From Pseudomonadota bacterium (GTDB lineage: Bacteria > Myxococcota > JACRCW01 > JAFGSX01): a stretch of DNA of 64,000 bases. The notes under the pieces were generated by a model. That model had not been told where the DNA came from, made no database searches, and saw only the letters and a list, made by a program, of their open reading frames with translations. This document shows, in pieces, positions 1 through 64,000 of the stretch. The translations under genes were made by a program, and so were the position numbers. The number at the start of each line of letters is the position of its first letter. The stretch's first letter is position 1. Location of the stretch: the NCBI GenBank assembly GCA_043821645.1, contig JBDRCO010000003.1, positions 255,936-319,935 of the forward strand. Reading direction: 5' to 3'.

Positions 1-1
1 T

Positions 2-352
2 CTGCTGTTCAAGTACGGGGTCGGTCACGTCCAGGCCATCGAGGTCCAGGGCCGTGGGGTGTCAGGGCGCGTGCGCGGGGTTCGCATCGTCGGGGATCAG
101 CAGCGCGTGGTGATCCAGCGCGAGTGGCCAGTGCGGCAGGCCCTGGGTCTGCTCAACTCCGGTGCCTTCGTCGTCGACGAGGAGCGCGATGCCAAGGGCG
201 TGCTCACCGCCTTCTTGTTCCGGGGCATGGGATGGGGGCATGGCGTGGGCATGTGCCAGATCGGCGCCATTGGCATGGCCGAGGCGGGCCAGAACTACCG
301 CGCCATTCTCGAGCACTACTACAACGGGGCACAGGTCCGGTCTTTGTATTGA
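2..352 (+). CDS. SpoIID/LytB-domain lytic transglycosylase, 5' truncated by window edge
   Basis: C-terminal SpoIID motif FRGMGWGHGVGMCQIGAIGMAEAG..Y..ILEHYY; frame is open from base 2. Confidence 0.9.
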   Translation: MLFKYGVGHVQAIEVQGRGVSGRVRGVRIVGDQQRVVIQREWPVRQALGLLNSGAFVVDEERDAKGVLTAFLFRGMGWGHGVGMCQIGAIGMAEAGQNYRAILEHYYNGAQVRSLY

Positions 353-393
353 GCGACCTGGCAGGTCCCGTCGGGCTTCACCCCGCCAGCAGG

Positions 394-1278
394 TCACGGC
401 GGGGGTTGCACGACGGCCCAGCTCGAGAATTCACGAATCAGCTCGGCGCCTGCTCCCTGGGTCGCGTCGCTGGCCAGCTCGGAGATCTCATCTGGCGAGG
501 CGCGGCCGCTGACGCTCGCGGCGGCGGTGACCTGGGTCGACAGGCGCATGGTGCGCTGGGGGAGCTCCGCCACGGTCAGGTGGCACTGCACGTCGACGCG
601 ACTCTCCCCTCCGTCGACACGCTCGGTCACGCTGCGTACCTGGGCGATGAGCTGGTAACGGCGCCGGAGTGCGCCCAGGGCCATGGCGCGTTCCTTGAGC
701 CCCTCGTCCAGGCCCCGGCGCAGCGCCACGTCGAGCCCCTTGTGGCCACTGTTCGAGCTGTCGGTGACCGTCCCGATCTCGGCTGTCCCGGAGCTCCCCT
801 CGCTGCGCTGGCGCAGGCCCTGGGTTCCCTTGAGCACGCGCTGGGCGAGGCGTGCCCGGCGCCGTACCATGTCGTCCTCGTCGCGAAGTGCACGCTCGAT
901 CGCAGGCAGGGCGGCGGGGTCCCCCATGGCCATGAGTGCGTCACAGGCCGCAGCGCGCACCAGGGCATCTTCATCCTTGAGCAGGCCCTCGATGGCAGGT
1001 CTGGTCGAGGGATCTCGCAATTCCGCCAGCGCAGCGGCGGCCTGGATGCGCACCTTGAAGCGGGGGTCCGCGAGCAGTTGCACGAGACGTTCACGCGAGG
1101 CCGCGGCGAGCACCTGGCTGCCGAGCACGAGGACCAGACCGAGCACGACGACGGCACGCCACCGTCCAGGGATCTGGTCCCACCATCGCGAGCTGCTGGC
1201 GCCTTGCTCTGTCACCGCATCAATGTCGCGCGAGGCGCTGGCCCACGCAAGCGCGAAGCATGCCCTTTTCGCGACCAC
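394..1278 (-). CDS. HEAT-repeat exported protein
   Basis: Hydrophobic N-terminal segment then HEAT repeats (DPRFKVRIQAAAAL, DEDALVRAAACDAL, DEDDMVRRRA); true start may be GTG near 1215. Confidence 0.8.
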   Translation of the reverse strand: MVAKRACFALAWASASRDIDAVTEQGASSSRWWDQIPGRWRAVVVLGLVLVLGSQVLAAASRERLVQLLADPRFKVRIQAAAALAELRDPSTRPAIEGLLKDEDALVRAAACDALMAMGDPAALPAIERALRDEDDMVRRRARLAQRVLKGTQGLRQRSEGSSGTAEIGTVTDSSNSGHKGLDVALRRGLDEGLKERAMALGALRRRYQLIAQVRSVTERVDGGESRVDVQCHLTVAELPQRTMRLSTQVTAAASVSGRASPDEISELASDATQGAGAELIREFSSWAVVQPPP

Positions 1279-1341
1279 AGGTGCGCGCTAGGCTGCAGCT
1301 GGCGCAGCGTCTCTCCCGGCTGCGACCAAGCCGAGAGGTGA

Positions 1342-2913
1342 GTGGTGGGCCAGATTCTTCGCGACCAGACCGAGGACCTGCAGCGACGCATTGCCAAGAT
1401 CCAGCAGATGGGTGGCGCGGAGGCGGTGGCCAAGCAGCACGGCCGCGGCAAGCAGACTGCCCGCGAGCGCGTCGATGCGCTGTTCGACGCCGGCAGCTTC
1501 GTCGAACTCATGATTCACGGACGCTCGCAGTCGACCTCGCCCATGATGGCGGGCAAGGAGACTCCCGCCGATGGCGTGATCTGTGGTCATGGGCTGGTCG
1601 ACGGGCGGCGGGCCGCAGTCATCGCCTACGACTTCACCGTCATGGCCGGTTCCATTGGCCAGGTCACCGAACTCAAGTGTCAGCGGCTGCGCTCCATGGC
1701 CATCGAGGAGCGCATGCCTGTCATCTGGTTGCTGGACTCCGCGGGTGCGCGGGTGCAGGAAGTAGCCACGGCCTTCTTCGCCGGCAGCGGGCAGATGTTC
1801 TACGACCAGGTCGTGATGTCGGGCCTGGTTCCCCAGGTCGCCGCGATGATGGGACCCTGCGCCGCTGGCACGGCCTACGTTCCCGGGCTCGCGGATTTCG
1901 TACCCATGGTCAAGGGCACCAGCTCGATGGCGCTGGCAGGACCGCACCTGGTCAAGGCTGCGACCGGCGCGGACTACACCTCCGAGGAACTCGGCGGCAG
2001 CAAGCTTCACACCCGCGAGTCGGGGGTCGCAGACCTCGAGGTCGCCGACGACTCTGCCATGATGGACGTCGTCAAGCGCTTCTTGTCGTTCTTCCCCTCG
2101 CACTGCGACGAGCCTCCACCGCGGCGGCCCTGTGCGGATCCCGTGGAGCGCGCACCCGACGAACTGCTGGACCTGGTGCCGGACAACCCGCGGGCGCCCA
2201 TGGACATGCGGCGTGTCATCGAGCTGGTGGTGGACCAGGTCGACGGGCAGGCAGATCTTCTCGAGCTCAAGCCCAAGTGGGGCAAGGCCATCCTCACCAC
2301 CCTGGCGCGTCTGGACGGCCAGCCCGTGGGTCTGGTGGCCTCGAACAGCAGCCACATGGGTGGCATCCTGACCAATGATCCTGCGGACAAGGCCGCGCGT
2401 TTCATCAACCTGTGCGACGCCTTCGGCGTGCCCCTGATCTTCCTGCAGGACGTGCCAGGCTTCATGGTCGGCCCCAAGACCGAGAAGGAGGGCATCATCC
2501 GCCACGGCGCCAAGATGCTGTACGCGGTCAGCCGGGCCAGCGTGCCCAAGCTCACGGTGGTGGTGCGCAAGGGCTACGGCGCGGGCTACTACGTGATGTG
2601 TGGCAAGGGCTACAGACCCGACCTCATCGTGGCCTGGCCCGGAGCCGAGGTCAGCGTCATGGGGCCCGAGGGCGCGGTCAACATCGCCTTTCGCAAGCAG
2701 ATCGAGGCCAGCGACGATCCCGATGCCACCCGGGCGGCCCTGGTCGCGCAGTTTAGGGACATGATCAATCCCTACGAGCCGGCGAGCTGGACCTTTCTGG
2801 ACGACGTCATTGACCCGCGTCGCACGCGGCAGGTGCTGATCCAGGGCTTGCGCATGGCCGCGCACAAGCGGACCGAGTGGCCCGCCCGCCGCCATGGCGT
2901 CATGCCTGTGTGA
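1342..2913 (+). CDS. Acyl-CoA carboxylase carboxyltransferase (beta) subunit, PccB-like
   Basis: GKQTARER, DSAGARVQE, GPCAAG, DVPGFMVG..GIIRHGAK, RKGYGAG motifs; GAGAGG RBS. Confidence 0.93.
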   Translation: MVGQILRDQTEDLQRRIAKIQQMGGAEAVAKQHGRGKQTARERVDALFDAGSFVELMIHGRSQSTSPMMAGKETPADGVICGHGLVDGRRAAVIAYDFTVMAGSIGQVTELKCQRLRSMAIEERMPVIWLLDSAGARVQEVATAFFAGSGQMFYDQVVMSGLVPQVAAMMGPCAAGTAYVPGLADFVPMVKGTSSMALAGPHLVKAATGADYTSEELGGSKLHTRESGVADLEVADDSAMMDVVKRFLSFFPSHCDEPPPRRPCADPVERAPDELLDLVPDNPRAPMDMRRVIELVVDQVDGQADLLELKPKWGKAILTTLARLDGQPVGLVASNSSHMGGILTNDPADKAARFINLCDAFGVPLIFLQDVPGFMVGPKTEKEGIIRHGAKMLYAVSRASVPKLTVVVRKGYGAGYYVMCGKGYRPDLIVAWPGAEVSVMGPEGAVNIAFRKQIEASDDPDATRAALVAQFRDMINPYEPASWTFLDDVIDPRRTRQVLIQGLRMAAHKRTEWPARRHGVMPV

Positions 2914-2938
2914 GAAATCGATCGAAACGGGAGCCGTC

Positions 2939-3253
2939 ATGAAACACGCGATCTTCTCGACCCTCCTGGGCCTTGCCCTGCTCGGCCTCGCAGCCTGCGC
3001 CGCGGAGCTCGGCGATTCCTGCGGACCCGGTGTGAGCTGCCCCTCGGGGGCCGTGTGCCGCGACAACCTGTACCTCGAGGACCTGTGCAAGGAGGGTGTG
3101 GTGCCGGTCGAGGGCAGTGGCCCGGATGCGTACTGCACGGTGATGTGCGAGACCTCCGCGGACTGCAGCGAGCTGCCGAACAGCGACGGTTGTCTGCACG
3201 ATCCTCGCAGCAATCGCCTGCTGTGCAAGCCGGACTGCAGTGCCTACAAGTGA
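2939..3253 (+). CDS. Small Cys-rich lipoprotein
   Basis: Signal MKHAIFSTLLGLALLGLAAC with lipobox; Cys-rich mature part with YCTVMCETSADC; GGAG RBS. Confidence 0.75.
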   Translation: MKHAIFSTLLGLALLGLAACAAELGDSCGPGVSCPSGAVCRDNLYLEDLCKEGVVPVEGSGPDAYCTVMCETSADCSELPNSDGCLHDPRSNRLLCKPDCSAYK

Positions 3254-3278
3254 CCCCTTCGCGCACCGAGGAACACCC

Positions 3279-4151
<873 letters not shown>

Positions 4152-4155
4152 GCGC

Positions 4156-4608
4156 TCAGCACCCGGAACGCACAGGCGCCGGCGTCGAGCCACCACTGCA
4201 GCCCGACGACACCGGGCGGGAGCTGCTCGAGGAGCTGCTGGTGCGCCGCGGCGCTGTGCGGGGCCTGGGAACCTTGCCCTCAGCCACGGCGTCGAGCAGG
4301 CGAACACCCAGGGGCGACAGGCGCTGGGCCTCCCCGTAGCCGATCTCGCCATCCTGGTTGGCGTCGATGCGGGCCACGGTGGCCCCGACGGTCTCGAGCG
4401 CCTTCTTCATCTTGTTGACCGAGGCGTAGCGCTGGGCGGCGGCGCTGCATCCCGTCGTCACCGAGCCGTCTTTTGCCACCGCGGCCAGAAAGGGATCCTC
4501 GATCTCGTCCTTCTTGATCTTGGTGCGGCCGTCCGCCAGCTTCTCGAGTTGCTTCTTGTAGGCCTCGATGCCCTTCATGGCGGCGTCCGTGCGAACTCTG
4601 TTGCTCAT
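4156..4608 (-). CDS. 150-aa protein with EF-hand-like domain, Ser-rich linker and (S/T)GC motifs; candidate radical SAM substrate
   Basis: GGAGG RBS in the 11-nt gap after the radical SAM stop; DANQDGEIGYGE loop; tail SSSSSSSRPVSSGCSGGSTPAPVRSGC. Confidence 0.75.
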   Translation of the reverse strand: MSNRVRTDAAMKGIEAYKKQLEKLADGRTKIKKDEIEDPFLAAVAKDGSVTTGCSAAAQRYASVNKMKKALETVGATVARIDANQDGEIGYGEAQRLSPLGVRLLDAVAEGKVPRPRTAPRRTSSSSSSSRPVSSGCSGGSTPAPVRSGC

Positions 4609-4619
4609 GATCCCTCCGG

Positions 4620-5963
4620 TTAAAAGGTCGATACCTCGACGCTGTTGAGAACGCCTGAATCCCTGACAGATGCCGATACCCCGGCACCCGGCCGGGCTGG
4701 CAGTCGATCACACCAGCTATCCGCGGCGCCGATGCAGCCGTGCGCGTCGAGCGCGCGGACGCGGCAGCCACCGCGGCAGATCTCGAGACGATCGCAGTGC
4801 GCGCACTCGTCTGGCGCCTGCAGTGCGCGCAGGGCCTTGAACGACGCACCCTCGCGCCACAGCTGCAGCAGGCTGTGCTCGCGCAGTGTGCCCGCTGCAT
4901 GGCCCGCAGGAAGGTTGAGACAGGGTGTGACCACACCCGAGGGGGTCACACCGGCGACGATGCGTCCGGCCACACAGCCGAAGCCTTCGAAGTCCGGAGC
5001 TGTGCGCTCGTCGGGGTGAGGCGCGTCCAGGATCAGATCGCTTCCGGCCGCTGCGGCTCGCGCCTGCTCGACGGCCAGGACAAAGGACGCCCGATCACAG
5101 CTCAGCGCGTTCCCGTCGCGCAATGCCTCGCCCGCGGGATAGGCCGGCCGCAGCAGCAGGACCCGCGCTCCCTCGTGGTGCGCCAGGGCCACCATCTCGC
5201 CGACCCGGGAGCGGTTGAGCGGCGTGACCGTGAAGGAGATCGCGAAACCCGGTGCGTAGTGTCGGCGAAGCAGCTGCAAGCCACGCAAGGTCCTGTCGAA
5301 ACTGCCCGCGCCGCGCATGCTGTCATTGGTAATTGCGTCGGGACCGTCGAGGCTCACCGCCAGGCCTGCCGGCTGGACCTCGGCGAGCCGCGACAGGATC
5401 TCGACCTGCAGCCGCGAGCCGTTGGTGTGCACGAAGCAGTCGATGCCCCGCTGCCGGGCATGGCCTACCACCTCGACGAGCTCGGGACGGAGGAAGGGCT
5501 CGCCGCCTCCCAGCACCAGCTTGAGGCAGCCGATGTGCGCCAGCTCGTCGACCAGTGCCAGCAATTCGGGCAACGACAGCTCGTCGTTCGCCCGCCGGCC
5601 GCTGCTCGAGTAGCAGTGGCTGCACGAGAAGTTGCAGGCCTGGGTCAGACCCAGGTGCAGCACCAGCGGCGCCGCGGCCGCGCCGTCCAGCGGTTCGAGC
5701 TCCACCAGGTCCGCGTCGAGGGTCGAGGCCGGATCGATCGCGGTGAGTTCTCCGACTCTCGTGGCCGCCAGCGCTGTCCGTTCGGGGCCACAGGCCCGGG
5801 CCAGCACGGGGAGGACCTGGTGCAGGGGCCGGTGCCGGTTCTCGACAAGGGCGAAGCATTCGGCCGCGTCCAGGGCATGGTACTGGTGCGCAGCGCGGTC
5901 GTAGAGCAGACCGCGGGTCCCCTCGATGCGCAGCGCATGGCGTGGCACGGCGGCTGGGCTCAA
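4620..5963 (-). CDS. Radical SAM/SPASM protein (PqqE/MftC-like architecture) with possible N-terminal RRE
   Basis: CNFSCSHC, GGEPFLR, SLDG; SPASM cysteines CVAG..TPC, CAHC...CRGGC, DSWC; N-terminal GLLYD...YHALD is PqqD/RRE-like; TTG start uncertain. Confidence 0.9.
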   Translation of the reverse strand: MSPAAVPRHALRIEGTRGLLYDRAAHQYHALDAAECFALVENRHRPLHQVLPVLARACGPERTALAATRVGELTAIDPASTLDADLVELEPLDGAAAAPLVLHLGLTQACNFSCSHCYSSSGRRANDELSLPELLALVDELAHIGCLKLVLGGGEPFLRPELVEVVGHARQRGIDCFVHTNGSRLQVEILSRLAEVQPAGLAVSLDGPDAITNDSMRGAGSFDRTLRGLQLLRRHYAPGFAISFTVTPLNRSRVGEMVALAHHEGARVLLLRPAYPAGEALRDGNALSCDRASFVLAVEQARAAAAGSDLILDAPHPDERTAPDFEGFGCVAGRIVAGVTPSGVVTPCLNLPAGHAAGTLREHSLLQLWREGASFKALRALQAPDECAHCDRLEICRGGCRVRALDAHGCIGAADSWCDRLPARPGAGVSASVRDSGVLNSVEVSTF

Positions 5964-6041
5964 GAGGCGCTCCTGGTGAAGGCGAACCGGTCCATAATAT
6001 ATTGTCCGCGCCCTAGATTTGGCCTCCCGGCGCCCGGCTGC

Positions 6042-7721
6042 TCAATGCCGGTTCTTGGGCCGGCGCCGGCGGCGTCGCTTCTTCTTTTTCTTCTTCTTCT
6101 TGACGCCCTGGTCTCGACTGCTCGCGTCGAGCTGTTCCGGGGCGGGGGGAGCGGCATCGCCGGAGCCTGCAGGCACGCCACTGTCGACGGGCAGGCCGGC
6201 GTCGACAGGCAGGGGGGCACCAGCGTCCGCGTCGTCTGCGTCGGAAACCAGCCCGGGCAGAGGGCCCACATCGAGGACCAGCGAGCCCACGGCGAGCACG
6301 ACCAGGACCCCGCCCAGGAAGGCCACGATACGGGGCCAGCGCCGCTCGCGGACCCGCGTGCCGTGCAGGGTGCCGGGTGGTGCGTCAAGCCTTGGCGGAT
6401 GTGTGGCGCCGGCCAGCGATGAGTCCTCACCTGGTTGCCACAGGGGTCTCTCGCCGGTGGGCTGTGCACCCTCGAGGCGCGAGCCGTCGAGGTGGCGCAG
6501 CGCCACGTGCACGCCCGAGGCCTGCAGGTTGGTGACGATGTTGGTGGCGCGGTGGTGAATGTTGCTGACCTCGCGCCAGTGGGTCGGCGGCGTGAAGCCC
6601 GTGACCATCGTGCTCGACGAGGCCTCCTCGGGGGCGTCCATCTCCAGGGTGCCGCCATGGCCCGCCACGGCCATCGCCGGAGGGGGCAGGGGGGCGGCCG
6701 CCGGCAGGCTCTGGGGACCGCTCAGGCTCTCGACCCACACCCTCAGGGAGTCCGTCTCCTTGGGATAGAGCTGATTCATGAACGCGGCCACGTGTCGCGA
6801 CGTCACGGCCGGACCGCTGTCGCTGATGAAGCGCTCGAGGGCCTGCCGCAGCTCGTCGGCACTGCGATAGCGCTGGTCGCGATCGCGCGCGAGGCAGCGC
6901 AGGCAGATGGCCTCGAGGCCGGCGGGGATCTGCGCATTGTACGACCGCGGTGGTCGAGGTTCGCTGCGCATCATCTGTTCGATGAGCTGGTCGGTCGAGC
7001 GCACCGAGTAGGGAAACTGCGCCGTCAGGAACAGGTACAGCGTGACCCCCAGGGCGTACAGGTCGGCGCGTGCGTCCAGCGCCTCGCCGCGGATGGCCTC
7101 GGGTGCCAGGTAGTTGAGCTTGCCCTTGACCACGCCATGCTGGGTGGTGTCAGGCGTCATGCGCGCCTTGGCCACCCCGAAGTCCACGACCTTGACCCGG
7201 CCGTCGAAGCACACGATCACGTTCTCCGGGCTCATGTCCCGGTGCACCAGTCGCAGTGGCTGACCCTGGGCATCGGTGAGAATGTGGGCGTGGTGGAGAC
7301 CGGCCGCGGTGTCGGCGACGATGCGCGCCAGCACCGTGTGCGGGACCCAGAAGCCGCCGGTGTCACAGGTCTTGCCCACAGCGAGCAGGGTCTTGCCGTT
7401 GAGAAACTCCATGGCCAGCAGCAGCTCGCCCTCGGTGCGCGCCAGCTCGTGCACGTCCACCACGCTGCCGTGATGGATCATCGACGCCAGCTGTGCCTCG
7501 TTGACGAACATGGTCTCGAAGCGCGGATCCGCCAGCAGGTGTGGCCGCACACGCTTGAGGACCACCACCTGATCCGTGGGTGGCCGCTCGAGATCGCGCG
7601 CCAGGTAGACCTCGGCCATGCCACCCTCGGCCAGCAGGCCCAGGACCCTGTAGTGCAGCAGGACCTGGCCTGGCAGGAGAGGCACGGTACTTGTCAGGTC
7701 GGTGGTCATGGTCGATGCCAT
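6042..7721 (-). CDS. Membrane-anchored Hanks-type Ser/Thr protein kinase
   Basis: GGMAEVY, VVLK, HRDMSPEN, DFG, YLAPE motifs; one TM helix (IVAFLGGVLVVLAVGSLVL); polybasic C-terminus; start 7721 or 7709. Confidence 0.93.
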   Translation of the reverse strand: MASTMTTDLTSTVPLLPGQVLLHYRVLGLLAEGGMAEVYLARDLERPPTDQVVVLKRVRPHLLADPRFETMFVNEAQLASMIHHGSVVDVHELARTEGELLLAMEFLNGKTLLAVGKTCDTGGFWVPHTVLARIVADTAAGLHHAHILTDAQGQPLRLVHRDMSPENVIVCFDGRVKVVDFGVAKARMTPDTTQHGVVKGKLNYLAPEAIRGEALDARADLYALGVTLYLFLTAQFPYSVRSTDQLIEQMMRSEPRPPRSYNAQIPAGLEAICLRCLARDRDQRYRSADELRQALERFISDSGPAVTSRHVAAFMNQLYPKETDSLRVWVESLSGPQSLPAAAPLPPPAMAVAGHGGTLEMDAPEEASSSTMVTGFTPPTHWREVSNIHHRATNIVTNLQASGVHVALRHLDGSRLEGAQPTGERPLWQPGEDSSLAGATHPPRLDAPPGTLHGTRVRERRWPRIVAFLGGVLVVLAVGSLVLDVGPLPGLVSDADDADAGAPLPVDAGLPVDSGVPAGSGDAAPPAPEQLDASSRDQGVKKKKKKKKRRRRRRPKNRH

Positions 7722-7821
7722 GCTACTAGAGCCTGGCCACCACACAAGAGGGGCGCGGTGGGGCTTGACGCGTCGGGCCGCTCCGGGTCATATGCGGTCG
7801 CAGAGACCGTCGAGGGCCCGC

Positions 7822-8361
7822 ATGTCGACCGAGCAGCAGACCATCCGCGACTTCATCGATACCGCGCGCAACGTGACGGCCGAGTCCTTCGAGAAGCGCT
7901 ATCTCCACCCCTTCTTGCTCGGGCGCGAGGTGCTCGAGGAGGAGTTCAGCTTCGCCACGGCCATCGCCACCGTCGACGAGATGGAAAGGGGTGACCGGCA
8001 GACCGGCCTGCGCATCCGGGACTGGGTGTTGCCGGTGCAGCGGCCCGAGGGGGCCAGCAAGGTCGGCAGCCTGCGCGTGTTCGTGGGACGGGCCTCGAAC
8101 AACGATCTGAGCATCCCCCATCCGACGGTGAGCAAGCTGCACGCTTATTTCACCCTGGAAGGCAGCCGCTGGTGGATCGTCGACGTGGGATCCTCCAACG
8201 GCACCACGGTCAATGGCATGAAGGCTCCCGCACGCGCCAAGACTGCCGTCTACGACAAGGATGTGGTGGTGTTCGGCCGCTGTGCCTTTTCGTTCCTGTT
8301 GCCGCGCAGCCTCTACGAGCTGGTCGCGAGCATGGCCAGTGCCATCCAGCCCACGGACTGA
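7822..8361 (+). CDS. FHA-domain protein
   Basis: FHA motifs VGR...NDL.IPHPTVSKLHA, DVGSSNGT.VNG. Confidence 0.9.
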   Translation: MSTEQQTIRDFIDTARNVTAESFEKRYLHPFLLGREVLEEEFSFATAIATVDEMERGDRQTGLRIRDWVLPVQRPEGASKVGSLRVFVGRASNNDLSIPHPTVSKLHAYFTLEGSRWWIVDVGSSNGTTVNGMKAPARAKTAVYDKDVVVFGRCAFSFLLPRSLYELVASMASAIQPTD

Positions 8362-8364
8362 GCG

Positions 8365-8904
8365 ATGAGCCAGGGTAACGAGCCCTTGCGGCTCATGAGT
8401 CTGCTGGAACTCGCGCGCAAGGCTACCCCTGACGTGTTTGCTGTGCGCCTGGGTGGCGGACCCGTGCTGGTGCGTCAACAGCCCGCGGAGGAGGACGAGG
8501 ACGGGTGGTCCTTCAACACCGCGTCCCGTCTGACCGCGGTGGTGGACACGGCGCCTGGTCGCGAGCTCGTGCTGCACAGTGATGATCTCGTGCACGTGGT
8601 GCGCAAGGCCCACGTGGGCGCGGCCTTTGCCCGCACCATTCTCATAGGTCGGGCAGACTCCAATGACATCCGGCTGCCACATCCCAGCGTGTCCAAGCTC
8701 CACGCTCGAATCCAGCGCGATCCTCAGGACCGCTACCTGCTGTCGGATGCAGCGTCCCAGAACGGGACCCAGGTCGAGGGTCGCCGACTGGAAGCGGACG
8801 AGTCCGTGGAACTCACCGAGGGTGCCTGGATTCGGATGGGGGACCTCAGCATGTGCTACCTCACCCTGGACCGCTTTTACGAGGTCGTCCGGCGCATCCA
8901 CTGA
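8365..8904 (+). CDS. FHA-domain protein (paralogue of the upstream gene)
   Basis: IGRADSNDIRLPHPSVSKLHA, SQNGTQVEG. Confidence 0.9.
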   Translation: MSQGNEPLRLMSLLELARKATPDVFAVRLGGGPVLVRQQPAEEDEDGWSFNTASRLTAVVDTAPGRELVLHSDDLVHVVRKAHVGAAFARTILIGRADSNDIRLPHPSVSKLHARIQRDPQDRYLLSDAASQNGTQVEGRRLEADESVELTEGAWIRMGDLSMCYLTLDRFYEVVRRIH

Positions 8905-9082
8905 CGGTTTGCGGATCGATCTGTCGAGATCAATTCGAGAATGTGCGGTAACTCTTGTGGTGTTCGAGTTTTTTTCTACCACCCGGCGCAATCCCGTCGT
9001 CACAGTGCCGCAGAACTGTCCGCCAGCGCAGATCCCGGTATAAAAAAACACAAAGCCATCTCGTGGGGTTGCGGTCTTGGGC

Positions 9083-9111
9083 TTGACTGAATCCGTGCCT
9101 CCCTCTATCAA
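9083..9111 (+). promoter_or_regulatory. Putative sigma70 promoter of nrdJ
   Basis: TTGACT-N17-TATCAA downstream of an A-tract. Confidence 0.5.
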
Positions 9112-9387
9112 CACCAGACGCTAAGAGAAGACACGACGACGGAACGGCGCTCGGAGGGGGAGGTCAGTCATCGCAGGGGCATCGAGAGAACGGGGCGCTG
9201 CTTCCTCGAACTCGATTCCGTTCCGGTCGCGTGACAGCTCGAGCACATCTAATTAAATCGTGGATTCGCAACGCAGCGGGCAGGGCGAATTCCTGTCGTG
9301 GTGTGGGCTCTTTGAGGCGAATCCGCGGAGCAGGACGTGAATCCGAATCCAGCTGACAAGGCGAATCCAGAAACCGGTGAGGCGACG

Positions 9388-12234
9388 ATGCTGCAGATCC
9401 AGGAGCAGGGCAGGGTGAGCACCAGCAACAAGGAGCGCAAGGGGCAGGTCAGCCGGGGCACCCAGGTGCCGGACAGCAGCGTGGTGCAGGCACGCGGCTC
9501 GGCGCTGACCGTGCCCAGGCGATGGGTTGCCCAGGGCCAGGATCCCTACTCCATGGTCGAATGGGAGCAGCGCTCGGCCCGCCTGAGCGACAGTGATGGC
9601 AAGGTCATCTTCGAGCAGGAGGGTATCGATGTGCCCGTGGCCTGGTCGCAGACCGCCACCAACATCGTGGTGCAGAAGTACTTCCGGGGAGCTATCGGCA
9701 GCCCGCAGCGCGAGAACAGCGTGCGCCAGCTGGTGGGGCGGGTTGTCGACACCATCACGCGCTGGGGTCGCGTGGGCGGCTACTTTGCCAGTGACGAGGA
9801 CGCGCTGAGCTTCCACGACGAACTCGCGCACCTGCTGGTGACCCAGCGCGCATCCTTCAACTCACCGGTGTGGTTCAACGTCGGTGTCGAGGAGCACCCG
9901 CAATGCTCCGCCTGCTTCATCAACAGCGTGCAGGATTCGATGAGCTCCATCCTCACGCTGGCACACACCGAGGGCATGCTTTTCAAGTACGGGAGCGGCA
10001 CCGGGAGCAATCTATCCTCGCTGCGCTCGTCGCGTGAGCAGCTCGTGGGCGGTGGTCTGGCGTCGGGACCGGTATCCTTCATGCGCGGCTTCGATGCCTT
10101 CGCCGGGGTCATCAAGAGCGGTGGCAAGACCCGGCGCGCCGCCAAGATGGTGATCCTCAACGCCGACCACCCGGATGTCCGCGACTTTGCCACCTGCAAG
10201 GCGCGCGAAGAGCGCAAGGCCTGGGCACTGATCGACGCCGGTTATGACGGCTCTTTTGGTGGCGAGGCCTACGCCAGTGTGTTCTTTCAAAACGCCAATC
10301 ACTCGGTGCGGGTCACCGATGCGTTCATGGAAGCCGTGACCGACGACGCGGACTGGGACACCCATGCGGTGGTCGACGGCAGGCCTGTCGAGACCTTCAA
10401 GGCGCGCGCCCTGTGGCGCGAGATCATCGAGGCGGCCCACCAGTGTGGCGACCCCGGCCTGCAGTTCGACACCACCATCAACCTCTGGCACACCTGCAAG
10501 ACCTCGGGGCGCATCAACGCCAGCAACCCCTGCTCCGAGTACATGTTCCTGGACGACTCGGCCTGTAACCTGGCCTCGCTCAACCTGATGAAGTTCCGCA
10601 ACGCGAGCGGAGAGTTCGACGCCGAAGGCTTCCGTCACGCGGTGAGCCTGTTCATCCTGGCGCAGGAGATCCTGTGCGAGAACGCCAGCTACCCGACACC
10701 GGCCATTGGCCGCAACAGCCACGACTACAGGCCACTGGGGTTGGGCTTCGCCAACCTGGGGGCGCTGCTGATGGCCCAGGGCTTGCCCTATGACTCCGAC
10801 GGTGGCCGCGCCCAGGCCGCTGCCATCACCGCCCTGATGACGGGCCAGTCCTACGCCACCAGCGCAGAGCTGGCGCGGGCCCGGGGTCCCTTTGCGATGT
10901 TCGTCAAGAACCGCAAGCCCTTCATCGAGGTCGTGCGCATGCACCGGCACGCGGTCGAGGGCATCGACGTGGCTCATGTGCCCGCTCCCCTGCTGTCGGC
11001 GGCGCGTCGGGCCTGGGACGAGGCGGTCGAGGGCGGCGAGGCTCATGGGCTGCGCAATTCTCAGGTCACGGTGCTGGCGCCCACCGGCACCATCGGCTTC
11101 ATGATGGACTGCGACACCACCGGCATCGAACCCGACATCGCGCTGGTCAAGTACAAGAAGCTGGTGGGCGGCGGACAGCTCAAGATCGTCAACCACAGCA
11201 TCCCCGAGACCCTGCAGCGCCTGGGCTATGACGCCGAGACCTGCGGCCGCATCCTCGCCTTTGTCGAGGAGAGCGGCACGGTCGAGGGCTGCCCGGAGCT
11301 CCAGGCCGAGCACCTGCCCGCGTTCGACTGCGCTTTCCGGCCCGCCAAGGGGACGCGCAGCATCGAGCCGCTGGGTCACGTGCGCATGATGGGGGCGGTG
11401 CAGCCCTTCCTGTCTGGCGCCATTTCCAAGACCGTCAACCTGCCCAACGACGCCACCATCGAGAGCATCGGCGAGATCTACCAGCAGGCCTGGAGACTGG
11501 GTCTCAAGTCCATCGCCATCTACCGCGATGGATCCAAGCGCATGCAGCCCGTATCCACCGGCAAGGACGAGAAGAAGGTCGTCGCCCCGGCCGCCGTCCA
11601 CGACGAGAACGTGTTCAAGGCCTTGCGCCAGCGCCTGCCCGACGAGCGGCTGGCGGTGACCCACAAGTTCTCCATCGGCGGTCACGAGGGCTACATGACC
11701 GTGGGCCTGTACGAGAGCGGCAACCCGGGTGAGCTCTTCGTCACCATGAGCAAGGAAGGTTCGACCATCTCCGGCTTCATGGATGGCTTCGCCACCGCCG
11801 TGTCGCTGGCCCTGCAATACGGCGTGCCGCTCAAGGTCCTGATCGACAAGTTCAGCCATGCCCGCTTCGAGCCCTCGGGCTTCACGGGCAATCCGCACAT
11901 CCCCTTTGCCAAGAGCATCACCGACTACATCTTCAGGTGGATGGGGCTCAAGTTCCTGCCTCCGGGGGAGCGGCCCTTTGACCCCACACAGGGGCAGGGT
12001 GACCTGTTCGCCAGCCCACCCGAGGACAGCGACCTGGCCGAGGAGAAGAAGAAGAGGCGCGAGAGCGACACGAGCTTCAAGCCCGACGCCATGGCCGCCC
12101 TGCACAAGCGCGAGGAAGAGATCTTCGCCACCCAGGCCGATGCGCCACCGTGCTCCGAGTGTGGTTCGATCATGGTGCGCTCGGGCGCTTGCTACAAGTG
12201 CCTCAACTGCGGCTCGTCGTCGGGTTGCAGCTGA
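9388..12234 (+). CDS. nrdJ: Class II (vitamin B12-dependent) ribonucleotide reductase with C-terminal TSCPD and Zn-finger regions
   Basis: FNSPVWFN, QCSACFI, SGGKTRRAAKM, NASNPCSEY, APTGTI, SGAISKTVN, C-terminal CSECG..CLNCG; GGTGAGG RBS before ATG 9388. Confidence 0.96.
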   Translation: MLQIQEQGRVSTSNKERKGQVSRGTQVPDSSVVQARGSALTVPRRWVAQGQDPYSMVEWEQRSARLSDSDGKVIFEQEGIDVPVAWSQTATNIVVQKYFRGAIGSPQRENSVRQLVGRVVDTITRWGRVGGYFASDEDALSFHDELAHLLVTQRASFNSPVWFNVGVEEHPQCSACFINSVQDSMSSILTLAHTEGMLFKYGSGTGSNLSSLRSSREQLVGGGLASGPVSFMRGFDAFAGVIKSGGKTRRAAKMVILNADHPDVRDFATCKAREERKAWALIDAGYDGSFGGEAYASVFFQNANHSVRVTDAFMEAVTDDADWDTHAVVDGRPVETFKARALWREIIEAAHQCGDPGLQFDTTINLWHTCKTSGRINASNPCSEYMFLDDSACNLASLNLMKFRNASGEFDAEGFRHAVSLFILAQEILCENASYPTPAIGRNSHDYRPLGLGFANLGALLMAQGLPYDSDGGRAQAAAITALMTGQSYATSAELARARGPFAMFVKNRKPFIEVVRMHRHAVEGIDVAHVPAPLLSAARRAWDEAVEGGEAHGLRNSQVTVLAPTGTIGFMMDCDTTGIEPDIALVKYKKLVGGGQLKIVNHSIPETLQRLGYDAETCGRILAFVEESGTVEGCPELQAEHLPAFDCAFRPAKGTRSIEPLGHVRMMGAVQPFLSGAISKTVNLPNDATIESIGEIYQQAWRLGLKSIAIYRDGSKRMQPVSTGKDEKKVVAPAAVHDENVFKALRQRLPDERLAVTHKFSIGGHEGYMTVGLYESGNPGELFVTMSKEGSTISGFMDGFATAVSLALQYGVPLKVLIDKFSHARFEPSGFTGNPHIPFAKSITDYIFRWMGLKFLPPGERPFDPTQGQGDLFASPPEDSDLAEEKKKRRESDTSFKPDAMAALHKREEEIFATQADAPPCSECGSIMVRSGACYKCLNCGSSSGCS

Positions 12235-12387
12235 GATCGCGCTGGTATCTTTCGGCTCATTTCCCCACTCCATCCGTGGCATAACGAACTGTGTTCTCGC
12301 TCGCCCACGCGTCGTGGCTGGCCAGGCTGGCTGCGCGCTGCCAGAAACGAGCGCCCTTGACACCCGGGGTTTGGGAGTGTGATGCCC

Positions 12388-13935
12388 ATGCTGAGAAAGC
12401 TCTCACCGTTCTTGTTCCTGACTGTCGTCCTTGGGGTCGGCTGCTTGCCGGTGACGAACCAGGACGCCGGGGTCGAGGCCGGCCACGACGCCGGCACCCT
12501 GGCGCCGGTCTGGATTCACATTTTTCACACCGCCGACGAGCACGGCTGGCTGCAGCCCAGCGTGAGCAGCGACGGCGTGTACATCGCGGGCGGGGTCGCC
12601 AATCTCGTCGCCACCTGGAGGGATTCCTTTGGATTCGATCCCTCGCGCGATCTGCTGCTCAGCGGCGGCGACAACTGGGTTGGCTCGGCCATCTCCACCT
12701 GGTTTGACGGTGAACCCGCCGTCGCGGCCCTCAATGCCATGGGCTACCGGGCCTCCGCGGCCGGCAACCACGAGTTCGACAAGGGGACCGAACTTTTTTC
12801 CGCGCGCAGTGCCCAGGCTGCCTACCCCTACCTGGGAGCCAACGTGCTCCAGCGCAGCAGCGGCCAGATCCCGGATTTCCTGCAGCCCTGGGTGCTGCTC
12901 GAAAGCAGCGGCGTGCGAGTCGGTGTCCTGGGTCTGGCACTCCAGAACACAGCCACGGCGGTCAACCCCATCCAGGTCGCCGACCTGGAGTTCATCGACC
13001 CGGTCGAGACCGTCGACAGGGTGGTCCCGGACCTCCGCGCCGCCGGAGCCCAGGTCGTGGTGCTGCTGACCCACGAGTGCAGCAGCCGCGTCGCCGAAAT
13101 CCTGGGCGCCATCAACGTCAAGGTGGACCTGGCCTTCGCGGCTCACTGCCACCAGCTCGATATCGCCGAGTTTCAGGGCATCCCCATCGTTTCGAGTGGA
13201 CGTTTCTGGCGGGCCTTCAGCGTGTCGCACCTGCGCGTCGATACCGCCAGCGGCGAGGTCCTCGAAAGGCGCGTCTCGACCGGTGAACTGGTCTTCACGA
13301 GCGATTCGCCCAATCCGGTCGAGCCCGATCCGGGATTGTCCAGCCTTGTCGAGGGCTGGCAGCAGCAGCTTGACGACGTGCTTGCCGAGCAGGTCGGCTA
13401 CACGACCAGCGGCATCGCCCAGGGCAGCGCGACGCAGACAAACTGGGTCACCGATGCCTGGCGCTGGGCGTTCCCGCAGGCGCAGGTCGCCTTGCAGAAC
13501 GTCGGTGGCCTGCGGCAGGCCCTGGCACCCGGTCCCATCACCCGGGCCGACATCGTTGGCATGATGCCCTTCGACAACCTCATCTACGAGGTCCGCATCA
13601 CGGGTGCCGAGCTGCAACAGAATCTGCTTGCTGGCCTGGCCTATTCCGCGAGTGCGCGCCCCGCCGTCTCGGGCCTGAGCTACGCGCAGAACGGCGACCA
13701 GCTCGACGTCACCCTGGATTCGGGAGCCGCCCTCGACCCCGTGGCCAGCTACCGCGTGCTGGTCAATGACTTCATGTACAACGGTGGCGGCGGATACCTG
13801 TTTGCCACCCAGGACCCCGATCCCCTCGACACTGCACAGAACTATCGACAGCCACTGCTCGACTGGTGCCTGGCGCACCCCAGCGATGCGGCCTCGCCGG
13901 TGGAGAGCCACCTCGACCCGGTGCCTCGGGGATAG
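12388..13935 (+). CDS. 5'-nucleotidase / 2',3'-cyclic phosphodiesterase family lipoprotein
   Basis: Lipobox LGVGC; metallophosphoesterase motifs HTADEHG, GD, GNHEFD, LTH, AHCH; C-terminal N.GGLR and MPFDN. Confidence 0.9.
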   Translation: MLRKLSPFLFLTVVLGVGCLPVTNQDAGVEAGHDAGTLAPVWIHIFHTADEHGWLQPSVSSDGVYIAGGVANLVATWRDSFGFDPSRDLLLSGGDNWVGSAISTWFDGEPAVAALNAMGYRASAAGNHEFDKGTELFSARSAQAAYPYLGANVLQRSSGQIPDFLQPWVLLESSGVRVGVLGLALQNTATAVNPIQVADLEFIDPVETVDRVVPDLRAAGAQVVVLLTHECSSRVAEILGAINVKVDLAFAAHCHQLDIAEFQGIPIVSSGRFWRAFSVSHLRVDTASGEVLERRVSTGELVFTSDSPNPVEPDPGLSSLVEGWQQQLDDVLAEQVGYTTSGIAQGSATQTNWVTDAWRWAFPQAQVALQNVGGLRQALAPGPITRADIVGMMPFDNLIYEVRITGAELQQNLLAGLAYSASARPAVSGLSYAQNGDQLDVTLDSGAALDPVASYRVLVNDFMYNGGGGYLFATQDPDPLDTAQNYRQPLLDWCLAHPSDAASPVESHLDPVPRG

Positions 13936-14184
13936 AGCCCGGCCAGCGCGCGAATCGTGGAGCCGATGGCGGTTCTCTCCGCCGCTACAGAGGCGGCGGG
14001 TGCCTGGGGGATTCTTGATCGCCTGCGCGGCGAGGTGGTATGACAGCACGCACGGCGGTCGTTGTTGAAGGGGTGGCAGAGGTACTGGAGAACAGGTTCT
14101 GAGGGCTGGGGCCGACGTCAAGAACGCGGGAGTGAGGACGCAGCACAACGAATGCCTGCGCGTCTCTCGACTCCGGGAAACCAG

Positions 14185-14772
14185 ATGAACAAGAGCACGA
14201 TTCTCATTGTGGTCGCATTTCTTCTCGCCCTGGCTTCACTGGGGGCGGCCTACATGTACAGGACCTCGCGCAGTGAGCTCCTCGCGCAGGTGCAGCACAA
14301 CGCAGAGCAGCTGGAGACCGCGCAGCAACAGCTCAAGGCAGCCAGCGAGAAGAATGCGGAGAATGAAAAGGCGCTGCTGGCGACGACAGAGAAGATGCAG
14401 AACATGTCAAAGGAACTCCAAACGGCCAACCAGTTCATCGAGGAGCAAAAAGAGAAAAACAGGGTCCACATCGCTCGTTGTGAGCTCAAGACCATCGCCA
14501 AGACCCTGGCGAAGGTGAAGAACTTGAGTGAAAGAAACCCTGGCAGATACGAGCTGACCGATATCCTGAACTTCATCGCCCACGGCACGCCGGCCCAGGG
14601 CGAGGATGGTGCACGCAAGGATATCGTGTACCAGGGCTCCTGTTTCATCCCGCCTGGAACGGTGACGAAGATCAATGAGATACCGATAGAGAACGCAGAC
14701 GACATTGCCAAGAGCATGAAATCTGCCGAGGAAATCGTCATCCAGGTGGAGACGCCACAGGAGAATGGCTGA
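14185..14772 (+). CDS. Hypothetical membrane-anchored coiled-coil protein with PDZ-like C-terminal segment
   Basis: N-terminal TM, Q/E/K-rich heptads, C-terminal GTVTKINEIPIENADDI; visibly more A-rich than neighbours. Confidence 0.7.
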   Translation: MNKSTILIVVAFLLALASLGAAYMYRTSRSELLAQVQHNAEQLETAQQQLKAASEKNAENEKALLATTEKMQNMSKELQTANQFIEEQKEKNRVHIARCELKTIAKTLAKVKNLSERNPGRYELTDILNFIAHGTPAQGEDGARKDIVYQGSCFIPPGTVTKINEIPIENADDIAKSMKSAEEIVIQVETPQENG

Positions 14773-15091
14773 ACCTAAAGCTGATCCATTGTTCTTTTAA
14801 GCACTCGAAGCAAAGCCAGCCTCAGCGCGGGAATCACTGCGAAGACCCCTGGACCGAACTCCTGCGCGTTGCTCGGCATGTGATACGAAAGCGCTTTGAT
14901 TCGACCCTGTTTTGGGGCCCCGCCTTCACCGCCGCGTCTTTTCCTGCTGCAGGGTCCCGCACCCTGGAATCAAAGAGTGCCGACCTTGGGCTCGTCAGTC
15001 ACCTGGGATCTTGATGCCCAGGCTCCGCATCGTTGCGGATGGTGCGGGGCCAGTCGTCGCCGCGATGGGGTGCGACGGCCGAAGGAATCGT

Positions 15092-15535
15092 CTACTCAAG
15101 ACCCGCCGCGGCGATCTCGGCAGCGAAGGCCTTGCCGAGCTCGCTGTCGAGCTCGTGCGTGCAGGTAGCCAGAAAGACCTCGTCGCTGTCCTGGAAGGCA
15201 CGCTCCATGCGCTCGGCGGCGCGCTGCACCTTGGAGGCGGTGGGTGCGGGGTCCAGCCGGGCCTTCTCGGCGGCGACCACCAGCTGGTTGCGGAAGAACA
15301 GGCAGCGGGCGTGGCTGGCGGCCAGCTCCTCGCTGCCACAGACCAGGGCGCGGTCGGCGCGGGTCTCGTCGAGCATCTGCAACAGCTGGGCGGCGGGCAT
15401 CACGCCGGGCCCGGTGGCGTCACCGAGCTTGCGGTAGTGCCCGGCGTAGACCGCGATTGAGGTGCAGGCGCCCAGGGTCGCGACGGCGGCGGCACTCGCC
15501 AGCAGCGCCAGGGGTCTGCACCACCGCGGGCTCAT
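15092..15535 (-). CDS. Hypothetical lipoprotein
   Basis: ATGA overlap with upstream gene; lipobox TLGAC; helical C-terminus. Confidence 0.7.
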   Translation of the reverse strand: MSPRWCRPLALLASAAAVATLGACTSIAVYAGHYRKLGDATGPGVMPAAQLLQMLDETRADRALVCGSEELAASHARCLFFRNQLVVAAEKARLDPAPTASKVQRAAERMERAFQDSDEVFLATCTHELDSELGKAFAAEIAAAGLE

Positions 15536-17244
15536 GCACCACCCTCGCCCGGTCGTGCCAGGGCTGCGGCGGCCGCGGGTGCCAGCAGCAACTCGCCGGA
15601 CTCGAACAGGTTGTGCACGTAGCGATCGTCGGCGCTGGGGTTGACCGCGGCGCCGGCGAGCCAGGCGGCGCCGGCCACGACGGCGCCTAGCACGGCGATG
15701 GACAGCACCACCAGGCCGATGACGACGCACAGCTCGCCGTCTCCGCCACTGCAGCCGCCAAGGATCTCGGCGCCGAGCTGGAACAGGATCCAGGCGGTCC
15801 AGGCGGTGACCGCACTGACGTTCTCGGCGCCGGACTTGAACTGGGCGCGGCCGGCCAGCACCCGCTCGAAGCGCCGGCCCACCACCGAGGTGGCCTGGTA
15901 CGAGGAGGACCACAGCTCCACACCGGCCAGCTGCTGCGGGGTGGTCTGTGCCGGGGCCTGCCCCGGGCGGCACAGTACCGCGATCAGCCCGTTGTCCGGG
16001 GTCGAGTGCAGCCCACAGCCGGGCAGCGGCAGGGTGACAGGGCGGCGGCGGATCTCGGCGGCGACGCTGCCGTCCTCGCCGGGACGGATCACCGCCACTT
16101 CGCTGTACTCGCCCTCCTGCTCGACAGTGGGGCCCTTGCCGCTGAAGCGCAGCACCACCACGTCGCGCAGCAGCTCGGCCTCGATCTGTGCCACCAGCGC
16201 GTCGGCGTCGCCGAGCGCCCGGGTCAATCGCTGCGCCGGGTGCTCGTCACCGCCTGGGTGGGTCAGCACCACCCGCATCGCCGCGTCCAGGCGCATGAGT
16301 TCGGGCAGCAGCAAGGTCTCGGCCTGGGCGAGGATCCGATCCGGCGTGCCGTAGCCCGGTGCCAGCCGCTCCACCCGCTCCAGCAGGGCCTGCACCTGCT
16401 CGTTCTGCAGCGCCTCGTCGAGGGTACCCAGGTAGCGCTGGGCCTCCTCGGCGGCTGCTCGCACCAGGTCCTCGCTGCTGCGCGCCTGGGGCCGATTGAT
16501 CAGTACTGCCGGCAGCGCTTGCTCGAACAACAACGCGGCCAGTCGGGTGGCGATTGACTCGCCACGTGGCAGCGCCAGCTGGGCGCGGTGCAGCAGGTCG
16601 AGGGCGGGCTCCAGGCCCAGCATCAGCCGGGTCGACAGCAGCAAGCCGGTGCGCGCCCGCTCGACGTCGGTCGCCGCGCCCTTGCTCTGCTGAGCGCAGC
16701 GCAGCAGCAGGGCGTAGACCAGCGGCGCGTCGGTGCCAAACGGGAACGGCTGCCAGCGGGCGTCGAGGAACTCGGCCGAGCGCAGCGTCGGCACGGCCAT
16801 GTCGCAGCGCCCCTGGGCCATGTCCAGCAGGGCCAGCAGGGTGGTCGACAGCACCCGCTCGTGCGGCCGGCCGCGGTAGGGCTTGTCGGCGTCGGCGCTG
16901 AAGGCGACGTTGAGGTTGGCCGGGTCGCTGAGGTCCTCGAAGCTGGCGTGGGCAGCCTCGAGCAGGGCACGGGCGTCGTCCTGCGCCGCCGCCGCGGGCA
17001 GGGCGCTCCGTAGTAGGGTGTAGCTCTGCTCCAGCGCCAGCAGGGTGGCGTTGGTCGGATCCTCCTGCATGCGCTGCTCGATCTCGGCGCGCTCGCTGCG
17101 CACACCGCGCCGGCTGCGCTCGAGCAGGTTCTGGGTGCTGTGCGGACAGCCGACGACGACGAGCTGGGCCGTCAGCAGGCCGAGCAGCGCCGCTTTTACC
17201 AGGGTCCCCGGCAGGGTGGGGGGCCGTCGCATCGATCGGGCCAT
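15532..17244 (-). CDS. COG3014-like lipoprotein
   Basis: Lipobox VVGC; PYRGRPHER motif typical of COG3014; hydrophobic C-terminal helices then ADDRY; operon with LpoB- and YcfL-like genes. Confidence 0.7.
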   Translation of the reverse strand: MARSMRRPPTLPGTLVKAALLGLLTAQLVVVGCPHSTQNLLERSRRGVRSERAEIEQRMQEDPTNATLLALEQSYTLLRSALPAAAAQDDARALLEAAHASFEDLSDPANLNVAFSADADKPYRGRPHERVLSTTLLALLDMAQGRCDMAVPTLRSAEFLDARWQPFPFGTDAPLVYALLLRCAQQSKGAATDVERARTGLLLSTRLMLGLEPALDLLHRAQLALPRGESIATRLAALLFEQALPAVLINRPQARSSEDLVRAAAEEAQRYLGTLDEALQNEQVQALLERVERLAPGYGTPDRILAQAETLLLPELMRLDAAMRVVLTHPGGDEHPAQRLTRALGDADALVAQIEAELLRDVVVLRFSGKGPTVEQEGEYSEVAVIRPGEDGSVAAEIRRRPVTLPLPGCGLHSTPDNGLIAVLCRPGQAPAQTTPQQLAGVELWSSSYQATSVVGRRFERVLAGRAQFKSGAENVSAVTAWTAWILFQLGAEILGGCSGGDGELCVVIGLVVLSIAVLGAVVAGAAWLAGAAVNPSADDRYVHNLFESGELLLAPAAAAALARPGEGGA

Positions 17245-17250
17245 GGCCCC

Positions 17251-17958
17251 CTACGGCTGCTGCGCCAGGCGCTGAAGGCTCTGCATCACCAGAGAGTGGA
17301 CCAGCGGCCGTAGCGACACCGCGCCGACGTTGGGCCGGCTGGCCAGCGCCAGCAGCGCGCCGTCCGAGGTGCGGATCACCCGGCCGACATACAGCGCACC
17401 GGCCAGGCCCTCGCCGGTCTGCAGCGAGATCAGCAGCTCAACTCCCGAGGGGGTGAGCTGGTTGAAGCTGGCCACGCTGTTGCTGTCGGCGGCGTTCTGC
17501 TCGGCCGCCATGATCTTGGCGGCGTCGGCCATGCTCACCTCCTTGAGGGTGATGCCGGCGTCGAGCAGGGCGGCGACCGTCGTCTGCAGCATCTCAGCCT
17601 CGGCGGCTGGGGTGGGCCGCACCGCCCAGGGCCGCGAGGCCTCGGGGACCACCCGGGTCTGGTCGTAGGGGATGCCGGCGATCTGACCGCTGGTGTAGGC
17701 CGCGCCCGCGGGCCGGGCCAGGGGCAGCTGGTAGTAGGCACCGATGACGCCGAAGCTGGGCTTGCCGGCGCGCTCGTTGAGCTGCCGCAGGCTGTCCACG
17801 GAGATGCCGTCCGGGGCCGCGATCACCTCATGCTTGGCGATGGTCGGGGCGACCGGCTTGCGGGACTGCTCGTCGGGCAGGGGCGCGGTCTGCACCCGGC
17901 CCGGACCACAGGCCACGGCGCCGAGCATCACGATCAGAAGGCTCGCTCGCAGGAACAT
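17251..17958 (-). CDS. Hypothetical lipoprotein, possibly LpoB/CsgG-like fold
   Basis: Lipobox AVAC; C-terminal GRVIRTSDGALLA resembles CsgG/LpoB strand pattern; tight operon spacing. Confidence 0.7.
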   Translation of the reverse strand: MFLRASLLIVMLGAVACGPGRVQTAPLPDEQSRKPVAPTIAKHEVIAAPDGISVDSLRQLNERAGKPSFGVIGAYYQLPLARPAGAAYTSGQIAGIPYDQTRVVPEASRPWAVRPTPAAEAEMLQTTVAALLDAGITLKEVSMADAAKIMAAEQNAADSNSVASFNQLTPSGVELLISLQTGEGLAGALYVGRVIRTSDGALLALASRPNVGAVSLRPLVHSLVMQSLQRLAQQP

Positions 17959-18048
17959 GGCAACCTCATGCGGGGGGCGCGCCCCCTTGTCTCACCGTCA
18001 ACCACCGGGCCGCCAGGCGACGACCTCGCTCCGACACCGCGCCGCGCC

Positions 18049-18456
18049 TCAGCGCTGCCGCAACAGCAGCCGCACCTTGGCGCCGGGCTGGTACACCCCG
18101 GGCATGTCCCAGACGGTCTCCTGGCGCGGCTCGAGGGGCACGTCCTGGTAGTTGGTCATGTCCAGCCGGGCGCCGTTGGCGTCGAGGATCTCGATGGCGA
18201 TCTGCGCCGCCACCGTGGCACCGGTGCGGTTGTGCAGGGTGACCTCGATGCGGCCGCCGTCGCGCTGCTCGATGTCGACCCGCAGGACCTCGATCTCAGC
18301 GCAGACCGTGCCGCGCGGGCAGTGCACCTCGCCCCACTCGAAGTTCTGGGTCACCGGATTGTCGACGGCCTGCTCGATGCTGGTGCGGGCGTAGCGCGCC
18401 TGGGCGCAGCCCAGCATGGTCGCTGCCACGAACAGAGAGCCAAGGATTCTCAACAT
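18049..18456 (-). CDS. YcfL/DUF1425-like lipoprotein
   Basis: Lipobox MLGC; Ig-like pattern IEVTLHNRTG...ILDANGARL...VPLEPRQE; follows the LpoB-like gene. Confidence 0.65.
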   Translation of the reverse strand: MLRILGSLFVAATMLGCAQARYARTSIEQAVDNPVTQNFEWGEVHCPRGTVCAEIEVLRVDIEQRDGGRIEVTLHNRTGATVAAQIAIEILDANGARLDMTNYQDVPLEPRQETVWDMPGVYQPGAKVRLLLRQR

Positions 18457-18473
18457 GAATGGACCCCGTGCGG

Positions 18474-19094
18474 TTACTGGTAGACGACGCCCGTCGAGCC
18501 GGCCTTCTTGGTCTCGTAGTCGCCGACCCACAGGATGCCGCCGGTCTCGGCCTCGATGAGCTGGAAGGTGTAGACGATGTAGTCGCTGTTGCCCTCGCGA
18601 GTGGCCTTGGACAGCGCGCGCATCTCGCCCTTGAGCAGGTAGTCGGCGCCGGCCATGGCGGCGGTGCTATTGCCCGTGTCGTACATGCCGGCGCGTTTCT
18701 TCTCGCGCTCGGCTATCACCTCCTGCTCGCTGTCGCGGGCCAGGAACATGAAGCGCCCGCGGGCGTTGTTGACCAGCTCCTTGACCAGCTTGTTCTGCAG
18801 CAGCTTGGGATCGACCCGGAACCGGGTCTGGTTGTCGATCGGCAGTACAGCGATGCGCGGCGTGGCGCCGCCCTCGGGCCAGCGGATGCCGGCGATCTCC
18901 CGCGACATGCGCTCGGCGATGGTGCGGATGTCACCGGACTCGGTGCCGGTGCCGCCCAGCGCGTCGTCCGCATCGGGGTCCAGGACCTTGGTCTTGCCCT
19001 GGGAGGTGGTGTAGCAGGCGGTCGAGGACAGCAGCAGTGCGCCGATCGTGGCGGCACTGGCCATCCAGGGGATACGGTGGATCCGGGTGCGCAT
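18474..19094 (-). CDS. LpoB-family lipoprotein
   Basis: Lipobox STAC; ESGDI...AERM, IDNQT, GADYLLKG, YTFQLIEAETGGILW; GAGGAG RBS. Confidence 0.85.
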   Translation of the reverse strand: MRTRIHRIPWMASAATIGALLLSSTACYTTSQGKTKVLDPDADDALGGTGTESGDIRTIAERMSREIAGIRWPEGGATPRIAVLPIDNQTRFRVDPKLLQNKLVKELVNNARGRFMFLARDSEQEVIAEREKKRAGMYDTGNSTAAMAGADYLLKGEMRALSKATREGNSDYIVYTFQLIEAETGGILWVGDYETKKAGSTGVVYQ

Positions 19095-19180
19095 GAACCA
19101 CTCCTCGCGTCATGTGTCTGCCAGACGCCTTGGGGCGATGGTTATTCAAGATGTCGGCAGTGACAAGCGTGCTCGGACCG

Positions 19181-19575
19181 GATCTCTCCGAGATCGTTGA
19201 CGTGGCGAGAAACACTCCAGAAGCTTTTCGGTCAGCAGGCGGTGCTCGCCGTCGCTGATCGCCCGCGATGCCAGCAGGCCAAGAAAGGCGCGCTCGGGGT
19301 CGCGATTGAACGCGAACTTCTGCAGCTTGGTGCCGCGGGCAAGCACCCAGCTGCCGAAGAACATCGCCTTCGCAGCGTCTCGTAGTGTCCACGGTCCGCC
19401 GGGATCTGGCAGGTCCGCGTTCGGCCACAGGCCCATGGTGTAGAAGTGAGGGGCTTTCTGCCAGGCATCCCCAGCCGAGCTTGAAGCCCACGCGCTTGGC
19501 AAAGATGTCGTCGGTGTACTGGTGCACGCGCTGGAAAATGAGATGGTCGAGAACGAACCAGCTGAACACCAGGCG
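19181..19575 (-). pseudogene. Fragment of ERG4/ERG24 (delta14-sterol reductase/LBR-like) gene with two frameshifts
   Basis: Three frames join to FSWFVLDHLIFQRVHQYTDDIFAKRVGFKLGWGCL / PHFYTMGLW..FFGSWVLARGTKLQKFAFNRDP..ISDGEHRLL / SFWSVSRHVNDLGEI; shifts near 19452 and 19225. Confidence 0.8.
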
Positions 19576-19686
19576 GAGCGTCGGCAGGGTCTGCTCGGCG
19601 ACGACTCTCGCAAGACAGGGAGGCCGCGCCGTCGACCGGCGTGTTGACCCTGAACTGCGGACGCTGCTAGCCTCCCTCGCACCCCG

Positions 19687-20454
19687 ATGACAAGACCGAG
19701 CCAGGGCTTCTCGATACTCATTCCGGCATACCAAGCCGAGGCCACCCTGCCACTGGTGCTGCAGCGGATCGCCGACGAGGTGTGGCAGCGGGTGACCACC
19801 GTCTGGATCGTGGACGATGCCAGCCGCGATGGCACGGCCGAGCAGATCCGCACCCACGCCAGGCAGCAACCCAAGATCGAAGGCGTCTTCCTGCCTCGCA
19901 ACCTGGGCTATGGCGGTGCCTGCAAGCAGGCGCTGCGGCGCATCCGCGCGCAGCCGGTCGAGCATGCGGTGTGTGTGCACGCCGATGGCCAGTATGCGCC
20001 GGAGGAACTTCCTCGGCTGCTGTCGACGCTGGCCGGGCGAGACCTCGATGTTCTGCAGGGTTCGCGCCTGGCGTCGGGGACCGCTCTGTCCGGCGGCATG
20101 CCCATTTACAAGTACCTGGCTGGCCGCGCGCTGACCGCCATCGGCAACACCGTGCTCGGCCTGCAGATGACCGACTACCACAGTGGTTACATGGTCTACG
20201 GGAGACGAGCGCTCGACCTCGTCCCATTCGACCGTCTGTCCAACAGCTTTGACTTCGACCTCGAGGTGATCGCGGCTGCACGCGCGCTTGGGCTGTCCAT
20301 CGGCGAGGCGCCCATACCGACGCGCTACAGCGACGAGGTCTCGCACCTTCGCGTCATCCCGTATGGACTGCGCGTGTTGCGCGTACACTGGCGCTACGCC
20401 GGTGGATACTACCGCCGGATGCTGCAACAACCACCTGGAGGAGCATCGGTATGA
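19687..20454 (+). CDS. GT2 glycosyltransferase, DPM1/ArnC-like polyprenol-phosphate type
   Basis: IPAY, VDDASRDGT, NLGYG, HADGQY, GSR, TDYHSGY, FDLEV. Confidence 0.92.
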   Translation: MTRPSQGFSILIPAYQAEATLPLVLQRIADEVWQRVTTVWIVDDASRDGTAEQIRTHARQQPKIEGVFLPRNLGYGGACKQALRRIRAQPVEHAVCVHADGQYAPEELPRLLSTLAGRDLDVLQGSRLASGTALSGGMPIYKYLAGRALTAIGNTVLGLQMTDYHSGYMVYGRRALDLVPFDRLSNSFDFDLEVIAAARALGLSIGEAPIPTRYSDEVSHLRVIPYGLRVLRVHWRYAGGYYRRMLQQPPGGASV

Positions 20455-21845
20455 CCGCCCGCGTGCTACTTGTCGCACCGCCCAGCGTTCAACTCGCCTA
20501 TGCCGGCCTCAAGAAGGCCAGCATCGCCCGCGTGCACCCGCCGTTGTCGTTGCCGATGCTGGCGGCTCGGGTGCGCGACCGGGCGACCGTCCGCATCCTG
20601 GACCTCAACGTCGAGCCACAGCCGCAGCTCGCGCTGGCCAGCGCGCTCGAGTCATTTCGACCGACGCACGTGGGCGTGACCGGAGTGACCCCGCTGTACC
20701 CGTCCATGCTGGAGATCCTGCGCACCGTCAGGCGCATTGACCCGGCGATCGTGACCATCGCAGGCGGCCCGTTTGTCTCGGCCCTGCCCGAGGAAGTCGT
20801 CGCCACCACCCTGGTCGACTGCGTCGTGATCGGCGAGGGCGAGGAGACCTTCGCCGAGCTGCTCGAGCGACCACTCGCCGAGGTGCGCGGCATCTGCTAC
20901 CTGGCGGACGGCGCACCGCGGCGAACCGCCGTCCGGCCGCCCATCGAAGACCTCGACCGCCTCCCCCTGCCGGCCTGGGATCTGTACGACCTGAGTCGCT
21001 ACCGTGCGCCAGTGGTGGTCGAGCGTCATCCTCCGGCCGCGCTGGTCGAGACCACGCGCGGTTGCCCGCACAGCTGTGTCTGGTGCTCGAAGATCCCGTT
21101 CGGCTCGACATTCCGCGTCAAGTCGCCGGAACGGGTGGTCGAGGAGTTCCTGTATCTGAAGCGCATCGGGTTTCGCGAGGCACATGTCGAGGACGATGGC
21201 TTTTCCGAGAACCTCAAGCACGCCAAGGAGGTCTGCCGCGCCCTCATCGCTGCGCGCATCGACCTGCCCTGGAACCTGCTCAACGGCATCCGCGTCGATC
21301 GTTTCGACGATGAGCTGGCCGGGCTCCTCGCGGCTGCGGGGTGCTACCAGTGTGGATTTGGCATCGAGACCGGCAACGACGCTGTGCGTGGCGAAGCTGG
21401 CAAGCGCGTGGTGGGCAGCGACATCCGGCGAGCCCTCGACATCGCCCGGCGCCACGGTCTGGAGTCCATGGGCTACTTCATCATGGGATTGCCCAACGAG
21501 ACCGAGGCCTCGCTGCGGGAGACCATCGAGTTCATGTGCAGCCTCCCGCTCGACTACGTCAAGATCTCGACCTTTGTGCCCTTTCCGGGGTCGCGCATCT
21601 TTACTGAACTCGAGCAGGCCGGCCGCATCCTGACCCGCGACTGGGGCCTCTACCTCCATCACGATGTCCAGCACGAGGTCTTCAGACACGAGGTGCTGAC
21701 GAAGGCGGTCCTGGCCCGTTACTATCGAGAAGCCTATCGCCGCTTCTACCTGAGGCCGCCCTACATGCTGCGCCAGCTTGCGAAAGGTATTCGCAAAGGC
21801 ATGCTGCGGCGCATGGCCGCAGACTTCATAGCGACCAAGTGGTAG
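20451..21845 (+). CDS. Cobalamin-binding radical SAM protein
   Basis: B12-binding domain (PPLSL, GGPFVS, GEGE) then TRGCPHSCVWC, GIETG, FIMGLPNET, PFPGS; ATGA overlap. Confidence 0.92.
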   Translation: MTARVLLVAPPSVQLAYAGLKKASIARVHPPLSLPMLAARVRDRATVRILDLNVEPQPQLALASALESFRPTHVGVTGVTPLYPSMLEILRTVRRIDPAIVTIAGGPFVSALPEEVVATTLVDCVVIGEGEETFAELLERPLAEVRGICYLADGAPRRTAVRPPIEDLDRLPLPAWDLYDLSRYRAPVVVERHPPAALVETTRGCPHSCVWCSKIPFGSTFRVKSPERVVEEFLYLKRIGFREAHVEDDGFSENLKHAKEVCRALIAARIDLPWNLLNGIRVDRFDDELAGLLAAAGCYQCGFGIETGNDAVRGEAGKRVVGSDIRRALDIARRHGLESMGYFIMGLPNETEASLRETIEFMCSLPLDYVKISTFVPFPGSRIFTELEQAGRILTRDWGLYLHHDVQHEVFRHEVLTKAVLARYYREAYRRFYLRPPYMLRQLAKGIRKGMLRRMAADFIATKW

Positions 21846-21989
21846 CGCAGTACCGCATCGCGGTTGCGCTCTCGTCGTGGCGCCCTGGCGGGACCGTCTG
21901 GCAACATTGACCGGTGGCACCAGCAGTCGCTATTCTGGCGCGTCTTTCGTGTCGTTGACGTGGAGACCGGGATCGCGCGGAGGGAGTCG

Positions 21990-22991
21990 ATGGTGGGCAG
22001 GAGGATCTTGATCACCGGCGGCCTCGGCTTCATCGGATCCTACCTCGCCGAGCACTTTCTCGAGAACGGCGACCGTGTGACGATCGTCGACTCGCTCGTC
22101 TCTAACGTTGTCGAACCGGCGTTTTTCGACGTCAAGTATCCAGAAGTCCACATCGTCCAGTCCTCGGTCGCCGATCACTTTGCCACCACACCGGACCTGA
22201 CCGGCTACGACCTGTTCATTCACGCGGCCAGCCTGGTTGGCCCGGCCAGCCTGATCGACGACGCTGGATCCATCGGCTCGGACATCGTGCTGTCGACGGC
22301 GTGCATCATCGAGCAGTGCCGGAAGGCGGACATCCCCCTGCTCCACTTCTCGTCGGCCGAGGTGTATGGCCGCAGCGGGGTACTCGATGAGGCGCACGAG
22401 ATCCGCGTGCCGCCTTACTACAACGCGCGCATTGAGTACGCGCTGGCCAAGCTGACCAGCGAGGCCATGATCAGCAACAGTCAGCACCGAGGGCTGCGCG
22501 CGATCGTGATCCGGCCGTTCAACGTGGCGGGTCCTCGGCAAAGCCGGGCGGGCGGATTCGTGCTGCCCACCTTCGTGCAGCAGGCGCTGGGCGGCAGGCC
22601 GCTCACGGTGTTCGGCAGTGGCCAGCAGACACGCGCCTTCCTCGGTATCGATGATCTGGTCCAGTTCGTGGCGCAGCGAATCGACAACTGGCCGGCCGAA
22701 CCCTTCACGATCTACAACGTCGGCAACCCCGACAACGCGACCACCATACAGGCGCTGGCCGAGCGTGTGATCCGCTTGCTCGGCAGCCGGTCGACCCTCG
22801 TCCAGGTCGATCCCAAATCGGTCTATGGCCCACTCTACTTCGAGGCCGAGAGCTTCGAGAAGGTACCGGCCATCGGCAAGGCGAGAGCACTGGGCTGGGA
22901 GCCCCGGCAGACTCTCGATGACACCATCCGGCAGTGCGCTGCCTACTACAGGGACCACCGCGATCCGCGAGGGCGCGATGCTCGCACCTAG
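21990..22991 (+). CDS. NAD-dependent nucleotide-sugar epimerase/dehydratase
   Basis: ITGGLGFIGS, SSAEVYG, YALAK (YxxxK), RPFNVAGPRQ; GGAG RBS. Confidence 0.92.
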   Translation: MVGRRILITGGLGFIGSYLAEHFLENGDRVTIVDSLVSNVVEPAFFDVKYPEVHIVQSSVADHFATTPDLTGYDLFIHAASLVGPASLIDDAGSIGSDIVLSTACIIEQCRKADIPLLHFSSAEVYGRSGVLDEAHEIRVPPYYNARIEYALAKLTSEAMISNSQHRGLRAIVIRPFNVAGPRQSRAGGFVLPTFVQQALGGRPLTVFGSGQQTRAFLGIDDLVQFVAQRIDNWPAEPFTIYNVGNPDNATTIQALAERVIRLLGSRSTLVQVDPKSVYGPLYFEAESFEKVPAIGKARALGWEPRQTLDDTIRQCAAYYRDHRDPRGRDART

Positions 22992-23673
22992 GCCGATCCG
23001 CAGCGCGCTGGTGATCGCGCCGCATGCGGACGACGAGGCGATCGGTGCGGGGGGCCTGATCGCGCGGCTGACGGCGGCCGGCGTGCCGGTCACGGTTCTC
23101 TTCGCAGTCGTCGACGGTTTTCATCACCACGGGCTTGAGCAGCCTTCGACCCTGGAGCAGCGTCAGCAGGAGATCGCGGCAGCAGCTGCCATCCTGTCCT
23201 TCGAGTACGAGGTGGCCTACCTGGGCCGCGACTTGATCGAGAAGCTGGATACGGTGCCCCAGCGTGAGCTGGTCGATCTGTTCGAGGCCAAGCTCGATCA
23301 GGTCCGGCCGGACCTGCTGCTTCTGCCGCACGGCGTCGACTACGACCAGGATCATCGTGCTTGCTTCCAGGCCGCTTTCGCTGCGGCCCGACCCATCCCG
23401 GAGACGCTGGGCAAGTTCTTTCCACGACGGGTCCTGACCTACGAGAGCCCCAAGCTGGGCTGGTCCGAGCAGCCGTTCCAGCCGTCCATGTACTGGGAGA
23501 TCTCGGATCAGCTCGAGACCAAGTGCAGGGCGATCGCTGCATATCAGACACAGCTGCGGTCTGCCCCACACATCCGCAGCCTGGACAGCATCCGCGATCT
23601 CGCGCGCATGCGTGGTCGCGAGGCTGGCGTCGTGAGTGCCGAGGCCTTCTCGCTGCTGCGCTGGGTCGACTGA
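22978..23673 (+). CDS. PIG-L/LmbE family N-deacetylase
   Basis: APHADDE, DYDQDH, YQTQ, AEAF motifs; overlaps upstream stop. Confidence 0.9.
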   Translation: MLAPRPIRSALVIAPHADDEAIGAGGLIARLTAAGVPVTVLFAVVDGFHHHGLEQPSTLEQRQQEIAAAAAILSFEYEVAYLGRDLIEKLDTVPQRELVDLFEAKLDQVRPDLLLLPHGVDYDQDHRACFQAAFAAARPIPETLGKFFPRRVLTYESPKLGWSEQPFQPSMYWEISDQLETKCRAIAAYQTQLRSAPHIRSLDSIRDLARMRGREAGVVSAEAFSLLRWVD

Positions 23674-23728
23674 GGGCGCCACCCGCGATCGGGCCTGGCG
23701 CAGCGCGCACTCCTGAATCGGAGCACCC

Positions 23729-25375
23729 TCACTTCTGTAGCGTGGACTCCGGCATGGGCTCGGTGCGGTCGTGGTAGGGCTGCAGCGTCGGGGGGCCCTG
23801 GTACTCCGGCGGCGGAACGAGCCACCAGATCTGGCGGTCCCCGAAATATGCGATGAGCTCGGCGTTGCGCTCGGCGCCCATGTCCCGCGCCCACACCACC
23901 GCAGACGCGTCGATGTCCGGTGCGTTGTAGACCCACTCCCGGTGGACGCTGTGACCCCCTGGGTAGTGAACGATGATCAGGTGCCGGCCTGATGCCGCCA
24001 GGTGCTGCTCGATGCGCTGCCGTTCGTGGCACCACGAGCGGGAGGCGAGCTGTGGCTCCCGGCCAGCCTCCAGCGCACGTCCTGCTCCGACGAAGAGGCA
24101 GGCCAGGGCTACCAGCAGCGGGATCCCGCGGCGTGCCAGCCGGCGCGTCACTTGCACGCTGGCAAGTAGCCGCACCGTGGCGACCAGGAGCAGCAGTGTC
24201 GCCGCCACAAAGGGCGAGAAGTGACGGATCTCGTGCCAGGGCGGCATCATCTGGGCGACGAAGCCCACCCCAAACGATGCCAGGGCCAGGCGCAGGCGCC
24301 GGAACCGCACCAGGAGCGGGATCAGCAAAAGCACGACAGGGCCGAGCGGCGCAAAGTAATAGGAGACCGATCCGGTCCAGACATCGAGCAGGCGCCTGTG
24401 GATGTAGTAGGGGATTTCACGCGCGCTATGCAGCTGCGGCGTGGGCACGAAGTTGACGTTTGCCATCTTCTGGAACACATCGTGTCGGAACTCGACCGGA
24501 CGCGACTTGCCACCCACCCCGAGGAGATCGAGCAACGGCATGCTGCGAGCCATGTAGGTCTTGGCGTAGGCGCTGTAAGGAAGCTCGAACACGGAGCCTG
24601 TGATGCGCAGGTTGCTCCACAGGAGGAACGACAGCCCGAGACCCACGCTCAGCGCGATGGGGAGGGTGGCGCGCAGTACTCGACGCACCCGCACCGGCGG
24701 TGCCAGCCGAACCCCCCAGGCGACCAGCGCGATTGCGACCGGTAGGCTCGCTGCCAGCCCCTCGTAGGGCCGGGTGTTGGCCAAGATGGCCAGACCGGCA
24801 CCAAGCAACAGACCGTCGCGCAGGCGATCACGACGACGCAGCCAGCCCAGGCCTCCAAGCAGGAGCGCGCTCCCCAGCCCCGCCACCGACGGGCCCCAGT
24901 AGGTCTCCGTCCAGTCACCCCAGGTCCCCAGGCAGAACAGGGTGATCAGGCCACCGAACAACGCCCAGCGTGGGCTGGTCCAGGCCAGCAGCATCCAGTA
25001 CAGCGCTGCGATCATCAGGGCGCTCGCGATCCACACCCCCACGATCGGCTGGCCGGTGAGCGTGATGCCGAGCGCCATGGCCAGGCTCTGGCCAGGCGGC
25101 TTCGCGCTTGCGTAGGTCGGTTGCGAGAGCACGTAGATGGTCTCGAAGTGCTGCCACAGAGGGTGCGGTGGGTTGCTTAGCCGTCCCTGCGCGAGGGTCT
25201 GCGCGCCGAACAGCAGGCCGTACTCGTCATGCACGGACGGGACCGGGACGCCGTAGGGGATGAGGGCGGCCGCGCTCACTGCCAGCGATGAGAGTGCGAG
25301 CGCGAGCATGCATGCTCGACGTCGCGCGGCCAGGTGGCCCCAGGTGCGCCAGATGGTCTTCACCGCACGGTCCAA
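23729..25375 (-). CDS. Polytopic membrane protein, probable GT-C superfamily glycosyltransferase
   Basis: Many TM helices; DE pair in first external loop (SVHDEY), PPG, TRPYE; soluble C-terminal domain. Confidence 0.7.
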   Translation of the reverse strand: MDRAVKTIWRTWGHLAARRRACMLALALSSLAVSAAALIPYGVPVPSVHDEYGLLFGAQTLAQGRLSNPPHPLWQHFETIYVLSQPTYASAKPPGQSLAMALGITLTGQPIVGVWIASALMIAALYWMLLAWTSPRWALFGGLITLFCLGTWGDWTETYWGPSVAGLGSALLLGGLGWLRRRDRLRDGLLLGAGLAILANTRPYEGLAASLPVAIALVAWGVRLAPPVRVRRVLRATLPIALSVGLGLSFLLWSNLRITGSVFELPYSAYAKTYMARSMPLLDLLGVGGKSRPVEFRHDVFQKMANVNFVPTPQLHSAREIPYYIHRRLLDVWTGSVSYYFAPLGPVVLLLIPLLVRFRRLRLALASFGVGFVAQMMPPWHEIRHFSPFVAATLLLLVATVRLLASVQVTRRLARRGIPLLVALACLFVGAGRALEAGREPQLASRSWCHERQRIEQHLAASGRHLIIVHYPGGHSVHREWVYNAPDIDASAVVWARDMGAERNAELIAYFGDRQIWWLVPPPEYQGPPTLQPYHDRTEPMPESTLQK

Positions 25376-25440
25376 CGGGCCCCCTTGGTCTGCCTGCGCC
25401 CGGTGCCGACCGTCGCCACTCAGCTCCAGGGCAGCGCGCC

Positions 25441-25539
25441 CAGCAGCCGCAGTAACAGGCCCTTGTGCGCATGCAGACGATGCTCTGCCAGTTTGTAGAC
25501 CGCGGACCAGCGGTCGTCCATCGCCTCGTCCAGCACCTT
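25441..25539 (-). pseudogene. 3' remnant of an ornithine carbamoyltransferase-like gene
   Basis: Minus-strand reading KVLDEAMDDRWSAVYKLAEHRLHAHKGLLLRLL resembles OTCase C-terminus DEVMD...S.V...AENRLHAQKALL; begins at the IS3 end. Confidence 0.6.
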
Positions 25540-25541
25540 TG

Positions 25542-25805
25542 TGGGCTTGCCCCGATTCAGTGGACAGTATTTCTACGCTGCTCGCTTCAACTCCAGTCCT
25601 GGATTCTCATACTTCACTGCGCTCGCATTGCGGTTCGACGCGTCGGGTCGATCGCAGCTGCAGGTGTTCGCGATGTCATCGGCGATCGCGCACTCGCGGA
25701 ACGACGCGTGGCCCACGCGCCTCGGTAGCAGATCTCATCCTTGAGCGTCGACAGGCAGCTCTCGGCCACCGCGTTGTCCCGGCAGTTGCCCTTGTGGCTC
25801 ATGCA
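25542..25805 (-). mobile_element. Degenerate IS3-family element, right end only
   Basis: MSHKGNCRDNAVAESCLSTLKDE matches the IS3 integrase-core motif; terminal IR-like TGGGCTTGCCCCGATTCAGTGGACA at 25542-25566. Confidence 0.85.
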
Positions 25806-26013
25806 TCGAAGTCCAGCACCAACTCCTCGGACGGCGCCGCGCAGCAGAGGTGATGGCGCCTCCGTCAAAGAAGACTCCGACGCGGTGACGTCAGCTCGTG
25901 GCGAGGAACGAGCGGTCCGGGGTCGCTTTCATCGGGGCTGGTCTCTGTGTCGGTGACCAAGAAAATCAGTGACGACGTGATGGTCCGCCCTCCCTGGTCA
26001 TGATCGATGCAGG

Positions 26014-27432
26014 TTAGAGGTCGAAATACAGCTCGTACTCGTAGGGGTGCGGACGCACGTGCACGGCGTCCACCTCCAGGGTGCGCTTCATCTTGAGGTA
26101 GCTGTCGATGAGTTCGCCGTCGAACACGCCGCCGGCGGTCAAGAACGCCCGGTCCGCATCCAGGGCGGCCAGCGCGTCCTCGAAGCGCATGGGCACGTCC
26201 TTGAGCTTGGCCTGCTCCTCGGCGGGTAAAGCGTAGGCATTGGCGTCGATGGGACCGAAGCCCATGGCGCTTGGATCCATCTTTTTCTGCACGCCCTCGA
26301 GTCCGGCCATGAGCTGGGCCGCGATGATCAGATAGGGATTCGCCGTGGCGTCGGGCATACGGTACTCGACCCGGGCTTCGCGCTCGTTGACCGCGTAGGC
26401 GGGGATGCGCAGCGCGCTGGAGCGGTTGCTCAGGCCGAAGAACAACTTGACCGGTGCCGCCAGGTTGGGGGCGAAGCGCCGGTACGAATTGGTGCTGGCG
26501 TTGCCTATGGCCATGAGCGCTGGCGTGTGCTGCAGCAGACCGCTCAGGTACTGCAGCGCCAGGGTGTTGAGGCCGCCGTAGCCGTCACCAAAGAACAGGG
26601 ATTTTTCGCCGCTGCTCAGGTACTGGTGGAAGTGCATGCCACTGCCCGCGTGCCCGTGGAAGGGTTTGGGCATGAAGGTCACCAGCTTGCCCAGCTCGAG
26701 GGCGGTGTTCTTGATCAAGTACTTCATCAGCAGCATCGAGTCGGCGGTGCGCACCGGGGTGTCGAACAGCAGCTCGATCTCGACCTGGCCAGGCGTGCCC
26801 AGCTCGTGGTGGTGGTACTTGACCTTGATGCCAGCCTCCTCGATGCGCTGGACCATCCGCTCGCGGACCTCGGTGTAGCGGTCGAGAGGCGCGTCGGCCT
26901 GGCCGATCTTCTCGAAGCCGGACACTCGGTACAGCGAATCCTCGGCTTCGCCCCAGCCCAGACCGTTGGCCTGCACGCTGAAGTAGGACTCGCCGGGGCT
27001 GGTGCCGTAGCTGGCACCATCGAGCACGTAGAATTCGAGCTCGGGCATGAACAGCGCGTGACCGCCAAGCTTGAGCGAGGCCAGGTGCTGCTCGGCCTTC
27101 TGGCAGATGTAGCGCGGGTCCCTGGGGTAGCGGTTGCCCTGGTTGTCGAGCATGTCGCAGATGAAGGCCAGGGTGGGGCGGGCGTGGAAGGGATCGATGA
27201 AGCCGGTGGCGACGTCGGGGCGCACCTTCATGTCGCCCTGCTCGACCGTGCGGAACCCGGGATAGGGCGACAGCGAGATGCCCGTGCCCTCGCTGAACAC
27301 GCGCTCACTGATGGTGGCGGCGGAGTAGGTCATGCGCCGCCAGCGCCCCTGCAGGTCCACCACCTTGAGCTCGACCTGCTCGATGCCCTCGCTGCGGATG
27401 TACTCGAACACGTCCTGGATGCTCGCGAACAT
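26014..27432 (-). CDS. glnA: Glutamine synthetase type I
   Basis: ELEFY, HHHE, TFMPKP..GSGMHFHQ, NSYRR, NRSSALRIP, EYRMPD..NPY, RPHPYEYELY. Confidence 0.93.
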   Translation of the reverse strand: MFASIQDVFEYIRSEGIEQVELKVVDLQGRWRRMTYSAATISERVFSEGTGISLSPYPGFRTVEQGDMKVRPDVATGFIDPFHARPTLAFICDMLDNQGNRYPRDPRYICQKAEQHLASLKLGGHALFMPELEFYVLDGASYGTSPGESYFSVQANGLGWGEAEDSLYRVSGFEKIGQADAPLDRYTEVRERMVQRIEEAGIKVKYHHHELGTPGQVEIELLFDTPVRTADSMLLMKYLIKNTALELGKLVTFMPKPFHGHAGSGMHFHQYLSSGEKSLFFGDGYGGLNTLALQYLSGLLQHTPALMAIGNASTNSYRRFAPNLAAPVKLFFGLSNRSSALRIPAYAVNEREARVEYRMPDATANPYLIIAAQLMAGLEGVQKKMDPSAMGFGPIDANAYALPAEEQAKLKDVPMRFEDALAALDADRAFLTAGGVFDGELIDSYLKMKRTLEVDAVHVRPHPYEYELYFDL

Positions 27433-27563
27433 GCCTCACTCCTGTGTTCTCGGGACGAATGCCCGGATGCGGGACACACCGCTGCCGCGTTGCAGGGGTG
27501 GCTCGCGTGGCGCCGGATTATGGGTGCGAACAGGGGGTGAGGCAAGCTGCTGCGCGGCCGGGC

Positions 27564-27890
27564 TCAGGACTCGACGTCGCCGAGTTCTCCGCGCTGCGCG
27601 CGTGCGATCCACTCGCGGATCTCGCGCTCCACCACGTTGAGGGCGCGTGACCGGAAGGGCCTGAGCAGCAAGGGCACGTCCATGTCGATCTCGACGGAGC
27701 GGGGGGTGAGCTTGAAGCCCCCTCTCACGGTGGAGCCCAGCGCCGAGAACGCGATCTCGGCCCTGTCGTCGCCGTTCCAGGACAGGCGCGGGTTGTATTC
27801 TGCGAAACGCTCGACATAGCTTCCGAGGGCGTGGCGGATCACACGGCGGGCAAGCTGCAGCTCGAGGCCGTGGTGGACGCTGTGCTTCAT
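27564..27890 (-). CDS. Polyhydroxyalkanoic acid system (PHA granule region)-like protein
   Basis: 108 aa; HGLE...AR, W.GDD.AEIAF, DVPLLLRPFR..A...VEREIREW. Confidence 0.65.
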   Translation of the reverse strand: MKHSVHHGLELQLARRVIRHALGSYVERFAEYNPRLSWNGDDRAEIAFSALGSTVRGGFKLTPRSVEIDMDVPLLLRPFRSRALNVVEREIREWIARAQRGELGDVES

Positions 27891-27974
27891 GGCCCACAAA
27901 ATAGCTGGCCTGACGGGCACCGCCAGGATTTTTTCGCACGCGCTGTGTTGTGAAGGCTGGTGTAAACTCCTGCC

Positions 27975-28418
27975 ATGCTGCGCTCCATCCTTGGCTGGCT
28001 GCTGCTCGCCATCGGTCTCGTGGGCTTCGCTGTAGAGTGCGATCATCTGATCTCCGGCACCGGTGACGGACCTGTCCTGGGTTTTGTGCTGGCTGGCATC
28101 TTCGCGGCTGGTGGCACGGCCCTGCTGGGTTCGATTCGTCGGCGCAAACGCCTGCGACAGGAACCGAGCGCACTGGCTGTGCCGACCGCCGAGTCGCTCG
28201 AACCGGCCATCTTCAGGCTGGCGCGGGATCGCAGCGGTCGCATCTCCGCGGGCGAGGTGTCGGCAGAATTCAGCGTCAGCTTTGACCTGGCACACCAGGC
28301 GCTGGAGCGCCTTGCCCTGCGCGAGGCCTGTCAGGTGATGGTCAATGAGGCAGGTGCCACCCTGTATCGTTTTGCCGAGTTCGAGGGAGTGGACGGCAAG
28401 CGCGATCTCCTCGAGTAG
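27975..28418 (+). CDS. Two-TM membrane protein with winged-helix-like C-terminus
   Basis: Two hydrophobic helices; IFRLARDRSGRISAGEV...LERL...GATLYRFAEF. Confidence 0.75.
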   Translation: MLRSILGWLLLAIGLVGFAVECDHLISGTGDGPVLGFVLAGIFAAGGTALLGSIRRRKRLRQEPSALAVPTAESLEPAIFRLARDRSGRISAGEVSAEFSVSFDLAHQALERLALREACQVMVNEAGATLYRFAEFEGVDGKRDLLE

Positions 28419-28513
28419 CCGCTGCGCCGCATGCTGACGCGTCCCCGCGTCCGCGCTACATCCCTCTCACGTTCAGTGCTTGGGTTCCGCGCACCCGCGC
28501 CAGCGAGGATTTC

Positions 28514-31198
28514 ATGTTCTTCGAGCAGTTCAAGCAGCAGCTTCCTGACGCCGATCCGCTGGAGACCAAGGAGTGGGTCGACTCCCTCGACGAGGTGGTG
28601 CAGCGCGGTGGCAAGACCCGCGCCCAGTACCTGCTGTACAAGATGCTCAAGCGCGCGCGCATGCTGCACCTGGACATGCCGCCGACGACGCAGACGCGCT
28701 ACGTCAACACCATCAGCCCCGAGCAGGAACCGGCCTTTCCCGGAGACGAGGACCTGGAGCGCCGTATCCGACGCCTGGTGCGCTGGAACGCGGTCGCCAT
28801 GGTGCACCGCGCCAATGTGCGCCACGCCGGCCTGGGGGGGCATCTGTCGTCCTACGCCTCGGCAGCCAGCCTGTACGAGGTCGGCTTCAACCACTTCTTT
28901 CGCGGACCCGCCGCCGAGGGTGGGGGTGACCACGTCTATTTTCAGGGCCACTCGGCACCCGGGATCTACGCCCGGGCCTTTCTCGAGGGCCGATTGAGCG
29001 AGGACCAGCTCGACCACTTCCGTCGCGAGAGTGGTGGTCACGGCCTGTCGAGTTATCCGCACCCGCGCCTGCTCCCCGATTTCTGGGAGTTTCCCACCGT
29101 ATCCATGGGGCTGGCGAGCCTCAACGCCATCTATCGCGCACGCTTTTTGCGCTACGTGAACGGCCGAGGCCTGGCCGACACATCAAGGAGACGGGTCTGG
29201 GCCTTTCTTGGTGACGGCGAGATGGACGAGCCCGAGTCCCTGAGTGCCCTGTCCCTGGCTGCCCGCGAGGGACTGGATAACCTGATCTTCGTCGTCAACT
29301 GTAACCTCCAGCGCCTGGACGGCCCGGTGCGCGGCAACGGCAAGATCATCCAGGAACTCGAGAGCATCTTCCGCGGCGCGGGCTGGCACGTGCTCAAGGT
29401 GCTGTGGGGTCGTGAGTGGGATCCCCTGCTGGCCCAGGACGTCGACGGCGCGCTGGTACACAAGATGAACGAGACCCTGGATGGCGACTGGCAGCACTAT
29501 GCGGTCGAGAGTGGGGCCTACATTCGCGAGAACTTCTTCGGTCCGGATCCGCGCCTGCAACAGCTCGTGGCCGGGCATTCCGACGACGACCTGGTGCGGC
29601 TGCGCCGCGGTGGTCACGACTACCGCAAACTCTACGCGGCCTACAAGGTGGCGGTGGAGCTCGAGGGCAAACCCGTGGTGATCCTGGCCCAGACCGTCAA
29701 GGGCTGGACCCTGGGTGGCGACGTCGAGGGGCGCAACGTCACCCACCAGATCAAGAAGCTCAGTGAGCAGGAGCTGCGTGTGTTCCGCGACCGCCTGCAG
29801 CTTCCCATCCCCGACGACAAGATCCAGCAGGCACCGTATTTTCACCCGGGCCCCGAGAGCGAGGAGATGCAGTACCTGCTCGAGCGGCGACGCGTGCTCG
29901 GAGGCCCCGTCCCGTCGCGCCGGGTGGTGCAGGTTCCGCTGAGCTTGCCCGCAGCGCCGCTGTACGCGGAGTTCCAGCAGGGGACTGGCGACAAGCTCGA
30001 AGTCTCGACGACCATGGCCGCGGTGCGACTGCTGCGCAAGCTGATGAAGGACCGCGTGCTGGGCCCCCACATCGTACCCATCATCCCCGACGAGGCGCGG
30101 ACCTTTGGCATGGATCCGCTGTTCAGCGAGTTCAAGATCTACAGCCCCGTGGGCCAGCGCTACACGCCGGTGGACGCCGAATTTCTGATCTCATACCGCG
30201 AGGCCAGCGACGGGCAGATCCTGCAGGAGGGCATCAACGAGGCGGGCGGCCTGGCCTCGTTCACGGCAGCGGGCACCAGCCACAGCAGCCTGGGCGTGCC
30301 CATGGTTCCCTTTTTTCTCTTCTACTCCATGTTCGGCTTTCAGCGCGTAGCGGACCTGATCTGGGCCTTCGCCGATGCCCGCGGACGCGGCTTCCTGCTC
30401 GGCGGCACCGCAGGCCGTACCACCCTGAACGGGGAGGGATTGCAGCACCAGGATGGCCACTCCTTGCTCTTCGCCTCCACCGTTCCCTCCTGTCTGGCCT
30501 ATGACCCGGCCTTTGCCTACGAGGTCGCGGTCATCGTCGAGGACGGCTTGCGGCGCATGTTCGAGCACGGCGAGGACGTCTTTTACTACCTGACCCTGTA
30601 CAACGAAGCGCACACCATGCCGGCCATGCCCGAGGGCAGTCGCGATGGCATCCTCCGGGGGCTGTACCGGGTTCAGCCGGGCAGGGGCGACGGCACGCAC
30701 CGGGTGCAGTTGCTCGGTTCGGGCCCCCTGCTGCGCGAGGCCCTGCGGGCCCAGGCCATCCTCGCGGACAGGTTCGACGTGACCGCGGACGTGTGGAGCG
30801 CGACCTCTTACGGCGAGCTCCGGCGGGACGCCCTGAGCTGCGAGCGCCACAATCGCTTGCAGCCGAGCACGGCGCCGCGCGTGCCCTTCGTGACACAGCA
30901 GCTTCTCGAGACCGCGGGACCTGTGGTGGCCGTCAGCGACAACATCCGCAGCGTGCCCGACCTGATCGCGCGCTGGGTCCCCCGGACCTTCGTGACCCTG
31001 GGTACCGATGGTTTCGGCCGCTCGGATACCCGCGAGGCCCTGCGTCGCTTCTACGAGGTCGACGCCGAGCACATCACCCTGGCCGCGCTGTCGGCCCTGG
31101 CCCGCGAAGGAAGCCTGCGTGTCGAGACAGTGTCCGAGGCTCTGGCTACACTGGAACTCGACCCGTCCGTCGAGGACCCGTTCCACTCGACGCGCTAG
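28514..31198 (+). CDS. aceE: Pyruvate dehydrogenase E1, homodimeric type
   Basis: DPLETKEW, GGHLSSYAS, FQGHSAPG, FPTVSMG, GDGEMDEPES, NLQRLDGPV, GEGLQHQDG, LGTDGFGRSD. Confidence 0.96.
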   Translation: MFFEQFKQQLPDADPLETKEWVDSLDEVVQRGGKTRAQYLLYKMLKRARMLHLDMPPTTQTRYVNTISPEQEPAFPGDEDLERRIRRLVRWNAVAMVHRANVRHAGLGGHLSSYASAASLYEVGFNHFFRGPAAEGGGDHVYFQGHSAPGIYARAFLEGRLSEDQLDHFRRESGGHGLSSYPHPRLLPDFWEFPTVSMGLASLNAIYRARFLRYVNGRGLADTSRRRVWAFLGDGEMDEPESLSALSLAAREGLDNLIFVVNCNLQRLDGPVRGNGKIIQELESIFRGAGWHVLKVLWGREWDPLLAQDVDGALVHKMNETLDGDWQHYAVESGAYIRENFFGPDPRLQQLVAGHSDDDLVRLRRGGHDYRKLYAAYKVAVELEGKPVVILAQTVKGWTLGGDVEGRNVTHQIKKLSEQELRVFRDRLQLPIPDDKIQQAPYFHPGPESEEMQYLLERRRVLGGPVPSRRVVQVPLSLPAAPLYAEFQQGTGDKLEVSTTMAAVRLLRKLMKDRVLGPHIVPIIPDEARTFGMDPLFSEFKIYSPVGQRYTPVDAEFLISYREASDGQILQEGINEAGGLASFTAAGTSHSSLGVPMVPFFLFYSMFGFQRVADLIWAFADARGRGFLLGGTAGRTTLNGEGLQHQDGHSLLFASTVPSCLAYDPAFAYEVAVIVEDGLRRMFEHGEDVFYYLTLYNEAHTMPAMPEGSRDGILRGLYRVQPGRGDGTHRVQLLGSGPLLREALRAQAILADRFDVTADVWSATSYGELRRDALSCERHNRLQPSTAPRVPFVTQQLLETAGPVVAVSDNIRSVPDLIARWVPRTFVTLGTDGFGRSDTREALRRFYEVDAEHITLAALSALAREGSLRVETVSEALATLELDPSVEDPFHSTR

Positions 31199-31244
31199 CA
31201 TCGGGAAAAATTTTGCTAGATTGTGGGTCCTGACCGGAGGATCC

Positions 31245-31574
31245 ATGGCCCGCTGCGCGAACTGCCATCAGCACATTCACTACGGGCGTTACTGGTGGAG
31301 CCTGCTCGGCAACGCCGGGCGCAATGCGCGCTCACGACCCAAGATCTCGCCCATCATCACCTGTGGCCACTGCGGTCAGGACAACCTGCAGCAGGTCAAA
31401 TTCGTGGCCCTGCAGTTCCTGCTGCTGGTGCTCGGCGTGTTCGTCCTGCTCGTCGAGGCCGGGGACGAGCTGCGCGAGCGGCCCTTCTTGATCGCGTACT
31501 TCCTGGGCCTGTATCTGGTGGTCGAGTTTCTGTGGTGGACCCTCGTGGCCAGACTCAAGAAACTCGGCGAGTGA
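31245..31574 (+). CDS. Small Zn-ribbon membrane protein
   Basis: CANC...CGHC then two TM helices; GGAGG RBS. Confidence 0.75.
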   Translation: MARCANCHQHIHYGRYWWSLLGNAGRNARSRPKISPIITCGHCGQDNLQQVKFVALQFLLLVLGVFVLLVEAGDELRERPFLIAYFLGLYLVVEFLWWTLVARLKKLGE

Positions 31575-31584
31575 CGACGGACCG

Positions 31585-33153
31585 CTACCAGCGCCAGGGC
31601 CGCAGCGGGGCCCAGGCCTCACCGGCAAAGGGTCCAGCTTCCAGCTCGTCCCAGTAGCTGCGATCCTGCAGGTAGGTGTAGGCAAACAGCACCGTGCCAG
31701 GCGCACCCGCCGCGCGGGTGGCCTCAACCTGATTCGTGATCTCGTCGAAGCTCGTGTAATTGGCCTCGATGCCCGCCAGCACCTGGCGGCCCGGGTTGTT
31801 GTCGACGTGGTCGGCGATCAGGGTGGCGAAGTCGAGGCGCTGGCCCAGCGGGTCGGTGAGCGGCCAGTAAATCATGGGCACGATGGCATCGATGTAGCGG
31901 CCCGCGGTCCACGCTCGCGAGTCCTGGTAGTAGTCCACCACACCCTGCGACACCGAGGACCAGCCCCAGATGTTGCGATAAATCCCCCACACCGCAGCGG
32001 ACAGCGTGGCCGAGGGTCGCACACCCAGCAGCACCTCGAAGATGTCTCGCACCGTGGCGTTGACCTGGCGCCGCTGCCAGTCGTCCCAGGTCAGGGTGCT
32101 GTCCAGAGCCTGGGCCTCGGCAAACAGCGCCTCGCTCACGGCGTCGTGGCTGAACTGGCGGCCCGGGTATCGGATGTAGTCGAGGTGGAGGCCGTCGACG
32201 TCATACTGGGTCAGGATCTCCTCGGCCACCGCGGCCAGGTGCGCACGAACCTCGGGAATGCCAGGACTCAGGGTCACGTAGCCCGAAGTGCAGTTCCCCA
32301 GCATGCTGGTGCCGGAACTGTCCACCACGACCCACTCGGGATGGGTTTCGAGAATGTGCGGCACGCCGCTCGAAGACGGCAGGGCGACGCCGCAGCTCCA
32401 GGCTGGAAACGTATTGATCCAGGCGTGAACCTCGATGCCGACGGCGTGCGCCTCGCTGATCGCCGTTCGCAAGGGATCCCATCCCGGGTCCTGGCCAAGG
32501 GTCCCGCTCAGGCGGTCCGCCCAGGGTTCCAGGGTCGAAGCGTAGTAGGCGTCGGCGGCGCCGCGGACCTGGAAGTACATCTGGTTCACTCCGGCGGCCG
32601 CGAGCTGGGCCACGATCTGCTGCACGTGCGCCTGGGTGCTGTAGTTCCAGCGGGTGACCCACACGCCCCTGGCTTCGAAGGACTCGGGCGGCAGCACGTC
32701 GAGAGCGCAGGGAGGGCTGTCGACACCATCCAGCGAGGCCACCAGCTCAGCCTGGCCTGCTGCCAGCGCCAGCACCTCCCCGCTGGCCACCGAGGCCACG
32801 GTCGAGGGCAGCACGCTCCAGCTCACGCGGTCGGTGACGTCGAACTCCTGGCTGCCGCTGGCCTGCCCGAGCACGCGCAGGGGATGGCTCATCCCTGGGG
32901 CCAGGCGCAGGCTCGCGGGCTCCACGCGCAGGCCGAGCACAGTGAGCCCGCCCAGGTCCGTCGCTGTCGCATCCACCGCGCTCGACGTGTCACTGCTCGT
33001 GAGATCCGCGAGGGGTGCATCGGCGCTGCCCGCGTCCGCACTGGCGTCCGTCGTCCCGCCGGCATCGAGCGAGGAGGCGTCCAGCTCGGGATCCGAGTCA
33101 ACGCCCGGACAGGCTGTCAGCGCCAGCATCCAAAAAGCGACAAAGACACGCAT
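31585..33153 (-). CDS. GHL10 (YddW/DigH-like) glycoside hydrolase lipoprotein with Ig-like domain
   Basis: Lipobox LTAC; Ig-like segment; EARGVWV, FQVR, DPL..AISEAH..GIEVHAW, YDVDGLHLDYIRY, PMIY. Confidence 0.88.
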   Translation of the reverse strand: MRVFVAFWMLALTACPGVDSDPELDASSLDAGGTTDASADAGSADAPLADLTSSDTSSAVDATATDLGGLTVLGLRVEPASLRLAPGMSHPLRVLGQASGSQEFDVTDRVSWSVLPSTVASVASGEVLALAAGQAELVASLDGVDSPPCALDVLPPESFEARGVWVTRWNYSTQAHVQQIVAQLAAAGVNQMYFQVRGAADAYYASTLEPWADRLSGTLGQDPGWDPLRTAISEAHAVGIEVHAWINTFPAWSCGVALPSSSGVPHILETHPEWVVVDSSGTSMLGNCTSGYVTLSPGIPEVRAHLAAVAEEILTQYDVDGLHLDYIRYPGRQFSHDAVSEALFAEAQALDSTLTWDDWQRRQVNATVRDIFEVLLGVRPSATLSAAVWGIYRNIWGWSSVSQGVVDYYQDSRAWTAGRYIDAIVPMIYWPLTDPLGQRLDFATLIADHVDNNPGRQVLAGIEANYTSFDEITNQVEATRAAGAPGTVLFAYTYLQDRSYWDELEAGPFAGEAWAPLRPWRW

Positions 33154-33238
33154 GGCACGAACCTCATCTCGCGGAAGCTCCGGCGAGCATGGCCCGGTCG
33201 CGGCACGCCGGCCATCCGTAAGCAGGGGGACGACGCGC

Positions 33239-33787
33239 TCAGTCGCAGTAGGCGCTCTGCCCTGCATCGCTGCTGTAGTCCTGACAGGTGGACTCCGCTC
33301 TGTCGTGGGAGCACAGGCGCGAGGTCTCGTAGCCGTCGACGCAGGTGATCAGGCTCTGCTCCGCGCAGTGGCTGGTGAACTGGGTGCGGTCGCAGGTCGT
33401 CAGGGGATCCATCGCGCAGCGTGGCGCGCTGTCGACGACAAAGCAGCCATTGCCGTGGCCGGCACAGTCCTCGGCCACCCGGTAGCGACTGGCGCAGCGC
33501 ACCACCGAGCCGTCCACGCAGGCCGGCTCCAGGGAGTCCTCGCAGTCCGCCTCGCCCGTCATGGTGCACTGGGCCGTGCGCTCGTCGAGGTTCACACACA
33601 CCGGATTGGGTGCCGTGCAGGTCATCTCGCCCGTCGACGGATCCCCGAGCAACTGGTCGACGCCGAGGGTGCAGAACTTGAGGATATTGCCCTCGCACTG
33701 GGTCTCGTAGGGGCAGCGCGCGCAGCCGACCTGTGCCAGGGCAATGACAAGGGCAAGAACCAACAGGGACAGGTCTCGCAGGCGCAT
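33239..33787 (-). CDS. Cys-rich lipoprotein
   Basis: Lipobox QVGC; about 20 Cys in repeated modules; GGAGG RBS. Confidence 0.8.
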   Translation of the reverse strand: MRLRDLSLLVLALVIALAQVGCARCPYETQCEGNILKFCTLGVDQLLGDPSTGEMTCTAPNPVCVNLDERTAQCTMTGEADCEDSLEPACVDGSVVRCASRYRVAEDCAGHGNGCFVVDSAPRCAMDPLTTCDRTQFTSHCAEQSLITCVDGYETSRLCSHDRAESTCQDYSSDAGQSAYCD

Positions 33788-34004
33788 CGTGTCCTCCCGT
33801 GCGGTGAGCTACACCTCGCATCGCACGCTACATTGGCAGGTCCAGCGTGGCTCTGACAACCGACCATGCGTCGCTCGCGATGTGGGTCCCCCGTCCGCAT
33901 GACCTCTCGCAGGGCGCGAGGGAGGGGGGCGTCGACAGGAGGCTTCGAGCTGTCTACAATACGTGAAAATGATTCTGGATTTCGAACGTTCGGGGCGTCG
34001 CCAC

Positions 34005-37000
34005 ATGGCAGCACAAGATCCATCGGCACCATCATTCATTGGCCTGTGGGCGTTTGCGCTGCTGCTTGCGGTGACGCTCATGCCCGCCTGCGATGCTTGT
34101 GGCAGTCCGGCGGGTCGCTGCCAGCAATCCGCGGAGTGCAGCGGGAGCCAGATATGCGTGGCAGGATCGTGCCGCACGCCATGCAACAATCGGAGCGATT
34201 GCAGCGCGAGCGAGCACTGCGTGCAGGGGGCCTGTCTTCCTGTGGTTGATGCTGGCCCGGGCGATTCGGCGCTCGTCGACACGGCCAGTGCAGATCGCGC
34301 TGCAGATGCATCCCTGTCGGATGCCGTGGCGGTCGACAGGGCTGTGTCCGATGCCGCCGCTGGCGACGTCCCACCGGGGGACTCTGGACCTGTCACCGAG
34401 GCTGGTTCTGACGCCACCGTGGACAGTGGCTGGGATGCAGGTCGGCCTCCGCCTCTGGACTGGTGGCATTCGAGCTGGCGCCATCGTCACCCCATCGACA
34501 TCGACACCTCGTGGCTCGACGAGGACCTGCGCGATGTGCCCATGCCGCTGCGCCTGGCGTCGAGCGATCTGTCCCCCCTCGATGTGGACGCCGAGGCCGC
34601 GGACCTGCGCTTCGTCGACGATGTGGGCGCTGCGCTTCCCTACGAGATCGAGCGCTGGGATCCGCAGCACGGCTCGCTGGTGTGGGTGCTACTGCCCGAG
34701 GTGGTGTCCGGATCCGACGTGCACAGGATCTGGCTGTACCACGGTAACCCTCTGGCCACGGACTGGCAGGACGCGGACCAGGTGTGGCGCGACGGCTTCG
34801 AGGCCGTGTGGCACCTCGATGAGAGCTTGCGCGAGTCGAGCGGACGGCTGCCTCCTGGCACGCGCGCGGGCGCCGTCGAGGGACCCGGCATCCTTGGGCC
34901 GGCCATGGAGCTGGCCGGGGATCCTGCCCATGCCATTCTCGGCACCAATCCAGACCTCCTGCGTTCAGTCTCTCAGACCACGCTTGAAGCCTGGGTGCGC
35001 AAGGCCAACCCGGCCACCACCGGCAACATGTGGATCGTGAGCATCTCGACCTTCTCGAGCCCACCTGGCACCAATTCCAGGGCCACCTTTGCCATTGCCA
35101 ACACCGACGAGATTGGCGTCTGGGGCCGGCCACTGGATCTGGGGGGCTACGAAACCCTGCTGAGCACGACGAGCCCCATCCAGGATGCCGACTGGCACCA
35201 GATCGTCGGCAGCATCGATCTCGCCAGGGGGGAGATGGCCCTGCACCTCGACGGCGAGCCACTGCGCCGGGACAGTTTTTCTTTCGCCAGCGACGTGACC
35301 CATCACCTGCCGCCCAAGGTCGTGGTGCTCGGGTCCCAGGACGACCTCAGTGAGGGCTACCTGCAGGGTGGCATCGACGAGCTTCGGGTCTCCCGCGTGC
35401 TGCGCAGCGATGCCTGGATTCGCTTCCAGTACATGGCGGTGTCCGGAGCCATCGTGCACCTGGGTGCCGTCGACAGCATTGGACAGTATCCCACCGGTCA
35501 GGCACCCCAGGCCGTGGACGACCTCGCTGTCACCGACGAGGACACGGATGTGCTTGTCGATGTGCTGGCCAACGACGTGGAGCCAGATGGCGAGGCGCTG
35601 CGCATCCTCAGTTTCACGGACGGTGCCAGCGGAACCGTCGGGATCGTGTCCGGGACCCTGCTGCACTACCAACCCTTTGCCGACGCCAATGGCCAGGATC
35701 AGTTCAGCTACGCCATCAGCGACGGCTTCAATGGCATCTCGGTGGCGCAGGTCCAGGTGACCGTGGTCGCCGTCCCGGACGCGCCCCGGCCAGCAGACGA
35801 CGTCGTGGGTGTGGTCCCGGGCGGAAGCGTGAACGTCGCGGTGCTCGACAACGATTTTGAGGCGGACGGTGAGGTCCTCAGTGTCAGTACAGTGGGCACG
35901 CCAGATCACGGCACCGCCACCCTGCAGCCAGATGACAGGATCCTGTACGCCCCGCCCTCAGGCTACGCGGGACCGGCGCGCTTCTCCTATCGCGCGGCCG
36001 ATCCCGGCGGCCTCGATGCCGAGGCCTGGGTCGACGTGGTCGTTCATCCCTCGGCAGTGAGCCTGCGCTTTGTCGAGGAGGGCGCAGCGCGCGGTTTCGT
36101 GACAGCGGATCCATCCTTCGGGCAGGCCTGGGCAGATGTGGACCGTGACGGCTGGACCGACGTGTGGCTCGGCGGCAGTGGACGCTTGCTGCGCAACGAC
36201 CACGGGTCCTTTGAAGCCTGGACTGTGCTCGCCGGCGACCGCGGTGGCTTCTTCGCGGATCCGGACAACGATGGCGACCTGGATCTGCTCACCACCAATG
36301 CCGGTAGCTTCTACGAGTGGACCGGTGTGGATTTCGTCGACGTGGGCGAGGCGGCGGGACTGACCGGATCCAACCTGGGCTCGGCCGTCTGGTTCGACCT
36401 CGACCGCGATGGGTGGAACGACGTCTTCTTCCCCAATGGAAACGATCCCTTCCTCGAGGTCCGGCACAACCGGGGGCAGCGACCGGTCTCCTTCGAGGTC
36501 CTGGATGCTCTGACCATGGGATTCCCCGCCACGGTGGGCAATGGAGAGTGCTCGACGGGTGCCGACGTCGATGACGACGGCGATGTGGACCTGTGGGTCA
36601 ACGGCGCCACCCAGGGCTTCCTGCTCATCAACCAGGGCAATGGCAGCTTCCTCGACATGTCCGCCACGGCCGGCGTGGTGCACACCTACACAGATCCCTA
36701 CTCCGGTGTGGCCTTTGGCGACTGTGACAACGACGGCGATCAGGACCTCTTTCTGGGGCACCAATCAGGACGCAACAACAGGCTCTACATCAACGACGGG
36801 AGCGGCAGCTTTTCCCGATCCAACCAGCTGTACTGGGATACCGGCAAGACGCTCGGCGTGGCCTGGGGCGACCTTGACGGCGATGGCTGGCTGGACCTCG
36901 TGGTGGCCAACGCGAACAGCCAGGATGAGGTCTTCCTCAATCTGGGCAACTGCCGTTTCGTGGGGGCGGGAGACCTGCTGGGCCTCGATCCGCAGAGACT

Positions 37001-37433
37001 CCCGACGACGTCCATATTACCCGTCGACGTCGACAACGATGGAGATCTGGACCTGGCCATCGCCCGCGACGGCGTGCCTGATGCTCTGTGGCTCAACCAG
37101 CTCGACAGCCCGGACTTCTTGCGCGTGATCGTCCATGGCGCAGGGGCTGGCAACGCGTCGCGAGATGGCATTGGCACGCGCGTGCGCCTGCTTGCCAGCG
37201 GTGGCGGCACGATGCTGGGTGAGCGCGTGGTCGGAGGGGGCGAGGGTTATGCCTCGCACCAGCTCGCGCCCCTGCACTTCGGGCTCCGCAGCGCGGGTGG
37301 CGCCAGCGCGAGCTACGAGCTGCAGATCCGCTTTGCCGACGGTGAGGAGAGGAGTGTGTTCGTGACCCCGGCACAGGAGCAGGCGGTGATCGGCACCACC
37401 ACTCTGCTCAACACCGTCGAGATCCAGCAGTGA
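34005..37433 (+). CDS. Large exported adhesin-like protein: Cys-rich, DUF2341, LamG, two cadherin-like Ig, FG-GAP/VCBS repeats, ASPIC/UnbV-like end
   Basis: DLRFVD..LPYEIERWD (DUF2341); WHQI..GGIDELRVS (LamG); AVDD..DED..DVLAND; repeated DxDxDGxxDL; C-terminal GIGTRV..GYAS..LHFGL. Confidence 0.88.
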   Translation: MAAQDPSAPSFIGLWAFALLLAVTLMPACDACGSPAGRCQQSAECSGSQICVAGSCRTPCNNRSDCSASEHCVQGACLPVVDAGPGDSALVDTASADRAADASLSDAVAVDRAVSDAAAGDVPPGDSGPVTEAGSDATVDSGWDAGRPPPLDWWHSSWRHRHPIDIDTSWLDEDLRDVPMPLRLASSDLSPLDVDAEAADLRFVDDVGAALPYEIERWDPQHGSLVWVLLPEVVSGSDVHRIWLYHGNPLATDWQDADQVWRDGFEAVWHLDESLRESSGRLPPGTRAGAVEGPGILGPAMELAGDPAHAILGTNPDLLRSVSQTTLEAWVRKANPATTGNMWIVSISTFSSPPGTNSRATFAIANTDEIGVWGRPLDLGGYETLLSTTSPIQDADWHQIVGSIDLARGEMALHLDGEPLRRDSFSFASDVTHHLPPKVVVLGSQDDLSEGYLQGGIDELRVSRVLRSDAWIRFQYMAVSGAIVHLGAVDSIGQYPTGQAPQAVDDLAVTDEDTDVLVDVLANDVEPDGEALRILSFTDGASGTVGIVSGTLLHYQPFADANGQDQFSYAISDGFNGISVAQVQVTVVAVPDAPRPADDVVGVVPGGSVNVAVLDNDFEADGEVLSVSTVGTPDHGTATLQPDDRILYAPPSGYAGPARFSYRAADPGGLDAEAWVDVVVHPSAVSLRFVEEGAARGFVTADPSFGQAWADVDRDGWTDVWLGGSGRLLRNDHGSFEAWTVLAGDRGGFFADPDNDGDLDLLTTNAGSFYEWTGVDFVDVGEAAGLTGSNLGSAVWFDLDRDGWNDVFFPNGNDPFLEVRHNRGQRPVSFEVLDALTMGFPATVGNGECSTGADVDDDGDVDLWVNGATQGFLLINQGNGSFLDMSATAGVVHTYTDPYSGVAFGDCDNDGDQDLFLGHQSGRNNRLYINDGSGSFSRSNQLYWDTGKTLGVAWGDLDGDGWLDLVVANANSQDEVFLNLGNCRFVGAGDLLGLDPQRLPTTSILPVDVDNDGDLDLAIARDGVPDALWLNQLDSPDFLRVIVHGAGAGNASRDGIGTRVRLLASGGGTMLGERVVGGGEGYASHQLAPLHFGLRSAGGASASYELQIRFADGEERSVFVTPAQEQAVIGTTTLLNTVEIQQ

Positions 37434-37451
37434 CCCGTTCCGCCGGGGACC

Positions 37452-38300
37452 TCACTCGCCAGAACGGCCCCAGCGCAGGGACACGAAGCGCTGCACCAGC
37501 TCGGGATCGGGTGCGAAGGGATTGTCGAAGGCGAGTGGTGGCTCGAGAGTCAGCGCATCGTAAAAAGGAGTCGCGCCCAGTTTCTGGTTGTAGGCGTGCA
37601 CCAGCAGGCGCTCCAGTCCGATCACGTCGGCCACGTTGTATGCCAGCAGCGTGTCCAGCACCGATCTGTCATGGCTGCGCTGGTACTCCTGCCACAGCAG
37701 CACCGCGAAGTAGCCGTCGACGCCGTCGAGACCCTCGCGCGCCACGCCTAGCAGCTTCTCCACGACCTTGAGGCCGCCTTTGTAGCCCAGCGAGCGCAGC
37801 ACGAAACGCAGGTCAATGTGCGCCTGCGGCAGGCGCATGCGGAACTGGCGCTCGATGACAGGGACGTCGAAGCAGCGTCCGTTGAAGGTGACGAGCACGT
37901 CGTATTCCGCGATGGCATCCTCGAAGTCCAGCAGGTTCTCGCCCTGGACAAAGGTCTGCACCCGGCGGCCGTCGAAGATGCCGATACAGGTGATGCCATC
38001 GCTGTCGTCGGAAAGGCCCGTGGTCTCGATGTCCAGGTAGGCCACGCGATCGCGAAAGTGCCCGAACAGGCGCCAGGTCTCGGCGGCCGGTAGCAGCTCC
38101 GAGAAATAGCGGGCGTCCCGATCGGCCAGCCGCTGTCGTGAGGTCGCCAATTGATCTGGCGCCATGCTCGCTGCGGGGCCGCGCAGAGGAATCGGATCCA
38201 GGCTCAGCAGGTCATGCCAGGTGTGGATGCCCCGACGCCACAACGCCTTTTCGGTCTTGAGACCCACGCCGGGCAGGTGACAGAAGGTGTGTTCGAGCAC
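37452..38300 (-). CDS. YprB/RNase H-like 3'-5' exonuclease with N-terminal HhH
   Basis: LPGVGLKTE, YLDIETTGL, TFNGRCFDVP, HIDL, GGLKVVE, YNVADV. Confidence 0.9.
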   Translation of the reverse strand: MLEHTFCHLPGVGLKTEKALWRRGIHTWHDLLSLDPIPLRGPAASMAPDQLATSRQRLADRDARYFSELLPAAETWRLFGHFRDRVAYLDIETTGLSDDSDGITCIGIFDGRRVQTFVQGENLLDFEDAIAEYDVLVTFNGRCFDVPVIERQFRMRLPQAHIDLRFVLRSLGYKGGLKVVEKLLGVAREGLDGVDGYFAVLLWQEYQRSHDRSVLDTLLAYNVADVIGLERLLVHAYNQKLGATPFYDALTLEPPLAFDNPFAPDPELVQRFVSLRWGRSGE

Positions 38301-38360
38301 GCCGTCTTGTATATCGCCACTGGCTGAGGCACAACGCTGCGGTGGCAGGGAGGGACGCGC

Positions 38361-38951
38361 ATGACCAGCTCATTGCACCACGATCCCGTTGCGCGCTTCG
38401 GTAAGTGGTATGCGGACGCCCGCGAACGCGGGCTGGCCCAACCCGAGGCCATGGCCCTGGCTACCGCGAGCGCCACCGGGGCCCCGGCCGTGCGCATGGT
38501 CTTGCTCAAGAGCGCGGACCGAGAGGGATTCACGTTCTACACCAACACACTCAGCCGCAAGGGGCGCGAACTCGACAGCAATCCTAGGGCTGCGCTGTGT
38601 TTCTTCTGGGAGGGCTTGGGACGCCAGATCCGGGTGGAGGGATCGGTGGTAAGGGTCGACGACGACGAGGCCGACGCCTACTTCGCCTCCCGTCCTCGCG
38701 ACAGCCAGCTCGGTGCCTGGGCCTCGCTGCAATCCGAACTCCTCGACGACAGGAGCCTGCTCGAGAGCCGCCTCGCCGAGGTCAGACAGCGGCATGGCGA
38801 CGGCGAGGTGTCGCGCCCGCCCCACTGGGGTGGCTACCGCGTGGTGGCCGAGCGGATCGAGTTCTGGCAGCAAGGCGAGGCCCGCCTGCACCACCGCGAG
38901 CTGTACCAGCGCTCCGCTGACGGATGGACGCGCAGCGTGCTCTACCCCTGA
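38361..38951 (+). CDS. pdxH: Pyridoxamine 5'-phosphate oxidase
   Basis: MALAT, RMVLLK, FYTN..SRKG, RQIRVEG, YFASRP..SQLGAWAS, RPPHWGG, EFWQ..RLH. Confidence 0.96.
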   Translation: MTSSLHHDPVARFGKWYADARERGLAQPEAMALATASATGAPAVRMVLLKSADREGFTFYTNTLSRKGRELDSNPRAALCFFWEGLGRQIRVEGSVVRVDDDEADAYFASRPRDSQLGAWASLQSELLDDRSLLESRLAEVRQRHGDGEVSRPPHWGGYRVVAERIEFWQQGEARLHHRELYQRSADGWTRSVLYP

Positions 38952-39029
38952 GCAGGTCGAAAATACTGACCCAGGACCCAGAATTTCTCCTGCTAGGCTC
39001 CGGCTAGGCAGGGTGGACGGAGGGCGGCT

Positions 39030-40277
39030 GTGCGATTCCCCGGCACGACGCACCTGGTGGCGCTGGCGAGTGTATCCCTTGGTGTCGCGTGCGCGCCTGT
39101 TGCTGGCACCCCCTTCGCGGCGCCCAGTGACGACCCCGCGGCCTGGGATGTGGCGACGGGTGTGCGCTACACCCCCAAGCTTGGCGCACCGACCTGGCTG
39201 GTTCCCTCCCGCTCCCTGCCGGATGCCATCGAGGTTCAGATATCGAACAACAACGTTGATATCGAGCTGTTCGGGGACCGCCTGTTCATGGCCTGGCGCA
39301 CTGGCCCAACCCACTGGGCCTCTTCGAGGACGACCATGCATGTGGTGTCGTCGCGCAACGGCGGTGTGAGCTGGGACCACGAGCTGACCGTCGACCTGGA
39401 TACAGACCTGAGAGAGCCGCGCCTCGTGCAGATGCACGGTGAGCTGCAGCTGCTGTTCTTCGAGGCTGGCGACAACATGTTTGCCTTCGAGCCGCGGGCC
39501 CTGTGGCGGAGCTTCCGCCGAGGGAGCGCACAGTGGACCGCGCTTGAGGAGTGGGGCGAAGCGGGCGAGGTGCCCTGGGACGTCAAGGTGCGCGGTGGCG
39601 TGGCCTATCTCACAACCTACAAGGGCAACCACTACCAGACCGGACCGAGCGACATTTCGGTGCGCTTCTATCGCTCGGACGACGCGAGATCCTGGCGTCC
39701 AGTCGGTGAGCGAGCCGAGGTGTATCGGGGTGGATGCTCCGAGGCCGCCATCGAGTTCATGTCGGATGGATCCCTATGGGCGGTCCTGCGCAACGAGGAT
39801 GGAGATGCCACGGGGTTTGGCTCCCTGCTGTGCCGTGCACCTGCGAACGACCTCGGGCACTGGGACTGTGCGCGGCGCAGCGATCCCAGGCGCTACGATT
39901 CACCCGAACTGATCCGGCACGGTGACAGCCTCTACCTGCTGGCGCGGCGTGACGTCGGGGGGCACTACGACCAGGGACCGAGCAAGATCTCCGTGAGCGA
40001 GCGGCGCCTCACCAACATGATCGACTACTGGAATCGGCCCAAGCGCACTGCTCTGTACCTGGTGGATACGGCGCAGCGACGTGTGCGATGGCTGCAGGAC
40101 CTTCCGTCTGCCGGTGACACGGCATTTCCGTCAGCCAGGCGACTCGACACTCACACCTTTCTCGTCGCCAACTACACCTCGCCGGTCGACGATCTCGATC
40201 GTTCGTGGCTGAGAGGGCAGGGCGCTGACGATGGCACGGATATCTACGCCCTACTTCTGCACTTCGAGAGTCCGTAG
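39030..40277 (+). CDS. Hypothetical lipoprotein, sialidase-like beta-propeller
   Basis: Lipobox GVAC; Asp-box-like SRNGGVSW and SDDARSW; DLREP, SAGDTAFP. Confidence 0.7.
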   Translation: MRFPGTTHLVALASVSLGVACAPVAGTPFAAPSDDPAAWDVATGVRYTPKLGAPTWLVPSRSLPDAIEVQISNNNVDIELFGDRLFMAWRTGPTHWASSRTTMHVVSSRNGGVSWDHELTVDLDTDLREPRLVQMHGELQLLFFEAGDNMFAFEPRALWRSFRRGSAQWTALEEWGEAGEVPWDVKVRGGVAYLTTYKGNHYQTGPSDISVRFYRSDDARSWRPVGERAEVYRGGCSEAAIEFMSDGSLWAVLRNEDGDATGFGSLLCRAPANDLGHWDCARRSDPRRYDSPELIRHGDSLYLLARRDVGGHYDQGPSKISVSERRLTNMIDYWNRPKRTALYLVDTAQRRVRWLQDLPSAGDTAFPSARRLDTHTFLVANYTSPVDDLDRSWLRGQGADDGTDIYALLLHFESP

Positions 40278-40284
40278 TACGTGC

Positions 40285-41709
40285 TCAGGGCTTGGTCGGG
40301 GCGGTGATGCTCAGCAACTCTGCCTCGGCCTGTTCGAGATCGCCGGGGCGCCTCATGCCCTCGGGGAGGTTGCGCACAGCACTCACCACGTCCTGCCGTG
40401 CGCGGCGTTCTCCGTCGACGTCACCTCGCGCTCGGTGTACCTCGGCCAGCAGGCGCAGGATGCGCGCCTTGCGCGGGCCATAGGCCAGGTCCGCCGCCCG
40501 CTGCGCAGGACCCAGGGCTTTGTCTGCGTCCCCGACCTGCAGCAGCACCCAGGCCAGGCGGTAGGGCGGGTCGTAGTCCTCGGGCAGCGCCTCTGTCGAG
40601 AGCGTCAGCTCGTCGACCAGCGCGCGACCCTCACCGAGGTACACGTAGACCTCGGCCCGTGGCCAGTTGTAGGTGCTGGCCGCGCGGGCGTCCGCCGCGC
40701 TGCGGGCGGCGGTATCGAGGAGCGAACGCTGATGCTGGGCGGCCATCCGGGCAGCGGCAATATCGCCCTGGGCCTCATGCAGCTCGCGCAGGATGCGCAG
40801 GGCATCGCTGCGATCGTCGACCGACATCGGAGCCGTGGCATCGGCGATCAGGGCTTCGAGGCGCTCGAAGCTCCTGGTCTGGATCTGGCGCCTGAGCCCG
40901 GCATCGTCGACGTGCGTGGCGCAGTCGGCGGCGTAGTAACAGAAGTCCGCCGCACTGGCGCTGCGCCCGGTCTCGGCCATGTGTTGCAGCGAGAAACGCA
41001 CGCAGCCATCCCAATCCTGCTGCCGGTGCAGCACACCTATCGTTGACACCAGCAGGTCCGGGCGTCTTGGCCAGTCTGCACAGGAGTGCTCGAGTGCCGC
41101 GAGGTAGGCCCGCCCGGCGACCTCCAGGTCTCCAGCCATCGCCGCACGATCCCCATCGCGGATGAGGCGCATCGGGTCGTTTGCCGCCAGGCTCCCGCTG
41201 GCTGCCCGCGAGTCCACATGACCGCGCTCGCCGGTGCCCAGGAACTCGCGAAACTGCGCCACCGAGGCGGATCCCAGGTAGCGGGCCTGGACCTGCAGGT
41301 CCGGCGACACGACCAGAAAGGTGGGCCAGACCTCCGGCCGCAGCGTCGAGACGATCTCGGCATTTTTGGGTCTATCCGTGTCGATGGCGAGCCAGACAAA
41401 GCGATCGGCCAGGGCTGCGAGGCCAGGATCGAGCAGGACCGTGTGCTTCATGGACATGCAGGTGTGGCACCAGGGTGCCCACAGGTCGATGAGCACAGGG
41501 CGGTCGGTGTCTCGTGCGCACTGCAAAGCCGTCGCCGCGTCGTCGTGAAACCAGGGGATCTTCGACCCGATGGCTGGCGCGTCGGCGCGAGAACAAGGAT
41601 CCGTGGACGACGCCCGGAGGGCATCACTCCGCCGCGAATCGGCGTCTGGCGCGGTGGTCGCGCAGGCGGCAAGGGTGAGTGTCAGCAGGACCGCCGAGGT
41701 ACGTGTCAT
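40285..41709 (-). CDS. Thioredoxin-fold lipoprotein with TPR-like helices
   Basis: Lipobox LAAC; WAPWCHTC; WPTF; helical repeats. Confidence 0.85.
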   Translation of the reverse strand: MTRTSAVLLTLTLAACATTAPDADSRRSDALRASSTDPCSRADAPAIGSKIPWFHDDAATALQCARDTDRPVLIDLWAPWCHTCMSMKHTVLLDPGLAALADRFVWLAIDTDRPKNAEIVSTLRPEVWPTFLVVSPDLQVQARYLGSASVAQFREFLGTGERGHVDSRAASGSLAANDPMRLIRDGDRAAMAGDLEVAGRAYLAALEHSCADWPRRPDLLVSTIGVLHRQQDWDGCVRFSLQHMAETGRSASAADFCYYAADCATHVDDAGLRRQIQTRSFERLEALIADATAPMSVDDRSDALRILRELHEAQGDIAAARMAAQHQRSLLDTAARSAADARAASTYNWPRAEVYVYLGEGRALVDELTLSTEALPEDYDPPYRLAWVLLQVGDADKALGPAQRAADLAYGPRKARILRLLAEVHRARGDVDGERRARQDVVSAVRNLPEGMRRPGDLEQAEAELLSITAPTKP

Positions 41710-41754
41710 GGGGTCGGTATAGCACGACCAGGCCAGGCGGGCCGCTCACCGCAC

Positions 41755-43404
41755 TCAGACCGAGAGGGCTCCCTTGCGAAAATCGCTGACACCGATGTTC
41801 ACGTTGACCAGTGCGGCAGTGTCCGCGGCAAAAGCCCGCTCGAGGGCAGGGCGCAGCTCGGTCAGGCGCTCCACCTGTTCACCGTGGCCACCGAGGGCCG
41901 TCACCACCAGGTCGTACCGGGTGTGGTCGAGGGTCGTGGCAACGGCTCGGTCCTCTCCGTACAGCGCCGCCTGACCACGGTAGATCTGGGACCAGCGGGC
42001 ATCGTTTCCCACCACTCCAACGACGGGGATGCGCTGGCGCACCATGGCCTCGAACTCCATGGCGTGCAGGCCAAAGGACCCGTCACCCAGGACCAGCAGC
42101 ACTCTGTGGTCGGGGTGGGCGAGCTTGGCTGCCATGGCATAACCCGGGCCGACGCCGAGGGTGCCCAGGGGCCCAGGATCCATCCAGTGCCCAGCACCAT
42201 CGATGTCGAGCATGCTGGCGGCGGTGGCCACGAAGTCGCCACCGTCACCCACCACGATGGTGCGAGCGTCGACGAAGCGATTGAGCTCAGCACACAGACG
42301 CAGCGGGTTGATGGGTTCGGCCTCGCTCGTGGCTTCGACCGAGATCCTGGCCTGCTTCTCGGCTTCGGCACCCCGCACCTCCGCCAGCCAGCTCTGCCAG
42401 CGCAGGGGCTTTCCGGCCAGGGCCTCGATGAGCTGAGCCTGAACCTGGCCACTGTCCCCCACGATGCCGACGTCGACACTGCGGTTGCGTCCTATCTCGG
42501 CACCGTCGAGATCCACCTGCACCAGGCGCGCCGCGGCGGGGATCTTCTCGCCATAGCCGAGGCGGAAGTCGAGCGGGGTGCCAAAGAGCAACACCAGGTC
42601 CGCGCGTCCCAGCGCGTGGTTGCGGGCGTGGCGAAACAGGCAAGGATGCGTGGGCGCCAGGGCTCCGCGAGCCATGCCGTTGACGAAGAGCGGAGCCGGG
42701 ACCACGTCGAGCAACGCAGCCAGGGCCTCGGGGCGACGCGACCAGCGCCACTGGCTGCCCACGATCACGAGTGGGCGCTCGGCCTGGCGTAGCAGATCCA
42801 CCGCAGCCGCCACCTGCTCCGGATCTCCGGCGGTGGTGGCGACGGTCCGCGAGCTGGCATAGCGAACGATGTCGTCCTCGGCTGCGCTGTTCATGAGCAC
42901 GTCGACAGGCATCTCGAGAAACACCGGACCAGGCACGCCGCTCGACGCCACGCGGAAGGCGCTCTGCACATACTCGGCCAGGCGTCGGGTCTCCGGGACG
43001 CTCACCGCCCACTTGGTGATGGGCCGCAGGAGTTCGACGTGATTCATGTCCTGCAGGGATCCACGGTCCTGTCCCCCAAAGGGTCCAAGAACACGCGAGC
43101 CCTGGCCCCCGATGACGACGAGAGGGACCTGGGCGCGCTGGGCATTGGCCACCGCGGTCACGGTGTCGGTGACGCCCGGGCCCGCGGTCACGATGGCGAC
43201 TCCGGGCAAGCCGGTGGCTCGAGCCCAGCCGTCGGCCGCGTGACCGGCCGTCTGCTCGTGACGGACGTCAATCACGCGTATTCCCTCGTCAAGACAGCCG
43301 TCGTAGATGGCCTGCACATGTCCACCGCACAGCGTGAACACGTGCGTCACACCCTGCTCGCGCAGGGCCCGGGCGACGATGCGGCCTCCGTGCAGGAATC
43401 CCAT
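41755..43404 (-). CDS. TPP-dependent enzyme, acetolactate synthase / 2-hydroxyacyl-CoA lyase family
   Basis: FTLCGGH, DVRHEQ, TAGPG, GTLGVG, GDGSFG...ND TPP motif; GGAGGG RBS before ATG 43404. Confidence 0.9.
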   Translation of the reverse strand: MGFLHGGRIVARALREQGVTHVFTLCGGHVQAIYDGCLDEGIRVIDVRHEQTAGHAADGWARATGLPGVAIVTAGPGVTDTVTAVANAQRAQVPLVVIGGQGSRVLGPFGGQDRGSLQDMNHVELLRPITKWAVSVPETRRLAEYVQSAFRVASSGVPGPVFLEMPVDVLMNSAAEDDIVRYASSRTVATTAGDPEQVAAAVDLLRQAERPLVIVGSQWRWSRRPEALAALLDVVPAPLFVNGMARGALAPTHPCLFRHARNHALGRADLVLLFGTPLDFRLGYGEKIPAAARLVQVDLDGAEIGRNRSVDVGIVGDSGQVQAQLIEALAGKPLRWQSWLAEVRGAEAEKQARISVEATSEAEPINPLRLCAELNRFVDARTIVVGDGGDFVATAASMLDIDGAGHWMDPGPLGTLGVGPGYAMAAKLAHPDHRVLLVLGDGSFGLHAMEFEAMVRQRIPVVGVVGNDARWSQIYRGQAALYGEDRAVATTLDHTRYDLVVTALGGHGEQVERLTELRPALERAFAADTAALVNVNIGVSDFRKGALSV

Positions 43405-43542
43405 GACACCCTCCCGACCTTTGTGCATACGGCCTCAACGTAGCGCCCGGGTCGCACCGCTCAAGCTGGGGCTCGCCGCCGCGCTGGCAGGCACCAGGCG
43501 ACTCGCATAGACTGCATCTGTCACCGTCGACACGAGGCACAC

Positions 43543-44868
43543 GTGGCGGTTCGAGGCGCTGGCGGTCCGGGAACCTTTGCGACACCGCAGGTGCAGGCGG
43601 TGGCCAGCAACCTGTCTCAGATGTTCGCCGCCGCGGGCATGAGCCTGTCGCCGCGGGATGCCATGGCCCTGGCCCAGCACATCGTCAAGAACCTGGTGGC
43701 GCAGGGCTACGGAGCCAAGCCCCAGGGGCAACTCGAGCAGCAATTGAAGCAGGTCTTGCAGGCCGCGCAGCGTTCTCATGGGCTCAACATGAGCGGCAAG
43801 CTCGACAACCCCACCATGGCCCTGCTGCGCAGCCTTGGCGTGGTGGCGACCCAGACCAGTGGACCCAAGGGTGTGCTCGAGAACAAGGACGGTTTCGTTC
43901 GCCAGGCATCGACCCGCAACGCGCCGCCCGAGGCGAGTCCGAAAACCGAACAGGCGGTGAAGCAGAGCCTGGTCGAGAATCTGGCGAGTTTGCTCGAGCG
44001 CAATCTTGGCGACCTCGGCAAGCGCCTGGGGTCCCTGCTTCTCGGTCTGGCCGCACGGGGCGAGGCCCTGGGGGATCAGGTGCGACAGGCGCTGGATGGC
44101 CTGCGTGGTGCAGCCGGTGAGGCCGCTGCGCGCATCCAGGGTCGAGGTGCCGAGGGTCAGCCCCAGGCCGCATTGCCTCCGGCCTCGGTGACGACGGCTC
44201 AGGTGGCGACCAGTGTTGCCGCACCTGCTGCGGCGCAGGTCCAGAACGGTGAACGTGCACGTTCCGAGTCCCTGCTGGCAACCAAGGACCCCAAGGACAG
44301 GGGGGCACCGGTGGGCGATGCGCTGTCCGACCAGGGCAAGGGCAAGCAGGGACAGCACGCCGGCATGCTCGGGGGCGGTGAGGGGGAGGGCGCGCCAGAG
44401 GAGACCGGCGAAGACGATGGTCTGAGCACAGATCCGGACGACGACGGCAGCGAGCGCGACACGGGCAATGCGCCCAGCGGCGACGAGAACTTCGCGGACC
44501 CCGAACGTGGCCATGCCCAGCTCGACGACGGCAGCGCAGCGGGCGAGGGCTACTACGAGATCCCCGCCTTCGAGGAGCAGGTGCTGGAGGCCCTGGCTGC
44601 CATCGTGCGCGATCCCGAGAGCGCGACGCGCGCCACGACCTACAGCTGGGACCTGGTGCTGTACAAGCCTGGCGTGTATGGCGCCGGGCAAAAGGGCGAG
44701 GAGCTGGTGCACCTCGAGGTGCAGAATGCGACGCCCTTTGACCCGGTGTGGGACAAGGCCAGAGGCGAGATCGGTCGCATCCTCCGTCGCTACCAGCCTG
44801 GCGCGCTGCCTCCATCTCGCGCCGAGATCGAGGTCGCCCTGCGACGTGCCCGCGTGCGCGAGGCCTGA
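43543..44868 (+). CDS. Hypothetical protein with PG_binding_1-like motif and acidic linker
   Basis: LQAAQRSHGLNMSGKLDNPTMALL; GAGG RBS; no Sec signal. Confidence 0.7.
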   Translation: MAVRGAGGPGTFATPQVQAVASNLSQMFAAAGMSLSPRDAMALAQHIVKNLVAQGYGAKPQGQLEQQLKQVLQAAQRSHGLNMSGKLDNPTMALLRSLGVVATQTSGPKGVLENKDGFVRQASTRNAPPEASPKTEQAVKQSLVENLASLLERNLGDLGKRLGSLLLGLAARGEALGDQVRQALDGLRGAAGEAAARIQGRGAEGQPQAALPPASVTTAQVATSVAAPAAAQVQNGERARSESLLATKDPKDRGAPVGDALSDQGKGKQGQHAGMLGGGEGEGAPEETGEDDGLSTDPDDDGSERDTGNAPSGDENFADPERGHAQLDDGSAAGEGYYEIPAFEEQVLEALAAIVRDPESATRATTYSWDLVLYKPGVYGAGQKGEELVHLEVQNATPFDPVWDKARGEIGRILRRYQPGALPPSRAEIEVALRRARVREA

Positions 44869-44924
44869 TCGCGTCGTTCCCTGGATGGGCTGATCGGTCG
44901 AGGCGGGCTGGCGGCGAGCGTCCT

Positions 44925-45833
44925 TCAGCCCAGCGCGCGAATGCGCATGTCCAAGAACATCTGATCGACCTCGTCACGCAGCGGTCCATGCCAGGTGTTC
45001 ACCGCCACCCCGTCGAGACGCGTGAACAGGCTGCCGTTTCCATAGACCACGGCCCAAAACCCAGGCTTGTGTACGCCTGCGAAGTAGCGCACCCAGGCGC
45101 GCCCGCGCAGGTCGACCGGGTGCCAGGGTGGCACCCACCGGTAGACGGTGCGCGTGGGCAGACCTATGTAGGTGCGCAGCGAGGTGAACAGCGACATGTG
45201 CGTCAGGTGCGTGTCCGTGACCGCCGCCAGGGTCTCGTAGGTTGCGGTCACCCGGGTCCAGGTGCGTCCCTCGGCGTCCGGCACGTGGTCCAGGTGCATG
45301 TGGGTACCGGGCTTGAGCCTGAAGTAGAACTCCTGTTCGAAGCGCTGCAGGTCCTGGTAGCCAGGCTGGCCGTCGTGGGTCGAAAAGGTGATGAGCTTCT
45401 GATCCAGCTCGGGAAGCAGGCGCAGCGAGGTCGGGTTGATGTTGCCGAGGTCCGAGGGATCGCCCGCCGGATCCAGCATGGCAAAGTGCCGACCCTTGCC
45501 CGCAGCGTCGTCAAGGATGAAGTAACAGCCCACCCAGCAGTCCTTGAAGCGGCTGCGTGGCTCGACAAAATTCGAGTAGCACAGCGATCGATGCAGGCTC
45601 TCGTCGTTGCTGTAGTCGCCGACGGTGTAGGCGTTGTAGCACTCGATGTCGACCTGGCCTTGGGACATCTGGCTCAGGTACTCGCCGAAGGGGATGATGT
45701 AAGGACGTCGCTGCAGCCCGGTGGGAGGCGAGGCAAACCCAAGCTCGATGTTGTGGCGGCGCAGGTCCTCGCGCTGGATCAGGTGGGCGAGGGACGCGGT
45801 GATGCAACTCAGCACCGGAATCTCCTGAGGCAC
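44925..45833 (-). CDS. Hypothetical protein, no family recognised
   Basis: 302-aa ORF with globular-protein composition filling the gap after the large surface protein gene. Confidence 0.7.
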   Translation of the reverse strand: MPQEIPVLSCITASLAHLIQREDLRRHNIELGFASPPTGLQRRPYIIPFGEYLSQMSQGQVDIECYNAYTVGDYSNDESLHRSLCYSNFVEPRSRFKDCWVGCYFILDDAAGKGRHFAMLDPAGDPSDLGNINPTSLRLLPELDQKLITFSTHDGQPGYQDLQRFEQEFYFRLKPGTHMHLDHVPDAEGRTWTRVTATYETLAAVTDTHLTHMSLFTSLRTYIGLPTRTVYRWVPPWHPVDLRGRAWVRYFAGVHKPGFWAVVYGNGSLFTRLDGVAVNTWHGPLRDEVDQMFLDMRIRALG

Positions 45834-45900
45834 GCGCTGCCCGCGCGTGGCCGTGTTGTCGGCTGCGGGCGTCGCCCCGTCGGACAGCCAGAGCTTCGGG

Positions 45901-48900
45901 CTACGGCACCTCGTCGCAGCCGATGTCCGGGAACAGACCGCCGTTGTGGCGGGCGTCCCCGTCGATGTCGCCCAGTGTGCCGAGCAAGCTGGTGTCCCAC
46001 CACGAGGTGGTCTCCAGGGACTTCTCCCTCAAAAACGAGCCGTTGCCGATGTGATAGCCATCGGCAAGGAAGGTGGGGTCGCTGGCGTACGACAGGTTGA
46101 ACGGCGCAGTCCCCTGATAGGGCCCCGTGTCTGCGTTCACCTGGACGTCGGTCGCGTACAGGGTCGCCGCGCAGGTGGCCGGTGTGGTGATCCGGTACAC
46201 GTAGGCCGTGGGATCCGGCACCTGGCCGTCGCCGATGGCCGGCCAGAAGTCGGTGTTGGCCGCGCGAAACGGAACCGCATAGTCCGGCGTTCCACCTGAG
46301 CCCACGACACAGTTTTCGTAGAACCCGTAGCTGGGTGTGCCGGTGCCCGCGTCCACGATGTTGCCGGCGAACACGGCCACCTTCGACAACCCGCTGGCCA
46401 CGAGCTGGCCCAGATACACGCCATAGCTCACCGCACCGACGGCACCCGGCATGCCACTGGCGTGAATGTTGTTGTGCAGGAACCTGTAGTTGTCGCCGGC
46501 ATTGCCGCCGACCTCGAGGCCGCGCGTCTCGAAGCCCATCCCGGCCCTGATCACGTTGTTGGTCACGTAGCCGTAGTTGGCGACGTCACCACCGGTCTCC
46601 CATTGCGTCCGGGCGTAGAACGAGGCACCCACCGAGGGACCTGTTCCGTTGGCCTGGTCGCCGCCGGTGATGAAGTTACCATCCATGCGACAGCGCCGGC
46701 ACTCGCCCATCTGCAAACCGTAGCTGCCGTTGCCGTAGCCGGCGCCGGCCTGGATGGTGTTCCCCCGGATGATGTTATCGACGTCGGCCGAGGGCACGAA
46801 GGTGTGCTGCAGGAGCACGCCAAAGGAGGCGTCACCCGCACCGGCCCTGATCGTGTTTCCGGTGATGACGGCGCCACTGAGGTTGGTGGTGGCCACCAGC
46901 CCGTAGGCGTTGCCCTGGGCCGTGCCACCCACGATGGTCAGGTCGCGCAGCGAGATGCCGTCGATGTTTCCCGTGCTCAGGCGCAAGCCGCAGCTGTCGG
47001 CGCTGGCATTGCCCTGGGCGCGGTTGCCGGTGAGGGTGCCGCCGTTGACGGACGAGCCGTCTGCATTCGCGAGGTGGAGACCCATGGACCGTGCCGTGCC
47101 CCCCGCCAGGCTGCTGTCCGCTGCTCCGCCCGTGGCGATGAGGTTGGTGGCCGTGAGCACGCCGTCCTGGACGCGCATGCCCTGGCTGCCGGTCGCGGCC
47201 TCTCCGGCAAGCGCCAGGGTGGACGACGACGAGATGTCACAGTTGGTCGTGAACACGCCGTACGAGCTCCCGGTCAGCGAGGGGCCTGCGATGTAGTTGC
47301 CGCCGGTGAGGGTGAGTGTGGTGTTGCTGGCAGACAGAGCGTAGGCCGTGCCGTCGCTGGCCTGGCCGCCGGTCACCACCACGGACTGCAGGGTCACCGC
47401 GCCGCAGCTGGTGATGCGGATGCCCGAGCTTCCCAGTCCCGTGCTCGAGCCGACCACGGCCCGGTTGATGCTGTGCGGTGTCACGGACACAGCACCGGAG
47501 CATTCCATGGCGATGCCGTTGCTGTACTGCGCGGCCATGCCACCGTCGATGTGCGGTTCCCCGGTGTCGTCGGGCTGCACGATGAGCGTCCCGGCCTCGT
47601 GCCACAGCCCGATGCTGTTGCCCAGGGTCGGCTCACTGCCATCGCGCGCGGTGCCCGCGGTGATGGTGCCGCCGGAACGGGTCAGGGACCCGGTCCAGTG
47701 CGCCACGCCCACACTCAGGCTGCCAGCATTGCCTGCCACGTAGTCACCACCGAACAGCGTGGAGGCCTTTGCCGCGCTGCTGACCGCAAACGACACCGAG
47801 GGATCTCCCGCCGGACTGGTCCCGTCCTGCAGCACGTTTCCCGCAGTCACGTCGGTGCTGATCAGGGTCAGGCTGGGGTCGTTGATGGCGGCGCCCACAC
47901 CCACGGCGACCCACTGGGCGTCTCCCGTGGTCACCGTGCTGGATTCGATGTGCACGGTGCTCGGGGACGCGGCGTTGACGCCGAAGGCATAGTACGTGGT
48001 GGGTGTCGTGGACGTCGGCGTGGTTGCGGCGATGGTGGCATCCACCAGCCGCACGCTGGGGCTGGCCTCGACGGCGAGACCGAAGGCGAACCCATCATCG
48101 ACGCCCCCGGTGAGGGCGGCCGCGCGCCCGCCAGTGAAGCTATCCCCGCTGGAGACGATGGACGTGCTGTTGCAGGCTGCGCCGGCCACCGTGGCCGCAT
48201 AGCCACCGCTGAAGGTGTTGTCGGACAGCGTCACGCCGGCGTTTTCGAAGAAGGCCCCGACCGCGGAACCGCTGGTGGGGGCGTTGGCCGCGTGATTGCC
48301 GGCCATCACGTTGTGACTCAGAGACAGCGACGAGGCTGCTGTGGACCCGGCATACAGGCCCACGCACCAGTAGCCCTGGGAGCATCCCGTGATCGAGGGG
48401 TTGCCCTGGACTTCCGGATCACCTTCGAGCACCACGATGCCCGCAGCCATGGTCATGTCCGTGGCCGAGCCGGCTCCGCCCAGGACGGTGTTGCCCGCGA
48501 TGAGGGCGCGCGCACCGGTGCCGCCAGTGGCGACCCGCAGCTGCATGCCCATGACCTCGGCGGCCTCGCCGCCCGTGACATCGTTGTCGCTGATCTGGGG
48601 GATGCCGCCAGCACCGAGAGACGCCACACCGTCCGAGACTTCGAGGCCCACGGCATAGGTCGTCGCCACACCTCCCTGGATGGTGCAGTTGCTGACCTGC
48701 GACCGATCGGTGGCGCTGGCGTGGTGCAGCTCGAGCCCGATGCTCGAGTCGGCCTGGGTGGAGACGCTCTTGCGCGTGCCCACCAGGGTGCTGTCCAGGA
48801 TCTCGACGGTGGCGTCGGTCACCCGCACCGCCACGCGGCCGGGGAAATCCGCGGCCGGTTCAATGCCCTGGATGTCACAGCCGCGCAGCCGAACGGCGCT

Positions 48901-50376
48901 GGTGATGTCCACGCCGAGGGCGCTGGTGTAGCGGATGGGGGTCCTGGTGTAGCCGGCGGTGCGCGCGAACCCGACCGGGGCAAAGCCGCATTCGAGATCG
49001 ATGTCCGAATCGAGCAGCAGGGTATCGTCGACCACGTAGTCGCTGCCGGTGGTTGCCACCACGACCGCGCCGGGGAAGCTCGGATGGTCGCCGCTGCCCC
49101 GGGCCTTGAAGTTGACCAGTGCATCCGCGACGTTGTTGCAGGGGTGGCCCACCGCGCCACAGAAACCATGGCGGGGCGGCGTCCCGGCATAGCCGGTGCC
49201 CTGGTAGGCGGTGAGGTTGCTGACGTAGGGCCCGCGCTCATCCAGGATGGTGACCACCATGGTGTCGCTGGCCGTGGCGCTGTCCTGATCCGTCACCACC
49301 AGGGTGAGGGTGAGCGTCGTTCCCGCCGCTGGCCCCGCGTACACGTCGCGGTTGATGGTGAGCTGGGTGCTGCAGGCTCCGGCGTTGACGATGCTCACAC
49401 CGGTGGGCAGGGATCCCGTCCAGGCGCAGGGGCCGCTCCCGAGGTTGCCGTCGACGTCAGAGGCCACGCCGTCCAGACTCACGGCATCGCCCGGGTACAG
49501 GCTCTTGTCCGTGCCTGCTGCGGCGCCGGGACCGTGGTTGCCGACGGTCAAGGTGATGGCCGTGGTCGCCGTGCCGCCATGGCCGTCGCGAGCGTTCACG
49601 GTGATGGCGATGACAGTGCCCTTGGCCAGCCCCGTCTCGGTGACGGTCACGCTGCAGGTCGTGCTGTAGCCCGTGGGGCTGATGCTTGCGCCCGAGGTGG
49701 GCGTGGTGAACTCGCACTCGGGTGTGTCGCCGTCGGGGTCGGTGACCGCTGCCGACAGAGTGGTGCTGTTGACAAAGGGATTGCTGCCCGGAGTCGTGCT
49801 GTTGATCAGCGGATTTTGGTTGGCAGTCGCGGAGTCCGCCCCCGTGGCAGCGTCTGCACCCGTCGTGGCGTCGTTGCCCGTCGCGGCGTCGTTGCCTGTC
49901 GTGGCGTCGTTGCCTGTCGTGGCGTCGTTGCCTGTCGTGGCGTCGCTGCCCGTCGTGGCGTCGCTGCCTGTCGTGGCGTCGCTGCCTGTCGTGGCGTCGC
50001 TGCCTGTCGTGGCGTCGTTGCCTGTCGTGGCGTCGCTGCCTGTCGTGGCGTCGTTGCTTGTCGTGGCGTCGCTGCCTGTCGCGGCGTCGCTGCCCGCTGA
50101 GGCGTCCGCGGCAGTGGCATCCTGTCCACTCGCGTCCTGGGAGACAGCGGCATCATCCTGCGTCGCCGCGTCCCCGCTCGAACTGGTGTCGGCGCTGGTC
50201 AGGTCCATCCCCAGAGTATCCCGGCCCACCAGGTCCCCAACCATGGCGTCCGTGTTGCCCGCATCGTAGTGCGACGGTCCCGAATCGACCCCGCTCGGCG
50301 GCACATCGCCGCAGTCGCAGCTCGAAACGGTCATGGCCAGCAAGATTCCCCCGACGGCAAACGAGCGCATACGCAT
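45901..50376 (-). CDS. Very large surface lipoprotein: repeat stalk, PKD/Ig-like domains, right-handed beta-helix
   Basis: Signal ending SSCDCG; DPDGD and LTLVVTD Ig/PKD motifs; many (I/V)xGG..SxG beta-helix turns; C-terminal DIDGDAR..PDIGCDE. Confidence 0.88.
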   Translation of the reverse strand: MRMRSFAVGGILLAMTVSSCDCGDVPPSGVDSGPSHYDAGNTDAMVGDLVGRDTLGMDLTSADTSSSGDAATQDDAAVSQDASGQDATAADASAGSDAATGSDATTSNDATTGSDATTGNDATTGSDATTGSDATTGSDATTGSDATTGNDATTGNDATTGNDAATGNDATTGADAATGADSATANQNPLINSTTPGSNPFVNSTTLSAAVTDPDGDTPECEFTTPTSGASISPTGYSTTCSVTVTETGLAKGTVIAITVNARDGHGGTATTAITLTVGNHGPGAAAGTDKSLYPGDAVSLDGVASDVDGNLGSGPCAWTGSLPTGVSIVNAGACSTQLTINRDVYAGPAAGTTLTLTLVVTDQDSATASDTMVVTILDERGPYVSNLTAYQGTGYAGTPPRHGFCGAVGHPCNNVADALVNFKARGSGDHPSFPGAVVVATTGSDYVVDDTLLLDSDIDLECGFAPVGFARTAGYTRTPIRYTSALGVDITSAVRLRGCDIQGIEPAADFPGRVAVRVTDATVEILDSTLVGTRKSVSTQADSSIGLELHHASATDRSQVSNCTIQGGVATTYAVGLEVSDGVASLGAGGIPQISDNDVTGGEAAEVMGMQLRVATGGTGARALIAGNTVLGGAGSATDMTMAAGIVVLEGDPEVQGNPSITGCSQGYWCVGLYAGSTAASSLSLSHNVMAGNHAANAPTSGSAVGAFFENAGVTLSDNTFSGGYAATVAGAACNSTSIVSSGDSFTGGRAAALTGGVDDGFAFGLAVEASPSVRLVDATIAATTPTSTTPTTYYAFGVNAASPSTVHIESSTVTTGDAQWVAVGVGAAINDPSLTLISTDVTAGNVLQDGTSPAGDPSVSFAVSSAAKASTLFGGDYVAGNAGSLSVGVAHWTGSLTRSGGTITAGTARDGSEPTLGNSIGLWHEAGTLIVQPDDTGEPHIDGGMAAQYSNGIAMECSGAVSVTPHSINRAVVGSSTGLGSSGIRITSCGAVTLQSVVVTGGQASDGTAYALSASNTTLTLTGGNYIAGPSLTGSSYGVFTTNCDISSSSTLALAGEAATGSQGMRVQDGVLTATNLIATGGAADSSLAGGTARSMGLHLANADGSSVNGGTLTGNRAQGNASADSCGLRLSTGNIDGISLRDLTIVGGTAQGNAYGLVATTNLSGAVITGNTIRAGAGDASFGVLLQHTFVPSADVDNIIRGNTIQAGAGYGNGSYGLQMGECRRCRMDGNFITGGDQANGTGPSVGASFYARTQWETGGDVANYGYVTNNVIRAGMGFETRGLEVGGNAGDNYRFLHNNIHASGMPGAVGAVSYGVYLGQLVASGLSKVAVFAGNIVDAGTGTPSYGFYENCVVGSGGTPDYAVPFRAANTDFWPAIGDGQVPDPTAYVYRITTPATCAATLYATDVQVNADTGPYQGTAPFNLSYASDPTFLADGYHIGNGSFLREKSLETTSWWDTSLLGTLGDIDGDARHNGGLFPDIGCDEVP
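49825..50094 (-). repeat. Coding tandem repeat, 15 x 18 bp encoding G(S/N/A)DA(T/A)T-type units
   Basis: Units such as GTCGTGGCGTCGCTGCCT repeated head to tail without spacers. Confidence 0.95.
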
Positions 50377-50663
50377 GGCATCACCCCTCGGAAATGAGAC
50401 AGCAATGTGCTGAGACCGGCGATTTTACTCGATCGAGCTTGAGTTTCCAGCGGCAAGAGCGTGCGGGGGATCACAACTTGGGCGACGAGCTACCACCCCG
50501 ACTCAGCAAGCAGCATGACGTGCTGGTGTCCAGATCGCGGGGCGCGATGTGACAGGCCAGACCGTGCACAGACCATGCGGTTCGACGACGCGGCGTTGTT
50601 CAGTGTCATCCGCTCAGGAAAAAACAAACAGATTAAGTGGGAATTGTGCCAGACCGACTCGGC

Positions 50664-50693
50664 TTGACCCCGGCCCGACATCATCGCTACTGT
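50664..50693 (+). promoter_or_regulatory. Putative sigma70 promoter of the thiolase-DUF35 operon
   Basis: TTGACC-N18-TACTGT downstream of an A-rich tract. Confidence 0.45.
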
Positions 50694-50942
50694 CCGCTGC
50701 CGTGCTCACGATGGCTGCTGTCAAGCCCCGTGGATTGCCCGAATCGGTCGAGGTTGCGAGGGTGATACCTCCCCAAAAAGGGAGGAGCAGAGCTGGATCG
50801 CGGATGCCGCAGTGGGTATCGACGCCGAGCACCCGCAGGGAGCACGGCGACACAGAGATTGCCGGCGGGGAGAGGCCCCGGCGAGTTTTGTTCGACAGGG
50901 GAGGGGCTCCTCGAGAGCCCCTGCCAAAACCAAGGAGGATCG

Positions 50943-52304
50943 ATGAGGCCTGTCTACACGGTGTCGGGAGGCGTCAGCAAGTTCGCCAAGGCGAGACCCG
51001 ATAAAACTTTTCAGGGGATCATCCGCGAAGCCTTTGATTTTGCGATCAAGGACATCGGGCTCGACGCCAAGACCTTCATCGAGGTCTGTGATGGCTCGGT
51101 GGCCTCGTACTTCTCGGATCACTTCCAGCGCCAGCTCATGAGCGGCATCATGGGCACCGACTACCTTGGCCTGGTGCCCAAGCCCAACCACCGCGTCGAG
51201 GGTGGTGGCGCCACGGGCGGTCTGTCCTTCCAGGAAGGTTGGAAGAGCGTCGCCTCCGGGCACATGGATGTTTGCTTGGTGTTTGGCTTCGAGACCATGA
51301 GTCACGTCGAAACCTGGAAGGGCAACGAGTTCATCGCCCTCGCCAGCGACGTGTCCTTCGACTACCCGGTGGGCGGCTTCTACTCGGGCTACTACGCCAT
51401 GATGGTGACCCGCCACATGAAGGAGTTCGGTACCACCGTCGAGCAACTGGCTCACGTGTCGGTCAAGAACCACATCAACGCGCTGCACAACCCCTACTCG
51501 CAAAAGCACGACAGGCTGACCATCGCTGACGTGCGCAAGTCGCCCATGGTGGCCTGGCCGCTGACCCGGCGCGACATCTGCGTGATGAGCGACGGTGCGG
51601 CCGCGACCATCCTGTGCAGCGAGAAAGGTCTCGAGAACCTGCGCAAGGCCGGCGCCAAGATCAAGAAGCCGCTGGTCAAGGTCACCGGTATTGGCCGTGG
51701 TACCGACGCCATGCGCATGTCCGACCGCCCCCACGTCAACTACGACACCTTCATGAAGAAGTACGCCACCGAGAGCGAGCAGAACTCGAACGAGACCAAG
51801 ACCTACTACAAGGGTCTGTTCAAGAAGGGCTTCCGCTATCCCGGCGTGCACAGCTTCCGCGCTGGCCGCACTGCGGGCAACATGGCCTACAAGCATGCAG
51901 GGCTCTCGGATCCGCTCAAGGAGCTGGACTTCGTCGAGCTGCATGACGCCTACACCTCGAGTGAGATCCAGACCTACGAGGATCTGGGTCTGTGCCGTTA
52001 CGGCGAGGGCGGACCCTTTGCCGCCTCGGGCAAGGCCCACGTCGCCGCGGTCGACTACGGGCTCAAACTCAAGAGCAAGCCCCAGTGCCCGGTCAACCCG
52101 TCAGGCGGACTGATCGCCTGCGGTCACCCGGTCGGTGCCACCGGCCTCATGCAGGCCGTGTTCTCCCTGTGGCAGCTGCAGGGCACGATCAAGAAGCACT
52201 TCAAGGACGGCGCGCTGCAAATCCCCGACGCCAAGCGCGGCGCCATTCACAGCCACGCAGGCACCGGCACCTACGTCACCGTGACCGTGATGGAGAAGGA
52301 GTGA
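50943..52304 (+). CDS. Thiolase-superfamily protein (SCP2/archaeal type) lacking the nucleophilic Cys
   Basis: VEGGGATGG in place of ExACASG; VKNH.NA..NP, SDGAAA, ELHDAY, VNPSGGL..GHPVGATG; AGGAGG RBS. Confidence 0.9.
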   Translation: MRPVYTVSGGVSKFAKARPDKTFQGIIREAFDFAIKDIGLDAKTFIEVCDGSVASYFSDHFQRQLMSGIMGTDYLGLVPKPNHRVEGGGATGGLSFQEGWKSVASGHMDVCLVFGFETMSHVETWKGNEFIALASDVSFDYPVGGFYSGYYAMMVTRHMKEFGTTVEQLAHVSVKNHINALHNPYSQKHDRLTIADVRKSPMVAWPLTRRDICVMSDGAAATILCSEKGLENLRKAGAKIKKPLVKVTGIGRGTDAMRMSDRPHVNYDTFMKKYATESEQNSNETKTYYKGLFKKGFRYPGVHSFRAGRTAGNMAYKHAGLSDPLKELDFVELHDAYTSSEIQTYEDLGLCRYGEGGPFAASGKAHVAAVDYGLKLKSKPQCPVNPSGGLIACGHPVGATGLMQAVFSLWQLQGTIKKHFKDGALQIPDAKRGAIHSHAGTGTYVTVTVMEKE

Positions 52305-52307
52305 GCC

Positions 52308-52835
52308 ATGGCCAAGCTTCCTAGCCGCATCGAAGAGAATCTCGAAGGCCAGATCGTCTTCAAGCTGCCCTTTCCCAAGGACCTGTCGCAGCTCAAGGAC
52401 ATGGCCCCCATCGTCATCAAGCAGCCCTACCACATCAACTACCTGCATTCTTACGGTCAGGACTCGCCGTTCTTCGCGGCGCTGACCAATAAGATGATCC
52501 TGGGAACCAAGTGCCAGGACTGCGGGCATGCCTTCGCCACCCCGCGCATGCACTGCATGGAGTGCGGCGGCCCCTGCGAGTGGACCAAGCTGCCCGACGA
52601 GGGCACGGTGCACTGCTTCACGGTCTGCCACTTCGGCAGCGAGGAGTTCTTGCCCGAGTGCCCGTTCGTGCTCGCGCTCATCGAATTCAAGGGCTTCGAT
52701 ACCCTGTTCCTGACCCGCCTCATGGGCGTGGATCCGGACCAGGCAGACCTCAAATGGATTGGCATGAAGGTCAAGCCCAAGTTCAAGCGCAATGCCAAGC
52801 TCAAGCCGACCGACGTGTATTTCATTCCGGCCTGA
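52308..52835 (+). CDS. DUF35 Zn-ribbon/OB-fold protein
   Basis: CQDCG..PR.HCMECG, GTVHCFTV, PFVLALI, IGMKVKPKF; 3 nt after the thiolase stop. Confidence 0.92.
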   Translation: MAKLPSRIEENLEGQIVFKLPFPKDLSQLKDMAPIVIKQPYHINYLHSYGQDSPFFAALTNKMILGTKCQDCGHAFATPRMHCMECGGPCEWTKLPDEGTVHCFTVCHFGSEEFLPECPFVLALIEFKGFDTLFLTRLMGVDPDQADLKWIGMKVKPKFKRNAKLKPTDVYFIPA

Positions 52836-52872
52836 TGCTGGCAGATCCTGTCCTGGTCGCTATGCTGAGGAC

Positions 52873-53877
52873 ATGAGCCAGGACCCGCAGACCCCCGTTT
52901 CCGAAAATCGAACTCCCCGGATCACGAGGCGTCGCCTGCTCACCGCGGGCGGCGCTCTCGTGGCCACGGGTGTGGCGGGAGCAGCTGGCCTCGTCGTCGT
53001 GGATCGCTGGCAGCGCCACGGCCGCGACACCACCGGGGGCATTCGCGACCACCGGGTCCAGGTGTCGTCGCTGGTGCCTCCCCTGGTGATTGCCCGCGGG
53101 CCGGATCCTGCGCGCAACGTGCGGGCGGTCATCGAGCGCCTGGGCGGCCTGACGCCCTTCCTGACCCACGACGATGTCGTCGTCATCAAGCCCAACATCG
53201 GCTGGTCGAGCACACCGGAGCAGGGCGCCAACACCCACCCCGATGTGGTGGCCGCGGTGGTGCGCGCCTGTCTCGACGCCAGGCCAGCGCGGGTCATCGT
53301 CAGCGACTGTCCGGTGCGCAAGTCCCGCAAGGCTTTCGAGCGCAGCGGAATCCTGGCTGCGGCCCAGGCCGCGGGCGCCGAGGTGATCATCCCCGAGGAC
53401 AGCACGCACCGCGTGGTGCGCATCTCCGAGCGCCTGGGGACCTGGGATATCCTCGAGCCCTTCGTCGTCGCCACCAAGATCATCAACGTACCTGCAGCCA
53501 AGCACCACGAGCTGATGGGTGTCTCGGCGGGCATGAAGAACTGGATAGGCATCACCAACAAGCTGCGCCTCACCTTCCATGAGGACCTGCAGCGATCGAT
53601 TGCCGAGCTGGCCGCCCTCATGCTTCCGACCCTGACCATCGTCGACGCCACGCGCATCCTGATGTCCGGCGGCCCCGAGGGTGGTAGCCCGGACAACGTC
53701 AAGAAGCTGAACACCATCGTGGCCAGTCTCGATCCCGTCGCCGTCGATGTCTGGGCCTTTGCCCAGTTCGGGGTCACCACGGACGCGCTGCCTGCCTACC
53801 TGGGTCATGCCCAGGGCATGGGGCTGGGCACGATGGACTTCGCGGCGTTGCAGCCTGTCGAGCTGGCGGCAGGGTAG
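52873..53877 (+). CDS. DUF362 family protein with Tat signal
   Basis: TRRRLL twin-arginine motif; VVIKPNIGW, NTHP, INVPAAKHH, MKNWIG, DPVAVD. Confidence 0.88.
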   Translation: MSQDPQTPVSENRTPRITRRRLLTAGGALVATGVAGAAGLVVVDRWQRHGRDTTGGIRDHRVQVSSLVPPLVIARGPDPARNVRAVIERLGGLTPFLTHDDVVVIKPNIGWSSTPEQGANTHPDVVAAVVRACLDARPARVIVSDCPVRKSRKAFERSGILAAAQAAGAEVIIPEDSTHRVVRISERLGTWDILEPFVVATKIINVPAAKHHELMGVSAGMKNWIGITNKLRLTFHEDLQRSIAELAALMLPTLTIVDATRILMSGGPEGGSPDNVKKLNTIVASLDPVAVDVWAFAQFGVTTDALPAYLGHAQGMGLGTMDFAALQPVELAAG

Positions 53878-54011
53878 AGGCCGGCGCTTTTCGGCGTCAC
53901 GTCCGGCACATTCGATGAACCATGGCGTGCCCTTGCCGGGGCTTTGCTCGGCGCCCCATCGCGATAGGATGTGCGCCAGCCTGATCTGACCTGGATGTTC
54001 CCGGAGGACAC

Positions 54012-57000
54012 ATGACCTCGACCTCGCTCGTGGCCTTGCTGGCCCTGCACCTCGCGGCCGCCTCGCCCTCGACGCGGCTCCCGGCCGACTATCTCAAGCT
54101 CAAGCAGCAGGCGGAGCAGAAGCACGCCCAGGGTGCCTACCAGCAGGCCCTCGAGCTCTACCAGAAGGCCTCGCCGGCCAAGCTACCCCCGGCCGAGAAG
54201 CGCTGGATTGAGTTCCGCCTCGCGGATGCGAGCTGGCGTTCGACGGCTGCCGCACACCGCACGGACTCGAGCGACTTCGAAAAGGCCATCGCCGAACTCA
54301 CCCGGCTGGCCAGCGAGGTGCAGCGCGAGCAGGACCGCGACCTGGTGTGGGCCGAGGTGCAGGAATCCCTGGGCGACTACAACTGGCTGCCGGACCATAC
54401 CCGCAACTGGTACACCGCCTGGCAGCACTACCAGCTGGCCCTGGACTGGTGGGCGGGCTCGTCACAGATGGAGCTGGCGCGGCGTCGCTACCTGCGCATG
54501 GCCATCGCCTGTGCGCGGCCACCCTGGCGAGAGTCCGACTACACCTACGGCTACTACGGCAACGAGCTGCCTTTCGAGGTGGTTGAGAATCTCAAGCAGC
54601 TCGCGCGCAGCCGCGAGGAGCAGGCCCTGGTCGCCTACCTGTGGGTGCATGCCCTGCAGACCTCGGGCGAGTACGAGCAGCTGGTGCAGCTCTCCGGCGC
54701 CTTCGACGCCGCCCTCAGGCAAGGCAGGGGCACCGACTGGTACGACGATCTGCTGTACGGTTACGCCCAGTTTCTCGAGAGCCAGGGCCGCATCTGGCAA
54801 GACGCAGATGGCAACTGGATGCAGGAGCCGGATTTCGCCAGGGCTCTCGAGATCTATCGGCGCATCGTCAAGGAGTTCAAGCCCGGCCAGAGCGCCTTTG
54901 TCGACGAGGCCAAGGAGCGTATCGCCAGCATCACCGAGGTGGAACTGAGTCTGGGCGTGTCCAACGTGTTCCTGCCCGGCTCCGAAGCCGAGTACAGCCT
55001 GTCCTGGCGCAACCTCAGCACGCTCGACCTCAGCCTGACCCAGGTCGAGCTGACCGAGGTGGTGCAGCTGAAGACCGACGACAGCTCCGGGGCCTGGCTC
55101 GAGCGCATCGAGCTGGGACGCGGCAAGCGCGTCAAGGCCTGGACCCGCGAGACCAAGACCAAACCCTATACCTATGGCTCCGTCACCGAGCGCTTGCCAG
55201 GTGTCCTGGCGGCTGGCGCCTACGTGCTCGAGGTGCGCTCCGGCAAGCACAAGGCCCGCGATCTCGTCCTCGTCACCGAGGCCAGCGTGGTGCTCAAGAG
55301 CGCGGGCTCGCAGATGGTCGCCTATGTCTGCGATGCCCTGGGTGGAGCGCCCCTGCCTCGCGCCAAGGTCACAGTGCTGCAGCAGCAGTACAGGGATGGT
55401 CACTACACCTGGAAGCGGCACACCCTTTCTGCCGACGACCAGGGCCTCGCCGCACTGCGCTTCGACGGCGACGCCCAAGGTGCCGATCTCTTCGTCGCAG
55501 CGTCGCACCAGGGGCAGCAAGCCTTCACCACGGGATCGCGCAGCCGCGTGGGCAGTGGCAGCGAGAGTTTCAAGATCTACGTGTTCACGGACCGGCCAGC
55601 CTACAGACCCGAGGACGAGGTGCAGTTCAAGTTCATCGTTCGCACCTACCAGGACTCGGTCTACCGCACGCCCTCGGGGCAGGTCGTCGAGTACCAGATC
55701 GCGGACCCCCGAGGAGCCAAGGTCAGCGCGGGCACGCAGACGCTCAATGCCTTCGGCAGCGGCTGGGGGACCTTCAAGCTCGACGCCACCATCCCCCTGG
55801 GTGAGTACCGCATCGATTTCTGGAACGCCGGTCGCTCGCGCCACATCGGCAGTGCCGTGCTGTTCAGGCTCGAGGAATACAAGCTGCCCGAGTTTTTGGT
55901 GGCGGTGAAGACCCCGGAGAAGGACGGCCAGCCCAGGACCTTCCGCGTGGGCGACAGCGTCGAAGCCGAGGTGCAGGTCGACTACTACTTTGGTGGCGCT
56001 GTTGCCAATGCCGAGGTCGAGGTGGTGGTGTACCAGGCCGCCTTTTACCCGTCGTGGCGGCCGACCCGCGACTACCCCTGGTACTACGCCGACATCGACA
56101 GCGCCTACGATCGCGATTCTGGCTACGGCGGCAGCGAGCTCAAGCGTCTGCAGCTCAAGACCGACGCCCAGGGCACGGCCAGAGTTGTCTTCGACACACC
56201 TCGCGGGGTCCGACAGGACCTCGAGTATCGCATCGAGGCCCGGGTCACAGACTCCTCGCGGCGCGAGGTGGTGGGCAGCGGTCGCGTGCGTGTGACCCAG
56301 CAGTCCTTCTACGTGTTTGGTCAGTCTCGCCACCTCGTGCACCGGCCCTCGGACAAGGTGGTGGTCGACTTCACCGCCCAGGACGCCAACGAGCAGCCCC
56401 GACAGGTCGAGGGCACGGTCACCGTGAGCCGCGACTGGTGGTACGAGATCTGGACCGACAGCGACGGCAAGGAGTACACCGGTGCCGCCCTGAACGCGCT
56501 GCGCAAGAAGCCCTTCCCGCCGACTCCAGGCTGGCGCCTGAAGACCCAGGGCTACCAGCACGACGAGGTGCTGCGGCAGCCGCAGCGCACCGGCAAGGAT
56601 GGCAAGGCCGCGTTCAGCTTCGTGCCCAAGAAGGACGGCTACTACCGCGTCGAGTGGCGCAGCGTCGAGAAGGGCCGCAACCCCATCGTGGCCAGCACCA
56701 TGGTGTGGGTGGCCAGCCTGAACACCGCCGAGCTGGGCTACTACCAGGCCGGTCTCGAGATCATCCTCGACAGCGATACTGCGCGCGTCGGCCACAGCGC
56801 GCCCATCTTGATCGCGACCGACAGGCCGGGCCGCCACGTGCTGTTCACCGCCGAGGGCGACGACCTGTACCAGTTCAAGCTGCTCCGGCTCGACGGCACG
56901 GTGCAGAGAGTCGAGCTCGACATCGTCGATGCCTACGTGCCCAACCTGTTCGTGGGTGCGGCCATGGTGCACGACACGCAGCTGGTCTCGACCCAGAAGC

Positions 57001-59966
57001 AGATCGTGGTGCCCCCGGTGGAGCACTTCCTCGATGTCGAGGTGCGAGCCGATCGCCCGGAGTATCAACCCCGCGCCAAGGCCACGCTGTCCGTGATCAC
57101 GCGCGACCACCAGGGCACACCGGTGTCCGCCGAGGTGGCGCTAGGTCTGGTCGACGAGTCCGTGTTCTACATCCAGCAGGAGTACGCGGCGGATCCGCGG
57201 CAATTCTTTTTCGGCACCAAGCGTGGCGATCACGTGCGCACCAGCAGCACCTTCGGTCATCGCTCCTACATCAAGCTGGGCCCGTTGGTGGCGCCCGAGC
57301 CTGTCTCCGAGACCGAACAGGACGAGAGCACGGGCTCGCTGGGGCTGCGGGGTATGGGCCGCGGCGGCGGCGGCATGCTCGGCGACATGGACGACGAGGG
57401 CGGTATGGCGGAGCTCGCCTCGGCTCCTGCTTCGGGGGCGCGGCGCTCCCGCTCGGCGCGCCCGTCCAAGGCCAGTGCAGAGCGCTTGAAAAAGGACCAG
57501 GCCAGGCCGTCGACGTCGGCGCCACCGTCCATGGAGCCCGCCGAGGCACCCGCGGACAGTGCCGAACCCGCGGTGCAGGTGCGAACGGACTTCAGGGCCA
57601 CCGCTCTGTTCAAGCCCGACCTGGTCACGGACAAGAAGGGCAAGGCCAGCATCCAGGTCACCATGCCCGACACCTTGACGCGCTGGAAGGCCACCGCGCG
57701 CGCCGTGGGACAGGGGAGCGCCTTCGGCCTGGCCACCAGCAGTGCACGCACGCGGCAGCCGCTCATCGTGCGCCTGCAGGCGCCGCGCTTCTTCGTCGTC
57801 GGCGACGTGCTCACCCTGTCGGCAGTGGTCAACAACAACACCCGCAAGGCCCTGGACGCCACCGTGGAACTCGGCGCCAAGGGGCTGCGCGTCGACGGTG
57901 TGCTCAAGCGGGCGGGCAGCAAGCCTGCCGGGGGTGCTCGCACGACGGTGCGCGTACCCGCCGAGGGTGAGGCCAGGGTCGACTGGCAGGTCACCGTGCG
58001 CGAGGCCGGCGACGTGAGCCTGCGCACCACGGCGCGCGGTGGTGGCCACAGCGACGCCATGGAGAAGAGCTTCTTCGCCTGGGAGCACGGCGTGCAGCGC
58101 ATGCTGGCGCGCGCGGGCAAGCTGCGTGGTGACGAGGCCAGCATCACCCTGAAGCTGCCGAAGCGCCGTCCGGGTTCTACCGCGCTCAGCGTGCAGGTGG
58201 CACCAAGCCAGGTCACCACCATGCTCGATGCCTTGCCCTACCTCATCGACTATCCCTATGGCTGCACCGAGCAGACCATGAGCCGCTTTCTTCCCGCGGT
58301 GATCGTGGCCAGGACCCTGCGCGATCTGGGTCTCAAGCCCGAGGCCATCATGGGTAAGGTCTTCGGCGGCATCGAGCAGGAGTTCGTCGACAAGACCCAC
58401 AAGAAGGGCAAGCAGGACCTGGCAGCGCTCGACGTCATGGTCCAGCAAGGGCTCGATAGGCTGGTCGACTTCCAGCACTCCGATGGCGGCTGGGGATGGT
58501 GGAAGGACGGCGACAGCGACCGCTTCATGACCGCCTACGTGGTGTGGGGTCTATCCCTGGCGCGGGGCGCAGGGATCACCCTCAAGAGCAACGTGCTCGA
58601 GCGGGCGGTGCACTATCTCAACGTCAACCTGGTCAACGAGGAGCGGGACCCGGAGCGGCAGGCCTGGCTGCTACATGCGGTCAGCACCTTTCATGCGGTG
58701 AGCAAGAGTCGCCGCGTGCACGAGTACCAGGTCAAAGCCTTCGACAACCTGTTCACCCAGCGAACTCGCCTGAGCGCCTACAGCACCGCCCTGTTGACCC
58801 TGGCCGCGCACAACCTGGGCCACGCCGACAAGGCCAAGATCCTCGTCGACAATCTGCAAAACGGCGTGCTTCGCGACCAGGCACCTGACACCTCGGTGGT
58901 GATGCGCGGCGAGCAGAAGTCGAGCCGCGAGACCCTGGGTACCGCGCACTGGGGGGAGGAGCGCGGCTGGTGGCGCTGGCACCAGGGCGCCATCGAGACC
59001 ACGGCCTTCGTGCTGCGTGCCCTGGTGGCCGTGGATCCGAAAAATCCCCTGATCGAGCCGACCACCAACTGGCTGGCAAAGAACAGGCGCGGCGCGCAGT
59101 GGAGCAACACGCGCGACACGGCCATCGCCGTGCTGGCCCTGAGCGACGCACTGCGAGCCAGTGGAGAGCTCGGCGGTGCCACCGAGTACGAGGTCCTGGT
59201 CAATGGCAAGAGCGTCGCTCGCCAGCGGCTCAGCAAGCAGCAAGCCCTGGTAGCGCCCGGCCTCATCTCCGTCGACAGCACGCTGCTCAAGGACGGGGAT
59301 AACACCGTGGTGATCCGCAAAAAGCAGGGTCAGGCCCTGTACTTCTTCGCCCGCGCCGACTTCTTCAGCCTCGAGGAGCCCATCCCGCCTGCGGGCAACG
59401 AGCTGTTCGTGCGCCGCCAGTACTATCGCTGGGCCGGTCGGCCCACCCTGCTCAAGGGCAAGGTGGTGGAGCGCAGACCCCTGAACGACGGCGACAGCAT
59501 CGCGAGTGGCGAGCGGGTCGAGGTCGTGGTCACGGTCGAGACCAAGAATGACTACGAGTACCTGATCTTCGAAGACCTCAAGCCAGCGGGCTTCGAGGCG
59601 GTCGAGGTCAAGAGCGGGCAAGCGCTGGTCGCGCGCGAGATCAAAAAGAAGACGGTACAGGAGAGCTTCGGTACCGAGCGGACATCCCGGGACCCCGAGG
59701 CCTGGAAGTCTCCGCTGACCTCGGCCGGCTTCGATGAGCGCGATTTCACCGGCCGCAGCCGGGCCGTGTACCAGGAATTGCGAGATCGCAAGGTGGCGCT
59801 CTTCGTCGATCAGATGGGGCAGGGCATCTGGGAACTTCGTTACACCCTGCGCGCCGAGGTGCCCGGGACCTTCCATGCGCTGCCGCTCATGGGCCACGCC
59901 ATGTACGTGCCCGAGATCAAGGCCAACGGTGCCGAGGTCAGGGTTCGCGTCACCGAACGTCCCTGA
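54012..59966 (+). CDS. Bacterial alpha-2-macroglobulin family protein
   Basis: Signal peptide; TDRPAYRP, EEYKLPEF, VDES, VRTDF, PDTLTRW, thioester motif PYGCTEQ, QHSDGGWGWW, YTLRAEVPG..MYVPE. Confidence 0.95.
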   Translation: MTSTSLVALLALHLAAASPSTRLPADYLKLKQQAEQKHAQGAYQQALELYQKASPAKLPPAEKRWIEFRLADASWRSTAAAHRTDSSDFEKAIAELTRLASEVQREQDRDLVWAEVQESLGDYNWLPDHTRNWYTAWQHYQLALDWWAGSSQMELARRRYLRMAIACARPPWRESDYTYGYYGNELPFEVVENLKQLARSREEQALVAYLWVHALQTSGEYEQLVQLSGAFDAALRQGRGTDWYDDLLYGYAQFLESQGRIWQDADGNWMQEPDFARALEIYRRIVKEFKPGQSAFVDEAKERIASITEVELSLGVSNVFLPGSEAEYSLSWRNLSTLDLSLTQVELTEVVQLKTDDSSGAWLERIELGRGKRVKAWTRETKTKPYTYGSVTERLPGVLAAGAYVLEVRSGKHKARDLVLVTEASVVLKSAGSQMVAYVCDALGGAPLPRAKVTVLQQQYRDGHYTWKRHTLSADDQGLAALRFDGDAQGADLFVAASHQGQQAFTTGSRSRVGSGSESFKIYVFTDRPAYRPEDEVQFKFIVRTYQDSVYRTPSGQVVEYQIADPRGAKVSAGTQTLNAFGSGWGTFKLDATIPLGEYRIDFWNAGRSRHIGSAVLFRLEEYKLPEFLVAVKTPEKDGQPRTFRVGDSVEAEVQVDYYFGGAVANAEVEVVVYQAAFYPSWRPTRDYPWYYADIDSAYDRDSGYGGSELKRLQLKTDAQGTARVVFDTPRGVRQDLEYRIEARVTDSSRREVVGSGRVRVTQQSFYVFGQSRHLVHRPSDKVVVDFTAQDANEQPRQVEGTVTVSRDWWYEIWTDSDGKEYTGAALNALRKKPFPPTPGWRLKTQGYQHDEVLRQPQRTGKDGKAAFSFVPKKDGYYRVEWRSVEKGRNPIVASTMVWVASLNTAELGYYQAGLEIILDSDTARVGHSAPILIATDRPGRHVLFTAEGDDLYQFKLLRLDGTVQRVELDIVDAYVPNLFVGAAMVHDTQLVSTQKQIVVPPVEHFLDVEVRADRPEYQPRAKATLSVITRDHQGTPVSAEVALGLVDESVFYIQQEYAADPRQFFFGTKRGDHVRTSSTFGHRSYIKLGPLVAPEPVSETEQDESTGSLGLRGMGRGGGGMLGDMDDEGGMAELASAPASGARRSRSARPSKASAERLKKDQARPSTSAPPSMEPAEAPADSAEPAVQVRTDFRATALFKPDLVTDKKGKASIQVTMPDTLTRWKATARAVGQGSAFGLATSSARTRQPLIVRLQAPRFFVVGDVLTLSAVVNNNTRKALDATVELGAKGLRVDGVLKRAGSKPAGGARTTVRVPAEGEARVDWQVTVREAGDVSLRTTARGGGHSDAMEKSFFAWEHGVQRMLARAGKLRGDEASITLKLPKRRPGSTALSVQVAPSQVTTMLDALPYLIDYPYGCTEQTMSRFLPAVIVARTLRDLGLKPEAIMGKVFGGIEQEFVDKTHKKGKQDLAALDVMVQQGLDRLVDFQHSDGGWGWWKDGDSDRFMTAYVVWGLSLARGAGITLKSNVLERAVHYLNVNLVNEERDPERQAWLLHAVSTFHAVSKSRRVHEYQVKAFDNLFTQRTRLSAYSTALLTLAAHNLGHADKAKILVDNLQNGVLRDQAPDTSVVMRGEQKSSRETLGTAHWGEERGWWRWHQGAIETTAFVLRALVAVDPKNPLIEPTTNWLAKNRRGAQWSNTRDTAIAVLALSDALRASGELGGATEYEVLVNGKSVARQRLSKQQALVAPGLISVDSTLLKDGDNTVVIRKKQGQALYFFARADFFSLEEPIPPAGNELFVRRQYYRWAGRPTLLKGKVVERRPLNDGDSIASGERVEVVVTVETKNDYEYLIFEDLKPAGFEAVEVKSGQALVAREIKKKTVQESFGTERTSRDPEAWKSPLTSAGFDERDFTGRSRAVYQELRDRKVALFVDQMGQGIWELRYTLRAEVPGTFHALPLMGHAMYVPEIKANGAEVRVRVTERP

Positions 59967-60021
59967 GGCATTGCCCAGCATCACCGCTGCGTCCAGGCCG
60001 GGGGCGCGCTAGGGTTCCTGT

Positions 60022-60537
60022 GTGCGCACTCTCTCCGTCGTCATACGCGTCCTGCTGGTGCCTGTGCACCTGGTCCTGGTCTGGCTCTACCGACTGGAGA
60101 TGGCCATGGTCCGCCCGCGCTACGCCATCCGCGGGGCCTGCCAGAGCAATGGAATGTGCTGCCATCGCCTACTGCTGGCCGAGCGCCCTTTGCTGACCTG
60201 GCCCGTGCTGCGCGCCCTGACCCACTTCTGGATGGAGCGCATCTATCCCTTCGTCATCACCAGCAACGCCGTCGAGGACCCGGACAGCAACGAGCTGTAT
60301 CGGATCGTCACCTGCCGCAACCTCGTGAACCGGCGCTGCGCCGAGTACCTGTTGCGTCCCCGCGTGTGCCGGGAGTGGCCCGTGCCGGCCGACGGCGCGC
60401 CACCGGTGCTGTTCCACGGTTGTGGCTTCACGGCTGTGGATCGGGACCGTGGCGACGACCAGGATGCCTCGCGACGGCGGGGTGGGGCCCGGGGGACGGG
60501 GGCTGACGACCTGATGATGCGCTGGCGGCGGCGCTAG
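60022..60537 (+). CDS. YkgJ/CxxCxxCC-family putative Zn/Fe-binding protein
   Basis: GACQSNGMCC, CRNL..RRCAEY..RPRVCREWP, GCGF. Confidence 0.75.
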   Translation: MRTLSVVIRVLLVPVHLVLVWLYRLEMAMVRPRYAIRGACQSNGMCCHRLLLAERPLLTWPVLRALTHFWMERIYPFVITSNAVEDPDSNELYRIVTCRNLVNRRCAEYLLRPRVCREWPVPADGAPPVLFHGCGFTAVDRDRGDDQDASRRRGGARGTGADDLMMRWRRR

Positions 60538-60665
60538 GCGAGACGTCCGCGAGGGATGCTTCGGCGCGGTGCCACGCTGCCGCTGGAGGAGTGTTACAGT
60601 AGGTGTGCGACAACATTCCTGGGCGAGGTACGGACCCCGTCGTTGCTGAAGCGAGAGGTGCATGC

Positions 60666-61586
60666 ATGACCCGAAGGCTCTGTACAAAGATCTCGCGCTA
60701 CCTGACCTCGCTGGCCGTCGTTCCGCTCGCCCTGGCCTGCGCGACCACCTCGGGCCCTGGCGTGACCTGGGAGGACAGAGGCGGCGAGGCCTCCAGGGCG
60801 AACTCCGCAGACTCCACGGCGGCTCAGAGCCACGGTACCAAGGTGAGCCCCGCGGACGTGGCGGCCTCGGTTCGCTCCGCAACCGAGTGTCTCCAGCTGG
60901 CTGAGGCCAACGACAAGCAGAGTGCCCGCACAGGCTGGGCTCTGCTCAACGCCTGCGCCACCCGCAGCGATTTCACGGATCTGGCGGCAGTGCTCCGCGA
61001 GCCCTGGCTGGACCGCGTCAAGAAGTCCACCGCCACACCCAGACTCCTGGCGCGCGTGGTCGCCCATCGCGGTGGGCGGGTCGCCTCGGATCTGGAACGG
61101 ATCCAGCGCAAGGGCATTGCTCTCAAGTCCATCGACCAGGCCCTGGCAGGCAAGGCAGCGCAGGCGGAGCAGGTGCTCACTCGGGGTGACATCCGCGAGA
61201 TGAACCGCACCGCCGGAGGTTGGCTGCTGGTGGTCGAGGAGACGGGCTACCTGTCGGATGTCGCGGTGCCGGCGGAACCCGATGAGGACGAGGTGGACGA
61301 GGTGGCCGAGGCCGCGGAGGCACCGGGCGACGGCTCCGGGGACGACGAGGTCGAGCAGGACGAGTCCGGTGTGCCCGAAGACGAGCTCACGCTGCGCAAG
61401 ACCGGCAAGCGCTTGCTGGTGAAGGCGGCGAAGCTGGATCCGGGTGTGCACGAGGGCCCCGGCTGGGTGTTGCTCCTCCGTTTCGGGGGAAAGCAGCCCT
61501 GCTCGGATGCCTCTGACGATGGACCGCGCGCCTGCGTGGCGGCAGAGCTCGAGGAACTGATCAAGATCGAGGACGAGACCCCCTGA
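60666..61586 (+). CDS. Hypothetical lipoprotein with acidic insertion
   Basis: Lipobox ALAC; GAGG RBS; D/E-rich loop. Confidence 0.75.
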   Translation: MTRRLCTKISRYLTSLAVVPLALACATTSGPGVTWEDRGGEASRANSADSTAAQSHGTKVSPADVAASVRSATECLQLAEANDKQSARTGWALLNACATRSDFTDLAAVLREPWLDRVKKSTATPRLLARVVAHRGGRVASDLERIQRKGIALKSIDQALAGKAAQAEQVLTRGDIREMNRTAGGWLLVVEETGYLSDVAVPAEPDEDEVDEVAEAAEAPGDGSGDDEVEQDESGVPEDELTLRKTGKRLLVKAAKLDPGVHEGPGWVLLLRFGGKQPCSDASDDGPRACVAAELEELIKIEDETP

Positions 61587-61622
61587 GTCGAGCGACCGCC
61601 CTCGTCCTGGCTTCCCTCAGCG

Positions 61623-63128
61623 CTACTCCAGCCTCAGGATGCGCGCTCGCGCCAGGGCCTCTCCGCCCACGGGGAGTCGCAACTCGCCGGGCTTGGCCTC
61701 GATGCGCAGGTACTCCACGCCGCCAGCTCTGATCTCACCGTCGGGCTCGTCCCAGGCCTGAACCGGCGGTCCGTGCAGCGTGTACACACCGTGGGGCAGG
61801 GCGGCAAAAGGATCCACGCCGTAGGAATAGGTGGTGATCGGATCCACGAAGCGCTCGGCGTAGACCATGCTGGGATCCACGCTGACACCTCGGCCAGTGG
61901 CCGCGATCGCCGTGTACCAGTCCAGGGCCAGGTCCCACAGCGCGCGCCCGGTGGTCTGCTCGAGCGCCTCCACGCCTTGTTCTGGTGCGTCGTACAGGTC
62001 CTGTATCCACGCGATGCCGCCGCCGTCGGTGAGGGTGCCGCTCGAATCCACCTGCATGCCACCCATCTGCTCGAACACGAAGCGCAGGAACAGGTAGCTG
62101 CCCCCGCGCAGGGCGCCGTCGCGGTCCGCGTTGTAGTAGGTGCTGCCGCGGAACATGTCGTTGATGCTCAGCGCCTGCGCCGAGTAGTTGTCGTCGCCGC
62201 CGTAGTAGTCTGCCATGTCGATGGCCGCGGCCCACACGAACTGGTTGCCATTGTTGTAGCCCGTCAGATCCTGGGCCAGCGCGGCCAGCCCCTCGGTCAG
62301 GTAGATGTTCTCGCCGTCGGCGCTCACGCCGTTGAGGATGAGCTTGTGGTAGCTGTAGATGAGATGGCTCAGCTCGTGCGCCACGGTCTCGGTGAGTCCG
62401 TTGGCCGACGAGGCCATGTCCGTCGGATCCGGGATGTTGAAGTAGATGATCTCGCCGCCGTTGCCGCCACCGCCGCAGCCTTGCAGGGCACCGATGTCGC
62501 AAGGCGACACGTAGGCCCGGGCGCCGTACTGGTTGACCGTGTAGCTCAGCAGCAGGGCCAGCTTGCCGTCGCTGTCCACGTCGGAGATCGCGCCAAAGAT
62601 CTGCTCCTCGCGCGGCACCACGACGGCCTCGAGTTTCTGGATCACGCTGTCGACCTTGGCCATGTCGATGGAGCCAAAGGGGTTGGCCGTGGTCTTGTCC
62701 TCCCACACCACGAAGCGCGCGGTGACCCGGGTGGCCTCGGCGGTGATGGTGATGGTGCTGGAGCCGTTGTAGACCGAGAAGGTGCGTGTATCTCCCACTT
62801 CAGTCTTGGGGCGCGGGGGGGCTGCCGGACGTTGCGCGGGTGGCTTGTCCGACGGTTGCGAGCGCATGGCCTTCTGCGCCTCGGTGGAGTAGCCCAGGGT
62901 GGTGCCCTGGCGCTCGTTCTGACTCATCAGGACCACCAGGTATGTCCCTGCGCTGGCCAGCCGGATGCTCACTGCGTCGGCCTCGGTCTGCAACTCGGCA
63001 GTCTCACCCGGGGCCAGCTCCACCGGGGGGGGGCCTGCATCCCCGCCGGCGCCCGCGTCGCCCGGATCGTCGGGCTCAAAAGGACAGGCCGCCAGCGCGA
63101 GCAGCAGGAGCAGCGAGATGTGACGCAT
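61623..63128 (-). CDS. Zinc metallopeptidase lipoprotein (M30-like)
   Basis: Lipobox LAAC; FG..SDVDSDGK, AHELSHLI (HExxH), TEGLA third ligand. Confidence 0.82.
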   Translation of the reverse strand: MRHISLLLLLALAACPFEPDDPGDAGAGGDAGPPPVELAPGETAELQTEADAVSIRLASAGTYLVVLMSQNERQGTTLGYSTEAQKAMRSQPSDKPPAQRPAAPPRPKTEVGDTRTFSVYNGSSTITITAEATRVTARFVVWEDKTTANPFGSIDMAKVDSVIQKLEAVVVPREEQIFGAISDVDSDGKLALLLSYTVNQYGARAYVSPCDIGALQGCGGGGNGGEIIYFNIPDPTDMASSANGLTETVAHELSHLIYSYHKLILNGVSADGENIYLTEGLAALAQDLTGYNNGNQFVWAAAIDMADYYGGDDNYSAQALSINDMFRGSTYYNADRDGALRGGSYLFLRFVFEQMGGMQVDSSGTLTDGGGIAWIQDLYDAPEQGVEALEQTTGRALWDLALDWYTAIAATGRGVSVDPSMVYAERFVDPITTYSYGVDPFAALPHGVYTLHGPPVQAWDEPDGEIRAGGVEYLRIEAKPGELRLPVGGEALARARILRLE

Positions 63129-63315
63129 GGTTCTCTCCCTCAAAACAGGCGCGCATCCTGCCATCGCCGACCAGGCTTGAGAAGGGGCGCTAAAAAAAGG
63201 TTCGCACGCCCGCGGCCTGGCGCCCGGGCGGCTTTCGGACCTGCCGCGAGAGCTGTCCCAGCCCTCGACGCAGGATGCAGAAATTTGTCGAAGGGCTTGC
63301 TTCGAAAAGAAAAAC

Positions 63316-63999
63316 CTAGCTCGCGATACGCAACACCGCGGCGGCTCCACGCAGCGAGCTGGTCTTGAGTCGCTGCAGGGCCAGGTTGGCCTGTTCGAGC
63401 TCGAAGCTCTCGACCTGCGTGCGTACACCGGCGCGCGTCGCGGCCAGCAGCAGCTCGCGCGCGTCCTGGCGCGTGGCGTTGGCAACCGAGCGCAGCACCT
63501 TCTCGTGGTACAGGTGCCGGTCATAGTCCAGTGTCGGTATGGCATCCGTGTAGATACCGGCGCAGGCGACCACACCGCCCCTGTTCACGCGCTCCAGCGC
63601 CGCGCGCAGGCTGGCACCGCTGGGCGTAAAGGAAATGGCCGCATCGAGCAGGATGCGCGGGGCGGCGTCGGATCCACCGGCCCAGGCAGCGCCGAGCTGC
63701 CTCGCCAGCTCCTGGTTGGCTGGCGAGCGGGTGAACACGTAGACCTCGAGATCCCGCTGGTGCGCGAGCTGGATCACGATGTGAGCCGAGGCTCCGAAGC
63801 CGAACAGCCCGAGGCTGCCGCCGTCGCGGACCCCGCATAGCTTGAGGGCGCGATGACCGATGACTCCGCCGCACAGCAGCGGCGCAGCCGACACCGGATC
63901 GCCCATTTCGTCGGGTAACTCGACCAGAAAGTCGACTGCTGCCAGGGCCTGCTGGGCAAACCCACCGTCCGCATCGAAACCCGTGAAGCGCGCGCTCGG
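63316..63999 (-). CDS. Zinc-dependent alcohol dehydrogenase family protein, 5' truncated by window edge
   Basis: ARFTGFDADGGFAQ, AAPLLCGGVIG, GLFGFGASAH, SVANATRQD, GAAVL-like end. Confidence 0.92.
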   Translation of the reverse strand, partial: PSARFTGFDADGGFAQQALAAVDFLVELPDEMGDPVSAAPLLCGGVIGHRALKLCGVRDGGSLGLFGFGASAHIVIQLAHQRDLEVYVFTRSPANQELARQLGAAWAGGSDAAPRILLDAAISFTPSGASLRAALERVNRGGVVACAGIYTDAIPTLDYDRHLYHEKVLRSVANATRQDARELLLAATRAGVRTQVESFELEQANLALQRLKTSSLRGAAAVLRIAS

Positions 64000-64000
64000 A

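Follow-up and report, generated by a model that had tools for sequence, protein, structure and literature searches.

The window (the whole stretch of 64,000 nucleotides that was analyzed) carries a pair of genes on the minus strand, as are all features described below. According to the ORF list, a radical SAM enzyme of 447 aa lies upstream (4620-5963, also recognized by Pfam) and a presumed substrate protein of 150 aa, here called the partner, lies downstream (4156-4608). The enzyme begins with a TTG codon, 6 nt upstream of which an AGGAG is found, and its stop is the TAA ending at 4620; the intergenic spacer CCGGAGGGATC (4609..4619, 11 nt) holds a GGAGG ribosome-binding site and is followed by the ATG start of the partner at 4608. 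Direct reading of the letters in this region is in line with the initial annotation, which had placed the stop 11 nt before the next ATG with GGAGG between. In relatives of the pair the gap amounts to 0-15 nt, or the genes overlap by ATGA. As far as gene layout can show it, the enzyme is translationally coupled to the partner.

The genes around the pair encode a carboxyltransferase, BKACE, a Ser/Thr kinase, two FHA proteins and a class II ribonucleotide reductase. Neighbor annotation at the locus revealed neither metal-handling genes nor pqq, mft or heme genes, the latter three having been reported as not adjacent from the start. Ten loci were compared, which share only the two genes of the pair and have no protease or exporter/transporter in common. 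A metatranscriptome library (X7) yielded one contig of 209 nt, which covers positions 4598-4806 at 100% identity and reaches only 11 nt into the partner side; DNA carry-over is possible, and the contig is not evidence of transcription or co-transcription. In a second RNA run (X10), the locus had no match.

The enzyme yielded Pfam matches to Radical_SAM (90 bits) and SPASM (28.9 bits at a cutoff of 21.5, residues 330-391). The CxxxCxxC radical SAM cluster motif (C110-x3-C114-x2-C117, 5613..5636) and the seven Cys of the SPASM region (C330, C348, C387, C390, C396, C400 and C418, 4710..4976), the expected ligands of two auxiliary clusters, are invariant in 10/10 aligned homologues, and the complete Cys set noticed at first reading therefore stands. 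The N-terminal residues 1-95 (5679..5963) were predicted by AF2 to form three strands (9-14, 17-22 and 27-31) followed by three helices (33-41, 47-58 and 60-74), with a pLDDT of ~69-94 per 10-residue block. The N-terminal piece has no Pfam match at E<=10, PqqD included; the profile of the enzyme aligns with SkfB (PDB 6efn) from residue 1, so that the N-terminal domain is included. Model and alignment support the earlier view of this extension as RRE-like. The enzyme is shown to be a three-domain RRE-radical SAM-SPASM protein of the peptide-maturase type, and homologues with 48-65% identity are found in 19 other loci. Its best solved relatives by sequence and fold are SkfB, CteB, SuiB and PqqE, all of which act on peptides, thioethers being made by SkfB and CteB.

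Among these relatives SkfB, the sporulation killing factor sactisynthase, is the closest solved structure (profile E 3.4e-33) and also the best fold match (Foldseek E 4.3e-18, 395 aligned columns); it is a radical SAM enzyme that forms a bond between the sulfur of a Cys and a carbon in the neighboring precursor. The enzyme nevertheless reaches only 83.2 bits against the SkfB model TIGR04403 (cutoff 300), and the profile alignment ends at query position 353, ahead of the CxxCx5CxxxC block, whereas the full seven-Cys SPASM set is present here; the substrate family of SkfB is unrelated to the partner family. The RRE-radical SAM-SPASM architecture is common to CteB, other ranthipeptide/sactipeptide maturases and CrpC, and CteB (5why/5wgg) is among the top fold matches.

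No NCBIfam model reached its cutoff among the matches listed (the best 25 of 75, TIGR04463 not being among those), and the PapB-type and StsB-type models remained far below theirs. The top-scoring curated family was MftC (TIGR03962), with 175.5 bits at a cutoff of 265, which among the matches listed outscored the thioether-forming families. PqqE (TIGR02109) scored 108.8 bits at a cutoff of 381.35, with pqq genes not nearby, and NirJ, NirJ1/2, AhbC and AhbD scored 98.6-145.5 bits at cutoffs of 500-650. Judged by its scores, the enzyme falls outside the cofactor families MftC, PqqE and NirJ/AhbC/AhbD; membership in the PqqE, AhbC/D or NirJ clades was one of the points on which the initial annotation had asked for scrutiny, and the scores lie far below those cutoffs.

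The partner consists of a predicted helical, EF-hand-like domain (residues 1-110, 4279..4608, AF2 pLDDT 80-89, helices 7-25, 39-45, 64-81, 91-94 and 99-109) and a predicted disordered, basic and Ser-rich tail (residues 111-150, 4159..4278, pLDDT <50 for 116-142), much as first described from the letters. The described EF-hand-like loop was recovered as well: its 12 residues (DANQDGEIGYGE, residues 82-93, 4330..4365) fit the canonical pattern (D1, N/D3, D5, G6, I/L8, E12), D82, D86 and E93 vary little or not at all among 13 relatives, and predicted helices flank it. EF-hand membership is only weakly supported by sequence and model. The partner of the window matched no Pfam (EF-hand_1/5/6/7 included) or NCBIfam family at E<=10, and its relatives gave sub-threshold Pfam EF-hand matches (E 0.0015-0.1, 11.8-18.3 bits vs cutoffs of ~25-30). 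Its top Foldseek/ESM Atlas structural neighbors are nearly all EF-hand proteins, lanmodulin being the nearest fold, with weak matches throughout (E at least 0.015, TM 0.28-0.39); Foldseek with the partner model gave no match at E<=0.001, and a search of the ESM Atlas by features gave no usable match. In contrast to EF-hand proteins, the partner has a single canonical loop. None of the other partners could be assigned to a family either: isolated matches to class III lanthipeptide, XopAA, MT0933 antitoxin and Hera RBD families (Pfam/NCBIfam, E<=10) were far below the cutoffs and were rejected as chance.

The partner has three Cys, each in the (S/T)GC context originally reported: C54 (TTGC), C137 (SSGC) and C150 (RSGC), the last being the final residue. 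The first belongs to the site T51-T52-G53-C54 (4447..4458), located in the folded domain, where a loop connecting helices is predicted; among 13 partners from the paralogue groups, C54 never varies and the conservation of G53 is at least 90%. In the model, this Cys-bearing loop may take the place of a first EF-hand loop. The tail carries two Pxx(S)GC units. Unit 1 (P132-V-S-S-G-C137, 4198..4215) agrees with the family consensus P-V-S-T-G-C, with P132, V133, S134 and C137 invariant in a 4-sequence alignment, and unit 2 (P145-V-R-S-G-C150, 4159..4176) ends the protein. A reading of the VSTGC units as lipoprotein lipoboxes was rejected, since a hydrophobic signal sequence ahead of the unit is missing in every case. 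In the partner genes, changes at the third codon position exceeded those at the first and second in 8/8 pairwise comparisons.

Where a locus has an enzyme homologue at 48-65% identity, here termed close, together with a complete neighbor, the adjacent partner ends in Cys in 19/19 cases, a twentieth locus cut by a contig end being left out of this count. The partner is present in 9/9 genome loci found from the enzyme alone and in 7/7 close metagenome loci (excluding the four weaker loci L063-L066 with 27-33% identity); all of these are counts over related MAGs of one phylum and not independent events. Judged from gene order, the pairing of enzyme and partner is not chance, and the co-occurrence with an xGC-bearing neighbor that the initial annotation had suggested checking holds for every complete close locus. 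Two enzymes at 43-45% identity (G039 and G072) have no adjacent xGC partner, unlike the close homologues, and none was found elsewhere in these genomes with the profiles tried. Searching G039, G072 and G000 with a profile of the repeat peptides (A5) gave no match, which is uninformative because the partner of G000 itself escaped the search. Prediction of the complex of enzyme and partner (alignments A3 and A4, two runs, no controls) gave an ipSAE of 0.00, which speaks neither for nor against binding.

The 31 distinct close partners contain 122 Cys (2 to 6 per protein), none of them outside the motif, with Thr or Ser at -2 in 120/122, Gly at -1 in 116/122, Val at -4 in 86/122 and Pro at -5 in 67/122, which corresponds to the consensus P-V-S-T-G-C-G. 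The conservation of the positions ahead of the Cys, above all Val and Thr/Ser, would also suit an enzyme that modifies a non-Cys residue of the motif, e.g., by converting Val to cyclopropylglycine or by epimerization. TvgB offers a precedent, as it acts on the Val of TVGG repeats according to the available part of the source (PMC11002830), and TigE (8vpo) is among the Foldseek fold matches of the enzyme. Against such a target, which is considered very improbable, stand two observations: the Cys alone is invariant across the paralogue groups, and partner homologues that are free of Cys stand without an enzyme next to them.

About half of the close-family partners have no EF-hand domain at all. 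These proteins of 75-133 aa are rich in Lys, Pro and Ser and carry 3-5 near-identical PVSTGCG units with variable spacers, and the tail of the partner in the window aligns with them (hhalign probability 95%, E 2.6e-8). The proposal that the EF-hand-like domain serves generally as a leader or carrier was consequently not borne out: since about half of the closest systems do without it, the domain is not an obligatory leader, and because the conserved site of Cys54, invariant in 13 relatives, lies within it, it looks like substrate and not just a handle. A central piece of the repeat peptides ('LS-R---LLEKA') was entertained as a remnant of the EF-hand exit helix and a docking site; with hhalign aligning tails only, this is no more than a guess.

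The repeat architecture of the domain-less partners invites comparison with multi-core RiPPs, in which each repeat would be a core peptide with a terminal Cys; a protease and a transporter with genes at other sites would excise and export these peptides. Known repeat precursors, the Thr-Val-Gly-Gly peptide TvgA among them (PMC11002830, as far as the accessible text describes it), are built in a similar way. This reading appears improbable, however, given that no protease or transporter is common to the ten loci, that neither a signal nor an obvious leader peptide is present (the first unit begins at about residue 10), that one conserved site lies within a folded domain, and that paralogous partners of ~300 aa have just two sites each.

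The genome of the window harbors three further paralogous enzyme-partner pairs. Among paralogues, the consensus around the Cys is small-G-C-G/S-G. A profile of the EF-hand-type partner matched 21 places in 401 Myxococcota genomes. An enzyme of the same family adjoins 15 of the 21, and the loop Cys is present in 15/15 of those partners; 5 of the 21 lack an enzyme of this kind, the proteins found there being either homologues without Cys or weak look-alikes, and the remaining one lies on a 1.75-kb contig, where enzyme presence cannot be judged. Across all relatives, comparison of the sequences shows a Cys flanked by small residues to be the only strictly conserved feature of the partner.

The position of this Cys at the C-terminus (31/31 distinct close partners and 61/103 of the wider-family proteins kept), taken with the rank of MftC as top NCBIfam match, might suggest an oxidative decarboxylation of the terminal Cys, perhaps combined with a cross-link, that would yield a cofactor-like group; MftC itself, the mycofactocin maturase, works on the last residues of a small neighbor. 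We regard this as an improbable account. The score lies below the family cutoff, and none of the mftA/B/D/E/F genes that form the context of MftC is found beside the enzyme. Besides the C-terminal site the partner also has internal xGC sites, which are equally conserved, one of them inside the folded domain. Moreover, one to three residues follow the last Cys in 11/103 wider-family proteins, and the partner L043 lacks a C-terminal Cys, yet keeps the enzyme alongside.

It may also be asked whether the partner is a substrate at all, or instead acts as a regulator that senses calcium or carries metal/Fe-S for the enzyme, with its cysteines as metal ligands. The EF-hand-like loop and the cysteines as sole invariant residues would be compatible with such a role, and modification of the partner is a prediction from sequence. 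The peptide-recognition (RRE-like) domain on the enzyme, the range of 2 to 6 Cys per partner, which is ill-suited to a fixed metal site, and the complete absence of the EF-hand from the domain-less partners leave this reading a very slight chance.

The recurring gene pair across Myxococcota is probably a new protein-modifying system. On the strength of sequence and models, the preferred reading, with a probability of roughly 0.6, is a two-gene protein-modification module in which xGC cysteines of an intact protein would be changed under the guidance of the RRE. The RRE-like domain would dock on the partner, the radical SAM cluster would cleave SAM, and the 5'-deoxyadenosyl radical would take a hydrogen from each xGC site or from a position beside it, with the SPASM clusters handling the Cys sulfur and/or an electron. 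Cys54 in the loop of the domain and Cys137 and Cys150 in the tail may be modified independently of each other. The lack of a protease or exporter conserved with the pair, together with the site inside a folded domain, suggests that the modified protein probably stays whole in the cytoplasm and is not released as a peptide. The initial annotation had envisaged an intact product on account of the missing protease and transporter, and with none conserved nearby this is plausible. The modified protein is perhaps metal-binding via the EF-hand loop suggested by its sequence.

By analogy with the related maturases, the likeliest product would be a thioether cross-link of the sactionine or ranthionine type, an assignment that stays tentative, at somewhat less than even odds. 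A precedent for a protein-sized substrate is CrpC (TIGR04463), which puts thioethers on the 28.8-kDa CrpA; in the accessible portion of that report (PMC13692751), CrpA is a neighbor with repeated Cys motifs, and the protease/exporter of the Crp system is left undefined. CrpA, which is archaeal, differs in being Cys-rich (at least 10% Cys) with C-x-x-Q/D motifs, as given in the same portion, whereas the partners here have 2-6 Cys placed after (S/T)-G, with Cys as the last residue. Because the surroundings of the Cys vary in the wider family (GGCGG, VGCGG, SSCGG), no single residue stands out as the constant acceptor of a local thioether.

A Cys-derived heterocycle comes next in likelihood after the thioether. 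In one form of this idea, each xGC Cys would become a 5-thiooxazole-like ring, as made by SbtM, and the rings would serve as soft-metal ligands on the EF-hand-like scaffold of a cytoplasmic metal-binding protein. SbtM is a radical SAM/SPASM enzyme that alters the Cys itself, as would the enzyme here, converting Cys or Sec to a thio(seleno)oxazole with loss of four hydrogens (PMC11002830, in the part accessible). The flanking of the Cys by Gly and small residues resembles the heterocycle-forming sites of copper-binding RiPPs, e.g., the modified Lys-Cys-Gly site in the available part of PMC12538549, and the EF-hand loop is located beside the loop Cys. The SbtM model (TIGR04082) does match the enzyme, but with 81.4 bits at a cutoff of 350 it ranks 17 among the models listed, and no metal-handling genes surround the locus; this form is accordingly rated as unlikely. 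No selenocysteine signal was seen in the partners, whose frames are open without in-frame TGA. A broader version, in which the enzyme would build a Cys-derived heterocycle or an intraprotein cross-link in the loop at the place of the first EF-hand, beside the calcium loop, and on the tail, is regarded as rather doubtful.

RRE-bearing radical SAM/SPASM enzymes are a main source of new peptide chemistry, and to our knowledge nearly all known substrates of such enzymes are short leader-core peptides. The partner family is unannotated and defined by one very strict Cys motif, and it spans disordered repeat peptides to folded EF-hand-like proteins of ~300 aa with a site inside the fold. The pair is a clean test case for how radical SAM/SPASM enzymes recognize proteins and whether metal or redox sites get built on proteins; the residues to mutate are pinpointed by the motif counts and by the joint occurrence of Cys and enzyme, and the repeat peptides of 96-118 aa make an easy substrate for a first assay. 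If a Cys-derived group is indeed formed beside the calcium loop, these would be proteins whose metal or redox activity is built in after translation, a class not known before, and the short repeat peptides would amount to a pared-down version of the same substrate. Such a class would occur widely in Myxococcota, the genome of the window alone having four paralogous enzyme-substrate pairs.

The enzyme gene (4620-5963, minus strand; 447 aa, TAA ending at 4620) is tightly coupled to the co-directional partner gene (start 4608, end 4156, minus strand; 150 aa), with a spacer of 11 nt (CCGGAGGGATC) between them. The sequence details of the initial annotation were all found present in the window: the enzyme carries the radical SAM motif C110-x3-C114-x2-C117 and seven SPASM cysteines, and the partner has a loop DANQDGEIGYGE (residues 82-93), a tail ending in ...RPVSSGCSGGSTPAPVRSGC and three cysteines (54, 137 and 150, the last being the final residue), each preceded by (S/T)-G. 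The partner tail also contains a run of seven Ser. Gene neighbours encode a carboxyltransferase, a BKACE enzyme, a Ser/Thr kinase, two FHA proteins and a class II ribonucleotide reductase, none of which relates to PQQ, mycofactocin or heme, in line with the reported absence of such genes next to the pair. The BKACE gene is convergent with the partner gene, and the stops (TGA 4156-4158, minus strand; TGA 4149-4151, plus strand; region 4149-4158) are 4 nt apart, which leaves no space for a separate terminator in between. The Ser/Thr kinase gene (6042-7745, minus strand) is located 78 nt upstream of the enzyme gene, and both FHA-domain genes, at 7702-8361 and 8365-8904 on the plus strand, are divergent from the kinase gene. 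At its C-terminus the kinase has a run made up of eight Lys and six Arg residues (KKKKKKKKRRRRRRPKNRH; window 6042-6100); the coding stretch is rich in AAG/AGA, unusually so for 67% G+C DNA. Since the kinase/FHA context is not kept at other loci, a link between the pair and phosphorylation is only a thought.

The Pfam domains of the enzyme were Radical_SAM (90 bits) and SPASM (28.9 bits), and among the matches listed no NCBIfam model reached its cutoff: MftC scored 175.5 bits (cutoff 265), NirJ2 145.5 bits (cutoff 500), AhbD 137.3 bits (cutoff 500), PqqE 108.8 bits (cutoff 381), SkfB 83.2 bits (cutoff 300) and SbtM 81.4 bits (cutoff 350), which places the enzyme outside the MftC, PqqE and heme families. 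Using a profile of ten homologues, the best solved relative was SkfB (E 3.4e-33), followed by PqqE, SuiB and CteB; the SkfB alignment begins at residue 1 in both proteins and thus includes the N-terminal domain. In the AlphaFold2 model (mean pLDDT 69.6) the N-terminus forms three strands followed by three helices (pLDDT about 69-94 per 10-residue block), a predicted order that matches a RiPP recognition element (RRE); with the SkfB alignment, this supports the RRE-like extension proposed previously. The Foldseek top matches to the model were SkfB (E 4.3e-18, 395 columns), CteB, SuiB, PqqE and anSME. By NCBIfam scores, profile relatives and Foldseek matches, the enzyme is of the peptide-maturase kind and lies outside every curated family. 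Cys289 (LxC289DRxxF; window 5097-5099), an extra cysteine located after the radical SAM core and before the SPASM region, is invariant among ten close homologues, has no equivalent in the SkfB or PqqE alignments and could be an eighth cluster ligand.

Homologue searches for pairing used the enzyme alone and did not presuppose the partner. The species-genome collection yielded nine loci, all in Myxococcota MAGs (enzyme identity 50-65%), and at 9/9 a protein with x-Gly-Cys (xGC) sites was encoded by a gene touching the enzyme gene (eight downstream, one upstream). Enzyme scores of 710-816 bits were obtained in 12 of 401 Myxococcota genomes, where ten neighbours end in GC, one ends in SSHC and one is cut by a contig end. 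A metagenome scan added seven loci (enzyme identity 48-53%), all seven with a downstream partner ending in Cys. With duplicates removed, complete partners end in Cys in 19/19 cases and in (S/T)GC in 17/19; the co-occurrence and xGC conservation expected for Myxococcota were thus observed, an xGC-type neighbour being present at 19/19 complete loci of close enzyme homologues. When all ORFs of ten loci were clustered, only the enzyme and partner genes were common to all. Third codon positions change more than first and second in 8/8 partner gene pairs, which supports the reading frame of the partner.

Addition of database proteins found via the partners themselves gave 31 distinct partner sequences, each with a C-terminal Cys. 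Their 122 Cys are preceded by G at -1 (116), T (102) or S (18) at -2, V at -4 (86) and P at -5 (67), and none lies outside the motif. An MftC-like C-terminal decarboxylation is less likely, because internal xGC sites are as conserved as the terminal one and residues follow the Cys in some relatives. The partner of the closest relative (73% identical; locus L006 / L002, G001:C522) ends in ...PVSSHC after a single unit, His replacing the nearly invariant Gly of xGC, and is followed by a small zinc-ribbon-like ORF with four Cys pairs.

At a threshold as loose as E<=10, the partner still matched no family in Pfam or NCBIfam. Its AlphaFold2 model comprises a helical domain (residues 1-110, pLDDT 80-89) and a disordered tail, with Cys54 in the loop between helices 39-45 and 64-81 and the EF-hand loop connecting helices 64-81 and 91-109. 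In the PDB and ESM Atlas, nearly all structural neighbours were EF-hand proteins, lanmodulin on top, at weak scores (E>=0.015, TM 0.28-0.39); 'EF-hand-like' is a fair description of the modelled domain, short of EF-hand membership. In type A partners, the form found in the window, this domain precedes a tail of one to five units (consensus PVSTGCG). Type B partners are peptides of 75-133 aa rich in Lys/Pro/Ser/Thr, without the domain, the usual order being a pair of PVSTGCG units, the conserved central piece GW-K...S-R---LLEKA, one further unit and RTGC at the C-terminus. The alignment of type A and type B profiles is confined to the repeat tails (probability 95%, E 2.6e-8). Judged from these sequences, the enzyme-partner relation does not require the domain, which speaks against the leader role assigned to it in the initial annotation; the underlying observation was confirmed as a whole, and its interpretation is supported in part. 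The RRE-like domain would dock on the partner and the enzyme would handle every xGC site separately, a fixed pairing of sites being unlikely as their number per partner varies from 2 to 6; the product would remain a protein.

The type A profile gave weak matches at two more places in the window's own genome (G000), each immediately next to a paralogous radical SAM/SPASM gene: on contig C52 (L045; partner 5395-6318, enzyme 4055-5395, both minus strand) a 307-aa partner ending VSSGC, and on C138 (L046; partner 3032-3979, enzyme 3973-5286, both plus strand) a 315-aa partner ending DNRC. At both, the partner gene precedes and overlaps the enzyme gene, and the partner has an additional helical domain. 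A divergent pair on C37 (L067: partner within 2600-3454, minus strand, ending GTSC; enzyme at contig position G000:C37:17377-18663, plus strand) brings the total in this genome to four, three of them paralogous. Common to the paralogous partners are a C-terminal Cys, one EF-hand loop and, near the N-terminus, a helical region that holds a small-G-C-S/G-G loop. Across 13 aligned partner sequences, invariance is limited to Cys54, the tail Cys and residues of the EF loop. When 1.84 billion representative proteins were searched with a partner profile, 721 matched at E<=0.001 (97 at E<=1e-10). Among the best 150 of these, 47 matching in four or more stretches were dropped as generic multi-EF-hand proteins; the remaining 103, mostly about 300 aa with a loop Cys near position 75, have Cys at the C-terminus in 61 cases and within the last three residues in 72, and include a Cys-free subset.

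The partner profile matched 21 places in 14 of the 401 Myxococcota genomes, of which 13 abut an enzyme match, two more are beside a divergent enzyme gene and one is on a 1.75-kb contig too short to judge. The loop Cys is present in 15/15 enzyme-linked partners, and a Cys at or <=3 residues from the C-terminus in 14/15, the exception (L043) still having the enzyme. The five places without a family enzyme nearby are two weak look-alikes of another protein and three Cys-free homologues of the ~300-aa partner (L068, G034:C24; L071, G361:C838; L072, G348:C41), which end in ...YRFVPPQS or ...GSDLP; the partner fold therefore exists independently of modification. Cys presence thus tracks enzyme presence, in counts from related genomes that are not independent trials, and points to the cysteine as the probable target of the enzyme. 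SkfB and CteB form thioethers, and as both are among the nearest solved relatives, a thioether is the favoured xGC chemistry by analogy. CrpC adds a precedent for a protein substrate (PMC13692751). A serious rival, likewise by analogy, is that the Cys itself would be modified, e.g. to a thiooxazole as by SbtM (PMC11002830); that residues around the Cys differ among paralogues speaks for it.

Two enzymes 43-45% identical to that of the window (L028, G039:C197; L027, G072:C53) group in one clade with the close family (support 100/99), and no adjacent xGC gene was seen at either locus; at L028 an unannotated 415-aa protein is encoded convergently just downstream. A further clade from Myxococcaceae (30-35% identity) has no partner within 1.5 kb. 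The enzyme tree has no outgroup, and the ancestral state of pairing is not readable from it.

No paper describing the enzyme-partner pair was found by full-text literature search; supplementary tables might list these proteins. The main text of PMC10288494 contains none of the terms 'Myxococc', 'repeat' or 'C-terminal Cys', and database members are called 'hypothetical protein' wherever named at all. Enzyme and partner constitute a well-delimited, unannotated enzyme-substrate family. The system type is known already and the modification is putative; the substrate class is new.
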